DNA of 64,000 nucleotides, from positions 5,779 to 69,778 of the IMG/VR virus record IMGVR_UViG_3300034101_003146; one strand, given 5' to 3'. This document shows positions 1 through 64,000 of the stretch, piece after piece. Each line of letters starts with the position of its first letter. The first letter of the stretch is position 1. The stretch is from a virus. A program made the position numbers and the translations under genes. The notes under the pieces are model-generated. The model saw only the letters and a list, made by a program, of their open reading frames with translations. It made no database searches and was not told the DNA's origin.

Positions 1-1440
1 AGGACCTAAAAACATAAAAGAACCGATTGGTTTATTTTTGTTTTTAATACCTATTCTATTACGTTTAATAGCTTTGGTGATTTTATCAATGGCGGAATCC
101 TGACCAATAACTTTTCCTTTGATTTCTTTATCCATGGTACGGAGTTTTTCGGTTTCTGTTTGACCTACTTTAGTTACAGGTATACCTGTTACCATAGATA
201 CGACTTTTGCTACATCATCTTCTGACACAACAGGTCTTGATTTGTCCAAAGATTTTGACCATTCGTTGGTGGCGTTTTCTAACTCATCTTGTAATTTTTT
301 TTCCTCATCACGAAGTTTTGCCGCATCTTCATAACGTTGAGCTTTAACCACATCGATTTTTTGTTGACCTATTTCAGAAATTTTTTCTTCCAAATCAACG
401 ATATTTTTTGGTGGTTTGATGTGAACTTGTAGTCTCGCACCAACCTCATCCATGATATCGATAGCTTTGTCAGGTTGTTCACGGTCATTAATGTAACGGT
501 CAGCTAAATTAACACAAGCTTCAATAGCTTCAGGTGTGTAATTAACTTTGTGATGGTCTTCGTATTTATTCTTAATGTTGTTAAGAATAACCAAAGTTTC
601 ATCTTTTGACGGTGGTTCAACAAGAACCATCTGAAAACGTCTAGCTAAAGCTCCGTCTTTTTCTATGTTTTCACGGTACTCATCAAGAGTTGTGGCCCCA
701 ATACATTGAATTTCACCTCTTGCTAAAGCGGGTTTAAGAATGTTAGACGCGTCTAGTGAACCTGAAGCGTTACCAGCTCCAACCATAGTATGAATTTCAT
801 CTATGAATAAAATAACATCGTCAGTCTTCTCCAATTCCTGCATAATACCCTTCATTCTTTCTTCAAATTGTCCACGGTATTTAGTTCCGGCAACTAAGGA
901 TGCTAAATCCAAACTAACTACACGTTTATCAAAAAGAATACGAGGACATTTTCTCTCAACAATCTTAAGAGCTAACCCTTCTACAATAGCTGTTTTACCT
1001 GTATTATGACTAACAATACCGTTGGATAAGTATCTATGGTTAGTGTCTTTAACTTCAAAGTCGTAAGTGTCATGTACACCTATATTTTCTTTATCAACAA
1101 CTTCGAAATACCCATCATCAGTTTTAACTCTATCACCTAATTCAATCAAAACTAAAGGTAACCAAAAAGCTTTATCTAGTTTTTTTGTTCTATCATCAAC
1201 ATCCTCGACCATTACATAATGATCTTCTGAAGCTTTTAGGTTATAACCGTTAGATAAAACTATTTTATAACTAGTTTTACCCCTTTTCTTAATTAATGAA
1301 CCTAAATTAGAAAACCCTTCATCAGTTTCTATCTGATAAGTACCACCTTCATTTTTAACCATCTCAAAGAATTCCGATACAGTCATTTCAACCTTATCGT
1401 TTATCTCCAAACTTAATTTTTCTTTTGTGTTTTCCATCAT
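1..1440 (-). CDS. clpC: IntC-ClpC fusion: ~146-aa C-terminal split-intein fragment followed by ClpC NBD1, UVR/M-domain and start of NBD2 (runs off window; absent from ORF track)
   Basis: Manual translation from ATG 1440/1437: MMENTKEK...KASEDH (block B-like)...TYDFEV...NGIVSHN|TGKTAIVEGLA...KYRGQFEER...LFIDEIH (Walker B)...QRYEDAAKLRD (UVR)...PIGSFMFLGP at position 1. Confidence 0.93.
   Translation of the reverse strand, partial: MMENTKEKLSLEINDKVEMTVSEFFEMVKNEGGTYQIETDEGFSNLGSLIKKRGKTSYKIVLSNGYNLKASEDHYVMVEDVDDRTKKLDKAFWLPLVLIELGDRVKTDDGYFEVVDKENIGVHDTYDFEVKDTNHRYLSNGIVSHNTGKTAIVEGLALKIVERKCPRILFDKRVVSLDLASLVAGTKYRGQFEERMKGIMQELEKTDDVILFIDEIHTMVGAGNASGSLDASNILKPALARGEIQCIGATTLDEYRENIEKDGALARRFQMVLVEPPSKDETLVILNNIKNKYEDHHKVNYTPEAIEACVNLADRYINDREQPDKAIDIMDEVGARLQVHIKPPKNIVDLEEKISEIGQQKIDVVKAQRYEDAAKLRDEEKKLQDELENATNEWSKSLDKSRPVVSEDDVAKVVSMVTGIPVTKVGQTETEKLRTMDKEIKGKVIGQDSAIDKITKAIKRNRIGIKNKNKPIGSFMFLGP
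1003..1440 (-). mobile_element. Split intein C-fragment (IntC), ends His-Asn, +1 residue Thr
   Basis: Block F/G-like YDFEV..NHRYLSNGIVSHN followed by T-GKT; AAT codon at 1005-1003, ACA codon at 1002-1000. Confidence 0.92.
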
Positions 1441-2585
1441 ATTATTTGTTTAATATCCTCAATTATTTTTTTATAATCAGTATTATGTATTAAATTTAGT
1501 TTATTTTCTTTACAAAATAAAACTTTTTTAAACATTTTTTCTTCATATTCTTTAAGTACTTTATTTGATACCCAATTACTATTTTTTACTAAACCAAAGT
1601 ACTCTATATATAAATCATATTTAGGTAAATAAAAATCGTACCTAAAACTACTATTAGGGTATCTATTATTATGTATGAAACCTACCTTATTTTCAGTTAA
1701 AAACACCCCAATCTCTAATTCACCGTTACTATTAAACAAATGTTCGTTATATACCCAAAAATTAGAAAACTTTGTTTGTATAACACCTAATTTATTTAAT
1801 ATGGTAATTTTTATAGTATTACTGTCAACTTTAAAAAATTTTTGTAAAACCTTAGAATTACATATAAACAATATATCTGTAACACTTTTAATATCTAAGT
1901 TGTTTTTTACATATTCACCTAATTCATCTAATGTGTTGCATCTTTCTAAAAGAGAAAGTAATGCGTTACGGTTATCTTCGGTATAGGAAAGTTTATTTAA
2001 ACAATTGATAACCCAATCGTCTTTAAATTTATTAGTAAAAAATTCAAAACTAGAACTATCACGGTTTACTTCACCTTTAAATTTTGATAGTGAATTTATC
2101 CACTTTTGTTGTCTATCGTTAAATTTTTTTAAACCTAACTCTTGTCCGTATTTTTCAATACATTTTTCTTTTGAAAATGTTGTTTGTGTTTCTTTAACCT
2201 TAAGTTTGGATTCCTCTACAGAAAAACCCTTATTCAACCAATAATCTAAATTAGATGGTAACAATCTTTTGTTACAATCAACTTTTTTAGCTGATGAAGT
2301 TTGTAATTTACTAACAAGTTTATCAGCCTCCTCTAATGTATAACCTCTACATAACCAAAAATTAATGTTTCTATTACTTTCACCACCTAAAAATTCTTTT
2401 AGAAAAGTTTTAACACCTTTATAGGTAATGGTTTTAGTGTTTAAAATCTTATTCAGTATTTTAGGGTAATATTCTTCGTTAAAAGAGATAAAATTGTTAT
2501 AAAACTTTTGATTAGTAACAAAATTTTCCATATCCTGTACAGAATTTATATCTTTTACAACTTTTTTACGATAAGTTATTAACAT
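1437..2585 (-). CDS. Free-standing homing-endonuclease-like protein (C-terminal PD-(D/E)xK domain) between the two clpC halves
   Basis: Repeated FWLxRGYTLEEA / YWLNKGFSVEES motifs; C-terminal SNGELEI...RYDFYLPKYDLYIEYFG; position between IntN and IntC. Confidence 0.75.
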   Translation of the reverse strand: MLITYRKKVVKDINSVQDMENFVTNQKFYNNFISFNEEYYPKILNKILNTKTITYKGVKTFLKEFLGGESNRNINFWLCRGYTLEEADKLVSKLQTSSAKKVDCNKRLLPSNLDYWLNKGFSVEESKLKVKETQTTFSKEKCIEKYGQELGLKKFNDRQQKWINSLSKFKGEVNRDSSSFEFFTNKFKDDWVINCLNKLSYTEDNRNALLSLLERCNTLDELGEYVKNNLDIKSVTDILFICNSKVLQKFFKVDSNTIKITILNKLGVIQTKFSNFWVYNEHLFNSNGELEIGVFLTENKVGFIHNNRYPNSSFRYDFYLPKYDLYIEYFGLVKNSNWVSNKVLKEYEEKMFKKVLFCKENKLNLIHNTDYKKIIEDIKQII

Positions 2586-2596
2586 AATAAAATAAA

Positions 2597-2624
2597 ACTG
2601 GTGTTTCTATTTACGGACACCAGT
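2597..2624 (-). promoter_or_regulatory. 8-bp hairpin followed by U-rich tract upstream of the endonuclease start (attenuator/translational control candidate)
   Basis: ACTGGTGT...ACACCAGT inverted repeat, then TTTATTTTATT on the minus strand; ATATTTAT motif immediately upstream at 2639-2630. Confidence 0.5.
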
Positions 2625-2638
2625 CTTACTATAAATAT

Positions 2639-3400
2639 CTATTTATCTATAAAAGTGTGGGTTGATAAATCAGATACTTTTTTAACCCTAATAACCGTAT
2701 CACCCAATACACATCCTGGTTCTCCAATTAAAATTGGGTTGTTCTTTTTACGTCTTGAAAGAATTTGCGAAACCCTTTCAATTTCATCAGATCTACCAAT
2801 AATTGGATCTATTTGACCGTCAGAGGCCAATTTAGTAATATCCCTACCAAAGTTATCTAGGATAGGTGTTGTTGACTTACCTTGTGAAGCTTTTTTAGCT
2901 TTTTTACCGTAGTCTTCAATTTCTTCAAAATCTCCTGTCATATTAATTATTTTTTGTTCTTTCAAATTTAATAAAGTTTCTTTAAAAGTTCTATAGGTTA
3001 TACCCTGATTTCCTAAAACTTTTGTTCCATCTAATGTACGATTTTTTAATATAGATAAAACAATATGTTCAACATTTATTGTATCATCTCTTAATTTATC
3101 GGATTCCAACTCGGCTGAACTTAAAGCGTGTTTGGAGGATTCACTTAAGGGAACTATTTTTATTTCTACAATATTAGGGTTTTTTATTTTAAGTCTCAAG
3201 TAGCCTTCCAATTTTTCCATTAAATCTGTTACATCTGAACCCATTTCTTTAAAAACATCAACAGCACCGTTTTCTTTATCATTAAAAATGGCTAATAATA
3301 TATGTTCAGGTTTAATTTTGGCGTCATTAAGTCTAATTGATTCCTTAAAAGCACTTTTAAGAATACCTTTTAATTTAGGTGTCATTTTTTTCATTATCAA
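2639..3400 (-). CDS. clpC: ClpC N-terminal half (Clp N-domain repeats, start of NBD1) fused to 24-aa split intein N-fragment
   Basis: EHILLAI / EHIVLSIL Clp-N repeats; [37 protein letters not shown] then CVLGDTVI...stop. Confidence 0.93.
2642..2713 (-). mobile_element. Split intein N-fragment (IntN, 24 aa [24 protein letters not shown])
   Basis: Block A-like C-V-x-G-D-T-x-I directly after the Walker A half GEPG. Confidence 0.9.
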
Positions 3401-3520
3401 TCAATTTTATTTCTTGATTAATATATTTAAAAATAAATAAAAGGAAAGTTTTATATATAAGGTCTATAAATACTATCCTTTTTGGGATAAATTCATTAAG
3501 TTTTATAAAAAATTAATATT

Positions 3521-3727
3521 ATGGTCTATAAAAAAGTTACAATTTGGTTTAAAACAGACCCTACAGCTAGGGAATTTGACACGTCAGTTATTGCAAATGA
3601 TTATGATAAAGTTTCTGTTACAATTTCTGGTGATTATTTAATTCTATCACTACACAGTGAAGAAAGTGTTACAACAGAGGTACATCATTTAAGTACCATA
3701 AAAAATTGGATTACATATATGAGTTAA
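3521..3727 (+). CDS. Hypothetical protein
   Basis: 68-aa ORF starting a co-oriented gene run. Confidence 0.65.
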   Translation: MVYKKVTIWFKTDPTAREFDTSVIANDYDKVSVTISGDYLILSLHSEESVTTEVHHLSTIKNWITYMS

Positions 3728-3728
3728 T

Positions 3729-4031
3729 ATGTTTATAGAGAGAAAAGAAAACGAAAACGGTGTAATTTCTTGTTTATTTAAATCATCAAATATTTTGGCG
3801 TCTGATTATAATAAAGATAAAAAAGAATTAGTTGTTACATTTAATGCAGGACGTAGATACACATATTCAAACGTAGATCCTAAAGATTATCATAGGTTTG
3901 AAATGGCTGAAAGTCAGGGTGAAATGTTTAATAAACATATTAAAAAATACCCTACAGTGAAAAATCCAGATGTAGACCCATCCGAATTGTTAAATAAAGT
4001 AAATCAGATTATAAATGAAATTAAAAAATAA
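3729..4031 (+). CDS. KTSC-domain protein
   Basis: SSNI..SDY....KELVVTFNAGRRYTYSNV....Y..F..AESQG..FNKHIK pattern. Confidence 0.85.
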   Translation: MFIERKENENGVISCLFKSSNILASDYNKDKKELVVTFNAGRRYTYSNVDPKDYHRFEMAESQGEMFNKHIKKYPTVKNPDVDPSELLNKVNQIINEIKK

Positions 4032-4203
4032 ATATAGGGAAATCAAAACAGGTTTTATTTTTAAGGTTATCAATTTCACCATTACTTTAGACGGTATTGT
4101 TGATAGGTTACATTTAAAACGTATTGATACTGAAGACGTTTTAGAGGTGGGTGAAGATAGATTTCAGAGAAACTTTATAAATTTAAATGACGAAAAAGGT
4201 TAA
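4015..4203 (+). CDS. Hypothetical protein
   Basis: 62-aa ORF overlapping the upstream stop. Confidence 0.55.
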   Translation: MKLKNKYREIKTGFIFKVINFTITLDGIVDRLHLKRIDTEDVLEVGEDRFQRNFINLNDEKG

Positions 4204-4262
4204 ATCATAGAAAGTAAATTAACAGAAACACAATCAAATAATCTTTAATCAATTAAAAATTT

Positions 4263-4565
4263 ATGTTTTCATCAAATCATCCTTGGATAATGATATTAGG
4301 AATATTTACTTCCTTAATTTTTATTGTGGGTAGTGCGTATTTTGTATATCAAATGTTCGCTAAAAACACGAAGGAAATCTTAGTAAGATTTATACTCGTT
4401 GTGTTTACATCCCTTGTTGCACTTTTTATTGTCGATAAAACAATTGCTTGGAAGGTTTCATTATTGACAATAGAACAGAGTAATCAATTATTTGATTTAA
4501 TAAGAACTTTAGTCTTAATGATATTTTCTTATTATTTTGGTACTAAAGAAGCGAAACAAGAATAG
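4263..4565 (+). CDS. Small membrane protein (about 3 TM)
   Basis: Three hydrophobic stretches; ends SYYFGTK. Confidence 0.65.
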   Translation: MFSSNHPWIMILGIFTSLIFIVGSAYFVYQMFAKNTKEILVRFILVVFTSLVALFIVDKTIAWKVSLLTIEQSNQLFDLIRTLVLMIFSYYFGTKEAKQE

Positions 4566-4599
4566 TTAAAATACATTATAGTTTATAAAAAATAAAGTT

Positions 4600-4902
4600 A
4601 TGAAAAAATTATTAATCATTACATCCATGTTATTAACCGGATGTGTAACTCTTAAAAAATACGATACTACTGGATTTTCAACGAGAGGACATTATATATT
4701 ATATAATTCAGATACCGTGGCGAAATTAAGTAATATTGAATATTCTTTAGACGGCGGAAAATTTGTTAAGGAAATGACATTTAAATTACTTGATATGAGA
4801 TATGGTGAAAATGTAGAAAATATGATTTACTATATACATAAAAAGAAATCTGAATGGGAAATTGAAATTGATTATCCTGTAGAAAATTACAAATTTGATT
4901 AA
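4600..4902 (+). CDS. Putative lipoprotein
   Basis: Signal peptide with lipobox MKKLLIITSMLLTG-C. Confidence 0.75.
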   Translation: MKKLLIITSMLLTGCVTLKKYDTTGFSTRGHYILYNSDTVAKLSNIEYSLDGGKFVKEMTFKLLDMRYGENVENMIYYIHKKKSEWEIEIDYPVENYKFD

Positions 4903-4924
4903 ATGAATAAGGAGGTTTTATATT

Positions 4925-5257
4925 ATGAGTAAAGAACGATATAATAAGATTATTGATGAAGTATATTCTAGGTATGAAAAAAATTTTTTAGGTCATGAAG
5001 ATATACCTAATAAACAATTATTTTTATTACAATGTGAGGTGGATAAAAAATTCTCTGATAGATGGGGATTGAGGATTGAGGAACGTGAGTTGAGTATTGT
5101 TGAACGATTAGATATAGTGACAAAAACATACGGTTCAGTATTTGATCCATTTGATTTTATTGAAGTTTCACATAAAGAAATTGATGAATTATATCCAGTC
5201 CCGTTTAAAGAAATTGTATTATTTTATAAGGGAGAAGAAATTAAAGTTTATGAATAA
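4925..5257 (+). CDS. Hypothetical protein
   Basis: 110-aa ORF in operon context. Confidence 0.65.
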   Translation: MSKERYNKIIDEVYSRYEKNFLGHEDIPNKQLFLLQCEVDKKFSDRWGLRIEERELSIVERLDIVTKTYGSVFDPFDFIEVSHKEIDELYPVPFKEIVLFYKGEEIKVYE

Positions 5258-5277
5258 ATTAGATAGATTAAATAAAA

Positions 5278-6339
5278 ATGAACACATTAGATAAACAATA
5301 CACAGACCTACTCCAAGACATATTAGATAATGGTGTTGAAAAAGATACACGTAACGGAAAAGTAATATCAGTATTTGGAAGACAAATACGTCATAAAATG
5401 AGTGACGGATTTCCACTTCTTACAACTAAAAAAATGGCTTGGAAACAAATTGTAACTGAATTATTATGGTTTTTAAGAGGAGATACCAACATTAAGTTTT
5501 TAGTTGACAATGGTTGTCATATTTGGGATGGTGATGCGTATAAGAGATATTGGTTTAATTGGAAACCTATGTTAGAAGATTGTGGTGAGGATTTAACTCC
5601 ACACACACAAGAAGAGTTTATCAATCGTATCAAAACAGATGATGAGTTTGCTAAGAAGTGGGGTGAACTCGGACCCGTGTATGGGAAACAGTGGAGAGAT
5701 TGGACTGCAAATCCTAACCACACTTGGGGTGTAGACCAAATCGCAAACCTAATCAACGACCTTAAAACAAATCCTGATTCAAGGAGACTAATGGTTTCAG
5801 CTTGGAATGTAGGAGAATTGGATTCAATGGTTCTTCCACCTTGTCATTATGGATTTCAAGTTTATACAAGAGAGTTGAGTTTAACTGAAAGATATGAATT
5901 GACAGGGATTTTCGGTAAAGAAAAATTACCAGGAGAACCTTCATATACAGAAGAACAACAACACTCTTTGTTAGATGAATTAGTACCTAAACGAGCAATC
6001 TCTTTAATGTACAACGCCAGAAGTCAAGACGTTCCGTTGGGAACTCCATTCAATATATCATCCTACGCATTATTATTAGAGATAATCGCTAAGATGGTTA
6101 ATATGGTTCCTGATGAATTGATTAGTAATATGGGTGATTGTCACGTCTATCTAAACCAAATCGATGGAATTAAAGAACAATTAACAAGAGAACCTTTTGA
6201 GTTACCGAAATTAGTTATTTCTAATCAAGTTTATTTTAACGAAGGTATTGACGAATTTTTGAATAGTTGTTTAATAACCGATTTTCAAATTGAGGGTTAT
6301 CAAAGTCATCCAACAATAAAATTCCCACTTTCTAATTAA
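5278..6339 (+). CDS. thyA: Thymidylate synthase
   Basis: FPLLTTKK, ELLWFLRG, LGPVYGKQWR, DSRR, LPPCH, RSQDVPLGTPFN motifs. Confidence 0.97.
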   Translation: MNTLDKQYTDLLQDILDNGVEKDTRNGKVISVFGRQIRHKMSDGFPLLTTKKMAWKQIVTELLWFLRGDTNIKFLVDNGCHIWDGDAYKRYWFNWKPMLEDCGEDLTPHTQEEFINRIKTDDEFAKKWGELGPVYGKQWRDWTANPNHTWGVDQIANLINDLKTNPDSRRLMVSAWNVGELDSMVLPPCHYGFQVYTRELSLTERYELTGIFGKEKLPGEPSYTEEQQHSLLDELVPKRAISLMYNARSQDVPLGTPFNISSYALLLEIIAKMVNMVPDELISNMGDCHVYLNQIDGIKEQLTREPFELPKLVISNQVYFNEGIDEFLNSCLITDFQIEGYQSHPTIKFPLSN

Positions 6340-6369
6340 TTTTAATTGTATGTTTAAAAGTTATATAAA

Positions 6370-6819
6370 ATGGAATTAGTTACTACTTACATTTGTAAAC
6401 AATCCGATATTGGAGTACACGCCAACATGTTTGGTGGTACTATATTAGGATTAGTTGATCAATCGGCTGGAGCATATGCCTCGCAAATTTGTGATACCCC
6501 AAGGATGATTACGGTTAAGATTGATGAATTGATATTTGAAAAACCTATTAGAATATCAAATATTGTTAAGATATATTGTAAGGTACAAGAATTTGGTAAT
6601 ACATCTGTAACATTATATGTTGAAGTACGAAAACATAATGTTAGAACGGGAGTTCAAGATTTAATTTTACATACAAAAATTAAATTTGTACATGTAGATG
6701 AAGAAGGTATTCCATTACCAATACCGGAACGTATTAAATCGCGTTATCATAACCGATTAGAAAAATTTAATAAAGGTTTATTGAGTGATGAAGAACGATT
6801 ATTGGAAAAAAAAGTTTAA
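6370..6819 (+). CDS. Acyl-CoA thioesterase (hotdog fold, YciA-like)
   Basis: D.GVHANMFGG..L..VD...; GNTSV; FVHVDEEG.P. Confidence 0.85.
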   Translation: MELVTTYICKQSDIGVHANMFGGTILGLVDQSAGAYASQICDTPRMITVKIDELIFEKPIRISNIVKIYCKVQEFGNTSVTLYVEVRKHNVRTGVQDLILHTKIKFVHVDEEGIPLPIPERIKSRYHNRLEKFNKGLLSDEERLLEKKV

Positions 6820-7152
6820 CTATATTTGTCGATAAACTTTAACATCGTAAACAGATAAACAAGGTTTATCTTCGGCGGTAACTTCAGATTTTGTTTTATA
6901 CACAAAAACAGGTCCTTCTGTATATGTAATGTAACGAAGATTTTTAGTTTCATCATCATAACCTAAAAACATAACTCTAATATCTTCATAACCGTACTCA
7001 CTTAATATTTTTTTAACCAAATACTTTAAATCCTCACCAGTACAGGTTATAGCGTCCAATCTAGACGCAATATCTTCAACATTAAAGTCATTAATACGAG
7101 CTTCAATTAACTTTTTTATTTGACTTTCTTTTAAAATTATCTTCTTTGCCAT
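6820..7152 (-). CDS. Hypothetical protein with shared N-terminal leader (possible head protein)
   Basis: MAKKIILKESQIKKLIE leader; ATATTTAT motif upstream. Confidence 0.65.
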   Translation of the reverse strand: MAKKIILKESQIKKLIEARINDFNVEDIASRLDAITCTGEDLKYLVKKILSEYGYEDIRVMFLGYDDETKNLRYITYTEGPVFVYKTKSEVTAEDKPCLSVYDVKVYRQI

Positions 7153-7160
7153 TCTATTTT

Positions 7161-7183
7161 AATAAATATCTGGGATATTTATA
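7161..7183. promoter_or_regulatory. Back-to-back divergent GATATTTAT motifs (candidate late promoters)
   Basis: ATAAATATC-TGG-GATATTTAT between divergent genes 7152(-) and 7191(+). Confidence 0.6.
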
Positions 7184-7190
7184 ATGTAGC

Positions 7191-8414
7191 ATGAAATCAA
7201 AAGTAAAAATAAAAGAAGTAAAGAAAATTACTAAAAGTGATAGAACTATCGACTTAACTGGTTTTAAAATGCAAGACCATCTTAACCCTAAAATATGGGG
7301 TGATAACCAAAAACTACGTCCTGAAATTAAAAAAAATTTACTTAAAATCGCTGATGATTATTTTGAAGGTTTAGAACTTGAGGGGGTTGATATTGATGAT
7401 ATAACATTTACCGGTAGTTTAGCTAATTACAATTGGTCACAATACTCCGATGTAGATTTACACATATTAATAGATTATAAAGAAGTACCTGTGGACGAAA
7501 ATTTAGTACAAGACTTTTTAAAAACTAAAAGTACTTCTTGGAATAATAACCACGATATAAAAATATATGGTTATGACGTTGAATTATATGTTCAGGATAT
7601 TTCCGAAGAACATGTTTCAACAGGTGTTTATTCTATATTATATGATAAATGGTTAACACAACCAAGTAGAAAAAAAATTACTGTTGATAATATAAACGTA
7701 AAATTAAAATCTAATCGTATAATGGATTCTATTGATGACTTATACGATGAAATGAAAGATGAAAAAAATTACGATACTGTAGTAAAAAAGGCTGACAAGA
7801 TTAAAGATAAGATAAAGAAGATGCGTCAAGCTGGTTTAGATGAGGTTGGTGAATTTTCGGTTGAGAATATGGTTTTTAAAGTTTTAAGACGTAATGGTAT
7901 GTTAGAAAGATTATCAGATATTAAAACTGTGGCTTATGATAAATCTGTTTCATTATCGGAATCATTAAAAGAAAGTTTTGGTGATTTTAATTGGGTTGAT
8001 GAAATTCCAGAACTATCACCGTGTGAACAATTCATACTTGATAAATTATCGGAATGTGAATTGGTAGGATTAAAAAAACGACCTGGATGGACAAAATATG
8101 TTAATAAAAATGGTGATTTTTTATTCCTAGATAATATCAATACTGGTACCGATAAACCAATTTTATACGCAGATTATGATAAAATTTGGTTAAAATGTAA
8201 GGAAATGGGGGTTTCTTATGAAGAATTTCAGAAAATTTGTAAGCATATGTTGTATGAAACCCATGAACGAAAGGTATCTACAGCCTTTTGGTCTGATGTA
8301 TCTTTTTTATTACCGTTGTATGAAACCCATGAACGAAAGGTATCTACAGCTGAAATATTTGACGCTTTAAATAATGATAAGTTGTATGAAGTCCATAAAC
8401 GAAAGGGAAAATAA
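7191..8414 (+). CDS. Pol-beta-superfamily nucleotidyltransferase (aa 1-~255) fused to an unknown C-terminal module ending in a translated CRISPR-like array
   Basis: TGSLANYNW...SDVDLH (GS + DxD) and VELYVQD; junction SLKE|SFGDFNWVD; LYETHERKVSTA repeats. Confidence 0.8.
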   Translation: MKSKVKIKEVKKITKSDRTIDLTGFKMQDHLNPKIWGDNQKLRPEIKKNLLKIADDYFEGLELEGVDIDDITFTGSLANYNWSQYSDVDLHILIDYKEVPVDENLVQDFLKTKSTSWNNNHDIKIYGYDVELYVQDISEEHVSTGVYSILYDKWLTQPSRKKITVDNINVKLKSNRIMDSIDDLYDEMKDEKNYDTVVKKADKIKDKIKKMRQAGLDEVGEFSVENMVFKVLRRNGMLERLSDIKTVAYDKSVSLSESLKESFGDFNWVDEIPELSPCEQFILDKLSECELVGLKKRPGWTKYVNKNGDFLFLDNINTGTDKPILYADYDKIWLKCKEMGVSYEEFQKICKHMLYETHERKVSTAFWSDVSFLLPLYETHERKVSTAEIFDALNNDKLYEVHKRKGK

Positions 8415-8416
8415 AT
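8249..8416 (+). CRISPR. CRISPR-like mini-array: 2 identical 36-nt repeats, 1 degenerate repeat, 2 unique 30-nt spacers; type VI-B-like
   Basis: Repeat GTTGTATGAAACCCATGAACGAAAGGTATCTACAGC at 8249-8284 and 8315-8350; degenerate copy from 8381 (23 of first 26 nt match); spacers 8285-8314 and 8351-8380; terminal pairing GTTGTA/TACAGC. Confidence 0.8.
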
Positions 8417-8463
8417 ATAATTTAGTAAAATAACAGATATTTATATAAAAATAAAATTTAACA

Positions 8464-8733
8464 ATGACAGGAGATATTATACACTCATTGGCTAATAGTG
8501 ATTTTGATGATTACTATTATTTTGCCGTATTAATACCTAATGGTGTTGTTTGTAGTATTTACGGACAAACTTTACCATCTATGGCAGCACCAATAACGGT
8601 TAATGTTGGTATTACACAAAAATCTAATGTAACTGGTAGTGTGTTTTTAATCGGTAGAAAAAAACCAGAATATATGGCAGATTTATTATCTAACGATCCA
8701 GGTAATGCTGACGGAACTTATTCAATAAGATAG
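8464..8733 (+). CDS. Hypothetical protein
   Basis: 89-aa ORF after GATATTTATA motif (8436-8445). Confidence 0.65.
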   Translation: MTGDIIHSLANSDFDDYYYFAVLIPNGVVCSIYGQTLPSMAAPITVNVGITQKSNVTGSVFLIGRKKPEYMADLLSNDPGNADGTYSIR

Positions 8734-8736
8734 ACT

Positions 8737-11070
8737 ATGGGAAATATAACTAATAAACAATTAGAAAGAATGAAAATGTTAATGGGTGGTGTTAAACCTG
8801 TTAATGAAAGTGTTAACCTTTCTTCTATTGCATTAACAAAAAAAGCACCTAACGATAAATATTATAGTATTGTTAGAGAAACTAATAAATATTTTATTAA
8901 GGAATCTATAGATGGTGTTAACTACGACTACATTGGTGGTTTAGGTAATAAAAATAAAAACCAATTTAATTCATATGAAGATGCCACTAGACGTTTAAAT
9001 TTAATGTTTGAGGATTTTAATAGAACTTATGGTATTGAAGTAGGTACTAATATTTTGACACCAGATTTAATTCAAGAAAAAAAGTTTGTAATTAAAACAA
9101 AAAAGAAAAAGAAATCTAAAGGTTCAGAAGAAGCAACAGGTTTTGATTTTGGTGGTGAAGAAGAAACTACTGATACAGAAACTGATACTGATACCGAAAC
9201 AGAAGGTGGTGAAGAATTTGATTTTGGTGGTGAAGAAGAGACTACTGACGCGGAAACTGATACCGAAACTGATACTGAAACAGAAGGTGATGAAGAATTT
9301 GATTTTGGTGGTGAAGAAGAAACTACTGATACAGAAACAGAAGATGGTGAAGAATTTGATTTTGGTGGTGAAGAAGAGACTACTGATACAGAAACTGATA
9401 CTGAAATCACAGATGATGAAACTGATGAAGATTTAGATTTAGAGAGTGATAGTGAGGATAATATTAAAGATATACAAAAATTAACAGGTAAGTTAGGTCA
9501 AAAACTTAGAGATACTGAAGATGTTTCTTCAGATTTAAGTAAATGGGTAGCTAAAAGTGTTATATCGGCGTTAGATTTAGACCTTATGGATAGTGAAGAT
9601 AAAAAAGATATTATCCGTGCAATTAAGAAAAAAGGTAAAGAAGATTCCGATGCTGAGTTTGATTTTATGAGTAATGATCCTGAAGATGATGAAGATGATT
9701 ATGACTGGTACCCAGACCGAGAATTTAAAGAAAAATTCTTATCATCATATGAAGATGACGATGACGATGTTGAGTATGATTGGAGTACATTAACTGATGA
9801 AGAAAAGTCTAGGTTAATGACTACTGAGGATGAAGAAACTGATTACGGTCCAGGTGATGAAGATGTTGAAGGTTCTGAAATTATTCTAGATGATTATATG
9901 GAAGATGATGATTATATAGAAGATGATGGTGATTTGGTGGATTGGAATAGTTTGTCTGATGAAGAAAAAGGGGTGGTTTTAAACCCAAAAAAAGATTATA
10001 TGGGTGGTTGCACTGACTATATGAGTGGTTGTAAAGATTATATGGACGACCCTTATATGATGCCAAAAACAGCACCAACAAAACCAACAACAAAACCTGA
10101 TGTAAAACCAGGTACAGATAAACCAACAGTAACACCATCAAAACGTCCATTTACTCGTCCACCACATATTCCGCCAGATGAAGAATCAGCACCTAAAGCT
10201 TCAGAAGGTGAAGATTTTTACGGTATAAACTATGACAATGACGATACTTTAGATTATATGGGTGATGTAGATGACATCGGTGGTAAACTACGTGGTAGAC
10301 CCACTAATAAATCAATAACAAGTAGAGGTACGTTACCTAAATCATATTTAAGTGACAAACAAAGGTTAAATAAATTGGCTAAAAGTTTTGCTGATTTAGA
10401 TATGAAAGATGAATACACAACTGGTAATGTGGTTCCATATTACGATGATGTTAGAAGAAAAGGTGACTTTGGGTATGAAAATTTGCCATCAGAAAAATGG
10501 CGTAAAAACCCTTTAGAAAATGACACCAAATTTGATTACGATTTTGAACAAGATGATATTGTGGTAAACCCTAACAAAATCAGAACTAATTTTGATTATA
10601 TGCAAGATTTAAGTGAAGACCATTTAAATACAAAAATGGTATCTATAGAACAAGAAATGGCTTATGAAGATGTTGAGGATATGGCTAGACAAAATGGTTT
10701 AGAAATATCGTGGGATAAAAAAGATAAGTCTTCAGATCCTGAAGAGGAAACTGTTTATTTAAACCTTAAACGTGGTAATAAAATTGTAGGTAGTGTTAGA
10801 ATTAATGCTGTTGGTGATGTTGAAATTGGTGGTCCTATGAAAAAATCATTTAAAGGACAACCTCTTGACAATCTTAATGATTTTTACGAATATTTGGGTG
10901 AAAAAAATATAGAAATGAGTCCAAAAACAGCACCAACAAAACCAACAACAAAACCTGATGTAAAACCAGGTACAGATAAACCTACCCCTAGTAAAAGACC
11001 ATTTACTCGTCCACCACATATTCCACCAGATGAAGAATCAGCACCTAAAGCAAGAGTAAAAAGAAAGTAA
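8737..11070 (+). CDS. Large acidic low-complexity protein, possible prohead core/internal head protein
   Basis: D/E-rich; FDFGGEEETTD repeats; duplicated Pro-rich block; upstream of the head genes. Confidence 0.6.
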   Translation: MGNITNKQLERMKMLMGGVKPVNESVNLSSIALTKKAPNDKYYSIVRETNKYFIKESIDGVNYDYIGGLGNKNKNQFNSYEDATRRLNLMFEDFNRTYGIEVGTNILTPDLIQEKKFVIKTKKKKKSKGSEEATGFDFGGEEETTDTETDTDTETEGGEEFDFGGEEETTDAETDTETDTETEGDEEFDFGGEEETTDTETEDGEEFDFGGEEETTDTETDTEITDDETDEDLDLESDSEDNIKDIQKLTGKLGQKLRDTEDVSSDLSKWVAKSVISALDLDLMDSEDKKDIIRAIKKKGKEDSDAEFDFMSNDPEDDEDDYDWYPDREFKEKFLSSYEDDDDDVEYDWSTLTDEEKSRLMTTEDEETDYGPGDEDVEGSEIILDDYMEDDDYIEDDGDLVDWNSLSDEEKGVVLNPKKDYMGGCTDYMSGCKDYMDDPYMMPKTAPTKPTTKPDVKPGTDKPTVTPSKRPFTRPPHIPPDEESAPKASEGEDFYGINYDNDDTLDYMGDVDDIGGKLRGRPTNKSITSRGTLPKSYLSDKQRLNKLAKSFADLDMKDEYTTGNVVPYYDDVRRKGDFGYENLPSEKWRKNPLENDTKFDYDFEQDDIVVNPNKIRTNFDYMQDLSEDHLNTKMVSIEQEMAYEDVEDMARQNGLEISWDKKDKSSDPEEETVYLNLKRGNKIVGSVRINAVGDVEIGGPMKKSFKGQPLDNLNDFYEYLGEKNIEMSPKTAPTKPTTKPDVKPGTDKPTPSKRPFTRPPHIPPDEESAPKARVKRK
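9142..9405 (+). repeat. Four tandem coding repeats FDFGGEEETTD(TE)n
   Basis: TTTGATTTTGGTGGTGAAGAAGA(A/G)ACTACTGA occurs 4 times. Confidence 0.9.
10063..11052 (+). repeat. Dispersed ~135-bp duplication (10063-10200 and 10921-11052) encoding PKTAPTKPTTKPDVKPGTDKP...PSKRPFTRPPHIPPDEESAPKA
   Basis: Near-identical nucleotide blocks. Confidence 0.9.
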
Positions 11071-11483
11071 TGAAAGAATTATACTTAATTTATGTAAATA
11101 AAATAGGTACTAACCATAAGGGCGAAAATATTTTTGAGTTTTTATTCTCAAACTCTTTGGATTTAGATTGGGATGAAAGTTGGTACGAATCCTCGGTTGT
11201 TACTGATAAAAATGATTTAACACCAAACCCAAGTTTTATTAAATTTGTTGGAAATATTAAAACATCTGAATTTGATTTGGAATTGATACAAAATTCAGGA
11301 GTATTTCAAATTTATAATGCAGTAGAAGGTATTATCGCTTTGGCTTGGGAAAAATTAGAAGATGACGGTGACTACCCTGAAGAACGTTTAATATTTAAAT
11401 TTGGTGATACATTGGAATCAGTTGAAGAAAAATTATACTCATTAGATTTAGTATTCGACAAAGATAAAAAAACTAAAGTATAA
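11070..11483 (+). CDS. Hypothetical protein
   Basis: 137 aa, translationally coupled on both sides. Confidence 0.75.
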   Translation: MKELYLIYVNKIGTNHKGENIFEFLFSNSLDLDWDESWYESSVVTDKNDLTPNPSFIKFVGNIKTSEFDLELIQNSGVFQIYNAVEGIIALAWEKLEDDGDYPEERLIFKFGDTLESVEEKLYSLDLVFDKDKKTKV

Positions 11484-13300
11484 TGGCTAGAAAATTAAGA
11501 GAGTTTGATGAAAAAAACATAGACCTACAAATCAAATCTTTGGATTCTAAAAAAACAGATATCAAAAATAAGATTGATGATGCGAAGAAAAAAAGTGTGT
11601 ATAATGCAAAACTATCACAATTGGCCTATTCACAAGTCGGTAACGTTAAAGAACCAACACCAGAACAAAAGGCTGCAACACAAAAAATGGAAAAAGCTAA
11701 AGGTGATAAATTTAGAGCTGACTCTAATCAAGAAAATAATGAGGTAAGTAAATTACAAGATGAATTGAAGGCTGTGGAGTTAGAAAAAGCTAACATTTTA
11801 AAAAATAAGGATAACCAAATAAATAATATAAAAGAAAATACAATGGCGAACTTAACTAAACAAGATATTTTACGTATATTAGAGTCTTCACAGTCAGCCA
11901 TAATGACTAAAAGTGAATTAATAGAGACAATATCAAAAAAAATATTAAAAGAAGACATGGAAGATAGTGTTAGAAGAAGTTTTGAGAGTGGTGAAAATGA
12001 TTATTCGGAAATTTTAGGTAGGGATTTAACCAACCAATTGGCTAGGGAATCCTTCGAAGAAGTAGCTAGAAATATTAGGGAAAAAACTGGTAAACAAAAT
12101 GTAACATTAGCGGATGTTCAAAGAATTTTAAGTAATTCCTTGGTTAGTGCCGCAAAACAAGAATATCGTATAGGTATTCAAAATTTAGAGGCTAAAGCAG
12201 TCGAAATGGTTAAAAAAAGTTTTAAAATACCTGACGGTACTATAGAATTTGAGGCCACAATATCAGGTTTACCACCAGAAATGTTGGGTTTGCCTGAAAA
12301 TATTTCTGAAGAAGAAATGAGACAAGTTTCTGAACAATATGGTTTTAAAGTAGGTAAAATTAATAGAGGTAACCTTAGAATAAATACCCCAGAACCCCAA
12401 AAACCTAGAGGTAAAAGTGAAGACCAATTAAAATCAGCAGTCAAAAGACGTAGATATACTAATGCTATGACACATGGTGCAGCTAGAAAATCACAAAATT
12501 TACACATGCAAGATGATGAATTCCGTAGACAAAATCAACGTTTGGCTAAAGACTACAGTGATTTAATGGCAGCTAATGATGCTAATTATTTCCTATTGGA
12601 TGACGCTACAATAAAAGAACAAGGATCTAGTGGTATTCACGCTGGAAATGTTAAAGTAACTACAACAAACGATGGTAGGTATAAAATTGTCGCACAAGGT
12701 ATGACATTCCCAATACTTTTACATGAATTAGGTAAAGGTGTTATAGATCTTATGTCGGATTGGGGTAAGTCTAAAGACCCTGAAATTAGAAAATATGTGG
12801 CTGAAAAAGTAGATACGTTAGAGAATGAAACTAACGATATTCGTTTAGGTACTAAAATTTGGGAAAAATTTGTTGAACAGATACCTGTGGATAATCAAGA
12901 AGCTATATCATTAACTTGGCATAAATTACAAGAATTAAATGATGATGAATATAATAAAATTGTGGAAGGTTTAATCGCTAATAAAACACAAGCACAAACA
13001 AAGGTTAGACAATTAGCTGATGAGGCTATAAAAGAATTAAGAGAGGAAGAAATGCAGTCCTCTTTTGGTGACGAGGATGAACCTGTTGATGATGATGAAA
13101 CACCAACTGCTGATGATGATGATGATGAGGAAGATGACATTTTAAGACGTATAATGGGTAAACAAGAACCGGAAGATGTTGAGGATGATCCGGAAACTTG
13201 GTCGAAGAAAGAATTGGATGCTGCTATAGATGATGCTTTAGATGCTGGTGATTATGACACTGTAAGAAGATTAACAGATATTTTAAACAGAAAATATTAA
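11483..13300 (+). CDS. Hypothetical protein (coiled-coil N-terminus, LLHELGKG motif, acidic C-terminus)
   Basis: 605-aa ORF with several IxE/LxE motifs in the N-terminal part. Confidence 0.7.
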   Translation: MARKLREFDEKNIDLQIKSLDSKKTDIKNKIDDAKKKSVYNAKLSQLAYSQVGNVKEPTPEQKAATQKMEKAKGDKFRADSNQENNEVSKLQDELKAVELEKANILKNKDNQINNIKENTMANLTKQDILRILESSQSAIMTKSELIETISKKILKEDMEDSVRRSFESGENDYSEILGRDLTNQLARESFEEVARNIREKTGKQNVTLADVQRILSNSLVSAAKQEYRIGIQNLEAKAVEMVKKSFKIPDGTIEFEATISGLPPEMLGLPENISEEEMRQVSEQYGFKVGKINRGNLRINTPEPQKPRGKSEDQLKSAVKRRRYTNAMTHGAARKSQNLHMQDDEFRRQNQRLAKDYSDLMAANDANYFLLDDATIKEQGSSGIHAGNVKVTTTNDGRYKIVAQGMTFPILLHELGKGVIDLMSDWGKSKDPEIRKYVAEKVDTLENETNDIRLGTKIWEKFVEQIPVDNQEAISLTWHKLQELNDDEYNKIVEGLIANKTQAQTKVRQLADEAIKELREEEMQSSFGDEDEPVDDDETPTADDDDDEEDDILRRIMGKQEPEDVEDDPETWSKKELDAAIDDALDAGDYDTVRRLTDILNRKY

Positions 13301-13304
13301 AAAT

Positions 13305-13386
13305 CTTAACGTTTAGGACCGTTAAGTTATGTGGGGTGAAAGCCCCCGACTAACCCGTATGTTCGCTCCATACGGGTTTTTTATTG
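13305..13386 (+). ncRNA. Candidate structured RNA: three consecutive hairpins, the last terminator-like
   Basis: CTTAACG/CGTTAAG; GGGGT-GAAA-GCCCC; AACCCGTATG/CATACGGGTT plus T-tract. Confidence 0.4.
13352..13386 (+). terminator. Rho-independent terminator
   Basis: 10-bp stem followed by T-run. Confidence 0.8.
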
Positions 13387-13422
13387 TTTATTTTATAAGT
13401 AATTTATAGATATTTATTAGAT

Positions 13423-16182
13423 ATGAAAAATAATTTTCTATTAAAAGATTTAATTTTAGAAAGTCGTTTAGATGATGTTATAAAAAAATACCCTGAAGTT
13501 CGTAAAGATACTATAGAAGGGTTATCAAGATTAGACCCATCAGGTAACAACAAATACCTTGATTGGATGGTTTATGGTAGTAGGTTGGGTGTTTCTCAGG
13601 ATAGAATTGTCAAGGCTATCAATTCATTTCATAAAAACGTTAACAAACTAACTAAAGAATTTTTAGATGAATTAATTGAAGAAAAAAAATGGGGTTGGTT
13701 ACTTACTGATAATTCACCTGCAGCCAAAATTTTTCAAAACATTTATAAAAATCCTAAAGATATTAATAACTACAAAGATTATGGTATTGCTTTAGAGGTT
13801 TTTAAATTGGTTGACGAAAAACTTAGTAAGTCTGGTGTTAAAAAGTTAGAAGCTAATGTTTTATATAATGATAGTAATCTTTTAATTTTAATACCTAAAT
13901 CACATAGAGCTTCATGTTATTACGGTTCTGGTACAAAATGGTGTACAACAAGTAAGGAATCATCTGATTACTATGATAATTACACAAAAAGAGGTACATT
14001 ATTTTATATAATAAACAAAAAAGAACCTCAAACAAACCCATGGTATAAAACAGCGATTTTTGTCGATAATAACGGTGATGTCAAAGCATATGATGCTCCA
14101 GACACACCAACTGATTTAATAGATGCTAAAAATAATATACTTAATTGGGAGAAAGTTAAGGATGTTATTGTTGACTATTTATGGTCCAAAGGTGATAAAA
14201 AAGGTGTTGGTAATTTTTATTTTGGTGATGAGTATTTATCATGGTCAAACTCAATGGGTGAGGACCCATTGTCGATATTAACATATTATGAGTTTAAAAA
14301 AATACTTGGTGGTGAAAAAAAGTTATATGATTACCTGACTAAAAGGGGTATCAACCCAATTAATTATATACCTAAAGAAAGTCTTTTACTTTTTTATATT
14401 AAAGTTAAAGAAAGTCCTGAAGAAGTTGTTAAAACCGTATGGAATGAAGCTAAAAACGAAGGTAAAAATCCTATAAGTTATTTTACTAGCGATCATAAAC
14501 AATTATTAGGTATGGTTGTTAATGGAACTATAAATGTCGATGATTTTTTAAATGAAATTATAACACACAAATATGATTTAACAGAACTGTTTAAACAGAC
14601 GCCAACTACAGACGTTGTTAGTTTTATTAATTATGTATTTGGTGATGGTAATCCTAAAAATACATTCACTTCTTTTTATAACTTCCTAGATAGTTTAGAA
14701 ATTAATTTATTCAGAAATGTTAGGACAACAATAGTTAAATTATTAATATCAGAGTTTTCAATAGAAGATAAAGTAAGTTTATTAGTTTCTAATATGAAAT
14801 CATTAAAAGCATCAACAATTGAATATGGTGTTTCTACTGAACAAATGTTAGCTTATTGTAGTAATGAAGAGATTAAAGAATTATTAGATAGAGATTTATT
14901 AATGGGTGTTGATTTAGACACATTTCTTGGTGTAATTGAAAACCCAGAAGAGGCCTATTGGAGGTACGTTGCATCACTTGGTGGGGTTCCATTTCGTACG
15001 TTGGGTAGTTGGTTGAGGGACTATGATTTTGTTGGTGATTATGTTTTAAGTAGTGGTGTTAGTAAGGTATTTAAAACCGTAAAAAGTTTCCAAGAAAGTA
15101 TTAATAAAATCACAGGTTTAGATGAATACGAAGAACCAATACTTAATGTTGTTGATACATTCACCACAGCCAGATTAGTTAAATACTTTTATAACAACAA
15201 CTCTTATGTTGCCTATTTAAGTTATAAAGAAGATGATAGGTTAGATGAATTTAGTCCTGTCCAAATTGTTTTAGCTTATAATGACGCACCACCAGATGAT
15301 AAGGAGTTGAAAGAAAAAGTTTTTGATGTTATAGAAGATGCCTTAGGTGGTTATAATAACGGTCAAATAAGAGAAGAAAATGGTGAGTTTTATTTAACTG
15401 TTTATAGTATGTGTGAATTTGAAGATTTAACAGCCAACGAAGAAACAAAGGATGTTTTTTGTAATAACGATGAAGAAATTGTGTGGCAGAAATACGACAG
15501 TGATATAGCTTTAGAATATACCCTACGTGTTGATGGTGTTAGTGATATGATTAAAGATTATTTATTCATACATGTTAGAGGTAAAGATATAACATTACCA
15601 GATACATATGTGGATGATTTTAAACATTGGGTTGGTGATTATAATGTTGGTGATGGTTTTAAACTAACACTATATGACGAGATAATCATGAGCCTATCAA
15701 ATGAAAATCTAATAGATATTATATCAAATAGTAGTGAATTAAGTGATTTTAAGAAATTAATAACAGAAAGTTATAATAAAGCAGCCAATAAATACATCTC
15801 AAATATTTTAGATAAAAAAGCCATGGATACCTTAGAAAATATATTAGGTAATAGAGGTCAATATAATAAAATGTTGATGAAAAGAAGTCTTGGTGGTAAG
15901 TCTAAACTTGTTGACACTTATGTTTATACTTTTAAATTAACACATATAGTGGATGATGTTATAGACTATACCGTTTCACTTTTACAACCGGCAAATGAAA
16001 ATTCACTACCTAGTTATTATTTGGATATGATACGTGTTATGATGGATGAATCTATTGGTAGATTTGATGGTAAAATAGAATTACCTGTAGAAGAAATTGT
16101 ATGGGGTGAAGATCCAGAAGGTGATAATTTTGATAAGTTATTAATTTACGAAATAGAAGATAGATTAGACATAGAACAGTAA
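13423..16182 (+). CDS. Large hypothetical protein with DPS.NNKYL / YG.GTKWC domain
   Basis: 919-aa ORF; motif shared with ORFs at 35910 and 37641; LILE| leader. Confidence 0.7.
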   Translation: MKNNFLLKDLILESRLDDVIKKYPEVRKDTIEGLSRLDPSGNNKYLDWMVYGSRLGVSQDRIVKAINSFHKNVNKLTKEFLDELIEEKKWGWLLTDNSPAAKIFQNIYKNPKDINNYKDYGIALEVFKLVDEKLSKSGVKKLEANVLYNDSNLLILIPKSHRASCYYGSGTKWCTTSKESSDYYDNYTKRGTLFYIINKKEPQTNPWYKTAIFVDNNGDVKAYDAPDTPTDLIDAKNNILNWEKVKDVIVDYLWSKGDKKGVGNFYFGDEYLSWSNSMGEDPLSILTYYEFKKILGGEKKLYDYLTKRGINPINYIPKESLLLFYIKVKESPEEVVKTVWNEAKNEGKNPISYFTSDHKQLLGMVVNGTINVDDFLNEIITHKYDLTELFKQTPTTDVVSFINYVFGDGNPKNTFTSFYNFLDSLEINLFRNVRTTIVKLLISEFSIEDKVSLLVSNMKSLKASTIEYGVSTEQMLAYCSNEEIKELLDRDLLMGVDLDTFLGVIENPEEAYWRYVASLGGVPFRTLGSWLRDYDFVGDYVLSSGVSKVFKTVKSFQESINKITGLDEYEEPILNVVDTFTTARLVKYFYNNNSYVAYLSYKEDDRLDEFSPVQIVLAYNDAPPDDKELKEKVFDVIEDALGGYNNGQIREENGEFYLTVYSMCEFEDLTANEETKDVFCNNDEEIVWQKYDSDIALEYTLRVDGVSDMIKDYLFIHVRGKDITLPDTYVDDFKHWVGDYNVGDGFKLTLYDEIIMSLSNENLIDIISNSSELSDFKKLITESYNKAANKYISNILDKKAMDTLENILGNRGQYNKMLMKRSLGGKSKLVDTYVYTFKLTHIVDDVIDYTVSLLQPANENSLPSYYLDMIRVMMDESIGRFDGKIELPVEEIVWGEDPEGDNFDKLLIYEIEDRLDIEQ

Positions 16183-16205
16183 AAACCGTTAATATATGAT
16201 TTAAA

Positions 16206-16240
16206 CAATGTTCTTGATATTTATATATGAAAGAACATTG
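16206..16240 (+). promoter_or_regulatory. Perfect 10-bp inverted repeat enclosing a GATATTTATA motif just upstream of the terminase start
   Basis: CAATGTTCTT (16206-15), GATATTTATA (16216-25), AAGAACATTG (16231-40), ATG at 16245. Confidence 0.6.
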
Positions 16241-16244
16241 ATTT

Positions 16245-18077
16245 ATGTCTAACGTAGTACAAAATAAAACACAAAAACTTCTTGAACTTGCCAAATGTAT
16301 AAAAGATCCTATTTATACAATAGAAAATTATTTAACCACATTTGACCAAACACAAAAGGGGTTTGTTAGTTTTAAATTATTCCCAAAACAAAAAGAATTA
16401 GTTAAAGCCTATAAAAAAGAACAATTTAATATAGTGATGAAACCCCGTCAGGCCGGGGTCTCAACAACAACAGCAGCTTATATAGCTGTTATGACAGCTT
16501 TAGCCGACCCACAAAGTCCTCAAAGGGTTCTAATTTTAGCTAACAAACAAGAAACAGCTATTGAGTTCCTCAAAAAAGTTAAAGATTTTACATCACAATT
16601 ACCTTCTTGGATGAACGTTTGGGCTCCACCTACAAAACCTGGTGAGGAACCGTATTGGTATGATGCAGAAAAAAATTCAGCTAAACATTATCGTTTAACA
16701 AATGGTTCGGAAGTTAAAGCGGTAGCAACATCAATGGATGCTTTACGTGGTTATACACCCACATTACTTGTGATGGATGAGGCAGCCTATATTGAGGGTG
16801 GTGAGGAAGTTTACGCGGCAGCTCAACCCGCTTTATCAACGGGTGGTGGGGCCATACTGATCTCGACGCCTAAAGGTATGGACCCTCTTTATTATAAAAC
16901 ATACATGGCGGCCAAAACAAAAGAAAAAACCAACAACCCATTTAATATTGTTGAAATGAGATGGTTTCAAGATCCACGTTATAATAAAGATATGAAGTGG
17001 TTAAAGTTTAATGAAGCTGGTGAGGTCATAGAAGAAATTGTTGATATGAATTATGACAATTTCGACAGGTTAGAAGAAGAAGGTTGGCAACCAACATCAC
17101 CGTGGTATGAAAAAATGTGTGCACAGTTAAATCATAATCAACGTAAAATTGCACAAGAGTTGAACTGTACATTTAATGGTTCAGGTGATAACGTAATTAA
17201 TGAAAAATATATAGATTATCATAGAAAAAACAACATACAAGACCCTATTAGGACTGAATGGTTAGACGGTAACATGTGGGTTTGGGAAGATCCTCAATTT
17301 GGTCATGAATATATTTTATCAGTAGATGCTGCATCAGGTTCTGCGGATGATTTTGCATCAATTTGTATTATGGATTTTACAACAGGTTGTCAAGTAGCGG
17401 AATATCACGGTAAAGTCACTCCTGATACTTTAGGTGAAATTGCCTTTGAGTACGGTAATCGATATGAGGCCTTTGTGGTTGTTGATGTCACGGGTGGTTA
17501 TGGTGGTACTTCGGTTTTAAAAATGATTGAGCTAGGTTACTCTTCTAAAAAAATGTATTACGATGTTGTTTTAGGTATAGATTCAATCACTAATAATAAG
17601 AATTTGGAACGTCATATGCGTGATGGGAAATTACCTGGTTTAAATTTCCAAAAAAATAGAAATATGATTGTAAACAAATTGGAGGAGGGTGTTAGATTAG
17701 ATTCTTTTAAAGTACGTTCTATTAGAGCAATTGCTGAAATGGACACCTTTGTATTTAAAAATGGTCGTCCTGACCATATGAAAGGTTACCATGATGATTT
17801 GTTAATGGGTATAGCAATGTGTTGTTATGTTGCACAAACATCATTTAAAGACTTACAGAAAAGTCAGGGACAGACTAAAGCAATGTTGGATTCTTGGGTT
17901 GTCTCCACAAATACGGCAGATACGATACAAGAGTTAAATGTTACTGAAAATAATTATATGAACTCACGTGGTGATTTATCCAAACAAATCCAACACGCTA
18001 ATTCTGAACATAATTGGGTATTTTTCGGTATGGCCGGATTTACCGATAAAAACACTAATAAAAAATTAATAAAATAA
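16245..18077 (+). CDS. terL: Terminase large subunit (T4 gp17-like)
   Basis: KPRQAGVST Walker A, LVMDEAA Walker B, ISTP motif, nuclease SVD...HDDLLM. Confidence 0.95.
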   Translation: MSNVVQNKTQKLLELAKCIKDPIYTIENYLTTFDQTQKGFVSFKLFPKQKELVKAYKKEQFNIVMKPRQAGVSTTTAAYIAVMTALADPQSPQRVLILANKQETAIEFLKKVKDFTSQLPSWMNVWAPPTKPGEEPYWYDAEKNSAKHYRLTNGSEVKAVATSMDALRGYTPTLLVMDEAAYIEGGEEVYAAAQPALSTGGGAILISTPKGMDPLYYKTYMAAKTKEKTNNPFNIVEMRWFQDPRYNKDMKWLKFNEAGEVIEEIVDMNYDNFDRLEEEGWQPTSPWYEKMCAQLNHNQRKIAQELNCTFNGSGDNVINEKYIDYHRKNNIQDPIRTEWLDGNMWVWEDPQFGHEYILSVDAASGSADDFASICIMDFTTGCQVAEYHGKVTPDTLGEIAFEYGNRYEAFVVVDVTGGYGGTSVLKMIELGYSSKKMYYDVVLGIDSITNNKNLERHMRDGKLPGLNFQKNRNMIVNKLEEGVRLDSFKVRSIRAIAEMDTFVFKNGRPDHMKGYHDDLLMGIAMCCYVAQTSFKDLQKSQGQTKAMLDSWVVSTNTADTIQELNVTENNYMNSRGDLSKQIQHANSEHNWVFFGMAGFTDKNTNKKLIK

Positions 18078-18322
18078 TGGCAACGGGAAGAAATATTTCA
18101 CAAAATCAACCATTTAAAGGTCAACCTAATATGAGAAGAGGTGCAGGGCCTATTTATTATAAATGGAACCCATTACCGTTTGAAAAAGGTGGTAATTTAA
18201 AACAAACTAGTTTAAAACTAATTTGTGATAATGTTGTTGATAACATTACAACATATGTTTATGATATAGATCCCACTAACGGTAATCATTTGGCCTACGT
18301 TAATTGTGACTATGTTGAATAA
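18077..18322 (+). CDS. Hypothetical protein
   Basis: 81 aa, coupled to the terL stop. Confidence 0.6.
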   Translation: MATGRNISQNQPFKGQPNMRRGAGPIYYKWNPLPFEKGGNLKQTSLKLICDNVVDNITTYVYDIDPTNGNHLAYVNCDYVE

Positions 18323-18401
18323 CATTCACATTTAAACATGTTGGTTTAAATTTAAACTGAATATTTATGTTAAAAATAACAAGTTTTGGAAAAATTCATT
18401 A

Positions 18402-20357
18402 ATGGCGGACAATAAAAATTTAACAGTCTATCAAAAACTATTTTACATGTTTGGGCAAAACAAACCCGAACAAAGGAGTGCTACCCCTAAATATACTTTT
18501 GGTGACGGTGACTTAATTACTACACAATCTCAACAGGATTATAATAAACAAAAATTAGAATTACAACAACAAAATTATCTTGAAGCACAATGGGCAAGAG
18601 TAGATAACGAATTATATCAAAAAGCCGTATACTATGAAACTTCTAGGATTGCTTCATATATGGATTATGAGGCAATGGAATTTACTCCGGAAATTGCAGC
18701 AGCCTTGGATATAATGTCAGAGGAATCCTGTACACCTAGTGAACAGGGTAAGATACTAACAATACAATCAAATTCTAAAAGGGTTAAAAATGTATTAGAA
18801 GATTTATTCTACAATATATTAGACATACAAACTAATTTACCAATGTGGACACGTAATACCTGTAAGTATGGCGATAATTTTGTTTATTTAAAGATAGATA
18901 GACAAAAAGGTATAATCGGTTCAGCACAATTAACCAATATAGAAATTGAACGTAAAGAAGAAGGTTTATTTGGTAACACACCTTCATCTAATAAAGGTGA
19001 CGGAGTTGCTCAAATACCTGAAAAGAAAAAACAAGTTATGTTCCATTGGAGGGATAAAGCTATGGATTTTAACCCTTGGGAGGTTGCTCATTTCCGTTTA
19101 TTAGGTGACGATAGACGCTTACCTTACGGCACATCAATTTTGGAGAAGGCAAGACGTATTTGGAAACAATTATTATTATCTGAAGATGCTATGTTGGTTT
19201 ATCGTGTTGTTAGAGCACCAGAAAGACGTGTATTTAAAATCTATGTTGGTAACATAGATGACAAGGATGTTGATGCATACGTACAAAAAGTTGCTAATAA
19301 ATTTAAAAGAAATCAGATAGTTGACCAAAAAACAGGTCAGGTTGATTTACGTTATAATACATTGGCCGTGGACCAAGATTATTTTGTACCAGTTCGTGAT
19401 CCCAACGCACCAAACCCAATTGATACGTTGGCTGGTGCCTCAAACTTAGACCAAATTGCTGACATTGAATATATACAAAGAAAATTATTAACAGCATTAA
19501 GGGTTCCTAAACCTTTCTTAGGTTTTGATGAGGCCACAGGTGATGGTAAAAGTTTGGCTTTATTGGATATTAGATTTGCACGTACTATTAATCGTATCCA
19601 ACAATCAATGATACAAGAGTTAAATAAATTAGCTATTATACATTTATATGTTCTTGGTTTTCATGATGATTTAAATAATTTCACACTTAACCTCACCAAC
19701 CCATCAACACAGGGTGAAATGTTAAAGGTTGAACAATGGAAGGAAAAAGTTCTTCTTTATAAAGATCTTGTATCACAAATTGACGGTGGTATTGCACCAA
19801 CATCTCACACTTGGGCAAAAAAGAATATTTTTAATTGGACTGACGATGATATTAAAATTGACCTTGAACAACAACGTATGGAAAGAGCTGCAGCTAAAGA
19901 GTTGGAGAATACACCTGAAACAATTAAAAAGACTGGTTATTTTGAAAGAGTTGATAAACTATATGGTGAAATTGGTGCTCCGGCTAAAACTGAAGCTGGT
20001 GCTGAAGGTGCGTCAGGTGGTGAAGAAACAGGAGGCGGTGGTTTCGGTGGCGGAGGATTTGGAGGCGGAGGAGGAGGCTTCGGAGGTGGTGATTTAGGTG
20101 GTGATTTAGGTGGTGGAGAAGGTGGAGAAGGTGGAGACCTAGGTGGTGAAGAAACTGGGGCTGAAACTGGTGGAGGCACTGAGTCTGGATTTGGTGAAAG
20201 TTTTAGATATAAGGACAAATCTATAATAGACAAACTACTTATGGAAGGTATTCGTAAAAACGAAGACATAATGATGATGACAGATGGTATTAAAGATTTA
20301 ATTGGTGAAGAAGAAATAGATGAAGATGAAGATGAATTAGATTTATTACAATCATAA
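18402..20357 (+). CDS. Portal protein (T4 gp20-like) with Gly/acidic C-terminal tail
   Basis: EDAMLVYRVVRAPERRVFKIYVGN, DYFVPVR, DIEY..RKL..ALRVP motifs. Confidence 0.95.
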   Translation: MADNKNLTVYQKLFYMFGQNKPEQRSATPKYTFGDGDLITTQSQQDYNKQKLELQQQNYLEAQWARVDNELYQKAVYYETSRIASYMDYEAMEFTPEIAAALDIMSEESCTPSEQGKILTIQSNSKRVKNVLEDLFYNILDIQTNLPMWTRNTCKYGDNFVYLKIDRQKGIIGSAQLTNIEIERKEEGLFGNTPSSNKGDGVAQIPEKKKQVMFHWRDKAMDFNPWEVAHFRLLGDDRRLPYGTSILEKARRIWKQLLLSEDAMLVYRVVRAPERRVFKIYVGNIDDKDVDAYVQKVANKFKRNQIVDQKTGQVDLRYNTLAVDQDYFVPVRDPNAPNPIDTLAGASNLDQIADIEYIQRKLLTALRVPKPFLGFDEATGDGKSLALLDIRFARTINRIQQSMIQELNKLAIIHLYVLGFHDDLNNFTLNLTNPSTQGEMLKVEQWKEKVLLYKDLVSQIDGGIAPTSHTWAKKNIFNWTDDDIKIDLEQQRMERAAAKELENTPETIKKTGYFERVDKLYGEIGAPAKTEAGAEGASGGEETGGGGFGGGGFGGGGGGFGGGDLGGDLGGGEGGEGGDLGGEETGAETGGGTESGFGESFRYKDKSIIDKLLMEGIRKNEDIMMMTDGIKDLIGEEEIDEDEDELDLLQS

Positions 20358-20382
20358 CGATATTTATAATTAAAAAATAAAG

Positions 20383-21390
20383 ATGGATTTTGGAACAATA
20401 AAAAATACATTCACAGAGATTTTAATTGAATCTCACATTAAAAGTGATAACAAAGGTAAAAATTTATATAAAAAATTTTTAAGAACACTCAAAGAAAGTG
20501 AGACATTAAAAACATATTTTGTTGCTTACAAAAATTTAGAAGATAAAACTTTTAATACAGAAAATGAGGCTACCGAATATATTAAAGAACATATAAGTAT
20601 TTTAAAAAGATATAAAGGTCAAAAAAGTATTGTTAATGAAAATAAAAAACTTATTAAATTATTAGAAAGTAATGGTTATAAAATAACACAAAAACCAAAC
20701 GATTTACATAAAGCTTTAAATAATTTAATCCGTACAAATAAAGATGTTACGACGATTGATACTATTTTGGAATCTACAAATGTTCTTAAAAAACATTTAA
20801 CCACCCCCAAAATAAAATTAAATGAAAACTTATATTCTAAAACTAAATTCTTTAAAGAGGGTGATAAAATAAAAGTGACTAGATTACCAGAAGAAAAACC
20901 TAATGACAGATTACCTAGAGGTTATGAGGGTCTTAAGATAGGTGATGTGTTGACAGTTAATAAAATATGGAGTAACACTGAAGGTGTGATTTATGGTACG
21001 GATTTTAACGATACTCATGGTTTATCTAATTATGATGTAGAAAATTTAACTGGTAAAAAATTAAAAGAAAATAAAGTAAACCCAAACAAATTTTTAAATA
21101 TTGTTGTTGAAAAATACAACGAAAAATACTCCAACATAGATGAACAAGATAAAAAAATTATTAAAACAATTTTATCTAGTAGTGAAAAAGAAAAAGAAAC
21201 ATTATTAAATGATTTAAAAAATGAATCCATTAACTTAATAACTAAATTGGTAAGTGAATATAACGATAATTTAGAGATTAAAGTTAGGTTATTGGAATCA
21301 AAAGATTTTCTTTATAATATGAATTTCAATAAAGAAACTTTTAAAGACGATATTGTAAAAATATATGATTTAATGAAAAATTTAAGTTAA
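20383..21390 (+). CDS. Hypothetical head-module protein
   Basis: 335 aa directly after portal; helical with a central beta-rich insert. Confidence 0.7.
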   Translation: MDFGTIKNTFTEILIESHIKSDNKGKNLYKKFLRTLKESETLKTYFVAYKNLEDKTFNTENEATEYIKEHISILKRYKGQKSIVNENKKLIKLLESNGYKITQKPNDLHKALNNLIRTNKDVTTIDTILESTNVLKKHLTTPKIKLNENLYSKTKFFKEGDKIKVTRLPEEKPNDRLPRGYEGLKIGDVLTVNKIWSNTEGVIYGTDFNDTHGLSNYDVENLTGKKLKENKVNPNKFLNIVVEKYNEKYSNIDEQDKKIIKTILSSSEKEKETLLNDLKNESINLITKLVSEYNDNLEIKVRLLESKDFLYNMNFNKETFKDDIVKIYDLMKNLS

Positions 21391-21413
21391 TTAAAAATAA
21401 TTTTAAAAAGTAA

Positions 21414-21450
21414 AGGGTCTGAAGTAAAAAATTCAGACCTTTTTTATTTT
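21414..21450 (+). terminator. Rho-independent terminator
   Basis: GGTCTGAA/TTCAGACC stem plus T-run. Confidence 0.75.
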
Positions 21451-21500
21451 TTCTTAATATTTATTTAAATAAATATAATCCACAAAAAACAGTTTACATA

Positions 21501-21725
21501 ATGATGGAATCCGAAAATATCATACAACTTAGACATTTAATAGATGAGTTGGACAAACAAGATAGACTAAGTGATGAATATTATAAAATATTAAATAATA
21601 TTGTTCGAATTATAAACGAAGAACAGACTGTTATATGTGGTTTAAAAGGCAATGAAAATAAAATAAAACATTACGAAAGTATCTGTAAGAATATACTTTC
21701 GATTATTTCATCGGTTAAAGTATGA
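21501..21725 (+). CDS. Hypothetical protein
   Basis: 74-aa ORF. Confidence 0.6.
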   Translation: MMESENIIQLRHLIDELDKQDRLSDEYYKILNNIVRIINEEQTVICGLKGNENKIKHYESICKNILSIISSVKV

Positions 21726-22075
21726 GTTTAGATGACGAAAACATATCAAAAAATGGTTGGTCGGAGTATGGTCGTTTAGTTCTTAAAGAGTTAGAAAGAC
21801 TTAATGCTGGACAAGAAGAAATTAAAAGGGATTTAGATAAAAAATTTCAAGAATTAAACCAAAAAATGTCAGATTTTAAAAACACTGAAAAGGATGTTGA
21901 AGACCTTAAAAAATGGAAAGAAAGTGTTATAGAAGTATGGTCAGTAACACAAATGCAACAAGGTAAGAATGAAATTTATAAACAAAAAAATGAATGGCAA
22001 AAAGTTATTGGTATTGTTATTGCATCACAAGTTGTTGTAGGTTTATTATTAGCTTTTAAAGATAAATTATTTTAA
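21722..22075 (+). CDS. Coiled-coil protein with C-terminal TM helix
   Basis: Coiled-coil pattern then VIGIVIASQVVVGLLLAF. Confidence 0.65.
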   Translation: MSLDDENISKNGWSEYGRLVLKELERLNAGQEEIKRDLDKKFQELNQKMSDFKNTEKDVEDLKKWKESVIEVWSVTQMQQGKNEIYKQKNEWQKVIGIVIASQVVVGLLLAFKDKLF

Positions 22076-22076
22076 T

Positions 22077-22349
22077 ATGTTAAAAGAAATTTTAAAAGAA
22101 AAAGGTAAGTGGTCACAAGGACGTGTTTATTTATTTTTATCAATAGTGTCTTATTACATAACTTTAGGTATATTAACATACGTGGGTTTTAAAAAGAGTG
22201 AGGTTGATATGGATAAATTTAAAATGATTGTAGACGCATTGGAGTATGCTATGACATTGTTCGGTGGGTATGTTTTTGGTGGTAAATTTATTGACGCTTA
22301 CAAATCGATATCTGAAAGTAAAAAAACTGATAAACAAGAAGAAACATAA
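22077..22349 (+). CDS. Two-TM membrane protein (holin-like)
   Basis: Two hydrophobic segments, charged C-terminus. Confidence 0.5.
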   Translation: MLKEILKEKGKWSQGRVYLFLSIVSYYITLGILTYVGFKKSEVDMDKFKMIVDALEYAMTLFGGYVFGGKFIDAYKSISESKKTDKQEET

Positions 22350-22378
22350 AAAAACCCCTTTAGGGGTTTTTTATTTTT
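22349..22378 (+). terminator. Rho-independent terminator
   Basis: AAAAAACCCCT-TT-AGGGGTTTTTT. Confidence 0.8.
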
Positions 22379-22446
22379 AAATAGTTTCCAACATAATAAA
22401 TTTTTATTATACTTGTTTTAATAATAAAAAATAAATAACAAAATTT

Positions 22447-23583
22447 ATGAATGACAAAGTTTTCTTAGAGTACATTTGGTTAGACGGTAATGTACCACAA
22501 AAACTTCGAAGTAAAACTAAAGTTGTGGATGCACAAGATATTGTAACTTCAGAAGGTACAAAAAATCAAGGTTATCCAGAGGCTAATCCACTATGGAGTT
22601 TTGATGGTAGTTCCACTAAACAAGCTGGTAAAGAATTTGATTTTAAAGGTACCGATTGTGTACTTAAGCCCGTCTATGTGGTTGATGACCCTTTAAGAGG
22701 ATCCCCACACAAATTAGTTTTATGTGAGGTATATAACCCAGACGGTAAAACACCCCATAAAACAAATACAAGATCTAAACTCACTAAATTATTAAAAGAA
22801 CTTAAATTTAAGGAGTATGATGCTAACCATAACGAAGTACCTTGGTTTGGTTGGGAACAAGAGTATATAATCACTCACCCAGTAAATGAGAACAGTCCGT
22901 TTCAATATGATGGTGGCATACCTTTAGGTTTTAATAAAGATGCTGATAAACCAAGACCTCAAGGTGATTATTATTGTGGTGTTGGTGGTTTGAACACCAT
23001 TGGTCGAGATATTGTAGAGGATCACCTTAATAAATGTTCTCAAATAGGTTTATCTATTGGTGGTGTCAATGCTGAGGTGTTGATTGGTCAGTGGGAATAT
23101 CAAATAGGTCCTGTGACAGCATTGAACGGTTCAGACCAATTATGGATTTCAAGGTATATCTTACAAAGAATTGCTGAGAATTATGGTTACGACATTAGTC
23201 TACACCCTAAACCTGTTAAAGGTGATTGGAATGGTAGTGGTTGTCACGTTAATTTCTCAACAAAGGAGATGAGAGACAATAAAGGTTTAGATGTTATTTT
23301 AGAGGCTTGTGAAAAACTAAAAGTTAGACATAGAGAACATATAGAAGTATATGGTGAACATAATGAATTACGTTTAACAGGTAATCATGAAACTTCTAGT
23401 ATTAATGATTTTAGTTTTGGTAATAGTGACCGTGGTTCTAGCATAAGAATTCCTGTACAAACCTACACAAATAAAAAGGGTTACTTCGAAGATAGAAGAC
23501 CGGCAGCAAACTGTGACCCATACAAAGTTTCATTAGTTATGATTGAGACTGTTTTTGATAAGGCTGCAATAACAGTTACGTAA
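22447..23583 (+). CDS. glnII: Glutamine synthetase type II
   Basis: EYIWLDG, LRSKT, WSFDGSST, PQGDYYCGVG, NAEV..GQWEYQIGP, HPKP..GDWNGSGCH.NFST, RLTG.HET, GYFEDRRPAANCDPY. Confidence 0.95.
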   Translation: MNDKVFLEYIWLDGNVPQKLRSKTKVVDAQDIVTSEGTKNQGYPEANPLWSFDGSSTKQAGKEFDFKGTDCVLKPVYVVDDPLRGSPHKLVLCEVYNPDGKTPHKTNTRSKLTKLLKELKFKEYDANHNEVPWFGWEQEYIITHPVNENSPFQYDGGIPLGFNKDADKPRPQGDYYCGVGGLNTIGRDIVEDHLNKCSQIGLSIGGVNAEVLIGQWEYQIGPVTALNGSDQLWISRYILQRIAENYGYDISLHPKPVKGDWNGSGCHVNFSTKEMRDNKGLDVILEACEKLKVRHREHIEVYGEHNELRLTGNHETSSINDFSFGNSDRGSSIRIPVQTYTNKKGYFEDRRPAANCDPYKVSLVMIETVFDKAAITVT

Positions 23584-23594
23584 CTAATAGTTTT

Positions 23595-24026
23595 ATGAAA
23601 AGAGGAAAAGAAATCAAACTCAACCTACCCTATGAGTATAATGTTATATCAGGTGCGGTTGATAACAGAAACCCAGAATCAATCTACATACAAATATCGG
23701 CTTGGGGTAAACCAAAGAATAAAGAAGAAGAAAATTTTGACACCATTATCAAACAAAAATCAAAAAAAGTAAAACGTAAGTTGTTTGAGGTTTTAGATAC
23801 TGAACAATTTTTACCAACAGCAATTGTAGATTTTAATATGGCATCATCAGGTGTTTCTTACAATAAAAGAAGTTTTATGTCTGTAGAATTAACCTTATTC
23901 CAAAAAATACCATTACCAGTAAATTCAAAAGAATTAATACCTAAATTAAATAAAATATCGGAAACAATTATAAAAGATATTTTTGAAAAGGATGAAGATT
24001 TTAAATTTTACAAAAAAAAGAATTAA
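23595..24026 (+). CDS. Hypothetical protein
   Basis: 143-aa ORF. Confidence 0.7.
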   Translation: MKRGKEIKLNLPYEYNVISGAVDNRNPESIYIQISAWGKPKNKEEENFDTIIKQKSKKVKRKLFEVLDTEQFLPTAIVDFNMASSGVSYNKRSFMSVELTLFQKIPLPVNSKELIPKLNKISETIIKDIFEKDEDFKFYKKKN

Positions 24027-24027
24027 C

Positions 24028-24060
24028 AAAAAACCCCGAAATTTTCGGGGTTTTATTTTT
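24028..24060. terminator. Bidirectional terminator between convergent genes
   Basis: AAAAAACCCCGAAA-TTTTCGGGGTTTT. Confidence 0.85.
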
Positions 24061-26362
24061 AAAAATAAATTTCTTTTATAACACCTTCTAATTCTAAAGG
24101 TGACATACTTTCCCATTCGGTTATATTGTTAGATATAACAGGTTTGCCACCATTTTGTTTATCTACCGCAATTGTAATATGTGGGGTTTTATTATCAATA
24201 ACTAATTGTGTATCTACCTTGACTGCCATGACATTATCTAACTCACCTACATGTGTAACCAATAAATCTATTGACTGACCTAATAGTGGTTTATATATTT
24301 CTTTTATTGGTCCCATATTGATTGTCATATGGTGAGCTATTATATCCCAACCTTCAGGTATGTTTAAACTATTAATCAATTTAGTTCTAGATTGTTCCGT
24401 CAATACAACAGCCGAATAAGATACTTTTTTAACCTCTTCTTTCATTAACTTTTTAAACATCCCCCTTTCTATCCTATCTTTTTCTATACCTATTTCTCTA
24501 CCTTTAAAACCTTGTTTCATAATTTCTTCACCAGATGTAGTTATCTTATATTTTATAAAAGCTTCAATTAATTTTGGGTTTATATTATTTATTTGGCCAA
24601 AAATTCTTAAAGTATCATCATCCATTCTAATGGCGTCATATCTTTCTTTAAGTTTATATAAATCACCACTATTAGTATTAAAGAATTTTATTAAGAAAGC
24701 AATTTTCTTACCTTCTTCAGAGGTATATTTAAGTGTGTCAATTATGTAGTTTTCAACCAACTTAGGTTCATTACTTATAAGTAAAGTTGCTATAAGTACG
24801 ATAGGATTTCTAGTTTCTATCAAAGGATCAGTTTTAACTACAAGTCTACCAAATATCCAATCCCACAGGTTTAGATTGGTTATCATTTGTGTGAAATAAC
24901 CAACTGATTGTGATTGTTTAATACCTTTTAAAAACTCATCTCTAATCCTTTCTTGTGACAATGGTAAACCGTTACCACTTATTGGTGTTTTATCTTTAGT
25001 AATGGCATTTACGATATCTTTGTCTAATTTGGATCCAGTTCTTGATGCGAACCTAATTGACCTAAGTATACGTAATTTATCCTCATCAAAACGTTCCGAT
25101 GCTGAACCAACAGTCCTAACCAAGTTTCTTTCTATGTCATCAATACCACCAACTAAGTCAACCACTTCACCTTTATCTATATCATAAAATAAAGCATTAA
25201 TGGTTAAATCTCTACGTAATACATCTTGGTCGATTGAGGTGAATTCAACAGAATCTGGCCTACGTCCTCTCCCCAAATCTTTCCGGAAAGTGGCAATTTC
25301 ATATTGACCGTCTTCGGCAACAACGTTAACAATACCAAATTGTTCACCAACATTTATGGTTTGGTACATATTTAACATGGATTTAATTTCTTCTGGTTTA
25401 GCATTAGTAACTAAATCAAAATCTTTAGGTTCTTGACCTAATAATAAATCCCTTACCGCTCCACCAACAACATATAATTCATAACCATTATTTTTAAAGA
25501 TTTGGTTCATTTGTAATACAGATTTTGGTAAATCCATATTTAATTTTTTTCTAATAACATTTTCTGTCATTGTAGGTTTTCTATATAAAGGGTTTTTAAC
25601 AAATATTATTACATCTTCACCTTCATTCTTATCGTATTTACTAATATCTTTTAAAAAAGACCAACAATTACCATCACAATCTTTATTGTTATGATTACGG
25701 TAATTAACCTGACCAAAATAATTTGAACCCAAGTCATCCCTACCATAAAACTTAACCAAAATTAATTCTAAACCACTATTAGATAAACCTTCATCAATTA
25801 TGATACCTTCATCCCAATCAAAATTAGATAGTTCATCACTACCATCGATAATAACTTCAAGACCTTTTTTTAATATACCGTAAGTTGGTGTGATGTATTC
25901 TTTATCGGGTTCATCGTCACCTATAATATCATCAAACCATTCTTGGTTATCCACAACACTCTCATTTATTTTGGTTGAAACTGATATTTTTAACGTATCT
26001 TTACTTTCTTCAAATTCAGTATAATCTCTCATAAATGACCAACATCTTTTACCCCCACAATCCCCTTTATAATTATCCCACAGCGGTGATGACATATTTA
26101 TGACATTTTCTTCAAAATTTTTATCGTTGAATTTAACTAAAATTACATCATTACCTCTAAACGGTGTAATACCAATAATTACACCAACACTTTTGTCAAA
26201 AATAACGTCAATATTGTCTTCATCATAACCACTAATTAGTACAGAATCACCAACGTTTAACATATCTTTTGATACGGCAGGGACAAAATCAATATTCAGT
26301 GTATCTTTAACCCATTCAAAATCATCAAATTCTTTTAACATTTTTTTAACACAATCTTTCAT
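24059..26362 (-). CDS. Multi-module protein: two tandem unknown domains, class II CCA-adding/poly(A) nucleotidyltransferase, C-terminal 2H phosphoesterase
   Basis: VGGAVRD, KDFD, RRDLTINAL, EDKLRILR; HMT...HIT 2H motifs; two N-terminal modules each ending ILVKF...C..CWSF. Confidence 0.88.
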   Translation of the reverse strand: MKDCVKKMLKEFDDFEWVKDTLNIDFVPAVSKDMLNVGDSVLISGYDEDNIDVIFDKSVGVIIGITPFRGNDVILVKFNDKNFEENVINMSSPLWDNYKGDCGGKRCWSFMRDYTEFEESKDTLKISVSTKINESVVDNQEWFDDIIGDDEPDKEYITPTYGILKKGLEVIIDGSDELSNFDWDEGIIIDEGLSNSGLELILVKFYGRDDLGSNYFGQVNYRNHNNKDCDGNCWSFLKDISKYDKNEGEDVIIFVKNPLYRKPTMTENVIRKKLNMDLPKSVLQMNQIFKNNGYELYVVGGAVRDLLLGQEPKDFDLVTNAKPEEIKSMLNMYQTINVGEQFGIVNVVAEDGQYEIATFRKDLGRGRRPDSVEFTSIDQDVLRRDLTINALFYDIDKGEVVDLVGGIDDIERNLVRTVGSASERFDEDKLRILRSIRFASRTGSKLDKDIVNAITKDKTPISGNGLPLSQERIRDEFLKGIKQSQSVGYFTQMITNLNLWDWIFGRLVVKTDPLIETRNPIVLIATLLISNEPKLVENYIIDTLKYTSEEGKKIAFLIKFFNTNSGDLYKLKERYDAIRMDDDTLRIFGQINNINPKLIEAFIKYKITTSGEEIMKQGFKGREIGIEKDRIERGMFKKLMKEEVKKVSYSAVVLTEQSRTKLINSLNIPEGWDIIAHHMTINMGPIKEIYKPLLGQSIDLLVTHVGELDNVMAVKVDTQLVIDNKTPHITIAVDKQNGGKPVISNNITEWESMSPLELEGVIKEIYF

Positions 26363-26412
26363 ATATAGTAAATATCCGCAACTACTGCATATTTATATAA
26401 TAAACTTTAAAA

Positions 26413-27225
26413 ATGAAAATTTTAAAACCAGGTGAAACAAATATTAGGGGTATCATGGTGGAATATGATTCCGGTTATATATCACCAAATTTAGAATATA
26501 AAGGTAGGAAAAACTCTGACTTAATTAAAGAACATCTACAATCTTTAAATGAATTTAAATCAGGTACAAATATAGGAAAAGATGGTAGTTTACCAGAAGT
26601 TGTTATAGTTTATGCCGTATTACAAAAATGGGGTATAGAAAATAAAAACGGTAGAATTTATCCTAAAGAAATTTTAGAAAGAGAAAACAAAAGATATCAA
26701 GAATATATAAAAATGGGTACTTCACTTGGTGAATTAAATCACCCAGAAAGTTCTATTATAGATGCTGATAGAGTTTCCCATAGAATAACAGAAACATGGT
26801 GGGAAGGTAAAACTTTGATGGGTAAATTAGAGTTGGATACTACACCAGGTTACCATAAAATGGGTATCATTAGTTCTGTTGGTGATAAGGTTGTTAATAT
26901 GATTAGAAAAGGTTGGACTGTTGGTATTTCATCTCGTGGTGTTGGATCCCTTAAACAAGAAGGTGGTAAAAATGTAGTACAAGATGATTTCGAATTAATA
27001 TGTTGGGATATAGTCACATCACCATCAACACCTGGTTCTTGGATTTCAACTGACACCGCTGATTTGAAAACATTTACCGAATCAACTCAAGGTTGTAATG
27101 GTTATTCTTGTCAGTGGAATTTAGTGGAAGATGCACCTATTAAAAAAATAACGATATCTTATACTGATATTACAGATATAAAAAATAATAAATTAATAGA
27201 TAGTTTAAATAAATTTTTAAAATGA
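26413..27225 (+). CDS. Prohead core protease (T4 gp21-like)
   Basis: NKNGRIYP, LGELNHP, VSH, GISSRGVGS, DIVTSPSTPGS. Confidence 0.93.
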   Translation: MKILKPGETNIRGIMVEYDSGYISPNLEYKGRKNSDLIKEHLQSLNEFKSGTNIGKDGSLPEVVIVYAVLQKWGIENKNGRIYPKEILERENKRYQEYIKMGTSLGELNHPESSIIDADRVSHRITETWWEGKTLMGKLELDTTPGYHKMGIISSVGDKVVNMIRKGWTVGISSRGVGSLKQEGGKNVVQDDFELICWDIVTSPSTPGSWISTDTADLKTFTESTQGCNGYSCQWNLVEDAPIKKITISYTDITDIKNNKLIDSLNKFLK

Positions 27226-27866
27226 GTAAAGTAATTAGGTTAAACGAGAACGATATTGAAAAGTTGGTAAAGAGAATAATGTCTGAAGGTTTAAACCCAC
27301 ATTTGAAATCTTCTATTGAGGATGTTATAAATTATGTAGAAACCCACAGTCCTGAGATTGTATATAAAATGCAAGACGGAGGTGTGGAAACATATTATAC
27401 TAAATTTGAATTAAATGGAGAAAAAATACAAATAGAAGTACAACACCATTTACCTCTTCTACCACCCATTGTTAAAATAAATAATTTTCAAGAAAATAAT
27501 GGGAAAAATAGAAAACTGTTAAACGTTATTAAAAACACATTAAAGAAACAAAATAGGGTTAATGAGGCTTGGCCACAAAGAGAATTGGATAGAAAGGCAA
27601 CAAGTTATCGTAGAAGGGAATTTGAACCATATAAAAGAGAAAAAAATATACAAAAACTTTTTGGTAAGTATGCTGAAGATGTACCACCACAAGTTATCCA
27701 ATATTTAAGAAAAATACCTGGTACTATAGTTAAACGTTTAGTTGATATCTATGGTTATGACAGAATTGAAGGTTATCTACAGAAAGCCGTAGCCAATCAA
27801 GTTCAGGAAAATTATAACTTTGATGAAATTATTTCTCAAAAAAATAAATCTAACCAAAAATTTTAA
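27222..27866 (+). CDS. Hypothetical protein with shared leader (possible head protein)
   Basis: MSKVIRLNENDIEKLVKRIMSE leader nearly identical to ORF at 38871. Confidence 0.7.
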   Translation: MSKVIRLNENDIEKLVKRIMSEGLNPHLKSSIEDVINYVETHSPEIVYKMQDGGVETYYTKFELNGEKIQIEVQHHLPLLPPIVKINNFQENNGKNRKLLNVIKNTLKKQNRVNEAWPQRELDRKATSYRRREFEPYKREKNIQKLFGKYAEDVPPQVIQYLRKIPGTIVKRLVDIYGYDRIEGYLQKAVANQVQENYNFDEIISQKNKSNQKF

Positions 27867-27876
27867 TATTTAATTT

Positions 27877-27935
27877 GCGCAGCTGCGCTTTTGCAAAAGC
27901 AGCTTAGCAAAGATCAAAAAGATCATAAAGCAGCA
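27877..27935. other. GC-rich overlapping palindromes in an intergenic gap
   Basis: GCGCAGCTGCGC (27877-88), GCTTTTGCAAAAGC (27887-900), then AAAGATCA twice. Confidence 0.6.
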
Positions 27936-27949
27936 AAAAATTTTTAAAA

Positions 27950-28438
27950 ATGAATTTCGTAGATAGAGTGATATTAGAAGCAAAAAAGAAAGGTAAAAAG
28001 GTAAATCCTTGGGCTGTTTGTACAGCATCAGTTGGTGGTAAAATAGGTGATACCAAGAGAAGTGATTGGACTGAGGCACAAAAAGAAAGATATGAAAAAT
28101 GTGTTAAAGATGTAAAAAAGAAATCACCAATTAAAGAAGGTAGAATTAATGAATATGGTGGTTATGATGATCCAAATATGTTTGCTCAACACGCTGGTGG
28201 TTATATGGGTGCCATCAAACATCATTATAATAATATAGTTACTTCTTTAAATGAATTGGATAATTTATCTCCAGAAATTTTAGATGACCAATTAAGAAAT
28301 GCTTTGGAAGATTTTTTGTCCAAGGTAGACGTTTCTGTTAGAAAATTAGGTAAAGAAGCAATTGAGGCTGAAAAAAGACATTTAGGTAAACTTAGAGGCG
28401 GAAGACCATCATCAAGAGATGATTATGACTACGAATAA
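27950..28438 (+). CDS. Hypothetical protein
   Basis: NPWAVCTASVG...YEKCVKDVK motif; VILE| and INE| junctions. Confidence 0.7.
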   Translation: MNFVDRVILEAKKKGKKVNPWAVCTASVGGKIGDTKRSDWTEAQKERYEKCVKDVKKKSPIKEGRINEYGGYDDPNMFAQHAGGYMGAIKHHYNNIVTSLNELDNLSPEILDDQLRNALEDFLSKVDVSVRKLGKEAIEAEKRHLGKLRGGRPSSRDDYDYE

Positions 28439-28460
28439 ACAAATATAACAATTTATTACA

Positions 28461-28498
28461 AATAAGGGATATGTGGTTTACATATCCCTTATTTTTTT
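28461..28498 (+). terminator. Rho-independent terminator
   Basis: AATAAGGGATATG/CATATCCCTTATT stem plus T-run. Confidence 0.85.
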
Positions 28499-28534
28499 GT
28501 AGAATTATACTATAAATTTAAAAAACTAAAACAA

Positions 28535-28795
28535 ATGAATGATAATGTAGCAAAATACTTCTTAGTGAAAGTAGAATTTGAAACCATTAATGAAAATAAT
28601 GGCAAACCAAAAAAAATTAGAACACAGTATCTTGTAGATGCCATGACATGTACAGAGGCAGAGGCACGTACACGTGTTTATTTAAAGGATTCCGTAATGG
28701 ATTATGAAATTGTAAGTACAACAAAAAGTCCGATTGAGGATATTATTTTAGTACCAGATCCTGAATTACAACCGAAAGTTGTAAGTAAAAATTAA
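28535..28795 (+). CDS. DUF4494-like protein (Bacteroidota family)
   Basis: YF.VKV.FE...ENNGK.KK...QYLVDA..CTEAEAR pattern. Confidence 0.7.
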   Translation: MNDNVAKYFLVKVEFETINENNGKPKKIRTQYLVDAMTCTEAEARTRVYLKDSVMDYEIVSTTKSPIEDIILVPDPELQPKVVSKN

Positions 28796-29265
28796 TGTCT
28801 ATATTTTTTAGGTAGACCAACACGATCCGCCAAATCTTGAAATATACCTTTATGGTTTCTAGCCTCAGTGTCTTTATGTCCATGTGAAGCATGTATTAAT
28901 TCGTGTTTCAGAATATCTTCAACATATTCTTTATCTTCTAAGGCCTTTGGGTGTATCTTCATCATCCCAAGGTCTTTTTCATTTTCAGGATGTTTAAATG
29001 ATCCAATTTTACCGGCTTTAATATTGTCATCAACCTTTACTACAATATTATCATCACTAACTGGTTCTTCACCAGTTATATCTTTATAAGCATTTCTAAC
29101 TTTTTTACCTATTTCATCTTTCATATGACTAATTTTTTTAGTCTCAACAGGATATTTTGATTTTTTAATAATCTTTTTTTGCATATAATCTGCTTTGTCA
29201 GAAACATCGTTTTTTGATTGATTTTCCACGAATTCTCTTAAAATACGTCTGATTTTATCTTTCAT
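28792..29265 (-). CDS. SprT-like zinc metalloprotease domain protein
   Basis: ILKHELIH...H...FQ motif; likely start MKDKIRRILRE at 29265, after the promoter motif. Confidence 0.75.
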   Translation of the reverse strand: MKDKIRRILREFVENQSKNDVSDKADYMQKKIIKKSKYPVETKKISHMKDEIGKKVRNAYKDITGEEPVSDDNIVVKVDDNIKAGKIGSFKHPENEKDLGMMKIHPKALEDKEYVEDILKHELIHASHGHKDTEARNHKGIFQDLADRVGLPKKYRH

Positions 29266-29357
29266 ATTAATAAATATCACAATTTTTTATAAAAATTTTT
29301 AACTTTTTTATTATCAACTTATTGCACTTTGTCATCTTAATACATATTTATTTATAA

Positions 29358-29375
29358 ATCTCGTGTAAGCGAGAT
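29358..29375 (+). promoter_or_regulatory. GNRA-capped hairpin in the 5' UTR of the scaffold-capsid unit, following CATATTTATT (29343-29352)
   Basis: ATCTCGT-GTAA-GCGAGAT. Confidence 0.45.
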
Positions 29376-29407
29376 AATATAACCATTAAAAACAACAAAT
29401 AAAGAAA

Positions 29408-30916
29408 ATGGCAAACGAAAAGAAATCAATTATTGAGGAAGCTCTTCTTGAGGCACAAGAAATTGACGCCACTTTCAAATCAAACGCAAAAGAAATACTA
29501 ACTCAAACTATGAGTTCAGAAATTGAAGAAATGGTAAAGGAATCTTTAACAGGTTCGAAAAAGAGATTGAAAGAAGACGAAGAGGAAGAAGAAACGGATT
29601 TAGACCTTGATTTAGACACTGAAGAAGAAGGTGAAGAAGAGGTTGAATTAGATTTAGACACTGAAGAAGAAGGTGAAGAATCTGATGAAACTGAAATGGA
29701 CATCGACTTAGGTGATGAAGAAGAGGAAACCGAAGGTGAAGAATTAGACCTTGACTTAGACTCTGATGAGGGTGAAGAAATGGGTGATTTAGACCTTGGT
29801 GATGACACTGACCTAGATTTAGATTTAGGTGGTGATGAAACTGAAGAGGTTATGGGTGACGTTGAAACTGTGGATCTTACACAAGAACCATTATCAGACG
29901 TAATTTCAGTATTCAAAAAAATGGGTCCTGAAGATGAAATCGAAGTTGTTAACGACAACGGTATCGTAACTCTTAAAGACAACAAATCTGGTTCTGAATA
30001 CAGAATCGAAATGAACCCAGCAGGTGAAGTTGCTAGCGTTGAAGCTGGTGAGATTGAACTTGGTGAAGGTGAAGAAGGTTCTGATAACGTTATCTACGAA
30101 ATAGTTGTGGATGATGAGGAAGAAATGGAAGACAAAATGTCTTATATGGACTACACTTCTGATGAGGAAGAAATGGAAGACAAAATGTCTTACATGAATT
30201 CTGATGATAACATGTCTTCTTACATGGGTGATAAAATGTCTTATATGAACTATAAGAAAAGTGGTTTAAAACATCCTGAAAAGGCTGATTTAGATAAAGA
30301 CCATGACATCACACCTTATGAAAAGAAAAGAGGTACGGCTATCGAAAAATCTATGGGAGATGAAGATTATATGGCACGTACTTTAGGTGCTGGCAGAAGA
30401 TTTGGTCGTAGAGGTTTAGACAAACCAAAAGCGGCTCCACAACATCTTTATGTTGGTGAATCTACTACTCCACAAATTTCAAAACTTATCAAAGAAAACA
30501 CAAACTTAAATACCAGAAATTCTGAACTTGAAGTAGAAAATAAGGAACTAAAAGAAAACTACGAAAAAATGGTAGATGCTCTTAAACAGTTCAGAACAAA
30601 ACTTCAAGAAGTAGCTGTGTTCAACAGCAATCTTACTTACGCGGTAAGATTATTTACTGAAAATACAACAACTAAAGAAGAAAAAAATGACATATTAAAA
30701 AGATTGGATTCAGCTAAATCTTTAAAAGAATCTCAATCAATTTATAAACAACTTGTTAAGGAAATCTCTAATAGTAAAGCACCTATTAAGGAAACTATTG
30801 AAGAAAAAATTAACAACACTTCTTCTAGTGGGGCATTAATCAGTGAACAAAGTGTTTTTGTACATCCAGAGATTGAAAAAATGAAAAAACTTTGGGGTTA
30901 CAGTTACAAAAAATAA
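29408..30916 (+). CDS. Prohead scaffold/core protein (gp22-like position)
   Basis: Highly acidic, C-terminal coiled coil, directly upstream of the major capsid gene. Confidence 0.8.
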   Translation: MANEKKSIIEEALLEAQEIDATFKSNAKEILTQTMSSEIEEMVKESLTGSKKRLKEDEEEEETDLDLDLDTEEEGEEEVELDLDTEEEGEESDETEMDIDLGDEEEETEGEELDLDLDSDEGEEMGDLDLGDDTDLDLDLGGDETEEVMGDVETVDLTQEPLSDVISVFKKMGPEDEIEVVNDNGIVTLKDNKSGSEYRIEMNPAGEVASVEAGEIELGEGEEGSDNVIYEIVVDDEEEMEDKMSYMDYTSDEEEMEDKMSYMNSDDNMSSYMGDKMSYMNYKKSGLKHPEKADLDKDHDITPYEKKRGTAIEKSMGDEDYMARTLGAGRRFGRRGLDKPKAAPQHLYVGESTTPQISKLIKENTNLNTRNSELEVENKELKENYEKMVDALKQFRTKLQEVAVFNSNLTYAVRLFTENTTTKEEKNDILKRLDSAKSLKESQSIYKQLVKEISNSKAPIKETIEEKINNTSSSGALISEQSVFVHPEIEKMKKLWGYSYKK

Positions 30917-30950
30917 TAATAACAAATAACAATTAAAAAACCAATAAAAA

Positions 30951-32720
30951 ATGGGATATTTATTAAAATCAGGTGAAGTTGGTAATATCGGATTAAAACA
31001 TCAAAAAGCAATCCGTGAGGCAACTGTAAACAAATGGGAATCTTTAGGGTTCTTAGAAGGTCTTGAAGGCCATATCAGAGAAAACATCGCTTTGTTATAT
31101 GAAAACCAAGCGTCAACTCTTATCAGTGAAACATCTACCGCAGGTGGAGGATCTACTGGATCTTTCGAAACTGTAGTGTTTCCAATTGTAAGACGTGTAT
31201 TCTCTAAATTATTAGCTAACGATATCGTATCGGTTCAAGCTTTAAACTTACCAATCGGTAAATTATTCTACTTCGTTCCAAAAACGTCTGATAGAGTTGA
31301 TGACGCAGCTTTCTTAGCTGGTACAAACGGTGGTAAATCTATACATAGAGGTTTAGCTGTAGCTACTTGTGTTACATGTCCAGAATCTACATTCAGTGGA
31401 TGTACTAAAAATCTTTATGATATTTTCTATAACGATGGTTTATACGATCAATCAAAAGGTGAAATTACTATTAAAGTTGTTTCTGGTACAGCAGTTGTGT
31501 TAACAGCTTGTACAGGTGGTGTTGAATACGTAGCAGGAAAAACTCCAGCAGCTTCTGACGGTTCATTACGTTACCAAAAATTTGAAGTTAAAGGATTTAG
31601 CAGTACATCTCCTGGACGTTTAGTTGGTCCTGATGGAAATGAAATGGATACTGAATCTTTCTTAGCTTCATTAACAGTAGTAGCTAACGCTCAAGTATTA
31701 GACCCTTCTGGAAATGTGATTTTCAACGTAGGTGACCAAATTCCTTTCCGTTTAGTAACTCAAAAATATGGTAGAGGTATTGTTGATTACGGTGATATCT
31801 GTTCAGCAGACGGTAAATTATACATCGAATTAGATTTTACAAGTCCAAATTGTGTTTCTTGTTCAACTAAAACATTTGATGGATATATCGGTGCTAGTTA
31901 CACAGGAACTTCTGTAACATCAACGTCTTTTGTAGCTATCGCTTGGAGACAATACGCTGATTTAGAGGCTGAATCTAACATGGGTGAGGTTTCTTTTGAA
32001 CTTGAATCTGTAACTGTATCTGTTACTGAACGTAAGTTAAGAGCTACTTGGACACCTGAATTAGCACAAGATGTTAGTGCATTCCACAACATCGATGCTG
32101 AGGCTGAATTAACAGCTTTATTATCTGAACAAGTTGCGGCTGAAATTGACCGTGAAATCTTAATGGATTTACGTAAAGGTGCAGCATGGCAATTACGTTG
32201 GGATTATAACGGATGGAAGCGTTTACCAAACAACAATGGTTACACTCAAAAAGATTGGAACCAAACTTTGATGACGGCTGTAAACCAAATCTCAGCTCAA
32301 ATCCACAAATCTACTTTAAGAGGTGGTGCTAACTTCGTAGTTGTATCTTCTGAAGTATCAGCAGTTCTTGATGATTTAGAATACTTCCACGTATCTAACG
32401 CAGCTCCAGAACAAGACCAATATAACATGGGTATTGAAAGAGTTGGTTCATTAAATGGTCGTTATACTGTTTACCGTGACCCATACGCTCCAGCATACTC
32501 TGTGATTATCGGTCATAAAGGTAAGTCATTACTTGACACTGGTTACATTTACGCTCCGTATGTACCAATGCAGTTGACACCTACAATGTACAATCCGTTC
32601 AACTTTGTACCGGTTAAGGGTATAATGACACGTTACGCCAAAAAGATGGTGAATAACAGGTTCTACGGACATATCCGTGTTGACGGTTTACGTACATTTG
32701 ACGTAAGAGAATTACGTTAA
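30951..32720 (+). CDS. Major capsid protein (T4 gp23-like)
   Basis: ENQ, PIVRRV..L.ANDIVSVQ, RKLRATWTPELAQD..AFHNIDAEAEL, YAPYVP, GIMTRYA. Confidence 0.97.
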   Translation: MGYLLKSGEVGNIGLKHQKAIREATVNKWESLGFLEGLEGHIRENIALLYENQASTLISETSTAGGGSTGSFETVVFPIVRRVFSKLLANDIVSVQALNLPIGKLFYFVPKTSDRVDDAAFLAGTNGGKSIHRGLAVATCVTCPESTFSGCTKNLYDIFYNDGLYDQSKGEITIKVVSGTAVVLTACTGGVEYVAGKTPAASDGSLRYQKFEVKGFSSTSPGRLVGPDGNEMDTESFLASLTVVANAQVLDPSGNVIFNVGDQIPFRLVTQKYGRGIVDYGDICSADGKLYIELDFTSPNCVSCSTKTFDGYIGASYTGTSVTSTSFVAIAWRQYADLEAESNMGEVSFELESVTVSVTERKLRATWTPELAQDVSAFHNIDAEAELTALLSEQVAAEIDREILMDLRKGAAWQLRWDYNGWKRLPNNNGYTQKDWNQTLMTAVNQISAQIHKSTLRGGANFVVVSSEVSAVLDDLEYFHVSNAAPEQDQYNMGIERVGSLNGRYTVYRDPYAPAYSVIIGHKGKSLLDTGYIYAPYVPMQLTPTMYNPFNFVPVKGIMTRYAKKMVNNRFYGHIRVDGLRTFDVRELR

Positions 32721-32747
32721 TTAGTGTAAAAAACTAATAATCTAATA

Positions 32748-32779
32748 TAAAAGAGGGACTATAGTCCCTCTTTTTTTTT
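32748..32779 (+). terminator. Rho-independent terminator after the capsid gene
   Basis: AAAAGAGGGAC-TATA-GTCCCTCTTTTTTTTT. Confidence 0.9.
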
Positions 32780-32837
32780 ACATATACTTTTAAATTTTAG
32801 ATAATATGGTTATATTTATTAATAAACATTAGAAAAT

Positions 32838-34253
32838 ATGGCTAAGAAAATAGTTATACCAGAAGATGAAGTTAGACAAATAATAAAACTATATACTGAA
32901 GATAAACTAGGTACGCCAACTTTAAGTAGTATGTTTAATTACCATAAATCGATAATTAATAGAACATTAAAAGAAAATGGTGTTGAATTGGATACATCTG
33001 GTAGGAGATATTTAGGTGGTAAAAAAGTGTCTGACTCTAAATATTATAAAAAAAATAAAGATAAAATACTAGAAAGATATAGTGAATGGTCTAAAGAAAA
33101 TAGAAGTAAACTTAGGGAGTATCATACAAAATGGAGGGAGGAGAATAAAGATAAATTAAATAAAAAGAAAAGGGTGTATGAAAAAAACAAAAAGGACTTA
33201 GACCCAAAATATAAATTAAGTTCATATACCCGTACGGCTATATATACTTGCCTAAAAGAACGTAATATTAAAAAATATAGTAAAACCTTTAATCTATTAC
33301 CCTATACCCTAGAAGAGTTAATGGCCCATCTTGAAAAACAATTTTCAAATGGTATGTCATGGGATAACTATGGTGAGTGGCATGTGGATCACATAAAACC
33401 AATATCTAGTTTCAATATAAAAGAAGAAGGTGATAACCAATTCTTACAATGTTGGTCACTTAAAAATCTAAGGCCTTTATGGGGCGAAGAGAATATATCA
33501 AAAGGTAATAAAATATTGGCACACCAATATAGGATAAGAATAGAAAAAGAAGTAGAAGAAAAAGAAAAAATAGGTTTTGATTACACAAAAGCTAGTTTAA
33601 AAAATTGTATAGTAAAACCAATAGATAGGTTTTTATGTGAAAAAATTATAAAAGAGTATGAGTGGTTGGGTTATTTACCTAAATACACTAAATACTATTT
33701 CGGTTTATTTTTTAATATAGACGGTGAAGAGTTTTTGGGTGGTGTTGTTGCCTACCAACCGGAGTATGGTGATAATATAGGTGTTTGGGATAAATACGGT
33801 TTCACGGGTAAAATAATACAATTAAGTCGTGGTGTTTGTCTATGGTGGACACCAAAAAATTCAGCCTCATTCATGATATCTAAAACGTTAAATTGGGTTA
33901 AAAACAATACTGATTATGAGATTGTGTCAGCAACTGTTGATCCTAACGCAGGTGAAATTGGTACCATATATCAATCATTAGGTTGGTATTATGTTGGTTG
34001 TATGTCAGGTAATTTAAAATCAAATGGTGAAGAAATAATACGTTATGGTTATAAAATAGATGGTAAAATTTATAATCAAAGACATATAAGAAAAATGATA
34101 GGTACTGCTAAAAAAGAAGAGGTTTTAAAACATTTCCCTAATGTTGAAATTTTTAATGCGGGAAGGAAAAGAAGGTATTTTAAATTTATTAAAAATGAAG
34201 ATTTACATAAAAAATCAATAGAAAATATAATTAAAACATACCCTAAAAGGTAA
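32838..34253 (+). CDS. HNH endonuclease fused to a C-terminal Mom-like/GNAT-like domain
   Basis: WHVDHIKP...NLRPLW..ENISKGN; C-terminal LSRGVC...PKNSASFMISK...DPNAGEIGTIYQS.GW.YVG. Confidence 0.75.
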   Translation: MAKKIVIPEDEVRQIIKLYTEDKLGTPTLSSMFNYHKSIINRTLKENGVELDTSGRRYLGGKKVSDSKYYKKNKDKILERYSEWSKENRSKLREYHTKWREENKDKLNKKKRVYEKNKKDLDPKYKLSSYTRTAIYTCLKERNIKKYSKTFNLLPYTLEELMAHLEKQFSNGMSWDNYGEWHVDHIKPISSFNIKEEGDNQFLQCWSLKNLRPLWGEENISKGNKILAHQYRIRIEKEVEEKEKIGFDYTKASLKNCIVKPIDRFLCEKIIKEYEWLGYLPKYTKYYFGLFFNIDGEEFLGGVVAYQPEYGDNIGVWDKYGFTGKIIQLSRGVCLWWTPKNSASFMISKTLNWVKNNTDYEIVSATVDPNAGEIGTIYQSLGWYYVGCMSGNLKSNGEEIIRYGYKIDGKIYNQRHIRKMIGTAKKEEVLKHFPNVEIFNAGRKRRYFKFIKNEDLHKKSIENIIKTYPKR

Positions 34254-34293
34254 CCTATTTACTTTAATACCTAAATATGGTATAATTATATTT

Positions 34294-35895
34294 ATGGAAC
34301 AAGATATAGTCAAATTTTATACAGAGGAAAAACTATCAATTAACCAAATATGTGAAAAATTACGTATAGGTAAATTAAAAGTTAAAGATGCTTTAATTAA
34401 GAACGGTGTAAAATTAAATAAAAGAGGCAGTAAAGTTAAACATATAATAAAAGATATTGATTATAGTGTTTACGATAAAAAAGTTCTTAAATGTAAGAAA
34501 ACTGGTAAAATAATAAAAGACGTTTTAAATAGGTCAGGCTTTGTTGTTATACATTTAAAAAAAGTTTATGGTATTGAATTACCATCAACGTTCAAAAGGA
34601 ATATGATAACAAAAACCACTGGTAAGTTATGGTATGAAGAATATTTTGATTTAATAGATGATGTTGTAATTGAAAAAGATAAGTGGGTTTGCCCTATATG
34701 TGATTGGTCTACTAACGATGTTAAAAATTTGGGGGGTTTTATAACCAAACACGTTAGGTCACATGATTTTAATAATATTAAAGAATTCTTCGAATACTAC
34801 CCAACAGTTAGGATAGATTTAAAAGAGGAAAAAATATTTTTAGATAACCCAAAATCTTTTATAAACTGTGGGATATGTGAACAACCTTTTAGATCCATAT
34901 CTAACACACATTTAAAATCACATAATATAACATTAGAAGAATATAAAACTAAATATGGTGAGGTATTTTCTGAGGATTTTAAAAAAGAGTGTAAATCTTA
35001 TTTAGATGTAGGTAGAGGTAATATTGAAAATAATTTCACATCTAAACATCAGAAAGAAATATCTGATTACATACAAAGTTTAGGTGTGACGGTTTTAAAT
35101 AATCATAAAAAATCTTTAAACGGTGTTGAAATTGATGTCTATATCCCTGAACTAAAGATAGGTTTTGAATATAATGGTTTGTTTTGGCATTCAGAAAAAA
35201 TGGGTAAACATAAAAACTACCATTTAGATAAACAAAAATTAGCAAACAAACATGGTATAAAACTATATCACATTTTTTCTGATGAATGGATTAATAACCC
35301 TGAAATTGTAACGAAAAAAATTAAACATATTTTAAAGTTATCTGATAATAAAATATATGCAAGAAATTGTGTCATAAAAGAAATTGATTCTAAAGAAAAA
35401 GAAGATTTTTTAAACAAAAACCATATACAAGGTGGTGATAAATCTAAATATAAATTAGGTGCATTATATAACGACGAATTAGTTGCTGTTATGACTTTTT
35501 CTGAATTAAGAAATGTTCTAGGTTCTAAAAAAGAAGATGGTGTCTATGAATTAGTAAGGTTTTCCTCCAAAAATGTTGTAGGTATTGCATCTAAAATGTT
35601 AAAATATTTTATTAAAAAATATAACCCAAAAAAAATAATAAGTTATGCTGATAAAAGATGGACTTCAAGTGATAATGTATATGAAAAAATCGGTTTTAAA
35701 TTAGTTTCAGAAACTAAACCTAATTATTGGTATATAATGGGTGACAGCAAAAGATATCATAGGTATAATTTTAGGAAGGATTTACTAGTTAAACAGGGTT
35801 ATGATAAAAATAAAACAGAAAAAGAAATAATGACTGATAAGGGTTATTTGTTTGTTTGGGACTGTGGTAATTATAAATACGAATGGAATAGTTGA
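34294..35895 (+). CDS. Homing-endonuclease-like protein (Zn fingers, PD-(D/E)xK, Hef-like C-terminal domain)
   Basis: CPIC..H, CGIC..HL..H; EIDVYIPE..IGFEYNG.FWH; IYARNC...NHIQG...SYAD.RW. Confidence 0.75.
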   Translation: MEQDIVKFYTEEKLSINQICEKLRIGKLKVKDALIKNGVKLNKRGSKVKHIIKDIDYSVYDKKVLKCKKTGKIIKDVLNRSGFVVIHLKKVYGIELPSTFKRNMITKTTGKLWYEEYFDLIDDVVIEKDKWVCPICDWSTNDVKNLGGFITKHVRSHDFNNIKEFFEYYPTVRIDLKEEKIFLDNPKSFINCGICEQPFRSISNTHLKSHNITLEEYKTKYGEVFSEDFKKECKSYLDVGRGNIENNFTSKHQKEISDYIQSLGVTVLNNHKKSLNGVEIDVYIPELKIGFEYNGLFWHSEKMGKHKNYHLDKQKLANKHGIKLYHIFSDEWINNPEIVTKKIKHILKLSDNKIYARNCVIKEIDSKEKEDFLNKNHIQGGDKSKYKLGALYNDELVAVMTFSELRNVLGSKKEDGVYELVRFSSKNVVGIASKMLKYFIKKYNPKKIISYADKRWTSSDNVYEKIGFKLVSETKPNYWYIMGDSKRYHRYNFRKDLLVKQGYDKNKTEKEIMTDKGYLFVWDCGNYKYEWNS

Positions 35896-35909
35896 TGATA
35901 TTTATATAC

Positions 35910-36758
35910 GTGAGAGATTTAATTAGAAACATATTAAAAGAGGCTAGAGTTCCAAAAAAAGAAAAAGTTGAACTTTACAAAGATGATAATGTTATTGTGG
36001 TTGTCCCATTAACACATAGGGCTTTACAAAAATACGCTAGTTTCTGTCAATGGTGTATTAATGATGATAAATCCGAGTGGGAATATTACCATAAAGGTAT
36101 ACACGCGGTTATCATTCAAAGAAAACCAAAGAAAGAAAAGATAGGGATAACAGGAAATCCCGTTGCTTCAGAGATATTAATTATGTCAAGATGGGATGAT
36201 GGTGGATATAGTTTTGAGGATGTTTGTGGTATATTAGGTTATGAATTTAGAAATGATAGAACATTAAACGATTACTATGTTAATGTTTCAAATGATATTA
36301 ATAATTTCGCAACAAACATAGTTTATTATTCACCAGAAAACGGTATCTATGATATGGAAGATAATTTTCTATGGAATTTTAATTTTGAAATATCCGATAT
36401 ACCAAATATGACCCCTGAAATAATTAGAATAACAGATCATTATCTTTGGAACGTTTTAAACGTACCACATAATGATAGTAATAATTTAAAAGAATCCGAA
36501 GAATGGTTTAAAGACATTAGGTTTGATGAGGGTGGTATAGATGATGAGGTAATGAATTACCTAAAAGATAACTACAATAAAGTTAGTAGTTATATGGGTG
36601 ATTATATCGTAATAGATGAAAAACCTTTTTATTTGAATTTTAACTCAAAAAAAAGAACGGTGGGTAAAATATATTTGGAAATTGTTGATCAATTTAAAAA
36701 TGTCACGGAATCAATTTTAAGACGTACAATTAGAACTTATATTAATAGTCTAATCTAA
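35910..36758 (+). CDS. Hypothetical two-module protein
   Basis: Likely GTG start at 35910 after GATATTTATA; RDLIRNILKE leader; KYA...QWC motif; LKE|SEEWFKD junction. Confidence 0.65.
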   Translation: MRDLIRNILKEARVPKKEKVELYKDDNVIVVVPLTHRALQKYASFCQWCINDDKSEWEYYHKGIHAVIIQRKPKKEKIGITGNPVASEILIMSRWDDGGYSFEDVCGILGYEFRNDRTLNDYYVNVSNDINNFATNIVYYSPENGIYDMEDNFLWNFNFEISDIPNMTPEIIRITDHYLWNVLNVPHNDSNNLKESEEWFKDIRFDEGGIDDEVMNYLKDNYNKVSSYMGDYIVIDEKPFYLNFNSKKRTVGKIYLEIVDQFKNVTESILRRTIRTYINSLI

Positions 36759-37010
36759 AAAATCATCATCTAAATCTTCATTCCATTTATCACGTTGTAT
36801 ATCATCTCTATATGATTTTAAGTTTGCCAATTCTATAGAAATTCTTCTTAAATCATCATTGAGTAGTTTTATATCTTCCATTTTTTCCGAAAATAACTCA
36901 TAACCAAAATCAATCAACTCTTTTTCTGTTTGTGATAAATCTTCGATACTTACAGATATCTTATCTGCCATTAATTTTATATATTGTTCTTTAAGTGATT
37001 TAATTTCCAT
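36750..37010 (-). CDS. Hypothetical protein
   Basis: 86 aa; TATTTTTG element upstream (37022-37015). Confidence 0.65.
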   Translation of the reverse strand: MEIKSLKEQYIKLMADKISVSIEDLSQTEKELIDFGYELFSEKMEDIKLLNDDLRRISIELANLKSYRDDIQRDKWNEDLDDDFLD

Positions 37011-37039
37011 AATACAAAAATAAAATTTACCTAATTTTT

Positions 37040-37333
37040 TTAAAACCCAAACTCATTTCTTGGTGTATCTGATGTTAAAGTTTGTAAGTCCATCATTTCT
37101 TCTGTTACCTCTTCTTTTGAAAGGTGACCTTTAATATCATCATCACAACTTCTCCAAATCTCAAAAGTAGATACACCATCACCATATTGACCCCTGCCAC
37201 CACCAATGACAGAAATACGGTGACCATTGTCAAACTCCATTATAGCTTGTACACCACCCAACCCATTAGGGTGAGGTTTAAATTTTAAATCTTCAAATGT
37301 TATTCTATTTCTATCCATTGATTTCCGTCCCAA
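37040..37333 (-). CDS. Hypothetical phage protein
   Basis: F.NG..ISVI....YGDG..TFEI pattern. Confidence 0.7.
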   Translation of the reverse strand: MGRKSMDRNRITFEDLKFKPHPNGLGGVQAIMEFDNGHRISVIGGGRGQYGDGVSTFEIWRSCDDDIKGHLSKEEVTEEMMDLQTLTSDTPRNEFGF

Positions 37334-37578
37334 TAATTTAATTTTCTTGTTTCTAAATTGAATCTAACTGAACCTAAACTCCAAATTTCACCAACCGTCA
37401 AAATATTATTATTAACACCATTATTAAAGGTTAAAGTATTTTCATTGTTAACATATGTTAATAATTGATTTTCAACACCAACCGCAATTAAGTCATCAAA
37501 TAAGTTGTTATCATAATTAAACTCAAATATATTATTTTTTTTGATGAAATGAAATTTTTTTAACACCTTTTTTATCAT
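37300..37578 (-). CDS. Hypothetical protein
   Basis: 92-aa ORF. Confidence 0.5.
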   Translation of the reverse strand: MIKKVLKKFHFIKKNNIFEFNYDNNLFDDLIAVGVENQLLTYVNNENTLTFNNGVNNNILTVGEIWSLGSVRFNLETRKLNYWDGNQWIEIE

Positions 37579-37589
37579 TTATTAAACAT

Positions 37590-37626
37590 AAAAAAGGTAG
37601 TATTAATGTAAATACCACCTTTTTTT
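37590..37626 (-). terminator. Putative terminator
   Basis: AAAAAGGTAGTATT...AATACCACCTTTTT imperfect stem flanked by A/T runs. Confidence 0.55.
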
Positions 37627-37640
37627 AAAATCCATAAAGA

Positions 37641-38402
37641 TTAACCGTTATATACACCATCTTTAATTGATTTTTCTTGAGCCAACTCTTTGTTGGATTT
37701 ACCTTTAAGTGTTGTATTAATAACTGTCATAACTTCTGATGGTATGATTGTCATTAAATCTATCATGTTGACAGCGTTAAGTTTAATATCTTTGGAGTCC
37801 CATATAGTTGTGGCTTCAGTACCAACAGATTTAGATTTGTCATGGTGGAAAGCCACTTTGGAATAAATTTTATCACGAGTTTCTTCTTCTTTAACACGTT
37901 TATCAATAAAAAACACTAAAACACCGTTTTCGGTATATTGGTTAAAATATTTTTTAAAGTCATTTTGTTCTGAAGAAACACACCACTTTGTTGACTTACC
38001 GTAAATATTGGATGAACGGGAAGTAAGTGGTTGAACAACCAAAAAGTTATCGTCTTCATATAAAGACAAGGTTTCAAATTTTTTAACATGACTTTTTGTT
38101 ACCTTTTCACGAGCCAATTTAATCGTATCAACAATTTCTTGATTGGATGTATAAGAATAGATGTCTTTATTCTCCAATAAATTTTTATTAGATAGATCCT
38201 CAAATTCTTTCACAATATCAAACATTTCTTTGAATGTATTGTTTTTTAATTCTTCTTTTAACCAATCAACCCAAGTCTCGGTTTGTTTAACCATAAAAGG
38301 TAAATACTTATTTGTAGAAGAAGGATCGTTTTCAGCCAAAAGTTCAATCAAATCAATATTGAATTTGGGGTTTTGTTCTTTAAGGTCTTTTTTCTTAGCC
38401 AT
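37641..38402 (-). CDS. Hypothetical protein with DPS.TNKYL / YG..TKWC domain
   Basis: Paralogous motif to ORF 13423; likely start MAKKKDLK at 38402. Confidence 0.7.
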   Translation of the reverse strand: MAKKKDLKEQNPKFNIDLIELLAENDPSSTNKYLPFMVKQTETWVDWLKEELKNNTFKEMFDIVKEFEDLSNKNLLENKDIYSYTSNQEIVDTIKLAREKVTKSHVKKFETLSLYEDDNFLVVQPLTSRSSNIYGKSTKWCVSSEQNDFKKYFNQYTENGVLVFFIDKRVKEEETRDKIYSKVAFHHDKSKSVGTEATTIWDSKDIKLNAVNMIDLMTIIPSEVMTVINTTLKGKSNKELAQEKSIKDGVYNG

Positions 38403-38457
38403 ATTTAAACTATTTAATATCTTTAATTGTTTTGTAAAATTAATAATTTTTTTAAAA

Positions 38458-38808
38458 TCAATCAACTTTTACGAAAAAAATTTCATTAGGAAACCCACCA
38501 AAAATAAATTTAGTCACATCACATAACCAAATTTCTTTATTTAAATCAACACCCATATGAGATTTTAAAAAATAAAACGAACCATTACCATATTCGGTGG
38601 CCTCTCTAATTAATTTTAATTTACTACCACCTTCAATTTCGTCAATTGATAAAAGTAAGTTAACATTATCACCACCTTCTGACACATAATCCAACATATC
38701 GTCAGCACCTTCAACCATTTCTAAATCTATTTTATCACCCGGCCATTCTGGTAAATCTATATACCATCTATTACTTGGTTCTTTATAAAATCTAAATATC
38801 TTTTTCAT
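38458..38808 (-). CDS. Hypothetical protein
   Basis: WYIDLPEW...LEMVEGADDMLD...WLCDVTKF.FG.FP; likely start MKKIFRF at 38808. Confidence 0.7.
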   Translation of the reverse strand: MKKIFRFYKEPSNRWYIDLPEWPGDKIDLEMVEGADDMLDYVSEGGDNVNLLLSIDEIEGGSKLKLIREATEYGNGSFYFLKSHMGVDLNKEIWLCDVTKFIFGGFPNEIFFVKVD

Positions 38809-38815
38809 AATAAAA

Positions 38816-38838
38816 CAAAGATATGGATTTTTTGTCAA
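38816..38838 (-). promoter_or_regulatory. Bacteroidota-type -7 element TATCTTTG with upstream TTGACA
   Basis: Matches the TAnnTTTG consensus 8 nt before the ATG. Confidence 0.5.
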
Positions 38839-38870
38839 CATACAAATATTTATATAAAAAACATTTTATC

Positions 38871-39290
38871 ATGAAAAAAGTAATAAGATTAAACGAAAAC
38901 GATATAGAAAAGTTAGTAAAGAAGATTATGAAAGAAGAAGGTGAACAACCTAATCAGTCGAAAGAAAAATCTCTTGTGTTGTTAAAAACTAATAACGGTG
39001 AATTATCAACGGTTGATGAAATTGTTAGAGCAATTCAACAAGCTAAAATGGCTTTTGAAGATTTATGTAACTCTAAACTAACTGGTAGAGATGGTTATAC
39101 TAAAGAAATTGATGGTATTGTGAATGATTTTACTAAACTTGAAGATAAAGTTCGTAAATCAAAAGAAACTATCGGTAAATTTGTCCAACAAAAAAGTAAA
39201 GAAGACCATATGTCATATATGAAACAAAAACAAATGGATTATATGGCTAAACAAAAAAGAGCTCGTGAAGAAGGTAAATTTTACGCCTAA
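38871..39290 (+). CDS. Hypothetical protein with shared leader
   Basis: MKKVIRLNENDIEKLVKKIMKE; AATATTTATA at 38845. Confidence 0.7.
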   Translation: MKKVIRLNENDIEKLVKKIMKEEGEQPNQSKEKSLVLLKTNNGELSTVDEIVRAIQQAKMAFEDLCNSKLTGRDGYTKEIDGIVNDFTKLEDKVRKSKETIGKFVQQKSKEDHMSYMKQKQMDYMAKQKRAREEGKFYA

Positions 39291-39294
39291 AATT

Positions 39295-39322
39295 AAAAAC
39301 CCCGATTTCTCGGGGTTTTTTG
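39295..39322. terminator. Bidirectional terminator
   Basis: AAAAACCCCGA-TTTC-TCGGGGTTTTTT. Confidence 0.85.
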
Positions 39323-39341
39323 TTAATATCATTTTGTGTTT

Positions 39342-40889
39342 TTAACACCAATCTTTTTCTGATACAACCTCAAAAGGTATTATGTCACCATATGTTCTAA
39401 CTTCCCCGCTAGATTCAATTTTAATTTCAATAAAATAATCGTTAGGTATAAACCAAGATGTATCTACTAAGAAGAAATTACCATCAGGTGTCCTACTAAC
39501 TTCTTGCCAATCTATATAATCTATTTGTATATGACCACCTTCTTTAATGAATATCCTATAATAAACCTTATCCAATAAAGCCGTTTGGTCGTATGTGTAA
39601 GGTATACGTACATTAACATTCACACGTCTAGTATCACCTCTTTTAATTTTTTCTTTTCTTTTTATACCTACCACATTAAACTCGTAATCATAAATAGACA
39701 TATTACTAGCAGAACCCACACCTAATCCATTGGCATTTGCACTGTTAGTAGATCCAATTCTGTAGTAGTCAGTGTCTTCCAACACTATAAAGTCTAATAT
39801 TACGTTACCTAAATGTTTAGAACCTACTGTAACATCTTTCCATACATCACGGAATTGTATGTTACCACAATAACCAGATGTTGGATTATCGTCTACTGTT
39901 AAATTAACACAATAAACCCCTCTTGTTACTTGCGTAATACCTGATGACGGTATTGTTGTAAACAAATCGTCATTTTGGTCGTATATATCTACACCACTAA
40001 AAGTCGCATTAGTGTTCTGACCTCCGGCGTTAACATATAAACATATGTTGTTAGATTTATTTAGATAAAATTTATTTCTATCATCACTAATTCTGTCATC
40101 CCATTTTGTCTCTAAAAACGGTTCAAATACTGTATTAGTTTCTTTACCGAAAAAACCAACATACTCAGCATCCTCTAAAGGTGCCTGTTCTAAAGCAGGT
40201 TTAAAAGCCAAACCTAATCCATATGTAAGTCCTGTGTAACCACTTAAAATTAAACCATTTATATAATCAGTAACATCAATACAAACATTTTCATTACCAA
40301 AATCAAAATGTTGCGTAGCAATAATTAAATTTGTACCCCCACTACATATTGTAGTACCAGAAGTACCACTAGTAGTACCAGAAGCACACCAATTACTTGG
40401 GTCGGTACCATAAACACCTTGATTGGACCAACACGTTGTAACATCACCTCTAACAAACCAATTTGCTGGGCCCTCACAATATACTTTATCACCTTCAGCA
40501 CAAGAAACAGTAGTTTGTGTGTAATCATAACCATTACCTTCACACCATGATTCTGGGACTTGGAATAATATTAATTCGAAACAAGTGGCTCTTTTGATTT
40601 CACCAACACATGATGAAACTGTTTTACATAGTTGTTCTTGGTCAAAACAAGATGTGTTAGTCATTTTTAACGTATGGGTCATCCCATTTACGTAAGGTAT
40701 ATCTTTAGAATTAACCTTTTTTAGTATCTCATCAAAATTTAAATCAAATATATATCTTGAGTATTTTACTTCCTCAGCTTTTAATGATCCACCGTGAAAC
40801 AGTTCCACAATAGGGTTTCTACCTGTATTAACATAAGAATCCCTAATTAAAGTGGTATCTTTATTGAAATATGTCCTTAAAATTCCCAT
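39342..40889 (-). CDS. Putative virion structural protein (beta-rich, Cys-rich)
   Basis: KDTTL...NTGRNP..EL...SRYIF, W.EG.GYDY, P.LE..WDD; next to a baseplate gene. Confidence 0.6.
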   Translation of the reverse strand: MGILRTYFNKDTTLIRDSYVNTGRNPIVELFHGGSLKAEEVKYSRYIFDLNFDEILKKVNSKDIPYVNGMTHTLKMTNTSCFDQEQLCKTVSSCVGEIKRATCFELILFQVPESWCEGNGYDYTQTTVSCAEGDKVYCEGPANWFVRGDVTTCWSNQGVYGTDPSNWCASGTTSGTSGTTICSGGTNLIIATQHFDFGNENVCIDVTDYINGLILSGYTGLTYGLGLAFKPALEQAPLEDAEYVGFFGKETNTVFEPFLETKWDDRISDDRNKFYLNKSNNICLYVNAGGQNTNATFSGVDIYDQNDDLFTTIPSSGITQVTRGVYCVNLTVDDNPTSGYCGNIQFRDVWKDVTVGSKHLGNVILDFIVLEDTDYYRIGSTNSANANGLGVGSASNMSIYDYEFNVVGIKRKEKIKRGDTRRVNVNVRIPYTYDQTALLDKVYYRIFIKEGGHIQIDYIDWQEVSRTPDGNFFLVDTSWFIPNDYFIEIKIESSGEVRTYGDIIPFEVVSEKDWC

Positions 40890-40921
40890 TAATCTTTTTT
40901 TACTATAAATATCATCGGGAA

Positions 40922-42031
40922 TTAATTAGTTCTAACACCTTTGCTTAAGAATGTACAACCTTCAAAATCAACATAACTGTTTTCAACCGTTAAATCTGGA
41001 CTTGGTTTACTTACTCGGTTACCTAAATTTTTATTAAACCATTTGATTAATTCTAAAGTAGGTCCACTTTTATCTGAAGGTAATCTAGAACCCTCGTGTA
41101 TATGACCCTCTATATATGACCTAAGAATACTCATGAATTCCCATAAAACATCACCATAAATTAATGGGTGTAATTTGGTGTTTTCTGTTATAATTTGTTG
41201 TAAAACATCATCACCATTCAATATTACAGGTGCCTTACCTTTGGCTGATGAACCCATATGACTTATCAAATTCAATTTATCCGCTACTAAATTAATGTGG
41301 GTTCTATCATTCCCTAAACCTAAATTTGTTTGTGTTTCTGTTTTATTTTCTGTTGGGAATGTATGATTTATTGTGATATAAGCCGGATTTTTAATGTTTA
41401 AAGATATAGGTGGACTATTTGTGTTTAGATTTCTATAATCAATCTTACCCGATCTTAATATTATTTCATCATAATTGGATTTATTTCTTAATATTAAATC
41501 CGTATTTCTTCTACCCAATAAAGCAACATCACTAACATTAGGGTATATAGACCAATTACCTTGACTGGATTCTGGCCAATTATCATAAGCTGGTGAATAT
41601 GCAGAATTCTCTGTTTGTAAAGTTGCTATATTATAGTCATTGTATTGAAAATCTGCTGGTGTTTTTTGGCCTATAACAGGACCTATATATTGCCTTCTTT
41701 GTTGTTTATTACGATAATCAAAAACAGCGACCTTAACCATCTCACCAACTTGTGGTACAATGTTAAGGAATTTAGGTAATAAAGGTTCACACCAAGGTAA
41801 ATAAGCATCACTATCTTCATTACCTAATTCTTTATTTTCTATTTTTGTTTTACCACCGGCCGGCAACAAAATTTTTCTATCAACACCTTCAATTCTGACT
41901 TTAATACGACCAGCATAAAAAGTATCGTCAACTCTTTCTACGATACCATAATACCATAAAGGAAAAGTTTTTTTATCTAATCTTGAATCACCATAACCTA
42001 GGTCAACTCTTATAAAATCATCTAAACTCAT
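40922..42031 (-). CDS. Baseplate hub/central spike protein (gp5 N-terminal OB-fold-like)
   Basis: YYGIVERVDD..AGRIKVRI...LPW..PLLP...PQVGE.V.V; C-terminal HIH. Confidence 0.75.
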   Translation of the reverse strand: MSLDDFIRVDLGYGDSRLDKKTFPLWYYGIVERVDDTFYAGRIKVRIEGVDRKILLPAGGKTKIENKELGNEDSDAYLPWCEPLLPKFLNIVPQVGEMVKVAVFDYRNKQQRRQYIGPVIGQKTPADFQYNDYNIATLQTENSAYSPAYDNWPESSQGNWSIYPNVSDVALLGRRNTDLILRNKSNYDEIILRSGKIDYRNLNTNSPPISLNIKNPAYITINHTFPTENKTETQTNLGLGNDRTHINLVADKLNLISHMGSSAKGKAPVILNGDDVLQQIITENTKLHPLIYGDVLWEFMSILRSYIEGHIHEGSRLPSDKSGPTLELIKWFNKNLGNRVSKPSPDLTVENSYVDFEGCTFLSKGVRTN

Positions 42032-42210
42032 TTATTGTTAATTCCAAACCTATTGTTTAATTCGTTATTTATTTCGTTATATTTTACTTCAATTAAGGTC
42101 CAATAATCATATAAATTAACTAAATCGGTCCTAATTTTTTCAAACTCATCTTTTAATTTTTTTTGCATTTCGATGAGTTCTGCATTACTTTTATTTTTAA
42201 TCTTTTCCAT
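42028..42210 (-). CDS. Small coiled-coil protein
   Basis: 60-aa ORF in operon. Confidence 0.6.
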   Translation of the reverse strand: MEKIKNKSNAELIEMQKKLKDEFEKIRTDLVNLYDYWTLIEVKYNEINNELNNRFGINNK

Positions 42211-42213
42211 CTA

Positions 42214-42642
42214 TTAATTACAAACAACAGCTTTACCTTTAGCTATACCTACTATAGTACCAGCTGTTTGTACTGGTAAACCAGGTCCTGCAATACCAGT
42301 TGCCTGTAAAGCAGTTCCAGGTTGTATAGCAACTTGCATAACTAATTTTGTAGAAATAGCTTCAACCATTTCTTCTATTCTAATTTTTTCCATTATTTCA
42401 TCTGGTGAAACTTTACCACTAGGTAACGGTCCTACAGGTATACCAGCTTCGGCTTGTCTTCTTATTATTTTTGCCGCTATTTCAGAAGCATTAAAATCAC
42501 CACATCTAGCACCAAAAACAGCTGATGCGGGTAATATATTAGTTGATACAGAATTCCCTATTTTAAATAAATTAAGTAAAGCTTTTAAAATTGAATTTGG
42601 GTTTTTAAAATCTGTTTTACCGGTGTCTTTACATTTAGCCAT
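42214..42642 (-). CDS. Hypothetical (possibly structural) protein
   Basis: Likely start MAKCKD at 42642. Confidence 0.65.
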   Translation of the reverse strand: MAKCKDTGKTDFKNPNSILKALLNLFKIGNSVSTNILPASAVFGARCGDFNASEIAAKIIRRQAEAGIPVGPLPSGKVSPDEIMEKIRIEEMVEAISTKLVMQVAIQPGTALQATGIAGPGLPVQTAGTIVGIAKGKAVVCN

Positions 42643-42643
42643 A

Positions 42644-44074
42644 TTAAATATATTTAGATGTGTTAGGTATTGGTGCAGCAATTATTGCACCTTCTACAAT
42701 TCCTAAAACTATATTATTTATTTGTTTAATTCTTCTATCCTCCCGTTCCTTAATTATTTTTGCTGCTATTTCAGCAACTAATGAAAGTATTTCTTTTTTG
42801 AGTTGTCTAAATATTATTTCTAGTAAAGCTGCTAGAGATTCTCTTGAAACATACTCAAAAAATACTCTAGTCGCTATAGCATAATCAAAACCATCAGTAA
42901 CATTAAATGTTATATCATTAACAGTCTTCATAGATAATTTATACAATGAAACTATTTTAGGTTCTAAAATAATATTAGTAAATACTTTAGGTAATTGTTC
43001 CAACATTTTTAAATTTAAGGACAATTTGGATACGTTTTTATCACTGTCGGGTACATTGTTGGTTAGGTCATTATTTATACTGTCTATAGATTGTGTAATA
43101 ACAACATCTATTTTAGATGGAGGCGTGTTTTTTATTTCATCAGATATACCTTTCAATAAAGGTATGTTAACCGTAACAGGTAATAAACCACAACCCAAAT
43201 TTAAATAAACAACACCAGTCTTTTTTTGATTGGCAATGTTTTCCATCTCATAAGTTTCTTCATTTGTAAATTTAAAGTAACTATCATCATAAACATAATC
43301 TTCTTTACAAGGATCTGAACTATTAAATTTATCTTGTAATTTATTAACTTTTTCTAGAGCCAATAATTTTTCTATACTTGTGTTAATGTTGGGGAGATTG
43401 GCACCTAGAACACCTGTTAATATGTTAAGAATTCTTGGTATTAAAGTCGCCAAAGTCAATAATTCTATTGAATTAATAAAATCAATTAAAAATTGATTGA
43501 AGGATTTACCAACATAAGATTGGTCTATCTTCATTTCAAAATTTTGTGTATTTTGATCGTACGTGACATCAACCAAATTTTTCCAATTACTAGACCCACC
43601 TGTTTGTATTAAATCATATAAAAACCAATTAAAGTCTTCATTAGAACTTGTTCCGTATAACATAGAGCCTATATCACTGTTTGGATCTATTTTTAACATA
43701 TCAGTAAAATCTATTTTTTCAGCCTTTACTACAATTGTCGGAGCCGGACTTGGTATGTTAAAGTCAACACCACAAGCTAAACCAGCTTTAATGCCTTCAA
43801 TTATACCGTCTTTTAATATTTTAATTAATTGTGGGAAAAATTGTATCAAAATTTCTGTTAAAATTCTAGTTGCCTCACATTTGGCTCTATCTTTACCGTT
43901 TTCTTGTTCTTTACATACAGTACTAAATAAGTCTAATAGATAAGGTAATAAATTTTTACTTTTTGTGTTAACAGATTCCAATGAAGAAGTCGACTTAGTT
44001 TTCGGCAAATCCTTTAATACCTCAAATAAAGCTACATTATTAATAATTTCTGTTTTTTCTTCAATAAAACCCAT
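42644..44074 (-). CDS. Hypothetical protein
   Basis: 476-aa ORF, coupled to neighbours. Confidence 0.75.
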   Translation of the reverse strand: MGFIEEKTEIINNVALFEVLKDLPKTKSTSSLESVNTKSKNLLPYLLDLFSTVCKEQENGKDRAKCEATRILTEILIQFFPQLIKILKDGIIEGIKAGLACGVDFNIPSPAPTIVVKAEKIDFTDMLKIDPNSDIGSMLYGTSSNEDFNWFLYDLIQTGGSSNWKNLVDVTYDQNTQNFEMKIDQSYVGKSFNQFLIDFINSIELLTLATLIPRILNILTGVLGANLPNINTSIEKLLALEKVNKLQDKFNSSDPCKEDYVYDDSYFKFTNEETYEMENIANQKKTGVVYLNLGCGLLPVTVNIPLLKGISDEIKNTPPSKIDVVITQSIDSINNDLTNNVPDSDKNVSKLSLNLKMLEQLPKVFTNIILEPKIVSLYKLSMKTVNDITFNVTDGFDYAIATRVFFEYVSRESLAALLEIIFRQLKKEILSLVAEIAAKIIKEREDRRIKQINNIVLGIVEGAIIAAPIPNTSKYI

Positions 44075-44469
44075 TATTTAATTTTGTAGTTTTTTTTATC
44101 ATCATCATCACTTTTATCACCATCTTCATTAAAAATACCACGTAGTAAAGCCATATCTTCAGGTGTTAAAGAACCGTTTACATTACCACTTGTATCGGAT
44201 TCACCACCTTTAAAAATTAATTGGCTCATTAGTTTAACTAATGATATTTTTTTATCTATAGTGGAATCAATAATTTTAAGAAGGTCGGTGTTAGCTTTAT
44301 TTAAGTTGGTTAAGTCATGCATGTCTTCTACATTAACTTTATTCTTATTTTCGTTAATTGTACGTATGCAAGTACTTCTTTGTTCTACAAGTTCATTATA
44401 AGCCTCTTGGGTTATACCCAAAAAACTTTCCGTATTTAATTTTACTTGTTTTTTCTGTGGTCTGCCCAT
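44074..44469 (-). CDS. Hypothetical protein
   Basis: Likely start MGRPQKK at 44469 after GATATTTATA (44494-44485). Confidence 0.7.
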   Translation of the reverse strand: MGRPQKKQVKLNTESFLGITQEAYNELVEQRSTCIRTINENKNKVNVEDMHDLTNLNKANTDLLKIIDSTIDKKISLVKLMSQLIFKGGESDTSGNVNGSLTPEDMALLRGIFNEDGDKSDDDDKKNYKIK

Positions 44470-44507
44470 AATTTCTTTTTTATTTATAAATATCAAAATG
44501 GTGGTTT

Positions 44508-45281
44508 TTATAAACCACCATCTTTTATAAACTTATAAATACCACGATATCTTTTCATTGCGTTTCTAATATCTTTGGTACTTAACGATGTCATTTCTCT
44601 CATATAATAAAGAATTAAGTTTTTATTATACTTATTAGTTGCTTCCTTACCCTCAAAAACATTCTCCCAATTTTCCAAAATAGAAACCAAAGAATTACCA
44701 ACTTTTATTTCGTTTTCGGTTAAAATTTTACTCTGTAACTCTTCTTTAATCGAATTGGATATTTCGTCTATTAATAAAGTTAAATCTAATTCTTGATTAT
44801 CTATTTCATAAGAGTACTCTTCATTTTCTTCTAAATCTGGGGCTATATCTTCATATGATATTAAAGTTTTTAGTTTTTTATCATCTTTTATTAGTTTACC
44901 TAATAAATAATGTTTACAAACAGTACCATAATAAGAATATGATTTTTTACCTTTTGATGGTTTAAATTTATGAAATTTCATCATTAAAAATGATAAAGTA
45001 TCAGAATGTAAATCTTCAAAAGTCATACTTTTAGAATATAACTTATATCTTCTAATGATACTTTCTATCATTTTGTTTAATGGAGCTTGTAGGTGTTGAC
45101 GATAAATTTCATTTCTCCTAAATTCATCTTTAGTACTACCAGTCCATCTGTATCCTTCTAATGATTTTGGGTCATGTATTAAATTGCCTAAAGATAAAAA
45201 CTCTTTAACAGCTAATTCTTCTACATGCCCAAAATAAGGATCTTTTGACGGTTTTCTTCCTCTTTTTCTTTCTGTGGACAT
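44508..45281 (-). CDS. Sigma-factor-like protein (late sigma, T4 gp55-like)
   Basis: Region-2-like EDLHSDTLSFLMMKFHKFKPSKGKKSYSYYGTVCKHYL. Confidence 0.7.
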   Translation of the reverse strand: MSTERKRGRKPSKDPYFGHVEELAVKEFLSLGNLIHDPKSLEGYRWTGSTKDEFRRNEIYRQHLQAPLNKMIESIIRRYKLYSKSMTFEDLHSDTLSFLMMKFHKFKPSKGKKSYSYYGTVCKHYLLGKLIKDDKKLKTLISYEDIAPDLEENEEYSYEIDNQELDLTLLIDEISNSIKEELQSKILTENEIKVGNSLVSILENWENVFEGKEATNKYNKNLILYYMREMTSLSTKDIRNAMKRYRGIYKFIKDGGL

Positions 45282-46081
45282 TATACTATTGTAGAAGTCT
45301 CTCTATCGAATTTTATGTTACGATCAGCTTTAAAATAACACTCTTTACGTGAGGTACTAAACCAAAATCTGGCCTCAATAACATCGATTTTATCCGTTTC
45401 TTTATTTTGATAATTAAAAAATAAAGAATCTGGTCTCATATTAACTTTTTTATAACCTAATTTAGGAATGGTCATTATTTTTTTATCATAATAAGTCATT
45501 CTTAATAAAAACTCATATATAAAATGAAGTTTAATACTAGGTTTTAAACCACCTACGGCTTTAAAAGCGTCTACTTTAATAACAGCACCTGACAACTGGA
45601 AGTTGGGGAAGTTTAATAAAGCATCGTTGTCTAAAAATCCTAATTTATCAGAAAAATCTTTAGCCCACACAGGTTCATTACTAAAATGTAAGAAACGACC
45701 TTCAGGACTTACGTCTAAAACAATAGGTAAAAAAACATCAGTTTCATCGTAAGCCTCTACGTATTTATTAACATTGTCAAACCATATTTTTGAATATTCA
45801 TCATCAACTTCCAATATAGAAAAGAAAGTGGTTTTAACTTGTTCAACACCAAAATTAATTTGTGAACAAAAATCGGTATTACCTTCATTAACTACTATTC
45901 TATAATTTACGTTTTTTAAATATTCTTCATTAATTTTAACTCCTTTTGCTGTTACAATAATAACTTCTTCCGGGTTAATTTTTTGGTTTTCAACACTTTT
46001 AATAGCCTTTTCAAAATAAGAATTTAAAGTGTCATCCATTTTATGGATTGGGATTATGATTGTTGTTTTATTTTCTGCCAT
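45281..46081 (-). CDS. Glycosyltransferase family 2
   Basis: TIIIPIH...SVENQ...NFGV...ILEVDD. Confidence 0.8.
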   Translation of the reverse strand: MAENKTTIIIPIHKMDDTLNSYFEKAIKSVENQKINPEEVIIVTAKGVKINEEYLKNVNYRIVVNEGNTDFCSQINFGVEQVKTTFFSILEVDDEYSKIWFDNVNKYVEAYDETDVFLPIVLDVSPEGRFLHFSNEPVWAKDFSDKLGFLDNDALLNFPNFQLSGAVIKVDAFKAVGGLKPSIKLHFIYEFLLRMTYYDKKIMTIPKLGYKKVNMRPDSLFFNYQNKETDKIDVIEARFWFSTSRKECYFKADRNIKFDRETSTIV

Positions 46082-46089
46082 TTTTTAAA

Positions 46090-47163
46090 TTATTTTTCTG
46101 TTTCTACATTATTTTCCACTTCTAACGGTAGTGAAGATTTTAATTCATTAATTCTATTTGTAAAGAATTTTTCATAAACTTCTTTTATTTTTGATTTTTG
46201 TTCCTCATAAGAGTATGTATCTTTTTGTTTAGACATTTCTTCATATAACTCAGAAGGTTCACCATCCTCCAACCAAGCTTGGAAATAGTTAGCGATTAAA
46301 TCAACAATCATTAATGGGTCATGTGTCCAAAGACCGTTTTTATCTGACATCCATTCGGGTACCATGTTGGGTACTAACCCTAAAACAGGTACATTACATT
46401 TCATAGCTTCCACAGGGAATGTTCCAAAAGAAGAATCCTTGTCAATCCAAATAGCTAAACAGGATTCCGATAATGATTTAGCAAAAGTTTCTCTAGGTAA
46501 ACCTCTCATATCACGGAAAGAAACCCATTTTAAATGAGGGTATTTTAAATAAAATGCCTTGTAAAGTTTTACCAGATCTCTTTGGTCACGAGTTGAAATC
46601 GCTATTATTGGTTTTTTTGGTTTATCAGAAGGTTTAAAATATTCTGGTATACTTACAGGAATTACCTCAGCTTTAATTTTTTTAGAAAACAAACTTTCAA
46701 GATATTCTTTTTGTTTTTCGGTTGTTGTAATAACATCTGTGATACCATAATCAGACCAACTCTTACCTGGCATTAACATTTCAAAAATGTAGTCATAAGA
46801 TTGTGAGAACACAATTCTTTTAGAAGGTAAATTTAAAGTTTGTTCCATTACATTTGAAAATACTTCAGGTATGATTATAAAATCTTGTGGATTAACTTTT
46901 AATTGCTGAGATTCAATTGATACGTGTGGTATTTCAGCATAAACATCACCTAATGTATTGGCTACTGAAACGTAATCATTTTTTTCATGTAAAATTTGTG
47001 CATCATAACCTAAATCACGTAGTATTTTAGCGTGATCGTAAATGTTAGCCAAACTAGCGATTGGATTACCTTTGGTATCCATTGTGAAAAAATAAATTTT
47101 AAATTGTTTGTTCTCTAAACTAGAGATTGCGTTCTTAACGACTTGTTTAGTGTTATCTTCCAT
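46090..47163 (-). CDS. Glycosyltransferase, GT-B fold (GT4-like)
   Basis: SSFGTFPVEAMKCNVPV motif. Confidence 0.75.
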   Translation of the reverse strand: MEDNTKQVVKNAISSLENKQFKIYFFTMDTKGNPIASLANIYDHAKILRDLGYDAQILHEKNDYVSVANTLGDVYAEIPHVSIESQQLKVNPQDFIIIPEVFSNVMEQTLNLPSKRIVFSQSYDYIFEMLMPGKSWSDYGITDVITTTEKQKEYLESLFSKKIKAEVIPVSIPEYFKPSDKPKKPIIAISTRDQRDLVKLYKAFYLKYPHLKWVSFRDMRGLPRETFAKSLSESCLAIWIDKDSSFGTFPVEAMKCNVPVLGLVPNMVPEWMSDKNGLWTHDPLMIVDLIANYFQAWLEDGEPSELYEEMSKQKDTYSYEEQKSKIKEVYEKFFTNRINELKSSLPLEVENNVETEK

Positions 47164-47536
47164 TGTTTTCTTTTATTATATTATGTTTTAATAATGTGTT
47201 AAATGACAATCTAAAGGGAATGGATAATTGTTCACCTAGTTTGGTGCTACCCATAGCTTCATCGACTATTGAATTTTCGTTTAAAATAACATCCATTAAA
47301 GCTTTGGTAGTTTCCCATTTGGTTAAATCTACTATTTGGCTGTAGTCCACAACCTCATCTACTTCATTGTTTTTTTCGGATTCAATTTCTTTTTTAGCTT
47401 CACCTAAAATATCTTCGATACTTTCAGAATTATCTAACCTTACAAATTGACTTAAAGCTTCTAAATCAAAATAAAATTCATTTCCGGCTATCTCAAACAA
47501 TGAGGACTTATTATCCGTATTTTTAAATTTGTTCAT
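47153..47536 (-). CDS. Hypothetical protein
   Basis: 127-aa ORF. Confidence 0.7.
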   Translation of the reverse strand: MNKFKNTDNKSSLFEIAGNEFYFDLEALSQFVRLDNSESIEDILGEAKKEIESEKNNEVDEVVDYSQIVDLTKWETTKALMDVILNENSIVDEAMGSTKLGEQLSIPFRLSFNTLLKHNIIKENNGR

Positions 47537-47580
47537 AAAATAGATTTAATTAATAATTGTAATAAGTAAACTTTAAAAGA

Positions 47581-48246
47581 TTAATTAAACAAATCTAATC
47601 CTATAAGTTCTTTAACTGTTTTAATAGTATATTCTGAAGGTATGTCTTTGTTATATGTTTTTTCTATTTTAATTGTGGTTTTACCTTCGGGTTTGGAGTT
47701 TAAAATTTCTGGGTGATCTGTAATCATACAATCAACATGTTGCCAACAGTCTGTCGTATTTAAAGTAAATTTAATATCTTGTATCATACAACCAGTTTTA
47801 GATAAAAAAAATAATGTGGCAGGAATACTTCTACCTACTTCACGACTTGTTATAATAATATCATGTTTTTTCTCATTTGTTTTTAATTGTAAATCTAAAC
47901 CATTAATTGATTGTACAGCACCATCAATAACTTCATCAGCATAACCAAATATCTCTAAACAACACTTATCATATATAAATTCTTCAACAGTAATTGGTTC
48001 GTCTTTAACTTCTGTAAGTTCAAATGTTGATTCAGATTTTACAAATTCTTTTTCGTTAAATTCCGGATTAAATTCAATTTCATTTCTTACAATTTCTTCT
48101 TCAGGGAATTTAACCCACTTTTCTAAATCATAATCGTGTATGAATATTTCTTCCCCATCCTTTGAACCAAAATATTTTGTATGTGTTTTTTCTATCCTAC
48201 CAAAAAAATCACGTAACACACCGTTAATTGAAACACCTATTTTCAT
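47581..48246 (-). CDS. HAD-fold 5'(3')-nucleotidase-like protein with degenerate motif I
   Basis: MKIGVSINGVLRDF (DxD replaced), ITSR, MITDHP, YN motifs. Confidence 0.6.
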   Translation of the reverse strand: MKIGVSINGVLRDFFGRIEKTHTKYFGSKDGEEIFIHDYDLEKWVKFPEEEIVRNEIEFNPEFNEKEFVKSESTFELTEVKDEPITVEEFIYDKCCLEIFGYADEVIDGAVQSINGLDLQLKTNEKKHDIIITSREVGRSIPATLFFLSKTGCMIQDIKFTLNTTDCWQHVDCMITDHPEILNSKPEGKTTIKIEKTYNKDIPSEYTIKTVKELIGLDLFN

Positions 48247-49043
48247 TAGTCTTTTAAAATTTGTTTTTTACCGTTATTGGTTTTCTCTTCTTCTATAGTA
48301 TCAAAAATATCTTCAATAACTTTAATAATTGGGTTACGTACAATATCTTCTTCATTTCTTAATTCTACGGTACCGAAATTTGGTTTATCTTTAAAACGTT
48401 CTATAACCACTTCTAATGAACTTTCTTTTCTATTACGAATATCTTTTTGTTTAACATCACCCAATATAATTAACTTGGAGTTTTCACCGATACGTGTCAT
48501 TAAAGTTCTCATGTTATCCAAACTAATGTTTTGTGCCTCATCAATGATAATAATAGATTTATCAATACTTCTACCACGAACATAAGCTATAGGTTTTATT
48601 TCTATATATTTAGCATCCCTTAATTTATGTGTTAAAACCTCACCTATAATTTTATTAAAGTTATCTAAAAATGAGTCCATAAATGGTTCCATCTTTTCTT
48701 CCATAGTACCCTTTAAATAACCAATCTCCTCATCCTTCAGAGTGGTAACTGATTTAACCAATATAATTTTATGGTAAGGTAATTCAGGGTTTTTTAATAA
48801 CTTTAAAGCCTCGGCACATGCAAGAAAAGTTTTACCAGTTCCAGGTAAACCTGAAGCTATTGTTATTTCATTATCTTTTATGGCTTGAACCAATTTTTTT
48901 TGGTTTTCAGTTTTTGGTTTAACGTCAACTTTAATGTTAGATAAAAATGTATTACCACCATCGTTTATTTGTTTTTGTTGATTAAAAGATTCGATATTGT
49001 CGATATCTTCTTGTGTTAATTTTTTATTTCGTCTTTTAGTCAT
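48246..49043 (-). CDS. phoH: PhoH-family ATPase
   Basis: GLPGTGKT, IGYLKG, YVRGRS, IIDEAQN, TRIG, GD..Q.D, DIVRNP; likely start MTKRR at 49043. Confidence 0.95.
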   Translation of the reverse strand: MTKRRNKKLTQEDIDNIESFNQQKQINDGGNTFLSNIKVDVKPKTENQKKLVQAIKDNEITIASGLPGTGKTFLACAEALKLLKNPELPYHKIILVKSVTTLKDEEIGYLKGTMEEKMEPFMDSFLDNFNKIIGEVLTHKLRDAKYIEIKPIAYVRGRSIDKSIIIIDEAQNISLDNMRTLMTRIGENSKLIILGDVKQKDIRNRKESSLEVVIERFKDKPNFGTVELRNEEDIVRNPIIKVIEDIFDTIEEEKTNNGKKQILKD

Positions 49044-49045
49044 AA

Positions 49046-49446
49046 TTACCAACTAATTTCCGAATCTTTAAATTCGGCTGCTAAACAATCAATTTTATAA
49101 TCTTTATGTCCACCTACAATTTCTTGTATTTTATTTTTTGTGGTATTTCTAATACCTTTTAACCCATGGGTTAACTCTAAATTATTACCGTATTTAATAC
49201 CTTTACGATAGTTAGATTCATTATGTCATATATAGGGATTTATTTGGAATAAAATCACTACAGCTCTTATTGTTTCAGTGTTTATATTATTTTTATTTTC
49301 ATCTAAAAATAATTGTATATCATGTGTAATAATTTTTATTTCTTTTGAATATTCTAATTTATGTTCAAGAATAAAAACTTCTTTTAATTGTACAATTGAT
49401 AATCTATCAATTCCGACATTGTGGGTAAATACTTTCTGTCTTTCAT
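49046..49446 (-). pseudogene. Disrupted ~130-aa ORF (frameshift near 49405, in-frame TGA at 49228-49226)
   Basis: MKDRKYLPTMSEL then frame change to DRLSIVQLKEVF...YI*HNESNYRKG...DYKIDCLAAEFKDSEISW-stop; exactly fills the gap between two genes. Confidence 0.7.
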
Positions 49447-50387
49447 TTTAATACATTATAGTAGGGATTATTTAATTTTAATAATGGTATTACTTTAATA
49501 ATTTCTTTAATACCTGTTGTTATATCTACTTTGGTTTCAAAACCTAATGATTTTATTTTATCGTAACTAACTTTATAATTTCTTTTATCCGCATCTTCAC
49601 CAACGTCAGCGTAATTAAAATAAACTGATGGTATCTCTTTTTTGATTAATTCACAGATTTCTTTTTTTGAATAATTCATTGAATCCGATCCCACATTGTA
49701 AACATTGTTTTTCATTTTATCATTATTTTTTATAGCAAATAAAAAAACACTTGCTATGTCTTTAACGTGAATAAATGTTCTTAAAAAATGTGATTCATAA
49801 ATAACACCATAACCTTCTTTAATTGATTTATATGTCAAATCGTTTACTAACAAATCTAATCTTAGTCTTGGAGAAACCCCAAAAGCTGTTGCAAATCTAA
49901 AAGCTGTACTATTTTTTCTATCCAAAACCAATTTTTCAGCATCTGTTTTAGTTCTACCATATATAGACAATGGGTTTAAGGGTGTTTCTTCTGTACAAAT
50001 ACCTTTAACTTCACCGTAATTAGATCCAGTAGAACCAAATAATAAATACTGATTTTCATTCATAGAATCAATAACGTTTTTTGTACCAATAACATTAACA
50101 TCGTAAGATTCTTTTTCCCCCTTTTCTCTACATATTGGAAATCCGACTAAAGCGGCTAAATGGATTACTATATCATGATTTTTTATGTGTTTACTTAAAT
50201 TCTCTTTATCTCTAATATCACCTTCAATAAAAGTGAAATTTTCATTAGTTATGTACGGTAACAGTTTATCACCGTTATTAAATAATAATGAATCATAAAC
50301 TGTTACTTGTAGTTTGTTTTCTAACAATAATGGTATTAAAGTGGTACCTATATACCCAGCACCTCCGGTAATAAATATTTTTTTCAT
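49443..50387 (-). CDS. NAD-dependent epimerase/dehydratase (SDR)
   Basis: TGGAGYIG, HLAA, YGRTK. Confidence 0.92.
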   Translation of the reverse strand: MKKIFITGGAGYIGTTLIPLLLENKLQVTVYDSLLFNNGDKLLPYITNENFTFIEGDIRDKENLSKHIKNHDIVIHLAALVGFPICREKGEKESYDVNVIGTKNVIDSMNENQYLLFGSTGSNYGEVKGICTEETPLNPLSIYGRTKTDAEKLVLDRKNSTAFRFATAFGVSPRLRLDLLVNDLTYKSIKEGYGVIYESHFLRTFIHVKDIASVFLFAIKNNDKMKNNVYNVGSDSMNYSKKEICELIKKEIPSVYFNYADVGEDADKRNYKVSYDKIKSLGFETKVDITTGIKEIIKVIPLLKLNNPYYNVLK

Positions 50388-50953
50388 TTAATCATATAAT
50401 TTATATTGTTGTTATTAAGCCAATTTTGTAATTGTTCTGTATTTCTGTTTCTAATAAATTTTAATGGTGATCCGACATATAATGACCAACCTTTTAAAAC
50501 ATCTTTATGTTTTATTAAACTATGTGCACCACAAGATAGTCCGTTAGGTATGTTAACTGATGGTAGTATACAAGAATGTGCACCTATAGTAACAAAATCA
50601 CCTAATATTACGTCACCTACTTCACCACCAAATTGTAATTCTTTAGGCACAGACGGCAAATCTAAAGAAACTATTGTATAATCACTAGAAGCACAATGTA
50701 TTGAACAATGATTTGAAATTGTTGAATAGTCACCCATTTTAAATTTACCGGATCCACCAGATATAGAAACATGTGAGGCTATATGACAATTTTTACCTAT
50801 CTCTATTGCACAAGAAATGTAAGCAAAATCGTCTATTATTGTGTTATCACCTATAATAGATTCTTCTGGTTTTCTAATCCTTACTGTTTTACCTATGATT
50901 ACATTTTCACCACAGTACTTTAACTTTTTTTTATCAAAAAATATGTTATCCAT
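50384..50953 (-). CDS. Hexapeptide-repeat (LbH) acyltransferase
   Basis: IGDNTII, IGKNCHI, LGDFVTIGAHSCILP, VGSP. Confidence 0.9.
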   Translation of the reverse strand: MDNIFFDKKKLKYCGENVIIGKTVRIRKPEESIIGDNTIIDDFAYISCAIEIGKNCHIASHVSISGGSGKFKMGDYSTISNHCSIHCASSDYTIVSLDLPSVPKELQFGGEVGDVILGDFVTIGAHSCILPSVNIPNGLSCGAHSLIKHKDVLKGWSLYVGSPLKFIRNRNTEQLQNWLNNNNINYMIK

Positions 50954-52094
50954 TTATAATATCAGATATCTTATCTATGTCGTTATAATTTAAATCTTGG
51001 TGATTTGGTAAATAGAACCCTAATTTGTCTATTAAATTAGCGTTAGGGAGTTCTACCTTACCGTATTTTTCATACCACATAGGTTTATTTCCCATATTAC
51101 CAGCTATTAATGGTCTAACTTCTATATTGTTGTTTAATAATTTTTTTACAACATCATTCCTATTTTCACATACAACAGGCATAGCAAAATTTGATATGAA
51201 ACAGTTATTGTCTATACGTAATTTAAGTTTAGTATTATGTATACTGTTGTTATATAAAAAGAAGTTTTCATTTCTCTTTTCAACATACTCATCCAACCTA
51301 TCTATAACCCTTAAACCAATAAAGGCTTGTAAGTCTGTGGCTCTCATATTAAACCCTGGTATGTAAAAATTATATAAAGCGTCGAATTCACTACAATTAT
51401 ATTTTTTTCTATATTCCTCCTGTTTCCAAGATGGTATATCCCTATCCCATCCATGACTTCTCATCATTAATAAAGTGTAATAAAATTCCTCATCATTGGT
51501 GTTGATAAACCCACCTTCTATTGTACTTAAATGGTGTCCGAAATAGAGTGAAAAAAAAGAAGCGAAACCGAAAGAGCCTAAATATTTGTCATCAAATTTA
51601 GATCCCATACTTTCACAAACATCTTCTAATAATATAACATCGTATTTTTGACATAATTCCACAACTTTATCCATTTTAGGTACAAACCCTAATGGTGAAA
51701 CTAAAATTAATGTGGATGGTGATTCTTTTATGAATATATCTTCTAGTTGTGTTAAATCACAAGATAAATCTTCTAGATTACAATCACACATTATTGGGTC
51801 TAGACCTAAAATCATAGGACTACTAACATCAGTGGCCCAACTTAAAGCTGGCACTACTATTTTATTGTTTTTAAGTCTGTTTGAATATTTTAATGCGGCT
51901 AATGTTAGTAATATTGCCGAAGATCCAGAATTTACGTAAACAGAGTATTTAGTACCCATTTTTTTAGACCACTTTAACTCTAATTCTTTAGTTAAAACAT
52001 CTTTAGTTAGTCTGGGTATTTTATCTTGTGATAACCATTCTATTAATGAATTAATATCATCTTTATTTATTGTATCGCTAACTAATTTTACCAT
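50946..52094 (-). CDS. PLP-dependent DegT-family 3-dehydratase (ColD-like)
   Basis: VNSGSSA, EDVCES, SLYFGHHLSTIEGG (His at the usual Lys position; no Fe-S Cys cluster seen). Confidence 0.8.
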   Translation of the reverse strand: MVKLVSDTINKDDINSLIEWLSQDKIPRLTKDVLTKELELKWSKKMGTKYSVYVNSGSSAILLTLAALKYSNRLKNNKIVVPALSWATDVSSPMILGLDPIMCDCNLEDLSCDLTQLEDIFIKESPSTLILVSPLGFVPKMDKVVELCQKYDVILLEDVCESMGSKFDDKYLGSFGFASFFSLYFGHHLSTIEGGFINTNDEEFYYTLLMMRSHGWDRDIPSWKQEEYRKKYNCSEFDALYNFYIPGFNMRATDLQAFIGLRVIDRLDEYVEKRNENFFLYNNSIHNTKLKLRIDNNCFISNFAMPVVCENRNDVVKKLLNNNIEVRPLIAGNMGNKPMWYEKYGKVELPNANLIDKLGFYLPNHQDLNYNDIDKISDIING

Positions 52095-52136
52095 ATAAAA
52101 AAAATTAAATCATATAATCGTTATTGTAAATAATAT

Positions 52137-53162
52137 TTATTTGTTTTGGTATAATATTTTATGCCATTCTATTGTTTTCTTTAAACCGTTTTCTATTGAT
52201 TCGAAATCAAAAAAACCAAATTCTTCTTTATATCTTTTTAAATCTATTTTAACAGATTTTGGGCTACCAGTTAAAGTGTGTTCAGTGTTTGGTTTAATAA
52301 CTTCCACATTCATTAAACTAGCTATTTTTTTAGCTATATTAAAAATACTTTTTGGTTGTATACCACCAACGTTATAAACATTTTGTTTACCTTCAAATAA
52401 TATCTTCCAAAACATTATAATAGCATCCGCAACGTATATGTATGTTCTTATAGAACTACCATTATCTAATAGTTTTATTTCTTTATCTAATATAGACTTT
52501 TCAATAAAATTAGTTAGTACCCTTTTATCATTTATTTTAGTTCCTGGTCCATATGCTAAAGATAATCTAACTGATTTGGCATTAACACCAGATTTTCTAT
52601 ATATGTTACAAATTGTCTCACCACATTTTTTACCTTCAATATAACAAGCTCTATTATGTTCTGGTGTTGTTCTACCTACAACACTTTCTGTTTGGTTATT
52701 ATCTATTCCGGAATAAACCTCACTACTACTAACGAATAAGAATTTACCGTTTGTGTTTAATTTTTTGAATAAAAAAAGTGTGGACGATGTATTTAATTCT
52801 ATTGTTTTTAATTCATTTTCTAAGAATCTATTTGGTTGTCCGTAACCAGCGGAATGAATTATATAATCATAAGTACCTAATTTACTCTCTAAAGATTTGA
52901 TATCGGTAATATCTTCATTAATACACTCAATTTTATCAAAATCTATAAAACACTTAAATAAATCATCTATTTTCGATTTATATATTATTGTTATTTTAAT
53001 ATTATATTCTATAAAAATATCTTTTAATGATAGTAATAAATAAAGACCTATTAACCCAGTTGCTCCAGTAATAAGAATTGATTTATTTTTCATTTCAGAA
53101 AAATCAACGTGTTGATGTATTTTTTTAACATCCTCATCTAGAAAATAAAATTTATTTCTCAT
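52137..53162 (-). CDS. NAD-dependent epimerase/decarboxylase (SDR)
   Basis: TGATGLIG, SSSEVY, YIEGK. Confidence 0.88.
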   Translation of the reverse strand: MRNKFYFLDEDVKKIHQHVDFSEMKNKSILITGATGLIGLYLLLSLKDIFIEYNIKITIIYKSKIDDLFKCFIDFDKIECINEDITDIKSLESKLGTYDYIIHSAGYGQPNRFLENELKTIELNTSSTLFLFKKLNTNGKFLFVSSSEVYSGIDNNQTESVVGRTTPEHNRACYIEGKKCGETICNIYRKSGVNAKSVRLSLAYGPGTKINDKRVLTNFIEKSILDKEIKLLDNGSSIRTYIYVADAIIMFWKILFEGKQNVYNVGGIQPKSIFNIAKKIASLMNVEVIKPNTEHTLTGSPKSVKIDLKRYKEEFGFFDFESIENGLKKTIEWHKILYQNK

Positions 53163-53691
53163 TATAATAATCCCCCCATTCTACTAAAATAGTTGATTTA
53201 CCATCTGTCCTTTCATAAGCGTATTTATACGATTCAAAAATCTGTTCAGGTTCATCAAGTCTGATAATATCTACAGTATCACACATAGCTTTAAATCCTG
53301 CCGTAAAATCTGATATGTGTTGATGTTGTGGATGTAAAGGTCTTTGTGACCCAATAGACGTTCTAATAATAACTTTAGGTGTATAGCCACCACTTGACAT
53401 TATTTTAATCTTATCCAAATGATTAACAATTTGGTTTGCCCCTAGAATTAAAAAATTCCATCTAGGAAATATGGACACTGGTACTGTACCATTTAAAGCC
53501 ATACCAAGTGACATTCCTACCTGCATGTCTTCGTTGACAGGCATTTCTAACTTTTTGGATGTGTCAACATCTTTAATTGTTGTCGTCATAGATGTACCGT
53601 CATATTCTACAGCTTGACCTAAAAATAATGTGTCTGGTTTGGTGTTCAACCAATCCATAGATTTTTTCAATTCATCAAAATATTTTTTCAT
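53152..53691 (-). CDS. TPP-dependent enzyme, E1-beta/transketolase pyrimidine-binding domain
   Basis: EMPVNE..Q.G...GMAL.G..PV, QIVN, QH. Confidence 0.85.
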   Translation of the reverse strand: MKKYFDELKKSMDWLNTKPDTLFLGQAVEYDGTSMTTTIKDVDTSKKLEMPVNEDMQVGMSLGMALNGTVPVSIFPRWNFLILGANQIVNHLDKIKIMSSGGYTPKVIIRTSIGSQRPLHPQHQHISDFTAGFKAMCDTVDIIRLDEPEQIFESYKYAYERTDGKSTILVEWGDYYNEK

Positions 53692-53692
53692 A

Positions 53693-54298
53693 TTAAAACT
53701 GTATTCTTTTTCCTGCTCCAGCGTGTGGGTATTTAGATTCGTATTTATAGTACATTATTTTTCTGTTTTCTTTAGCAAAATATAACTCATCGTTAGACCA
53801 AGTTTTTCTTGTATCAGTACAAACGGATTTATTATTATCTTCAATAACATATGTTATAGGTAAATCATTATTAACAGAATACTTCCAATTTTCAAAAAAT
53901 GTACCAGTCTCAGAGGTCATATCACCAACGAAACACCAAACTTTGTTTTTACCATTTTTACGTTTAATATCCAAAGCCACACCTGTGGCTATTGGTATAT
54001 TACCAGTAACAATAGCTGAAGAATATATATTATGACTAGGGTAACATAATGTTATAGATTTACCTTTTATGATATCTTCCTTAAGTATTTCAGGTGGTAC
54101 ACCTTTTAATAAACATTGGTAGTGTGATCTCCAAGAACAAAAAACCCAATCTTCATCAGATATATTTTCAAATATATCAATCATTTGTTTTTCATTACCA
54201 CTGTATAAGTGTACAGGGGCTTTTATTTTACCCGCGTTAAAAGTTTCGGCAATATCTTCTTCAAAATTAATTAATTCTTTTTCTGTGTATTTTCTCAT
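53693..54298 (-). CDS. TPP-dependent enzyme, E1-alpha-like subunit
   Basis: HLYSGNE, WRSH, GD...(x)n...EDNN TPP motif. Confidence 0.88.
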   Translation of the reverse strand: MRKYTEKELINFEEDIAETFNAGKIKAPVHLYSGNEKQMIDIFENISDEDWVFCSWRSHYQCLLKGVPPEILKEDIIKGKSITLCYPSHNIYSSAIVTGNIPIATGVALDIKRKNGKNKVWCFVGDMTSETGTFFENWKYSVNNDLPITYVIEDNNKSVCTDTRKTWSNDELYFAKENRKIMYYKYESKYPHAGAGKRIQF

Positions 54299-55092
54299 AT
54301 TTCATCAAAATAATAAACATTTTCAAATTGTAACCCATTTATGTAAATTGTGGCGTTTGATACACCTGAAACACCACATAAAAGACTATTACATTTTGAC
54401 ATGTTTAATGCATCTATCAAAACTTCTTGACACTGTTGTGTTCTATGTAATGGTCTTGTATCAGTTTTAAAAACCGGTGATTCATTTGGTCCTACCCTAA
54501 AACAATCTTGGTAGATTAACTTGTCACCTAATTCATTTTTAAAAAAATCTAAAATCTCGTACTCTTCTGTAGCTAAATAAATTTTTTCAAAATTACCTTC
54601 GTTAAATATTTTTAATGTTTTATCTAAAAAAACTTGATTAGTGTAATTTAAACCTATGTTTGGGTGATCTCTTACCATATCACTTCTTCTACAGTGAACA
54701 GCTAATGTTTTAAATTTTTCTACCTCTTGATTTAACTTATTTAATATTTCTGGTTTAACTTTAACGTATTTTTGGTATAAAGAATTAAGTCTCAAACTTA
54801 ATTCTTTATTTCTGTAGTTTTTTCCCTGTGCTGGATACCATCCTAAAAACAATCCGTTAGACATTTGATGGTTATTTTTATAAACATCATGTATAATTAC
54901 ATCTTGATTAAAGCAATATTCCCATTCATTATTGATGGGATTATGATGGTCTCTAATATTTGATGATTTAGTGAAGTCTACATAAGGTATTAAACCTAAA
55001 CTATCAGCTTCATGTAAATGCATTAAAACATGGTTAAATTTAGCAAAAAAACCATCACCATCATGTATTTTATGTATTATATAATAACTCAT
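54295..55092 (-). CDS. NodZ-like/O-fucosyltransferase-like glycosyltransferase
   Basis: GFFA, AVHCRRSD, IYLATE, SGVS. Confidence 0.7.
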   Translation of the reverse strand: MSYYIIHKIHDGDGFFAKFNHVLMHLHEADSLGLIPYVDFTKSSNIRDHHNPINNEWEYCFNQDVIIHDVYKNNHQMSNGLFLGWYPAQGKNYRNKELSLRLNSLYQKYVKVKPEILNKLNQEVEKFKTLAVHCRRSDMVRDHPNIGLNYTNQVFLDKTLKIFNEGNFEKIYLATEEYEILDFFKNELGDKLIYQDCFRVGPNESPVFKTDTRPLHRTQQCQEVLIDALNMSKCNSLLCGVSGVSNATIYINGLQFENVYYFDEI

Positions 55093-56012
55093 TAAATTCT
55101 GTTTTTGTAATAATTTATTGTATTTTTTATACCCTCTCTAATATCAGTAAATTTGAAGTTTGGGAAATGCTCTTTAAATAGTGTTCCGTCTAAAATTTTT
55201 ATAGGATCACCATCTATTTTAGATAAATCATTTACGATTTGGATGTTTTCATTTATTTCAGATTTTACAATTTCAGCTATTTCATTTATTGTATGACCTT
55301 CACCTCTACCCATATTTATGGGGTTTGGTAATTCTTTTATCTCATTATCTATAATATATTTAATAAAATTAGCGGTATCTGGCATATAACCCCACTCCCT
55401 TATCGGTGTGCCACTGCCCCAAACAGTAAATTCATTGTTGTTTGTTTTTACCATTTTTAACATTCTTATAATAATACCATTTAGTGCATGTACTTTATTT
55501 TCGTCATCATAATCATATTCACCATAAGAATTTGGCATAATAATATTTATGGTTTTAATGCCGTATTGTTTCTCATAACACTTATTAATCATGTAAATAG
55601 TTTTTTTAGCCGTACCGTATGAGATAATACTAGGGTGTACCATACCGTCCCACCATTCATCTTCTTTTTGTGTGTCAGCTTTACCGGGATAGGTACAATT
55701 CGATATTGGGTTTATAACAATACCTTTATATTCAATATCTTTCAGTATATCCCAAAGATTTATACCTAACATAATATTATATGATATAACATCAGCTGTA
55801 TGAGCGTTAACATACTCCAAACTGCCAACATAAGCTGAACAATTTATAACATAGTCTGGATTAGTTTTAACTAAAAAATCTTTTATTTTATTTTTTTCCA
55901 TTAAGTCATACCCATTTCGTCTAGAAATGGTATGTACTTCATGATCTTTTAACGCATTTTGTAAATTTTTACCTAAAAAACCAAAACCACCTATTAATAC
56001 TATTTTTTTCAT
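55092..56012 (-). CDS. GDP-L-fucose synthase-like epimerase/reductase (Fcl/ColC)
   Basis: GG.GFLG, SNCTYP, YGTAK, PNSYG..D, H, VWGSGTPIRE. Confidence 0.88.
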   Translation of the reverse strand: MKKIVLIGGFGFLGKNLQNALKDHEVHTISRRNGYDLMEKNKIKDFLVKTNPDYVINCSAYVGSLEYVNAHTADVISYNIMLGINLWDILKDIEYKGIVINPISNCTYPGKADTQKEDEWWDGMVHPSIISYGTAKKTIYMINKCYEKQYGIKTINIIMPNSYGEYDYDDENKVHALNGIIIRMLKMVKTNNNEFTVWGSGTPIREWGYMPDTANFIKYIIDNEIKELPNPINMGRGEGHTINEIAEIVKSEINENIQIVNDLSKIDGDPIKILDGTLFKEHFPNFKFTDIREGIKNTINYYKNRI

Positions 56013-56833
56013 TTAAAATAATTTATTTTTTTAAAATTGTTGTTATTAAATACTTCTATAAAAATTGAAACTCCCGAGAATTCTGTACCTAAGAACCCTT
56101 CACATTTTGAGGCAAATATAATATCTGACATTATATCTAACAGTATCACTTTTCCGTCTTTAGTGTATAAAGACTCTAAGGATGATGTGTGATCAATTAT
56201 ATCGTGGCCTATTCTTACAGTTTCTTGGGTAAATAAAATATCTTCACTAAATTTAGTCTTTAAAAATTTATGAATATTATCATCTTCGGTACATAAAAAT
56301 ATTTTTTCATACTGACCTTCTTCGAATTCTTTTTTAATATTATTATAATAATAACTTAAATCATTTATGTCCCAACTGATAAGGTGTCTAAAGTAGGTTT
56401 CACTTAAAACGTCACTACGTCTTATATGTACGGCTAGTGTTTTATTATTACCTTTTTTTGTGTTTAAATTTTCTATTCTATTAATTAAATCATTACTTAA
56501 AGAAAACACACACCAAAATTTTTCATTAAATTCATTTATTAAATCTGGTCTAGTGTGAGGTCTTACATTAAAAAAATTTTTAACATTATTTTGGTTTACA
56601 GGCCAATTATTGCCGTATGTGATAACATCATCAAACTCACCCTCCTTTTGTGTGAAAATATAGTCTAAACTATTTTTATCACTTTCATCATATCTTGTAT
56701 TACTCCAATGTATACTTACATGATTTTCATCGTTAGTACGGTAAATAAACTCACAAACACTAGAAAACATACAAGAAAACCCACATCTCTTAGAGTGTCC
56801 AGTTAATTTAATTAACGTATTTTTTTTTACCAT
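56009..56833 (-). CDS. NodZ-like/O-fucosyltransferase-like glycosyltransferase
   Basis: GFSC, AVHIRRSD, IFLCTED, SGVS. Confidence 0.7.
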   Translation of the reverse strand: MVKKNTLIKLTGHSKRCGFSCMFSSVCEFIYRTNDENHVSIHWSNTRYDESDKNSLDYIFTQKEGEFDDVITYGNNWPVNQNNVKNFFNVRPHTRPDLINEFNEKFWCVFSLSNDLINRIENLNTKKGNNKTLAVHIRRSDVLSETYFRHLISWDINDLSYYYNNIKKEFEEGQYEKIFLCTEDDNIHKFLKTKFSEDILFTQETVRIGHDIIDHTSSLESLYTKDGKVILLDIMSDIIFASKCEGFLGTEFSGVSIFIEVFNNNNFKKINYFK

Positions 56834-57930
56834 CCTTCTTTTATTTTTTCTATAATATACTTAATATTCTCTTTTTGTAAAGAGTCGTTTATTGGTAGAT
56901 GTATTTGATTATTATCGAAATACCTTTGATTTAACAATGACATATCCTTACCACCAAAAACACTATTTTTATCAATACCCACATGTACAACTGAGACTGG
57001 TATATTATTATCTTTCATTTTTTTAACAAAGGCATCTCTATTTTCTACTAAAATAGGGTATAACCAATATGATGATTCTCTATCAGATTTATAATCCATT
57101 AATGTTATACCATTAACATTAGATAACTCTTTATTATAATAAGAAGCTATATTTTGAATTTTACTCAATCTATCTTCTATAACTTGTAAATTACCTAATC
57201 CTAAACTAGCCGATAAATCGTTCATGTGGTACTTATAACCAACATTTACTGCGTCATATTCTCTTTCACCTAACACACCTGTTTTAGAATTTTCACGATC
57301 TATATCGAACCATCTAAGTCTTTTAACTGTTACTACATCTTCACTATTTAAACAACATAAAGCACCACCATCACCAGTAGTTAGGTGTTTAATTGCTTGA
57401 AAAGAAAATGATGTAAATCTAGATATAGAACCTATGAGTTTATTTTTATATTTTGAACCGAAAGCGTGTGCCGCGTCTTCTATTACGGATAAACCATATT
57501 CTTCAGCAATTTTACCAATTCCATCCATATCACAAGGATACCCACCCCAATGAACAGGAATGATGGCCTTAGTTTTTGGTGTTATTTTTTCTTTTATCGA
57601 TTCTACCGATATATTACCATCAAATTTATTTATATCAGCAAAAACTGGTGTGGCTCCAACGTATAATACAGCTAAACCTGTAGCGATAAAAGTTTGAGCC
57701 GGTAATATTACTTCATCACCTGGTTTTACACCTGAGGCTAACAAAGCTAAATGCATAGTAACGGTACCACTATTTAACGTAACAGGATTAACTAATCCAT
57801 ATTCCGATAATTTTTTTTCAAACTCATCAGCCTTTTTACCTGCTGAAATCATACCAGAATTTAATGTTTCGTTTACAATATCTATAGCTTTTTTAGTTAT
57901 TGTAGTATTGTAAAAATTTATATTTTCCAT
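56827..57930 (-). CDS. DegT/DnrJ-family sugar aminotransferase
   Basis: NSGT, IEDAAHA, SFQAIKHLTTGDGG (catalytic Lys). Confidence 0.92.
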   Translation of the reverse strand: MENINFYNTTITKKAIDIVNETLNSGMISAGKKADEFEKKLSEYGLVNPVTLNSGTVTMHLALLASGVKPGDEVILPAQTFIATGLAVLYVGATPVFADINKFDGNISVESIKEKITPKTKAIIPVHWGGYPCDMDGIGKIAEEYGLSVIEDAAHAFGSKYKNKLIGSISRFTSFSFQAIKHLTTGDGGALCCLNSEDVVTVKRLRWFDIDRENSKTGVLGEREYDAVNVGYKYHMNDLSASLGLGNLQVIEDRLSKIQNIASYYNKELSNVNGITLMDYKSDRESSYWLYPILVENRDAFVKKMKDNNIPVSVVHVGIDKNSVFGGKDMSLLNQRYFDNNQIHLPINDSLQKENIKYIIEKIKEGW

Positions 57931-57931
57931 A

Positions 57932-58768
57932 TTATATTCTAATCCATTCTTTAGGGAAAGTGTCGGTTAAATCGAAATGTTTATAACCAGGCCCAAACCA
58001 TTCTTTTTCTGTTACTATTATTTTTTTATTTTGTTTCTGATTCATATACGCTGCCCACCAACTAAACGTTGAGTTACTTACAACATTTATGTCACACATA
58101 CTCATTAGTGTAAAATCTAAAACATTATTATTGTTATTATCTATTATATAAATATTTTTTTTAAAACCTAAATTATTTAAATAGTAGGTAACACATATTG
58201 GTACATTATCAGTAAAAATCAGTATATTATAATCATCTTCGTTATAATCTATAATTTTTAAAGCCTCTTTATAAAAATCTAAAGAAAGATTTTTGTGGAA
58301 AAATTGCATATGTTGTGTAACTCTATCACCACCTAGTCTAAAATGTAATGAAATAGTTTTTTTATGAAAAATATTATCATATTTTTCTTTTAAAAAAGAA
58401 ATATTATCACTTTTTAAGATAAATTCTTTACTTATATCAACATCATTAAAATACTTATAGGATTGGAAATAACCGAAATAACAAGTATTATCAGATACAT
58501 TTATAGGTGTATAATTATAACTTTTTAAATGAACATCAGTATGACCATAATGTGTTAAAGTATTAACTAAATTATCATCATACTGAAAGATATTCTCAAA
58601 TAAATCTTCGAATTCTAATTTATTTGACTGTCCAAACTGTTCTATACCCACCCTACTTACCGTGGTTGGTATTTTTAAATCAAACCCATATTTTTTATGG
58701 ATATTATATACCGTTGCTAATTGAAATAGATTGTTACCTAAACCACCAAAAAAACTACAAGAAATCAT
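57932..58768 (-). CDS. Alpha-1,2-fucosyltransferase (GT11)
   Basis: GGLGNNLFQ, GYFQS, HFR.GD, SNSTFSWWAAY. Confidence 0.9.
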   Translation of the reverse strand: MISCSFFGGLGNNLFQLATVYNIHKKYGFDLKIPTTVSRVGIEQFGQSNKLEFEDLFENIFQYDDNLVNTLTHYGHTDVHLKSYNYTPINVSDNTCYFGYFQSYKYFNDVDISKEFILKSDNISFLKEKYDNIFHKKTISLHFRLGGDRVTQHMQFFHKNLSLDFYKEALKIIDYNEDDYNILIFTDNVPICVTYYLNNLGFKKNIYIIDNNNNNVLDFTLMSMCDINVVSNSTFSWWAAYMNQKQNKKIIVTEKEWFGPGYKHFDLTDTFPKEWIRI

Positions 58769-59604
58769 TTTAAATAATTTAAATAAATATAGTCCTCTGA
58801 ACTAGGTAATTCAAGTGTGGCATTAAAATTATTTATTATAGACGTTTTTTTAGATTCATAATAATCTTCTGTTAACATATCTTCATTAAAGTTTTCGTCA
58901 AATATTATAATACCATTTAAATCAAAGTATTCCCCTATTGATGGTGAACCCCAATAAATAGGTATAGTACCTGTTGCGAAACAATCTGTTATTTTTTCAC
59001 AAAAAATAGAATCGTAATTACCATTTTCAAAAACCATTGAAAAATAATAATCTTTAAGGGCTAAAATTTTACCAGACTCATCTAAACCGTTCTCATCTTT
59101 TATAACCCAAGGTAGTTCTTTAAAACCAAACCCACGACCAAAATGATCTATTTTATTACTTTTTAAATTATGTAAAACATTTAATCTATAAGAATGACCA
59201 TCTGTCATTCTTTTATTAGAAACAATGAAAGAACATAGTTTAGATTTATCATAAATTTTTCTATTTCTAATCCACGGTAAAGCATTAGGTAATGTGAACT
59301 TAAAGAATGTAGGATCCAACTCCATAACTCTTTTATCGTGTGTAAAGATAAATTTAAACTTTTCCTTATATAGATGAGTGTTTCTTTTAACCTCTTCAAT
59401 AACAGTAGGTATTATATTACTGGATTCAGCTAACCAACCATAATTTTCTTTAGTGTTATCAATAGGATTAAGTATGGCGTGGTCTATATGTATTGAAATA
59501 TTAGCTGAACCATCCTTAACCCAATTAACATATTTATTGGTGTTTAAAGCGGATGAACAAACATCGTGTTGAAATCCACCGCCTATAATATTTATTTTTA
59601 CCAT
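58765..59604 (-). CDS. GT10-like fucosyltransferase
   Basis: Y.FS..FEN.....CEKI.DCF..GTIPIYWG. Confidence 0.8.
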   Translation of the reverse strand: MVKINIIGGGFQHDVCSSALNTNKYVNWVKDGSANISIHIDHAILNPIDNTKENYGWLAESSNIIPTVIEEVKRNTHLYKEKFKFIFTHDKRVMELDPTFFKFTLPNALPWIRNRKIYDKSKLCSFIVSNKRMTDGHSYRLNVLHNLKSNKIDHFGRGFGFKELPWVIKDENGLDESGKILALKDYYFSMVFENGNYDSIFCEKITDCFATGTIPIYWGSPSIGEYFDLNGIIIFDENFNEDMLTEDYYESKKTSIINNFNATLELPSSEDYIYLNYLK

Positions 59605-59670
59605 TTTAATTTAAAAAAAGTGATTTTTTTAGAATTTGAGCATCCTTATTTATTAAACCGTTAGGGTCAT

Positions 59671-60315
59671 TTATGTGATAATTCCAGTTAAATTGGTTTT
59701 TACGAAAATAATCATTAACTTTTCAACTTCAACACCAACATCATCTATCGGTGTTGGTGGGTGCATATGGTTTAATGATAAATCAATATTTTCTATAATA
59801 TTTAATTTTTCACCAATAACTCTTAACCAACCGTCAATATATGGTACATCAATAGAGAAATGGCCCAATGTTTTTATGATATTTGTATGTATTATTGGGA
59901 AATACCGCCCTTCACCGTTTATTACATTTTTACTATGTAACATATTTATTTTACCTTGATATGGTTTAATAACTAAATCAAAATTTTTTGTCAACAACCT
60001 TAAATCATCATTGAATAAAAACAACCACTCGCCACTACTTATTTCAAATAACTCGTAAAAATATTTTGATAAGTTGAAATACCCCTTTTCTCTTGTTGTT
60101 ATTAATATTTTTATATTAACGTCAATTAATTCTTTGAACTTTGATGTTACAGTCTCATATGTTTCAGTATCATCATCATCTATTTTTAACAATATCTCAA
60201 TATTTTTTTTATCACTAACGTTTTCTATAAGTGAATTTATTACCTCAACAACATCGTTAGGTCTACTTCTAGTTGGCATTAATATTGATATTTTATTAGG
60301 TACGTAATTGTTCAT
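59671..60315 (-). CDS. Glycosyltransferase family 2 (C-terminus possibly frameshifted)
   Basis: ISILMPTRSR, IDDDD, FNDD. Confidence 0.75.
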   Translation of the reverse strand: MNNYVPNKISILMPTRSRPNDVVEVINSLIENVSDKKNIEILLKIDDDDTETYETVTSKFKELIDVNIKILITTREKGYFNLSKYFYELFEISSGEWLFLFNDDLRLLTKNFDLVIKPYQGKINMLHSKNVINGEGRYFPIIHTNIIKTLGHFSIDVPYIDGWLRVIGEKLNIIENIDLSLNHMHPPTPIDDVGVEVEKLMIIFVKTNLTGIIT

Positions 60316-60318
60316 ATT

Positions 60319-60969
60319 TTATCTTAAAAAATCATAATCCATTACGGCATTTTGAATATCGGAAAAACCTTTTCTTTGCCAAGCCAAATGAGGTCTAAAA
60401 CAATACCAATTATTTATTCTATGTAAATCTGCCATAAAAAAATCTGCCGCCACAGAAGTCTTAATCACTTCTTTTCCGTTGTCTATAACATTTTGAATTC
60501 TACTATTCATATAGTCTATTGTTTCGTTAAAAACTTTAGAATTTAAACCGTATGAATGTAGGGCATATGATCTATTAACTTTCATCATATTTTTATTAAC
60601 CATCATACCACCACCAACATGGTTACCACCAAAAAGTAACCCGTCCCAATTTTGGGGGATTTCTTTTACAAATTCTGTAAATTGTTTTTCTAAATCTTCT
60701 ATAAAATCAACATCATCTTCTAAAATTAAGACATTTTTAAGTTTTAATTCTTTAGCTTTTTCAATAACTTTAGTGTGACTTATGGATCCGGCCAATTCAC
60801 TATCATATGGATAACCTAAATTATAGTTTTCTTTACTACCATCGATGGCTGAAAAACGTTCTACTTCTAAACCGTGTTTAGAAAAAATTTTTTGACACTC
60901 TTCCCATCTATCAGTCCTCCTATCAAGATTTATACAATATATTTTATCAAAATATTCATTTAACCTCAT
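60319..60969 (-). CDS. Glycosyltransferase family 25
   Basis: INLDRRTDR, RFSAIDG, SH, LILEDD. Confidence 0.9.
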   Translation of the reverse strand: MRLNEYFDKIYCINLDRRTDRWEECQKIFSKHGLEVERFSAIDGSKENYNLGYPYDSELAGSISHTKVIEKAKELKLKNVLILEDDVDFIEDLEKQFTEFVKEIPQNWDGLLFGGNHVGGGMMVNKNMMKVNRSYALHSYGLNSKVFNETIDYMNSRIQNVIDNGKEVIKTSVAADFFMADLHRINNWYCFRPHLAWQRKGFSDIQNAVMDYDFLR

Positions 60970-61739
60970 ACAAATAAACTCTTAATTTTTTTTACTTTAT
61001 GTAAAGTACTAGGTAACCCACCCCACAAAACTTGATTTGGGTAGGACCAATTATTATAATGGCTTACAATTCTATCAATATCGTTCGTAAAATTAACCGA
61101 AGCGGAACTGTTAGTTAACTTAGTTCTTATGTTATCTCTTATATAAGAACCATGATGCATTTGTATTTGTTCACGTTTTAAAACTAAAGGTTTATCACTT
61201 GGTGCCATCCTTCTAGTTGGGTCTACTAAAACTGGTGTTGGATACCCCATTATATAATTGGAGTCTAATTTAATTTTAAATATTAATGAAACATAATACT
61301 CTTCAGGTGGGTCTAAAGAGTATTCCCAAGATTTATAATACGTTTGCATTTGACAATAAGAGGAATCGTAATCACCTTCTTCTATTATTTTTTTAAGATT
61401 TTCAAATTCTGATGGTATGTAATATTCATCCGAATCCATTGACATATGGTGAGTACAACCAGCACCCTGTGATAAAGCTAAACCTATGTTTCTTTTTTGA
61501 ATTTCATTTGAATGTCCACCTTTATTGATTTTAGGTGAGTATTCAAATAACTCATCTACTAATCCTTCTGATTTTAACCTTTCTAAAAGTGGTAATAACT
61601 CTGGATTACACGCATTACCAAAATTAGATGTTGTTTGGTAAACAACACTTACATAATCAACATGTTGTCTTATTTGTTTTATTGAACCTTCTAAAAGCTC
61701 TTCTCCATCGAATAAATTATATGAAACCCCCAACCGCAT
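60966..61739 (-). CDS. Putative GT-A glycosyltransferase
   Basis: E..KRN.GL, MDSDE (DxD), MHH.S. Confidence 0.65.
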   Translation of the reverse strand: MRLGVSYNLFDGEELLEGSIKQIRQHVDYVSVVYQTTSNFGNACNPELLPLLERLKSEGLVDELFEYSPKINKGGHSNEIQKRNIGLALSQGAGCTHHMSMDSDEYYIPSEFENLKKIIEEGDYDSSYCQMQTYYKSWEYSLDPPEEYYVSLIFKIKLDSNYIMGYPTPVLVDPTRRMAPSDKPLVLKREQIQMHHGSYIRDNIRTKLTNSSASVNFTNDIDRIVSHYNNWSYPNQVLWGGLPSTLHKVKKIKSLFV

Positions 61740-63291
61740 TTTGTTTAATTTCTTTAGTTTTTTGTTCCATTAAAAACTCAAAGTCTTTGGATTTAATGTT
61801 ACTGAAATAATTATAAGTTTTTTTATTTTTAATAATAAATGGAATTAACTTTTTTGTATAGTCTTCGGACTCACGTTTTAATTTTTCTTCACTTTTATTT
61901 CTAGTTTGACTTTCATAATGATAACAAACCGCTTCACCAACAAAAATATTATCTTTATTTCTATTTATACATTCAATGTTTAATTGAACGTCTTCAAAAC
62001 ACTCTCGATAAGATGCATCAAAACCACCTATTTGATTGAATAAATTTTTAGATATCATCATAAAAGCACCAGTATTACCTAAAATATCTTTTTTAGTTTC
62101 TTTATGGTAGGTATAATAAGAACGTAAACCATAATGGGAAATACCTATTTGTTGATTTTGTGTTAAAAACATCATTATTCCAGAGTGTTGTGTGGTGTTA
62201 TCACCATAGTGAAGTCGACAACCAATGGTACCAACCGTTTTTTTATTTTTAAGATAAACATCCATCATTAAGTTAATGGCATTGTTAACAACTTTAATAT
62301 CGTTATTACAGAATAATAAAACTTCAGTATCTTTTTGTACATGATTTTCTACCATATCATTATTGATTACAGCAAAGTTATAGAAATCATATTCAAAAAA
62401 ACGGATATTAAATCCATCTATTCCACTAATAAAATTTTTAATTTCAATTTTTTCTTCATCAGATGAACCTGTATCGGCTATATAAATCATAGTGTTAGTC
62501 AAATACCCACCATTATCTATAATAGAATTAATACACTGTTTTAATAAACTAACATTACCTTTTGTTGGAATTATAATACCTAATTTAGGTGTTTCTTTAA
62601 GGACTTTGGTTTTAATTTCGTATCTTAATTCAGGTTTAATTTTATAAGGAAGTTTGTCTTTATATTTTTCAACAAACTGTTCACGGTTTTTTTCCCATTC
62701 ATCGTTAGTCATACCTATGGATTTATGGGTGATTTTAATATCAAACATAACCCCAACTTTAACACCGTTTAAATGATTGTTAAAAGTAAAATCAACATCA
62801 TAAAAATGGAACCCTTTAAAGTTTTCATCAAACTTTGCTTTAATTCTTTCTTTATGGGTAACAAAAAAAAGACCGTCTAACACAACCGTCTCAATAACCT
62901 CATCTTCAAAATTAGCCGAATATCTATTCTCCCAAGTTTTACCTTCATGTGAGTGTGAAACAATTCCAATCATTTTGGTTGTATCTTGCCACCAACGACC
63001 AACCTCTGACATATCGGTTGTACCGGCTTTCCCCAAAATACCATAATCAGTATTTTGAAAATGTTTGATTATTTTCTTACCCCAACCGTCACTTAAAATA
63101 ACATCGTCATGTGAGAAAACAACAATATCATATTTAGAATTTTTTAACCCTTCATTATAAACCTGTGTTAAAGATTTTTCACCGTTGTTTATAAACTCCA
63201 ATATTTCAAACTCTTTAACACCTATAGTTTTTTTAATGTGTGTTTGAAATTCTTTATTTTCATTTCTTGTTGAATATACTACTGTTATCAT
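61717..63291 (-). CDS. Two-domain GT2 glycosyltransferase
   Basis: Domain 1 YN.G...HDD...FHFYD; domain 2 IIIPT, DTGS, NND, TGAF, EDV, HYES. Confidence 0.88.
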   Translation of the reverse strand: MITVVYSTRNENKEFQTHIKKTIGVKEFEILEFINNGEKSLTQVYNEGLKNSKYDIVVFSHDDVILSDGWGKKIIKHFQNTDYGILGKAGTTDMSEVGRWWQDTTKMIGIVSHSHEGKTWENRYSANFEDEVIETVVLDGLFFVTHKERIKAKFDENFKGFHFYDVDFTFNNHLNGVKVGVMFDIKITHKSIGMTNDEWEKNREQFVEKYKDKLPYKIKPELRYEIKTKVLKETPKLGIIIPTKGNVSLLKQCINSIIDNGGYLTNTMIYIADTGSSDEEKIEIKNFISGIDGFNIRFFEYDFYNFAVINNDMVENHVQKDTEVLLFCNNDIKVVNNAINLMMDVYLKNKKTVGTIGCRLHYGDNTTQHSGIMMFLTQNQQIGISHYGLRSYYTYHKETKKDILGNTGAFMMISKNLFNQIGGFDASYRECFEDVQLNIECINRNKDNIFVGEAVCYHYESQTRNKSEEKLKRESEDYTKKLIPFIIKNKKTYNYFSNIKSKDFEFLMEQKTKEIKQNAVGGFI

Positions 63292-63782
63292 TTTCTTTCT
63301 ACTTCTATTATGTTTATTGGTTCTTCACAAAGGATTGATAAATGACAAGCCGTTTTAATAGCGTCACTAACAGAAGAACCTAAATATAGGGCCGCCAAAG
63401 CAAAATCCATACCAGCACCAATTGCTGCGTAATCTGTAACTTCTTTTACATAAAAACCTTCAACAAGAAATGCCTTACCTTCAAATATAATAATATAACT
63501 ATTTTCCAGTTTATCGGCATCAGTTTTTTCTCTTTTCCATTGGAAAAAATCAAACAAATATTCAGTTATGGCCTCTACTGAAGCCTCTCTTGGTTTTCTT
63601 GTTTTGGAAAATATCTGAAATAAAGCCCCTTCTTGAGCCTCGCCAACATCACCAACAACCATCCATTCGTTTTTGAATAGTTTGGCTAATTTATCCTTTT
63701 CTTGTGTATAACCATTAACCAATATACTATCGGCTCCTATGGTTATTTTATTCTTTGTTATTTTTACTGCTACTACTGACAT
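63288..63782 (-). CDS. Ntn-hydrolase, proteasome-beta/HslV-like protein
   Basis: M-S-VVAV N-terminus, IGADS, KLF, AIGAG..FALAAL. Confidence 0.75.
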   Translation of the reverse strand: MSVVAVKITKNKITIGADSILVNGYTQEKDKLAKLFKNEWMVVGDVGEAQEGALFQIFSKTRKPREASVEAITEYLFDFFQWKREKTDADKLENSYIIIFEGKAFLVEGFYVKEVTDYAAIGAGMDFALAALYLGSSVSDAIKTACHLSILCEEPINIIEVERK

Positions 63783-63785
63783 ATA

Positions 63786-64000
63786 TTATTTATTACCTGT
63801 TGAACCAAAACCACTTACACCACGGTCAGTTTCACTTAATTCTTCCACCGAGGTTAATTTAATTAACTTACCCAATTCTGTACTCACTCTTGGTGCCACC
63901 ACACCTTGTGCAACTCTATCTCCGTGTTCTATTTTAACTTCTTTATCTGAAAGGTTAATAAGTATAACTTTTACCTCACCTCTATAGTCACGATCTACAG
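63786..64000 (-). CDS. dut: dUTPase (3' part; starts outside the window)
   Basis: Manual translation [15 protein letters not shown]...GDRVAQ...[10 protein letters not shown]. Confidence 0.93.

Follow-up and report, generated by a model that had tools for sequence, protein, structure and literature searches.

Phage-borne mini-arrays and solitary repeats are known tools of counter-defence or competition. Virus-borne mini-arrays and the compact arrays found without cas genes in huge phages, as described in the available portions of two reports (PMC11656645, PMC7162821), resemble the locus presented here in having few spacers, neither adaptation genes nor an effector, and a large phage as carrier. 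A survey of solitary repeats recovered them for all CRISPR types except type VI, according to the part of the report at hand. Because confident ORFs had been masked ahead of that search (PMC10651486), any repeat lying within a gene would have escaped it. For type VI-B, excerpts of the literature describe Cas13b binding the hairpin of the whole repeat, Cas13b defence falling ~1000-fold when extraneous crRNA was overexpressed (PMC13187072), and a VI-B array gaining spacers in trans via a II-C Cas1, with the host genome included as a source (PMC8092290).

Positions 8249-8416 of the 64,000-nt stretch of phage DNA analysed here (the window) are a genuine cas-less CRISPR-type mini-array in which two spacers separate three repeats; the phage is a huge one from freshwater. 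The architecture of the array is type VI-B (Cas13b)-like.

An array at the end of a phage gene

The array occupies the 3′ end of a 407-aa ORF on the plus strand (7191-8414). The parts of this region are as follows, repeats and spacers being those located by repeat search.

7191..7958, + strand: N-terminal nucleotidyltransferase-like part, aa 1-256 of the 407-aa ORF (phrog_36119)
7959..7973, + strand: junction ESLKE; the module begins after LKE, and [LI]KE(S/E) recurs in relatives
7974..8294, + strand: conserved ~100-aa phage module domain, last helix and strand encoded by repeat 1
8249..8284, + strand: repeat 1, 36 nt; last 12 codons of the conserved domain and leader-proximal repeat
8285..8314, + strand: spacer 1, 30 nt, G+C 0.30
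8315..8350, + strand: repeat 2, 36 nt, 100% identical to repeat 1
8351..8380, + strand: spacer 2, 30 nt, G+C 0.20
8381..8416, + strand: terminal degenerate repeat, 36 nt, 69% identical, holding the ORF stop (8412-8414)

The repeat search bore out what the first-pass annotation had seen, namely two identical 36-nt repeats and a degenerate third, separated by two unrelated spacers; start-to-start spacing is 66 and 66, so that both spacers are 30 nt. At ≤3 mismatches the repeat occurred twice in the window, against 0.00 expected from 100 shuffles. No further copy was found elsewhere in the 69.8-kb virus record, and the exact window repeat was found in 0 stretches of IMG/VR. As had been claimed, the array is in frame with the ORF, reading LYETHERKVSTA twice and then LYEVHKRKGK before the stop, which does lie inside the degenerate third repeat. 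Both spacers are indeed stop-free in this frame, but not beyond what chance allows (shuffles were open in 0.75 and 0.32 of trials).

The pairing noted between the repeat ends was recovered by fold prediction: the lone repeat folds as a whole-repeat hairpin at −7.4 kcal/mol, and 7 of 200 shuffles folded as well as this. The terminal repeat is predicted not to form the hairpin. In a 232-nt context the MFE structure pairs repeat 1 with upstream coding sequence; the fold of this 232-nt stretch was no better than those of shuffles (z = −0.39). A conserved leader-repeat hairpin was considered and rejected, repeat bases paired upstream averaging 5.0 vs 6.3 with shuffled upstream sequence. Of six Rfam matches, all at chance level (E 0.1-7.8), none fell on a repeat or belonged to a CRISPR-DR family, and no RNA run was listed among 20 runs with the stretch.

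Residues 14-255 of the ORF matched phrog_36119 almost end to end (profile 8-247 of 247, E 1.2e-48), and a Pfam MTPAP-like palm gave a weak match below the cut-off. When the 407-aa ORF was used in tblastn, 45 phage records were returned, and all 30 matches listed stopped at or before aa 250. The module that follows belongs to a multi-copy family of huge lake phages and has 35 relatives at E ≤ 0.001 among 1.84 billion representatives; within this virus record it matched only itself. In relatives it stands alone or follows unrelated proteins, while here it is fused behind the nucleotidyltransferase-like protein. The same [LI]KE(S/E) junction precedes it in the fusions to unrelated proteins, and stand-alone copies have an N-terminal leader, MKNLIKKILKE, that ends in the [LI]KE junction. 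Related-phage contigs join 7949 to 8427 with the module missing, although only 25 letters lie on the shorter side of the joint. The domain and array can thus be regarded as a mobile module, as had been suspected.

AlphaFold gave pLDDT >90 for module residues 20-112 (nt 8016-8294) and <65 for the tail past the first repeat, which is predicted to be disordered. The module had no Pfam or PHROG match of weight that would point to a function, and the best Foldseek match of its fold to the PDB had E 0.11; an MCM N-terminal domain (VIA-align Z 4.7, rmsd 2.9 over 73 residues) was rejected as tool noise. In 30 of the family's 32 arrays the module gene ends, in frame, with the first repeat. On this model the upstream ORF is a real, conserved domain, predicted with confidence to fold, whose last helix and strand are truly encoded by repeat 1. 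The array's leader is a gene.

Arrays and spacers across the phage family

The array is a nucleotide-level feature, and translation through it is not conserved in the family. The 32 arrays hold 66 distinct spacers of 28-32 nt, 49 of which are 30 nt; these totals include L197, which had seemed to have 32-nt spacers but proved to be a perfect 34-nt tandem repeat; the G+C test excluded it (65 spacers). The 66 spacers show no relation to one another, the median best identity between them being 10 letters. Homologue spacers could not be aligned and often contained in-frame stops or frame shifts, which supports a CRISPR-type array, as proposed, and not a protein repeat. The 36+30 units go on past in-frame stops in some relatives (L008, L011, L012) and go on out of frame behind 31-32-nt spacers in others (L004, L006, L010). 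The arrays are also multi-copy, with up to 7 arrays of at least two repeats in half a genome.

Spacer turnover is seen at the gene-proximal end, and strains differ in their spacers, in keeping with the spacer acquisition that the first-pass annotation had envisaged. One related array (G004) has two extra gene-proximal spacers, and its distal spacer is common to the arrays of G002 and G003. The arrays of L017 and L026 show the same pattern, sharing the distal spacer and differing at the gene-proximal end. At the window locus itself, run X7, from a strain ~95% alike, reads from repeat 1 through a different spacer into the terminal repeat, with 165 letters on the shorter side of the joint. The terminal repeats of relatives are degenerate too. 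Unique spacers, gain at one end, a degenerate last repeat and strain-variable spacers, the general marks of a CRISPR array, were therefore all found. Because turnover is gene-proximal, each gain must change the protein's tail.

Spacers had a mean G+C of 0.387 vs 0.303 for random phage 30-mers, and 17 of 65 reached at least 0.45 vs 7.1% of the random 30-mers, which fits a foreign origin of the spacers. A protospacer search with 39 spacers against five related phage records and nine further loci gave matches to the phages' own arrays only. Neither spacer 1 (8285-8314) nor spacer 2 (8351-8380) had a protospacer in the five related phage records or IMG/VR, and a scan of IMG/VR with the exact cores of three spacers gave none. 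Matches in INPHARED were at chance level (E 0.2-0.6). An upstream TTTANNNNN is the PAM-like flank reported for the VI-B system of Flavobacterium columnare.

Resemblance to type VI-B arrays

In geometry and end motifs the array matches the type VI-B arrays known from Bacteroidota, as the first-pass annotation had proposed and as judged here by a masked-pattern search and by spacer lengths. VI-B arrays, that of F. columnare (L100) among them, have a 36-nt repeat and unique spacers that range from 28 to 32 nt with a mode of 30 (802 of 971 bacterial spacers, 83%), and the phage arrays share these dimensions. VI-B repeats open with GTTG, have RGGTA at positions 24-28 and close with ACARC; the window repeat has GTTG, AGGTA and ACAGC. 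A masked pattern derived from the window repeat (GTTG, N19, RGGTA, N3, ACARC, twice, with a gap of 28-32) matched at least 120 arrays, almost all from Bacteroidota, which is not an independent test because the positions were chosen with VI-B repeats known. Matches included Bergeyella zoohelcum ATCC 43767 (L105) and Segatella buccae ATCC 33574 (L058). A Cas13b or Cas13b-like ORF was present in 77 of 120 matching loci, and seven of eight adjacent large ORFs were Cas13b above the cut-off. Cas13b is rare, occurring in 3 of 401 sampled Bacteroidota genomes, and all three Cas13b loci of the unselected sample had the masked pattern. In L185-L187 the VI-B array lies behind cas13b, and the phage array likewise lies straight downstream of a same-strand gene; a locus lacking cas1 and cas2 and growth at the leader end are further points of likeness, as the accessible part of one account has it (PMC8092290).

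The central part of the repeat is different. The U-rich loop ending in G and the 5-6-bp inner stem of VI-B repeats were not found: at columns 18-21, at least 90% of 110 bacterial repeats have TTTG and 33/33 phage variants have AACG, giving a phage loop of AACG, not UUUG. The phage inner stem has 2-3 bp around an 11-nt loop, which makes it shorter than the bacterial one, and its register is different. The window repeat agreed with bacterial repeats at 15-24 of 36 positions overall, and poorly outside the 13 masked positions. RNAalifold gave no consensus structure for the 110 bacterial repeats, so single folds were compared instead, and in these both phage and bacterial repeats fold as end-paired hairpins. 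Over the 33 phage repeat variants the hairpin holds in 89.7% of cells, a level reached by 0 of 500 shuffles. Unlike VI-B arrays, those of the phage family carry only 2-5 repeats, the first of which is coding sequence. In 18 of 30 phage loci, the window locus included, folding predicts that the first repeat retains its own hairpin and does not pair upstream, whereas a leader-repeat hairpin is described as widespread in type VI in the available portion of PMC13187072.

The phage repeats share a 13-nt core, CCATAAACGAAAG in most of them and CCATGAACGAAAG in the window's two repeats. It is present in 33/33 repeat variants, with 10 of its columns invariant, across phages whose module proteins are only ~40% identical. 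Seven lone core matches (≤3 mismatches) in the window's own record (G000), G001 and G004 lay in unrelated ORFs and were treated as chance. A synonymous-site test found codons ACC, CAT, AAA, CGA and AAG invariant in the repeat, which is not strong evidence because the sample is A+T-rich and closely related, and many of the codons further upstream do not vary either.

The statement that no cas genes lie nearby was borne out for Cas13b (NF038190) and Cas1 (PF01867), neither of which had a match in the whole record. The four related phage records gave no match either, so that, unlike VI-B loci, none of the five phage records, of which one is 96% complete, had a cas13b by NF038190, and two home-made Cas13b HMMs gave no phage match. 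By a crude test for a phage-borne effector, 0 of the 29 ORFs of at least 600 aa in G001 had two HEPN-like R-x4-H motifs. A host array with a two-copy phage core had 0 matches in 185,579 species genomes; a three-copy core in JGI metagenomes picked out 14 short phage-like stretches, none longer than phage size, and the host may lie outside both samples.

Competing explanations and known systems

The in-frame units and the conservation of the motif LYETH.RKV as protein might suggest an ordinary protein tandem repeat, or a repeat that arose by chance, without any CRISPR-like process. We consider this very improbable. Two repeats are identical over all 36 nt while their spacers share nothing, with 0 chance matches expected; relatives' arrays run on behind stops and in other frames; and units diverging together, alignable linkers and a maintained frame, which mark protein tandem repeats, were not found. 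Spacer replacement between strains already contradicts such a reading. Dual coding, in which spacer capture is selected for writing new 10-residue peptides or tails and the array is kept readable as protein, was the second proposal of the first-pass annotation, and we regard it as quite unlikely. It draws on the whole window array being open in frame, on the one-spacer variant of run X7 being open too (as read from its letters), on the alteration of the tail by every spacer gain, and on 49/66 spacers having a length, 30 nt, that is a multiple of three. However, the same 30-nt mode prevails in non-coding bacterial VI-B arrays, which undercuts its use as a sign of frame selection, and 17/66 spacers are not multiples of three, the arrays continuing out of frame. 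The expected depletion of stops in homologues did not appear: the gene frame is open in 40 of the 66 distinct spacers, a slight but non-significant excess over the 35.9 ± 4.0 of shuffles (P = 0.18), and in 20 of 31 first spacers vs 17.1 ± 2.7 expected, and the 33 gene-frame stops lie inside the range of the other five frames (22-60). With no shortage of stop codons in the gene frame, there is no support for protein diversification; the predicted disorder of the tail likewise speaks against it. The last 40-odd residues of the ORF are most likely incidental read-through of the array. Its reading as protein looks incidental, and feeding or jamming a host Cas13b is more likely.

A phage-autonomous system, in which a phage factor, perhaps the module protein, has the core as its site, spacers are added by a phage enzyme that has escaped recognition, and the VI-B likeness is convergent or ancestral, also seems unlikely to us. 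Core invariance across such diverged module proteins would fit a phage-intrinsic constraint better than the tracking of different hosts, but much of this constancy follows from the coding of T-H-K-R-K in the first repeat, the template of new repeats. That no host array with the core was found, that arrays are multi-copy and always tied to one gene family, and that L197 has the same core as a plain 34-nt tandem repeat all point towards autonomy. Against it, searches for Cas1, Cas13b and HEPN motifs turned up neither an integrase nor an effector candidate, no nucleic-acid-binding fold is known for the module, and spacer lengths and end motifs are close to those of VI-B.

The locus as a whole is probably best explained as a cas-less VI-B-like mini-array with the module gene as its leader, used by or against a host Cas13b. 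Points against this are the divergent centre of the repeat, the failure to find a host array with the core, the rarity of Cas13b in the sampled Bacteroidota, the constancy of the core across diverged phages, the absence of protospacers for the spacers tried and the pairing of repeat 1 with upstream sequence in the 232-nt fold. The array would be transcribed together with the gene, and each repeat would fold into the whole-repeat hairpin that Cas13b binds. Host Cas13b could then take up the array RNAs, which would serve it as guides or, in the manner of Racr or extraneous crRNA, occupy it as decoys that target nothing. Host Cas1-Cas2 may insert new spacers in trans, as for the F. columnare VI-B array, and each insertion would copy the first repeat, incidentally replacing the protein's short unstructured tail. 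In a VI-B-like array of this kind, which is part of the 3′ end of the genes of a multi-copy phage family, spacers turn over in nature without any cas gene found on the phage (Cas13b and Cas1 were searched), and they could serve as a record of hosts. If Cas13b does take up the RNAs, the locus would show how large lake phages deal with RNA-targeting immunity and that an array can take its leader and first repeat from coding sequence, and it would represent a new array class, invisible to gene-masking pipelines.

Possible, though doubtful, is that the module gene and the repeat make up an undescribed two-part anti-Cas13b device of huge phages. In such a device the mRNA 3′ end would be a free VI-B repeat mimic that ties up Cas13b, and the host adaptation machinery would mistake the repeat for an array and keep adding spacers. 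It would then be the first type VI RNA anti-CRISPR, and the arrays would keep an ongoing record of the DNA encountered in infected cells. Alternatively, the system could be autonomous to the phage, and the module protein would then partner the repeat.

We found no published description of such an array, though the SRU tables of PMC10651486 and the array tables of PMC7162821 might hold such loci. Known viral mini-arrays, in the available portion of PMC11656645, have repeats identical to those of the host and mostly target related viruses; here no host array with the core was found and none of the 39 spacers searched matched a related phage. Unlike known mini-arrays, the one in the window has a gene as its leader, and its family has several arrays per genome. 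Racr solitary repeat units (PMC10651486) and VI-B2 extraneous crRNA (PMC13187072), as presented in the excerpts at hand, offer a parallel to the present array, a putative phage-borne repeat mimic that could tie up the effector. Arrays mistranslated by gene callers, of which an account is given in the accessible part of PMC7673337, similarly yield predicted proteins with spaced repeats. In contrast to those cases, the upstream ORF here is real and conserved, and only the tail behind the first repeat looks incidental.

A mini-array at the 3' end of a phage gene

The first-pass annotation described a CRISPR-like array that forms the end of an open reading frame, and its account of repeats, spacers and stop position was right in all details. 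The features are:

7191-8414, + strand: ORF of 407 aa, its 3' end made of three copies of a 36-nt unit
8249-8284, + strand: repeat 1, identical to 8315-8350
8315-8350, + strand: repeat 2, identical to 8249-8284
8381-8416, + strand: terminal repeat, 69% identical, containing the stop codon of the ORF

The two spacers are 30 nt each and share no similarity, and two such repeat copies occurred in 0 of 100 shuffles of the window. The virus record holding the window (69.8 kb, IMG/VR) has a CheckV completeness of 16%, implying that the phage is very large. Its G+C is 0.295, its proteins are akin to those of Lak megaphages, other huge phages and Maribacter phages, and it was present (at least half of sampled words) in 14 of the 20 lake or freshwater runs listed. 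The region immediately upstream of the locus, 5278-6819, encodes thymidylate synthase (PF00303, E 6.8e-92) as well as a protein of the 4HBT thioesterase fold. The ORF at 8737-11070 (+), 777 aa long and strongly acidic, contains FDFGGEEETTDTETD-type units of 57-81 nt repeated in tandem, and two copies of a segment rich in proline and lysine (PKTAPTKPTTKPDVKPGTDKPT...PPDEESAPKA).

Residues 14-255 of the 407-aa ORF are a full-length match to phrog_36119 (E 1.2e-48), a nucleotidyltransferase-like family. tblastn with the ORF matched 45 phage records, and in all 30 of the matches listed the alignment stops at or before residue 250. Residues 257-407 are a separate module. HMMER against 1.84 billion representatives found 35 module relatives, many of them stand-alone proteins of 120-150 aa that start MKNLIKKILKE, and others C-terminal fusions after the same LKE-type junction; among 5.8 billion proteins searched, the module stood behind two further, unrelated N-terminal parts (one in P0003 and P0004, the other in P0005). 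In the predicted structure, pLDDT exceeds 90 at module residues 20-112; the part encoded by the first repeat comprises the last strand and the end of the last helix, and confidence is low for all sequence after it. Pfam, PHROG and structure comparison gave no family or fold match. In contigs of runs X6 and X14 (~88% alike), 7949 is joined to 8427 via seven other letters, with 25 letters on the shorter side, which hints at, without proving, relatives that have the nucleotidyltransferase gene and lack module and array.

Arrays and spacers among relatives

Among the sequences read, nine module relatives share a C-terminal design of 12 residues, 10 unrelated residues and 12 residues. The 36+30 units continue past in-frame stop codons at loci L008, L011 and L012, and in a different frame after 31-32-nt spacers at L004, L006 and L010, so that the design is a nucleotide-level feature. 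Arrays were collected from five phage records, 14 stretches of JGI metagenomes and additional IMG/VR loci, 32 in all with 2-5 repeats each. Of these, 30 have the module gene directly upstream, its last 12 codons being the first repeat; the exceptions are L022 (a cut contig) and L197 (a plain tandem repeat). The half-complete genome G004 holds seven arrays with at least two repeats. Distinct spacers number 66; they range from 28 to 32 nt (49 of 30, nine of 29, five of 31, two of 32 and one of 28) and are without similarity to one another; alignable spacers, as in an ordinary protein repeat, were not seen. The array is CRISPR-type and nucleotide-level, with the gene as its leader.

The first-pass annotation asked whether homologues consistently end in in-frame arrays; nine of those read share the array design, but stops and frame changes in relatives contradict consistent framing. 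Nor was the proposed stop depletion borne out: 40/66 spacers are open in the gene frame (spacer offset 1) against 35.9 +/- 4.0 in shuffles (P = 0.18), and 20/31 first spacers against 17.1 +/- 2.7. Over the 66 spacers the gene frame has 33 stop codons, compared with 22-60 in the other five frames. Shuffling the window's two spacers left them open at rates of 0.75 and 0.32, and non-coding bacterial arrays have the same 30-nt mode (802/971 spacers). We conclude that in-frame reading of the window array is incidental; each spacer gain must still alter the protein's short tail.

Spacer turnover in the phage arrays is polarised. One G004 array has three spacers, of which its homologues in G002 and G003 contain just the distal one, a pattern repeated between L017 and L026. 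In lake run X7 the window locus appears on a 987-nt contig (~95% alike) as repeat 1, 31 other letters and the terminal repeat; the shorter side of this joint spans 165 letters. The spacers look foreign by G+C: their mean is 0.387 versus 0.303 for the phages, and 17/65 reach at least 0.45, versus 7.1% of random phage 30-mers.

The first base is T in 25/65 phage-array spacers. Since TGA, TAG or TAA opens many of them, stop codons number 60 at frame offset 0, whereas each of the remaining five frames has 22-37. Given this first-base bias, the repeat may really end one base further on, or integration may favour that position. At L197:1-300 (- strand), a perfect head-to-tail 34-nt tandem repeat holds the 13-nt core of the phage repeats (CCATAAACGAAAG); it lacks unique spacers, and no module gene precedes it. 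The core may itself serve as a binding site. In one phage group (L008, L010, L011, L012, L014, L015, L022, L023 and L028), a conserved ~45-nt stretch continues from the degenerate last repeat and contains a ATATTTATA motif and the next gene's start (MKNLIKKILKEE...), which places gene-plus-array units in tandem. The same N-terminal leader is common to unrelated genes of this group.

Likeness to type VI-B arrays

A mask of the window repeat (GTTG, N19, RGGTA, N3, ACARC; two copies 28-32 nt apart required), its positions picked with prior knowledge of the VI-B family, matched at least 120 stretches, almost all from Bacteroidota, against ~0.001 chance matches expected by rough arithmetic. Bergeyella zoohelcum ATCC 43767, Segatella buccae ATCC 33574 and F. 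columnare are among them. Seven of eight large ORFs adjoining masked-pattern arrays are Cas13b above the NCBIfam cut-off; with home-made HMMs, 65 of 120 such loci had Cas13b, and 77 Cas13b or a divergent two-HEPN relative. Cas13b occurred in 3/401 evenly sampled Bacteroidota genomes, all three with a masked-pattern array just downstream of cas13b on the same strand.

Eight ORFs of 1011-1237 aa that fall short of the NCBIfam Cas13b cut-off adjoin VI-B-pattern arrays at bacterial loci (L050, L051, L071, L102, L124, L137, L046 and L092). Seven gave no match and one a weak 57.6 bits; R-x4-H motifs lie near both ends in 7/8, and the group aligns with Cas13b (hhalign probability 96.9). It looks like a divergent Cas13b-like clade.

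Phage and bacterial VI-B repeats are alike in being predicted to fold as end-paired hairpins. Over 33 phage repeat variants the hairpin was kept in 89.7% of cells versus 85.9% in shuffles (reached by 0/500), the changes being mostly one-sided. The window repeat's total identity to bacterial repeats is 15-24/36, with 13 of those positions forced, and every phage repeat has AACG in place of the conserved UUUG loop. Neither cas13b nor cas1 was found in the five phage records (one 96% complete); arrays with the phage core were absent from 185,579 species genomes, and those in JGI metagenomes were of phage size only. Low identity, the AACG loop, the chosen mask, and the failure to find cas13b, cas1 or a host array count against VI-B membership.

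Possible function and known systems

PMC13187072 describes Cas13b as binding the whole-repeat hairpin and cutting at the 3' end of the repeat, and reports that overexpressed extraneous crRNA lowered Cas13b defence about 1000-fold. There, the first repeat of bacterial type VI arrays is concealed in a leader-repeat hairpin, whereas folding predicts for 18/30 phage loci, the window's included, that the first repeat retains a hairpin to itself. Reasoning from this, transcripts of the module gene could provide host Cas13b with a decoy and with a small number of crRNAs, while a host integrase would extend the array. In F. columnare the VI-B array, which lacks cas1 and cas2, is filled in trans by type II-C machinery, host DNA included (PMC8092290).

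A phage-autonomous system is a rival explanation, favoured by a core constant throughout the phage family, by the missing host array with that core, and by the L197 tandem repeat built on it. The first repeat doubles as the gene's 3' end, an arrangement of which our literature search found no description. Earlier work has described mini-arrays and solitary repeats in phages, and in huge phages compact arrays that lack cas genes (PMC11656645, PMC10651486, PMC7162821); the survey of solitary repeats, in which ORFs were masked ahead of the search, found no type VI case (PMC10651486).
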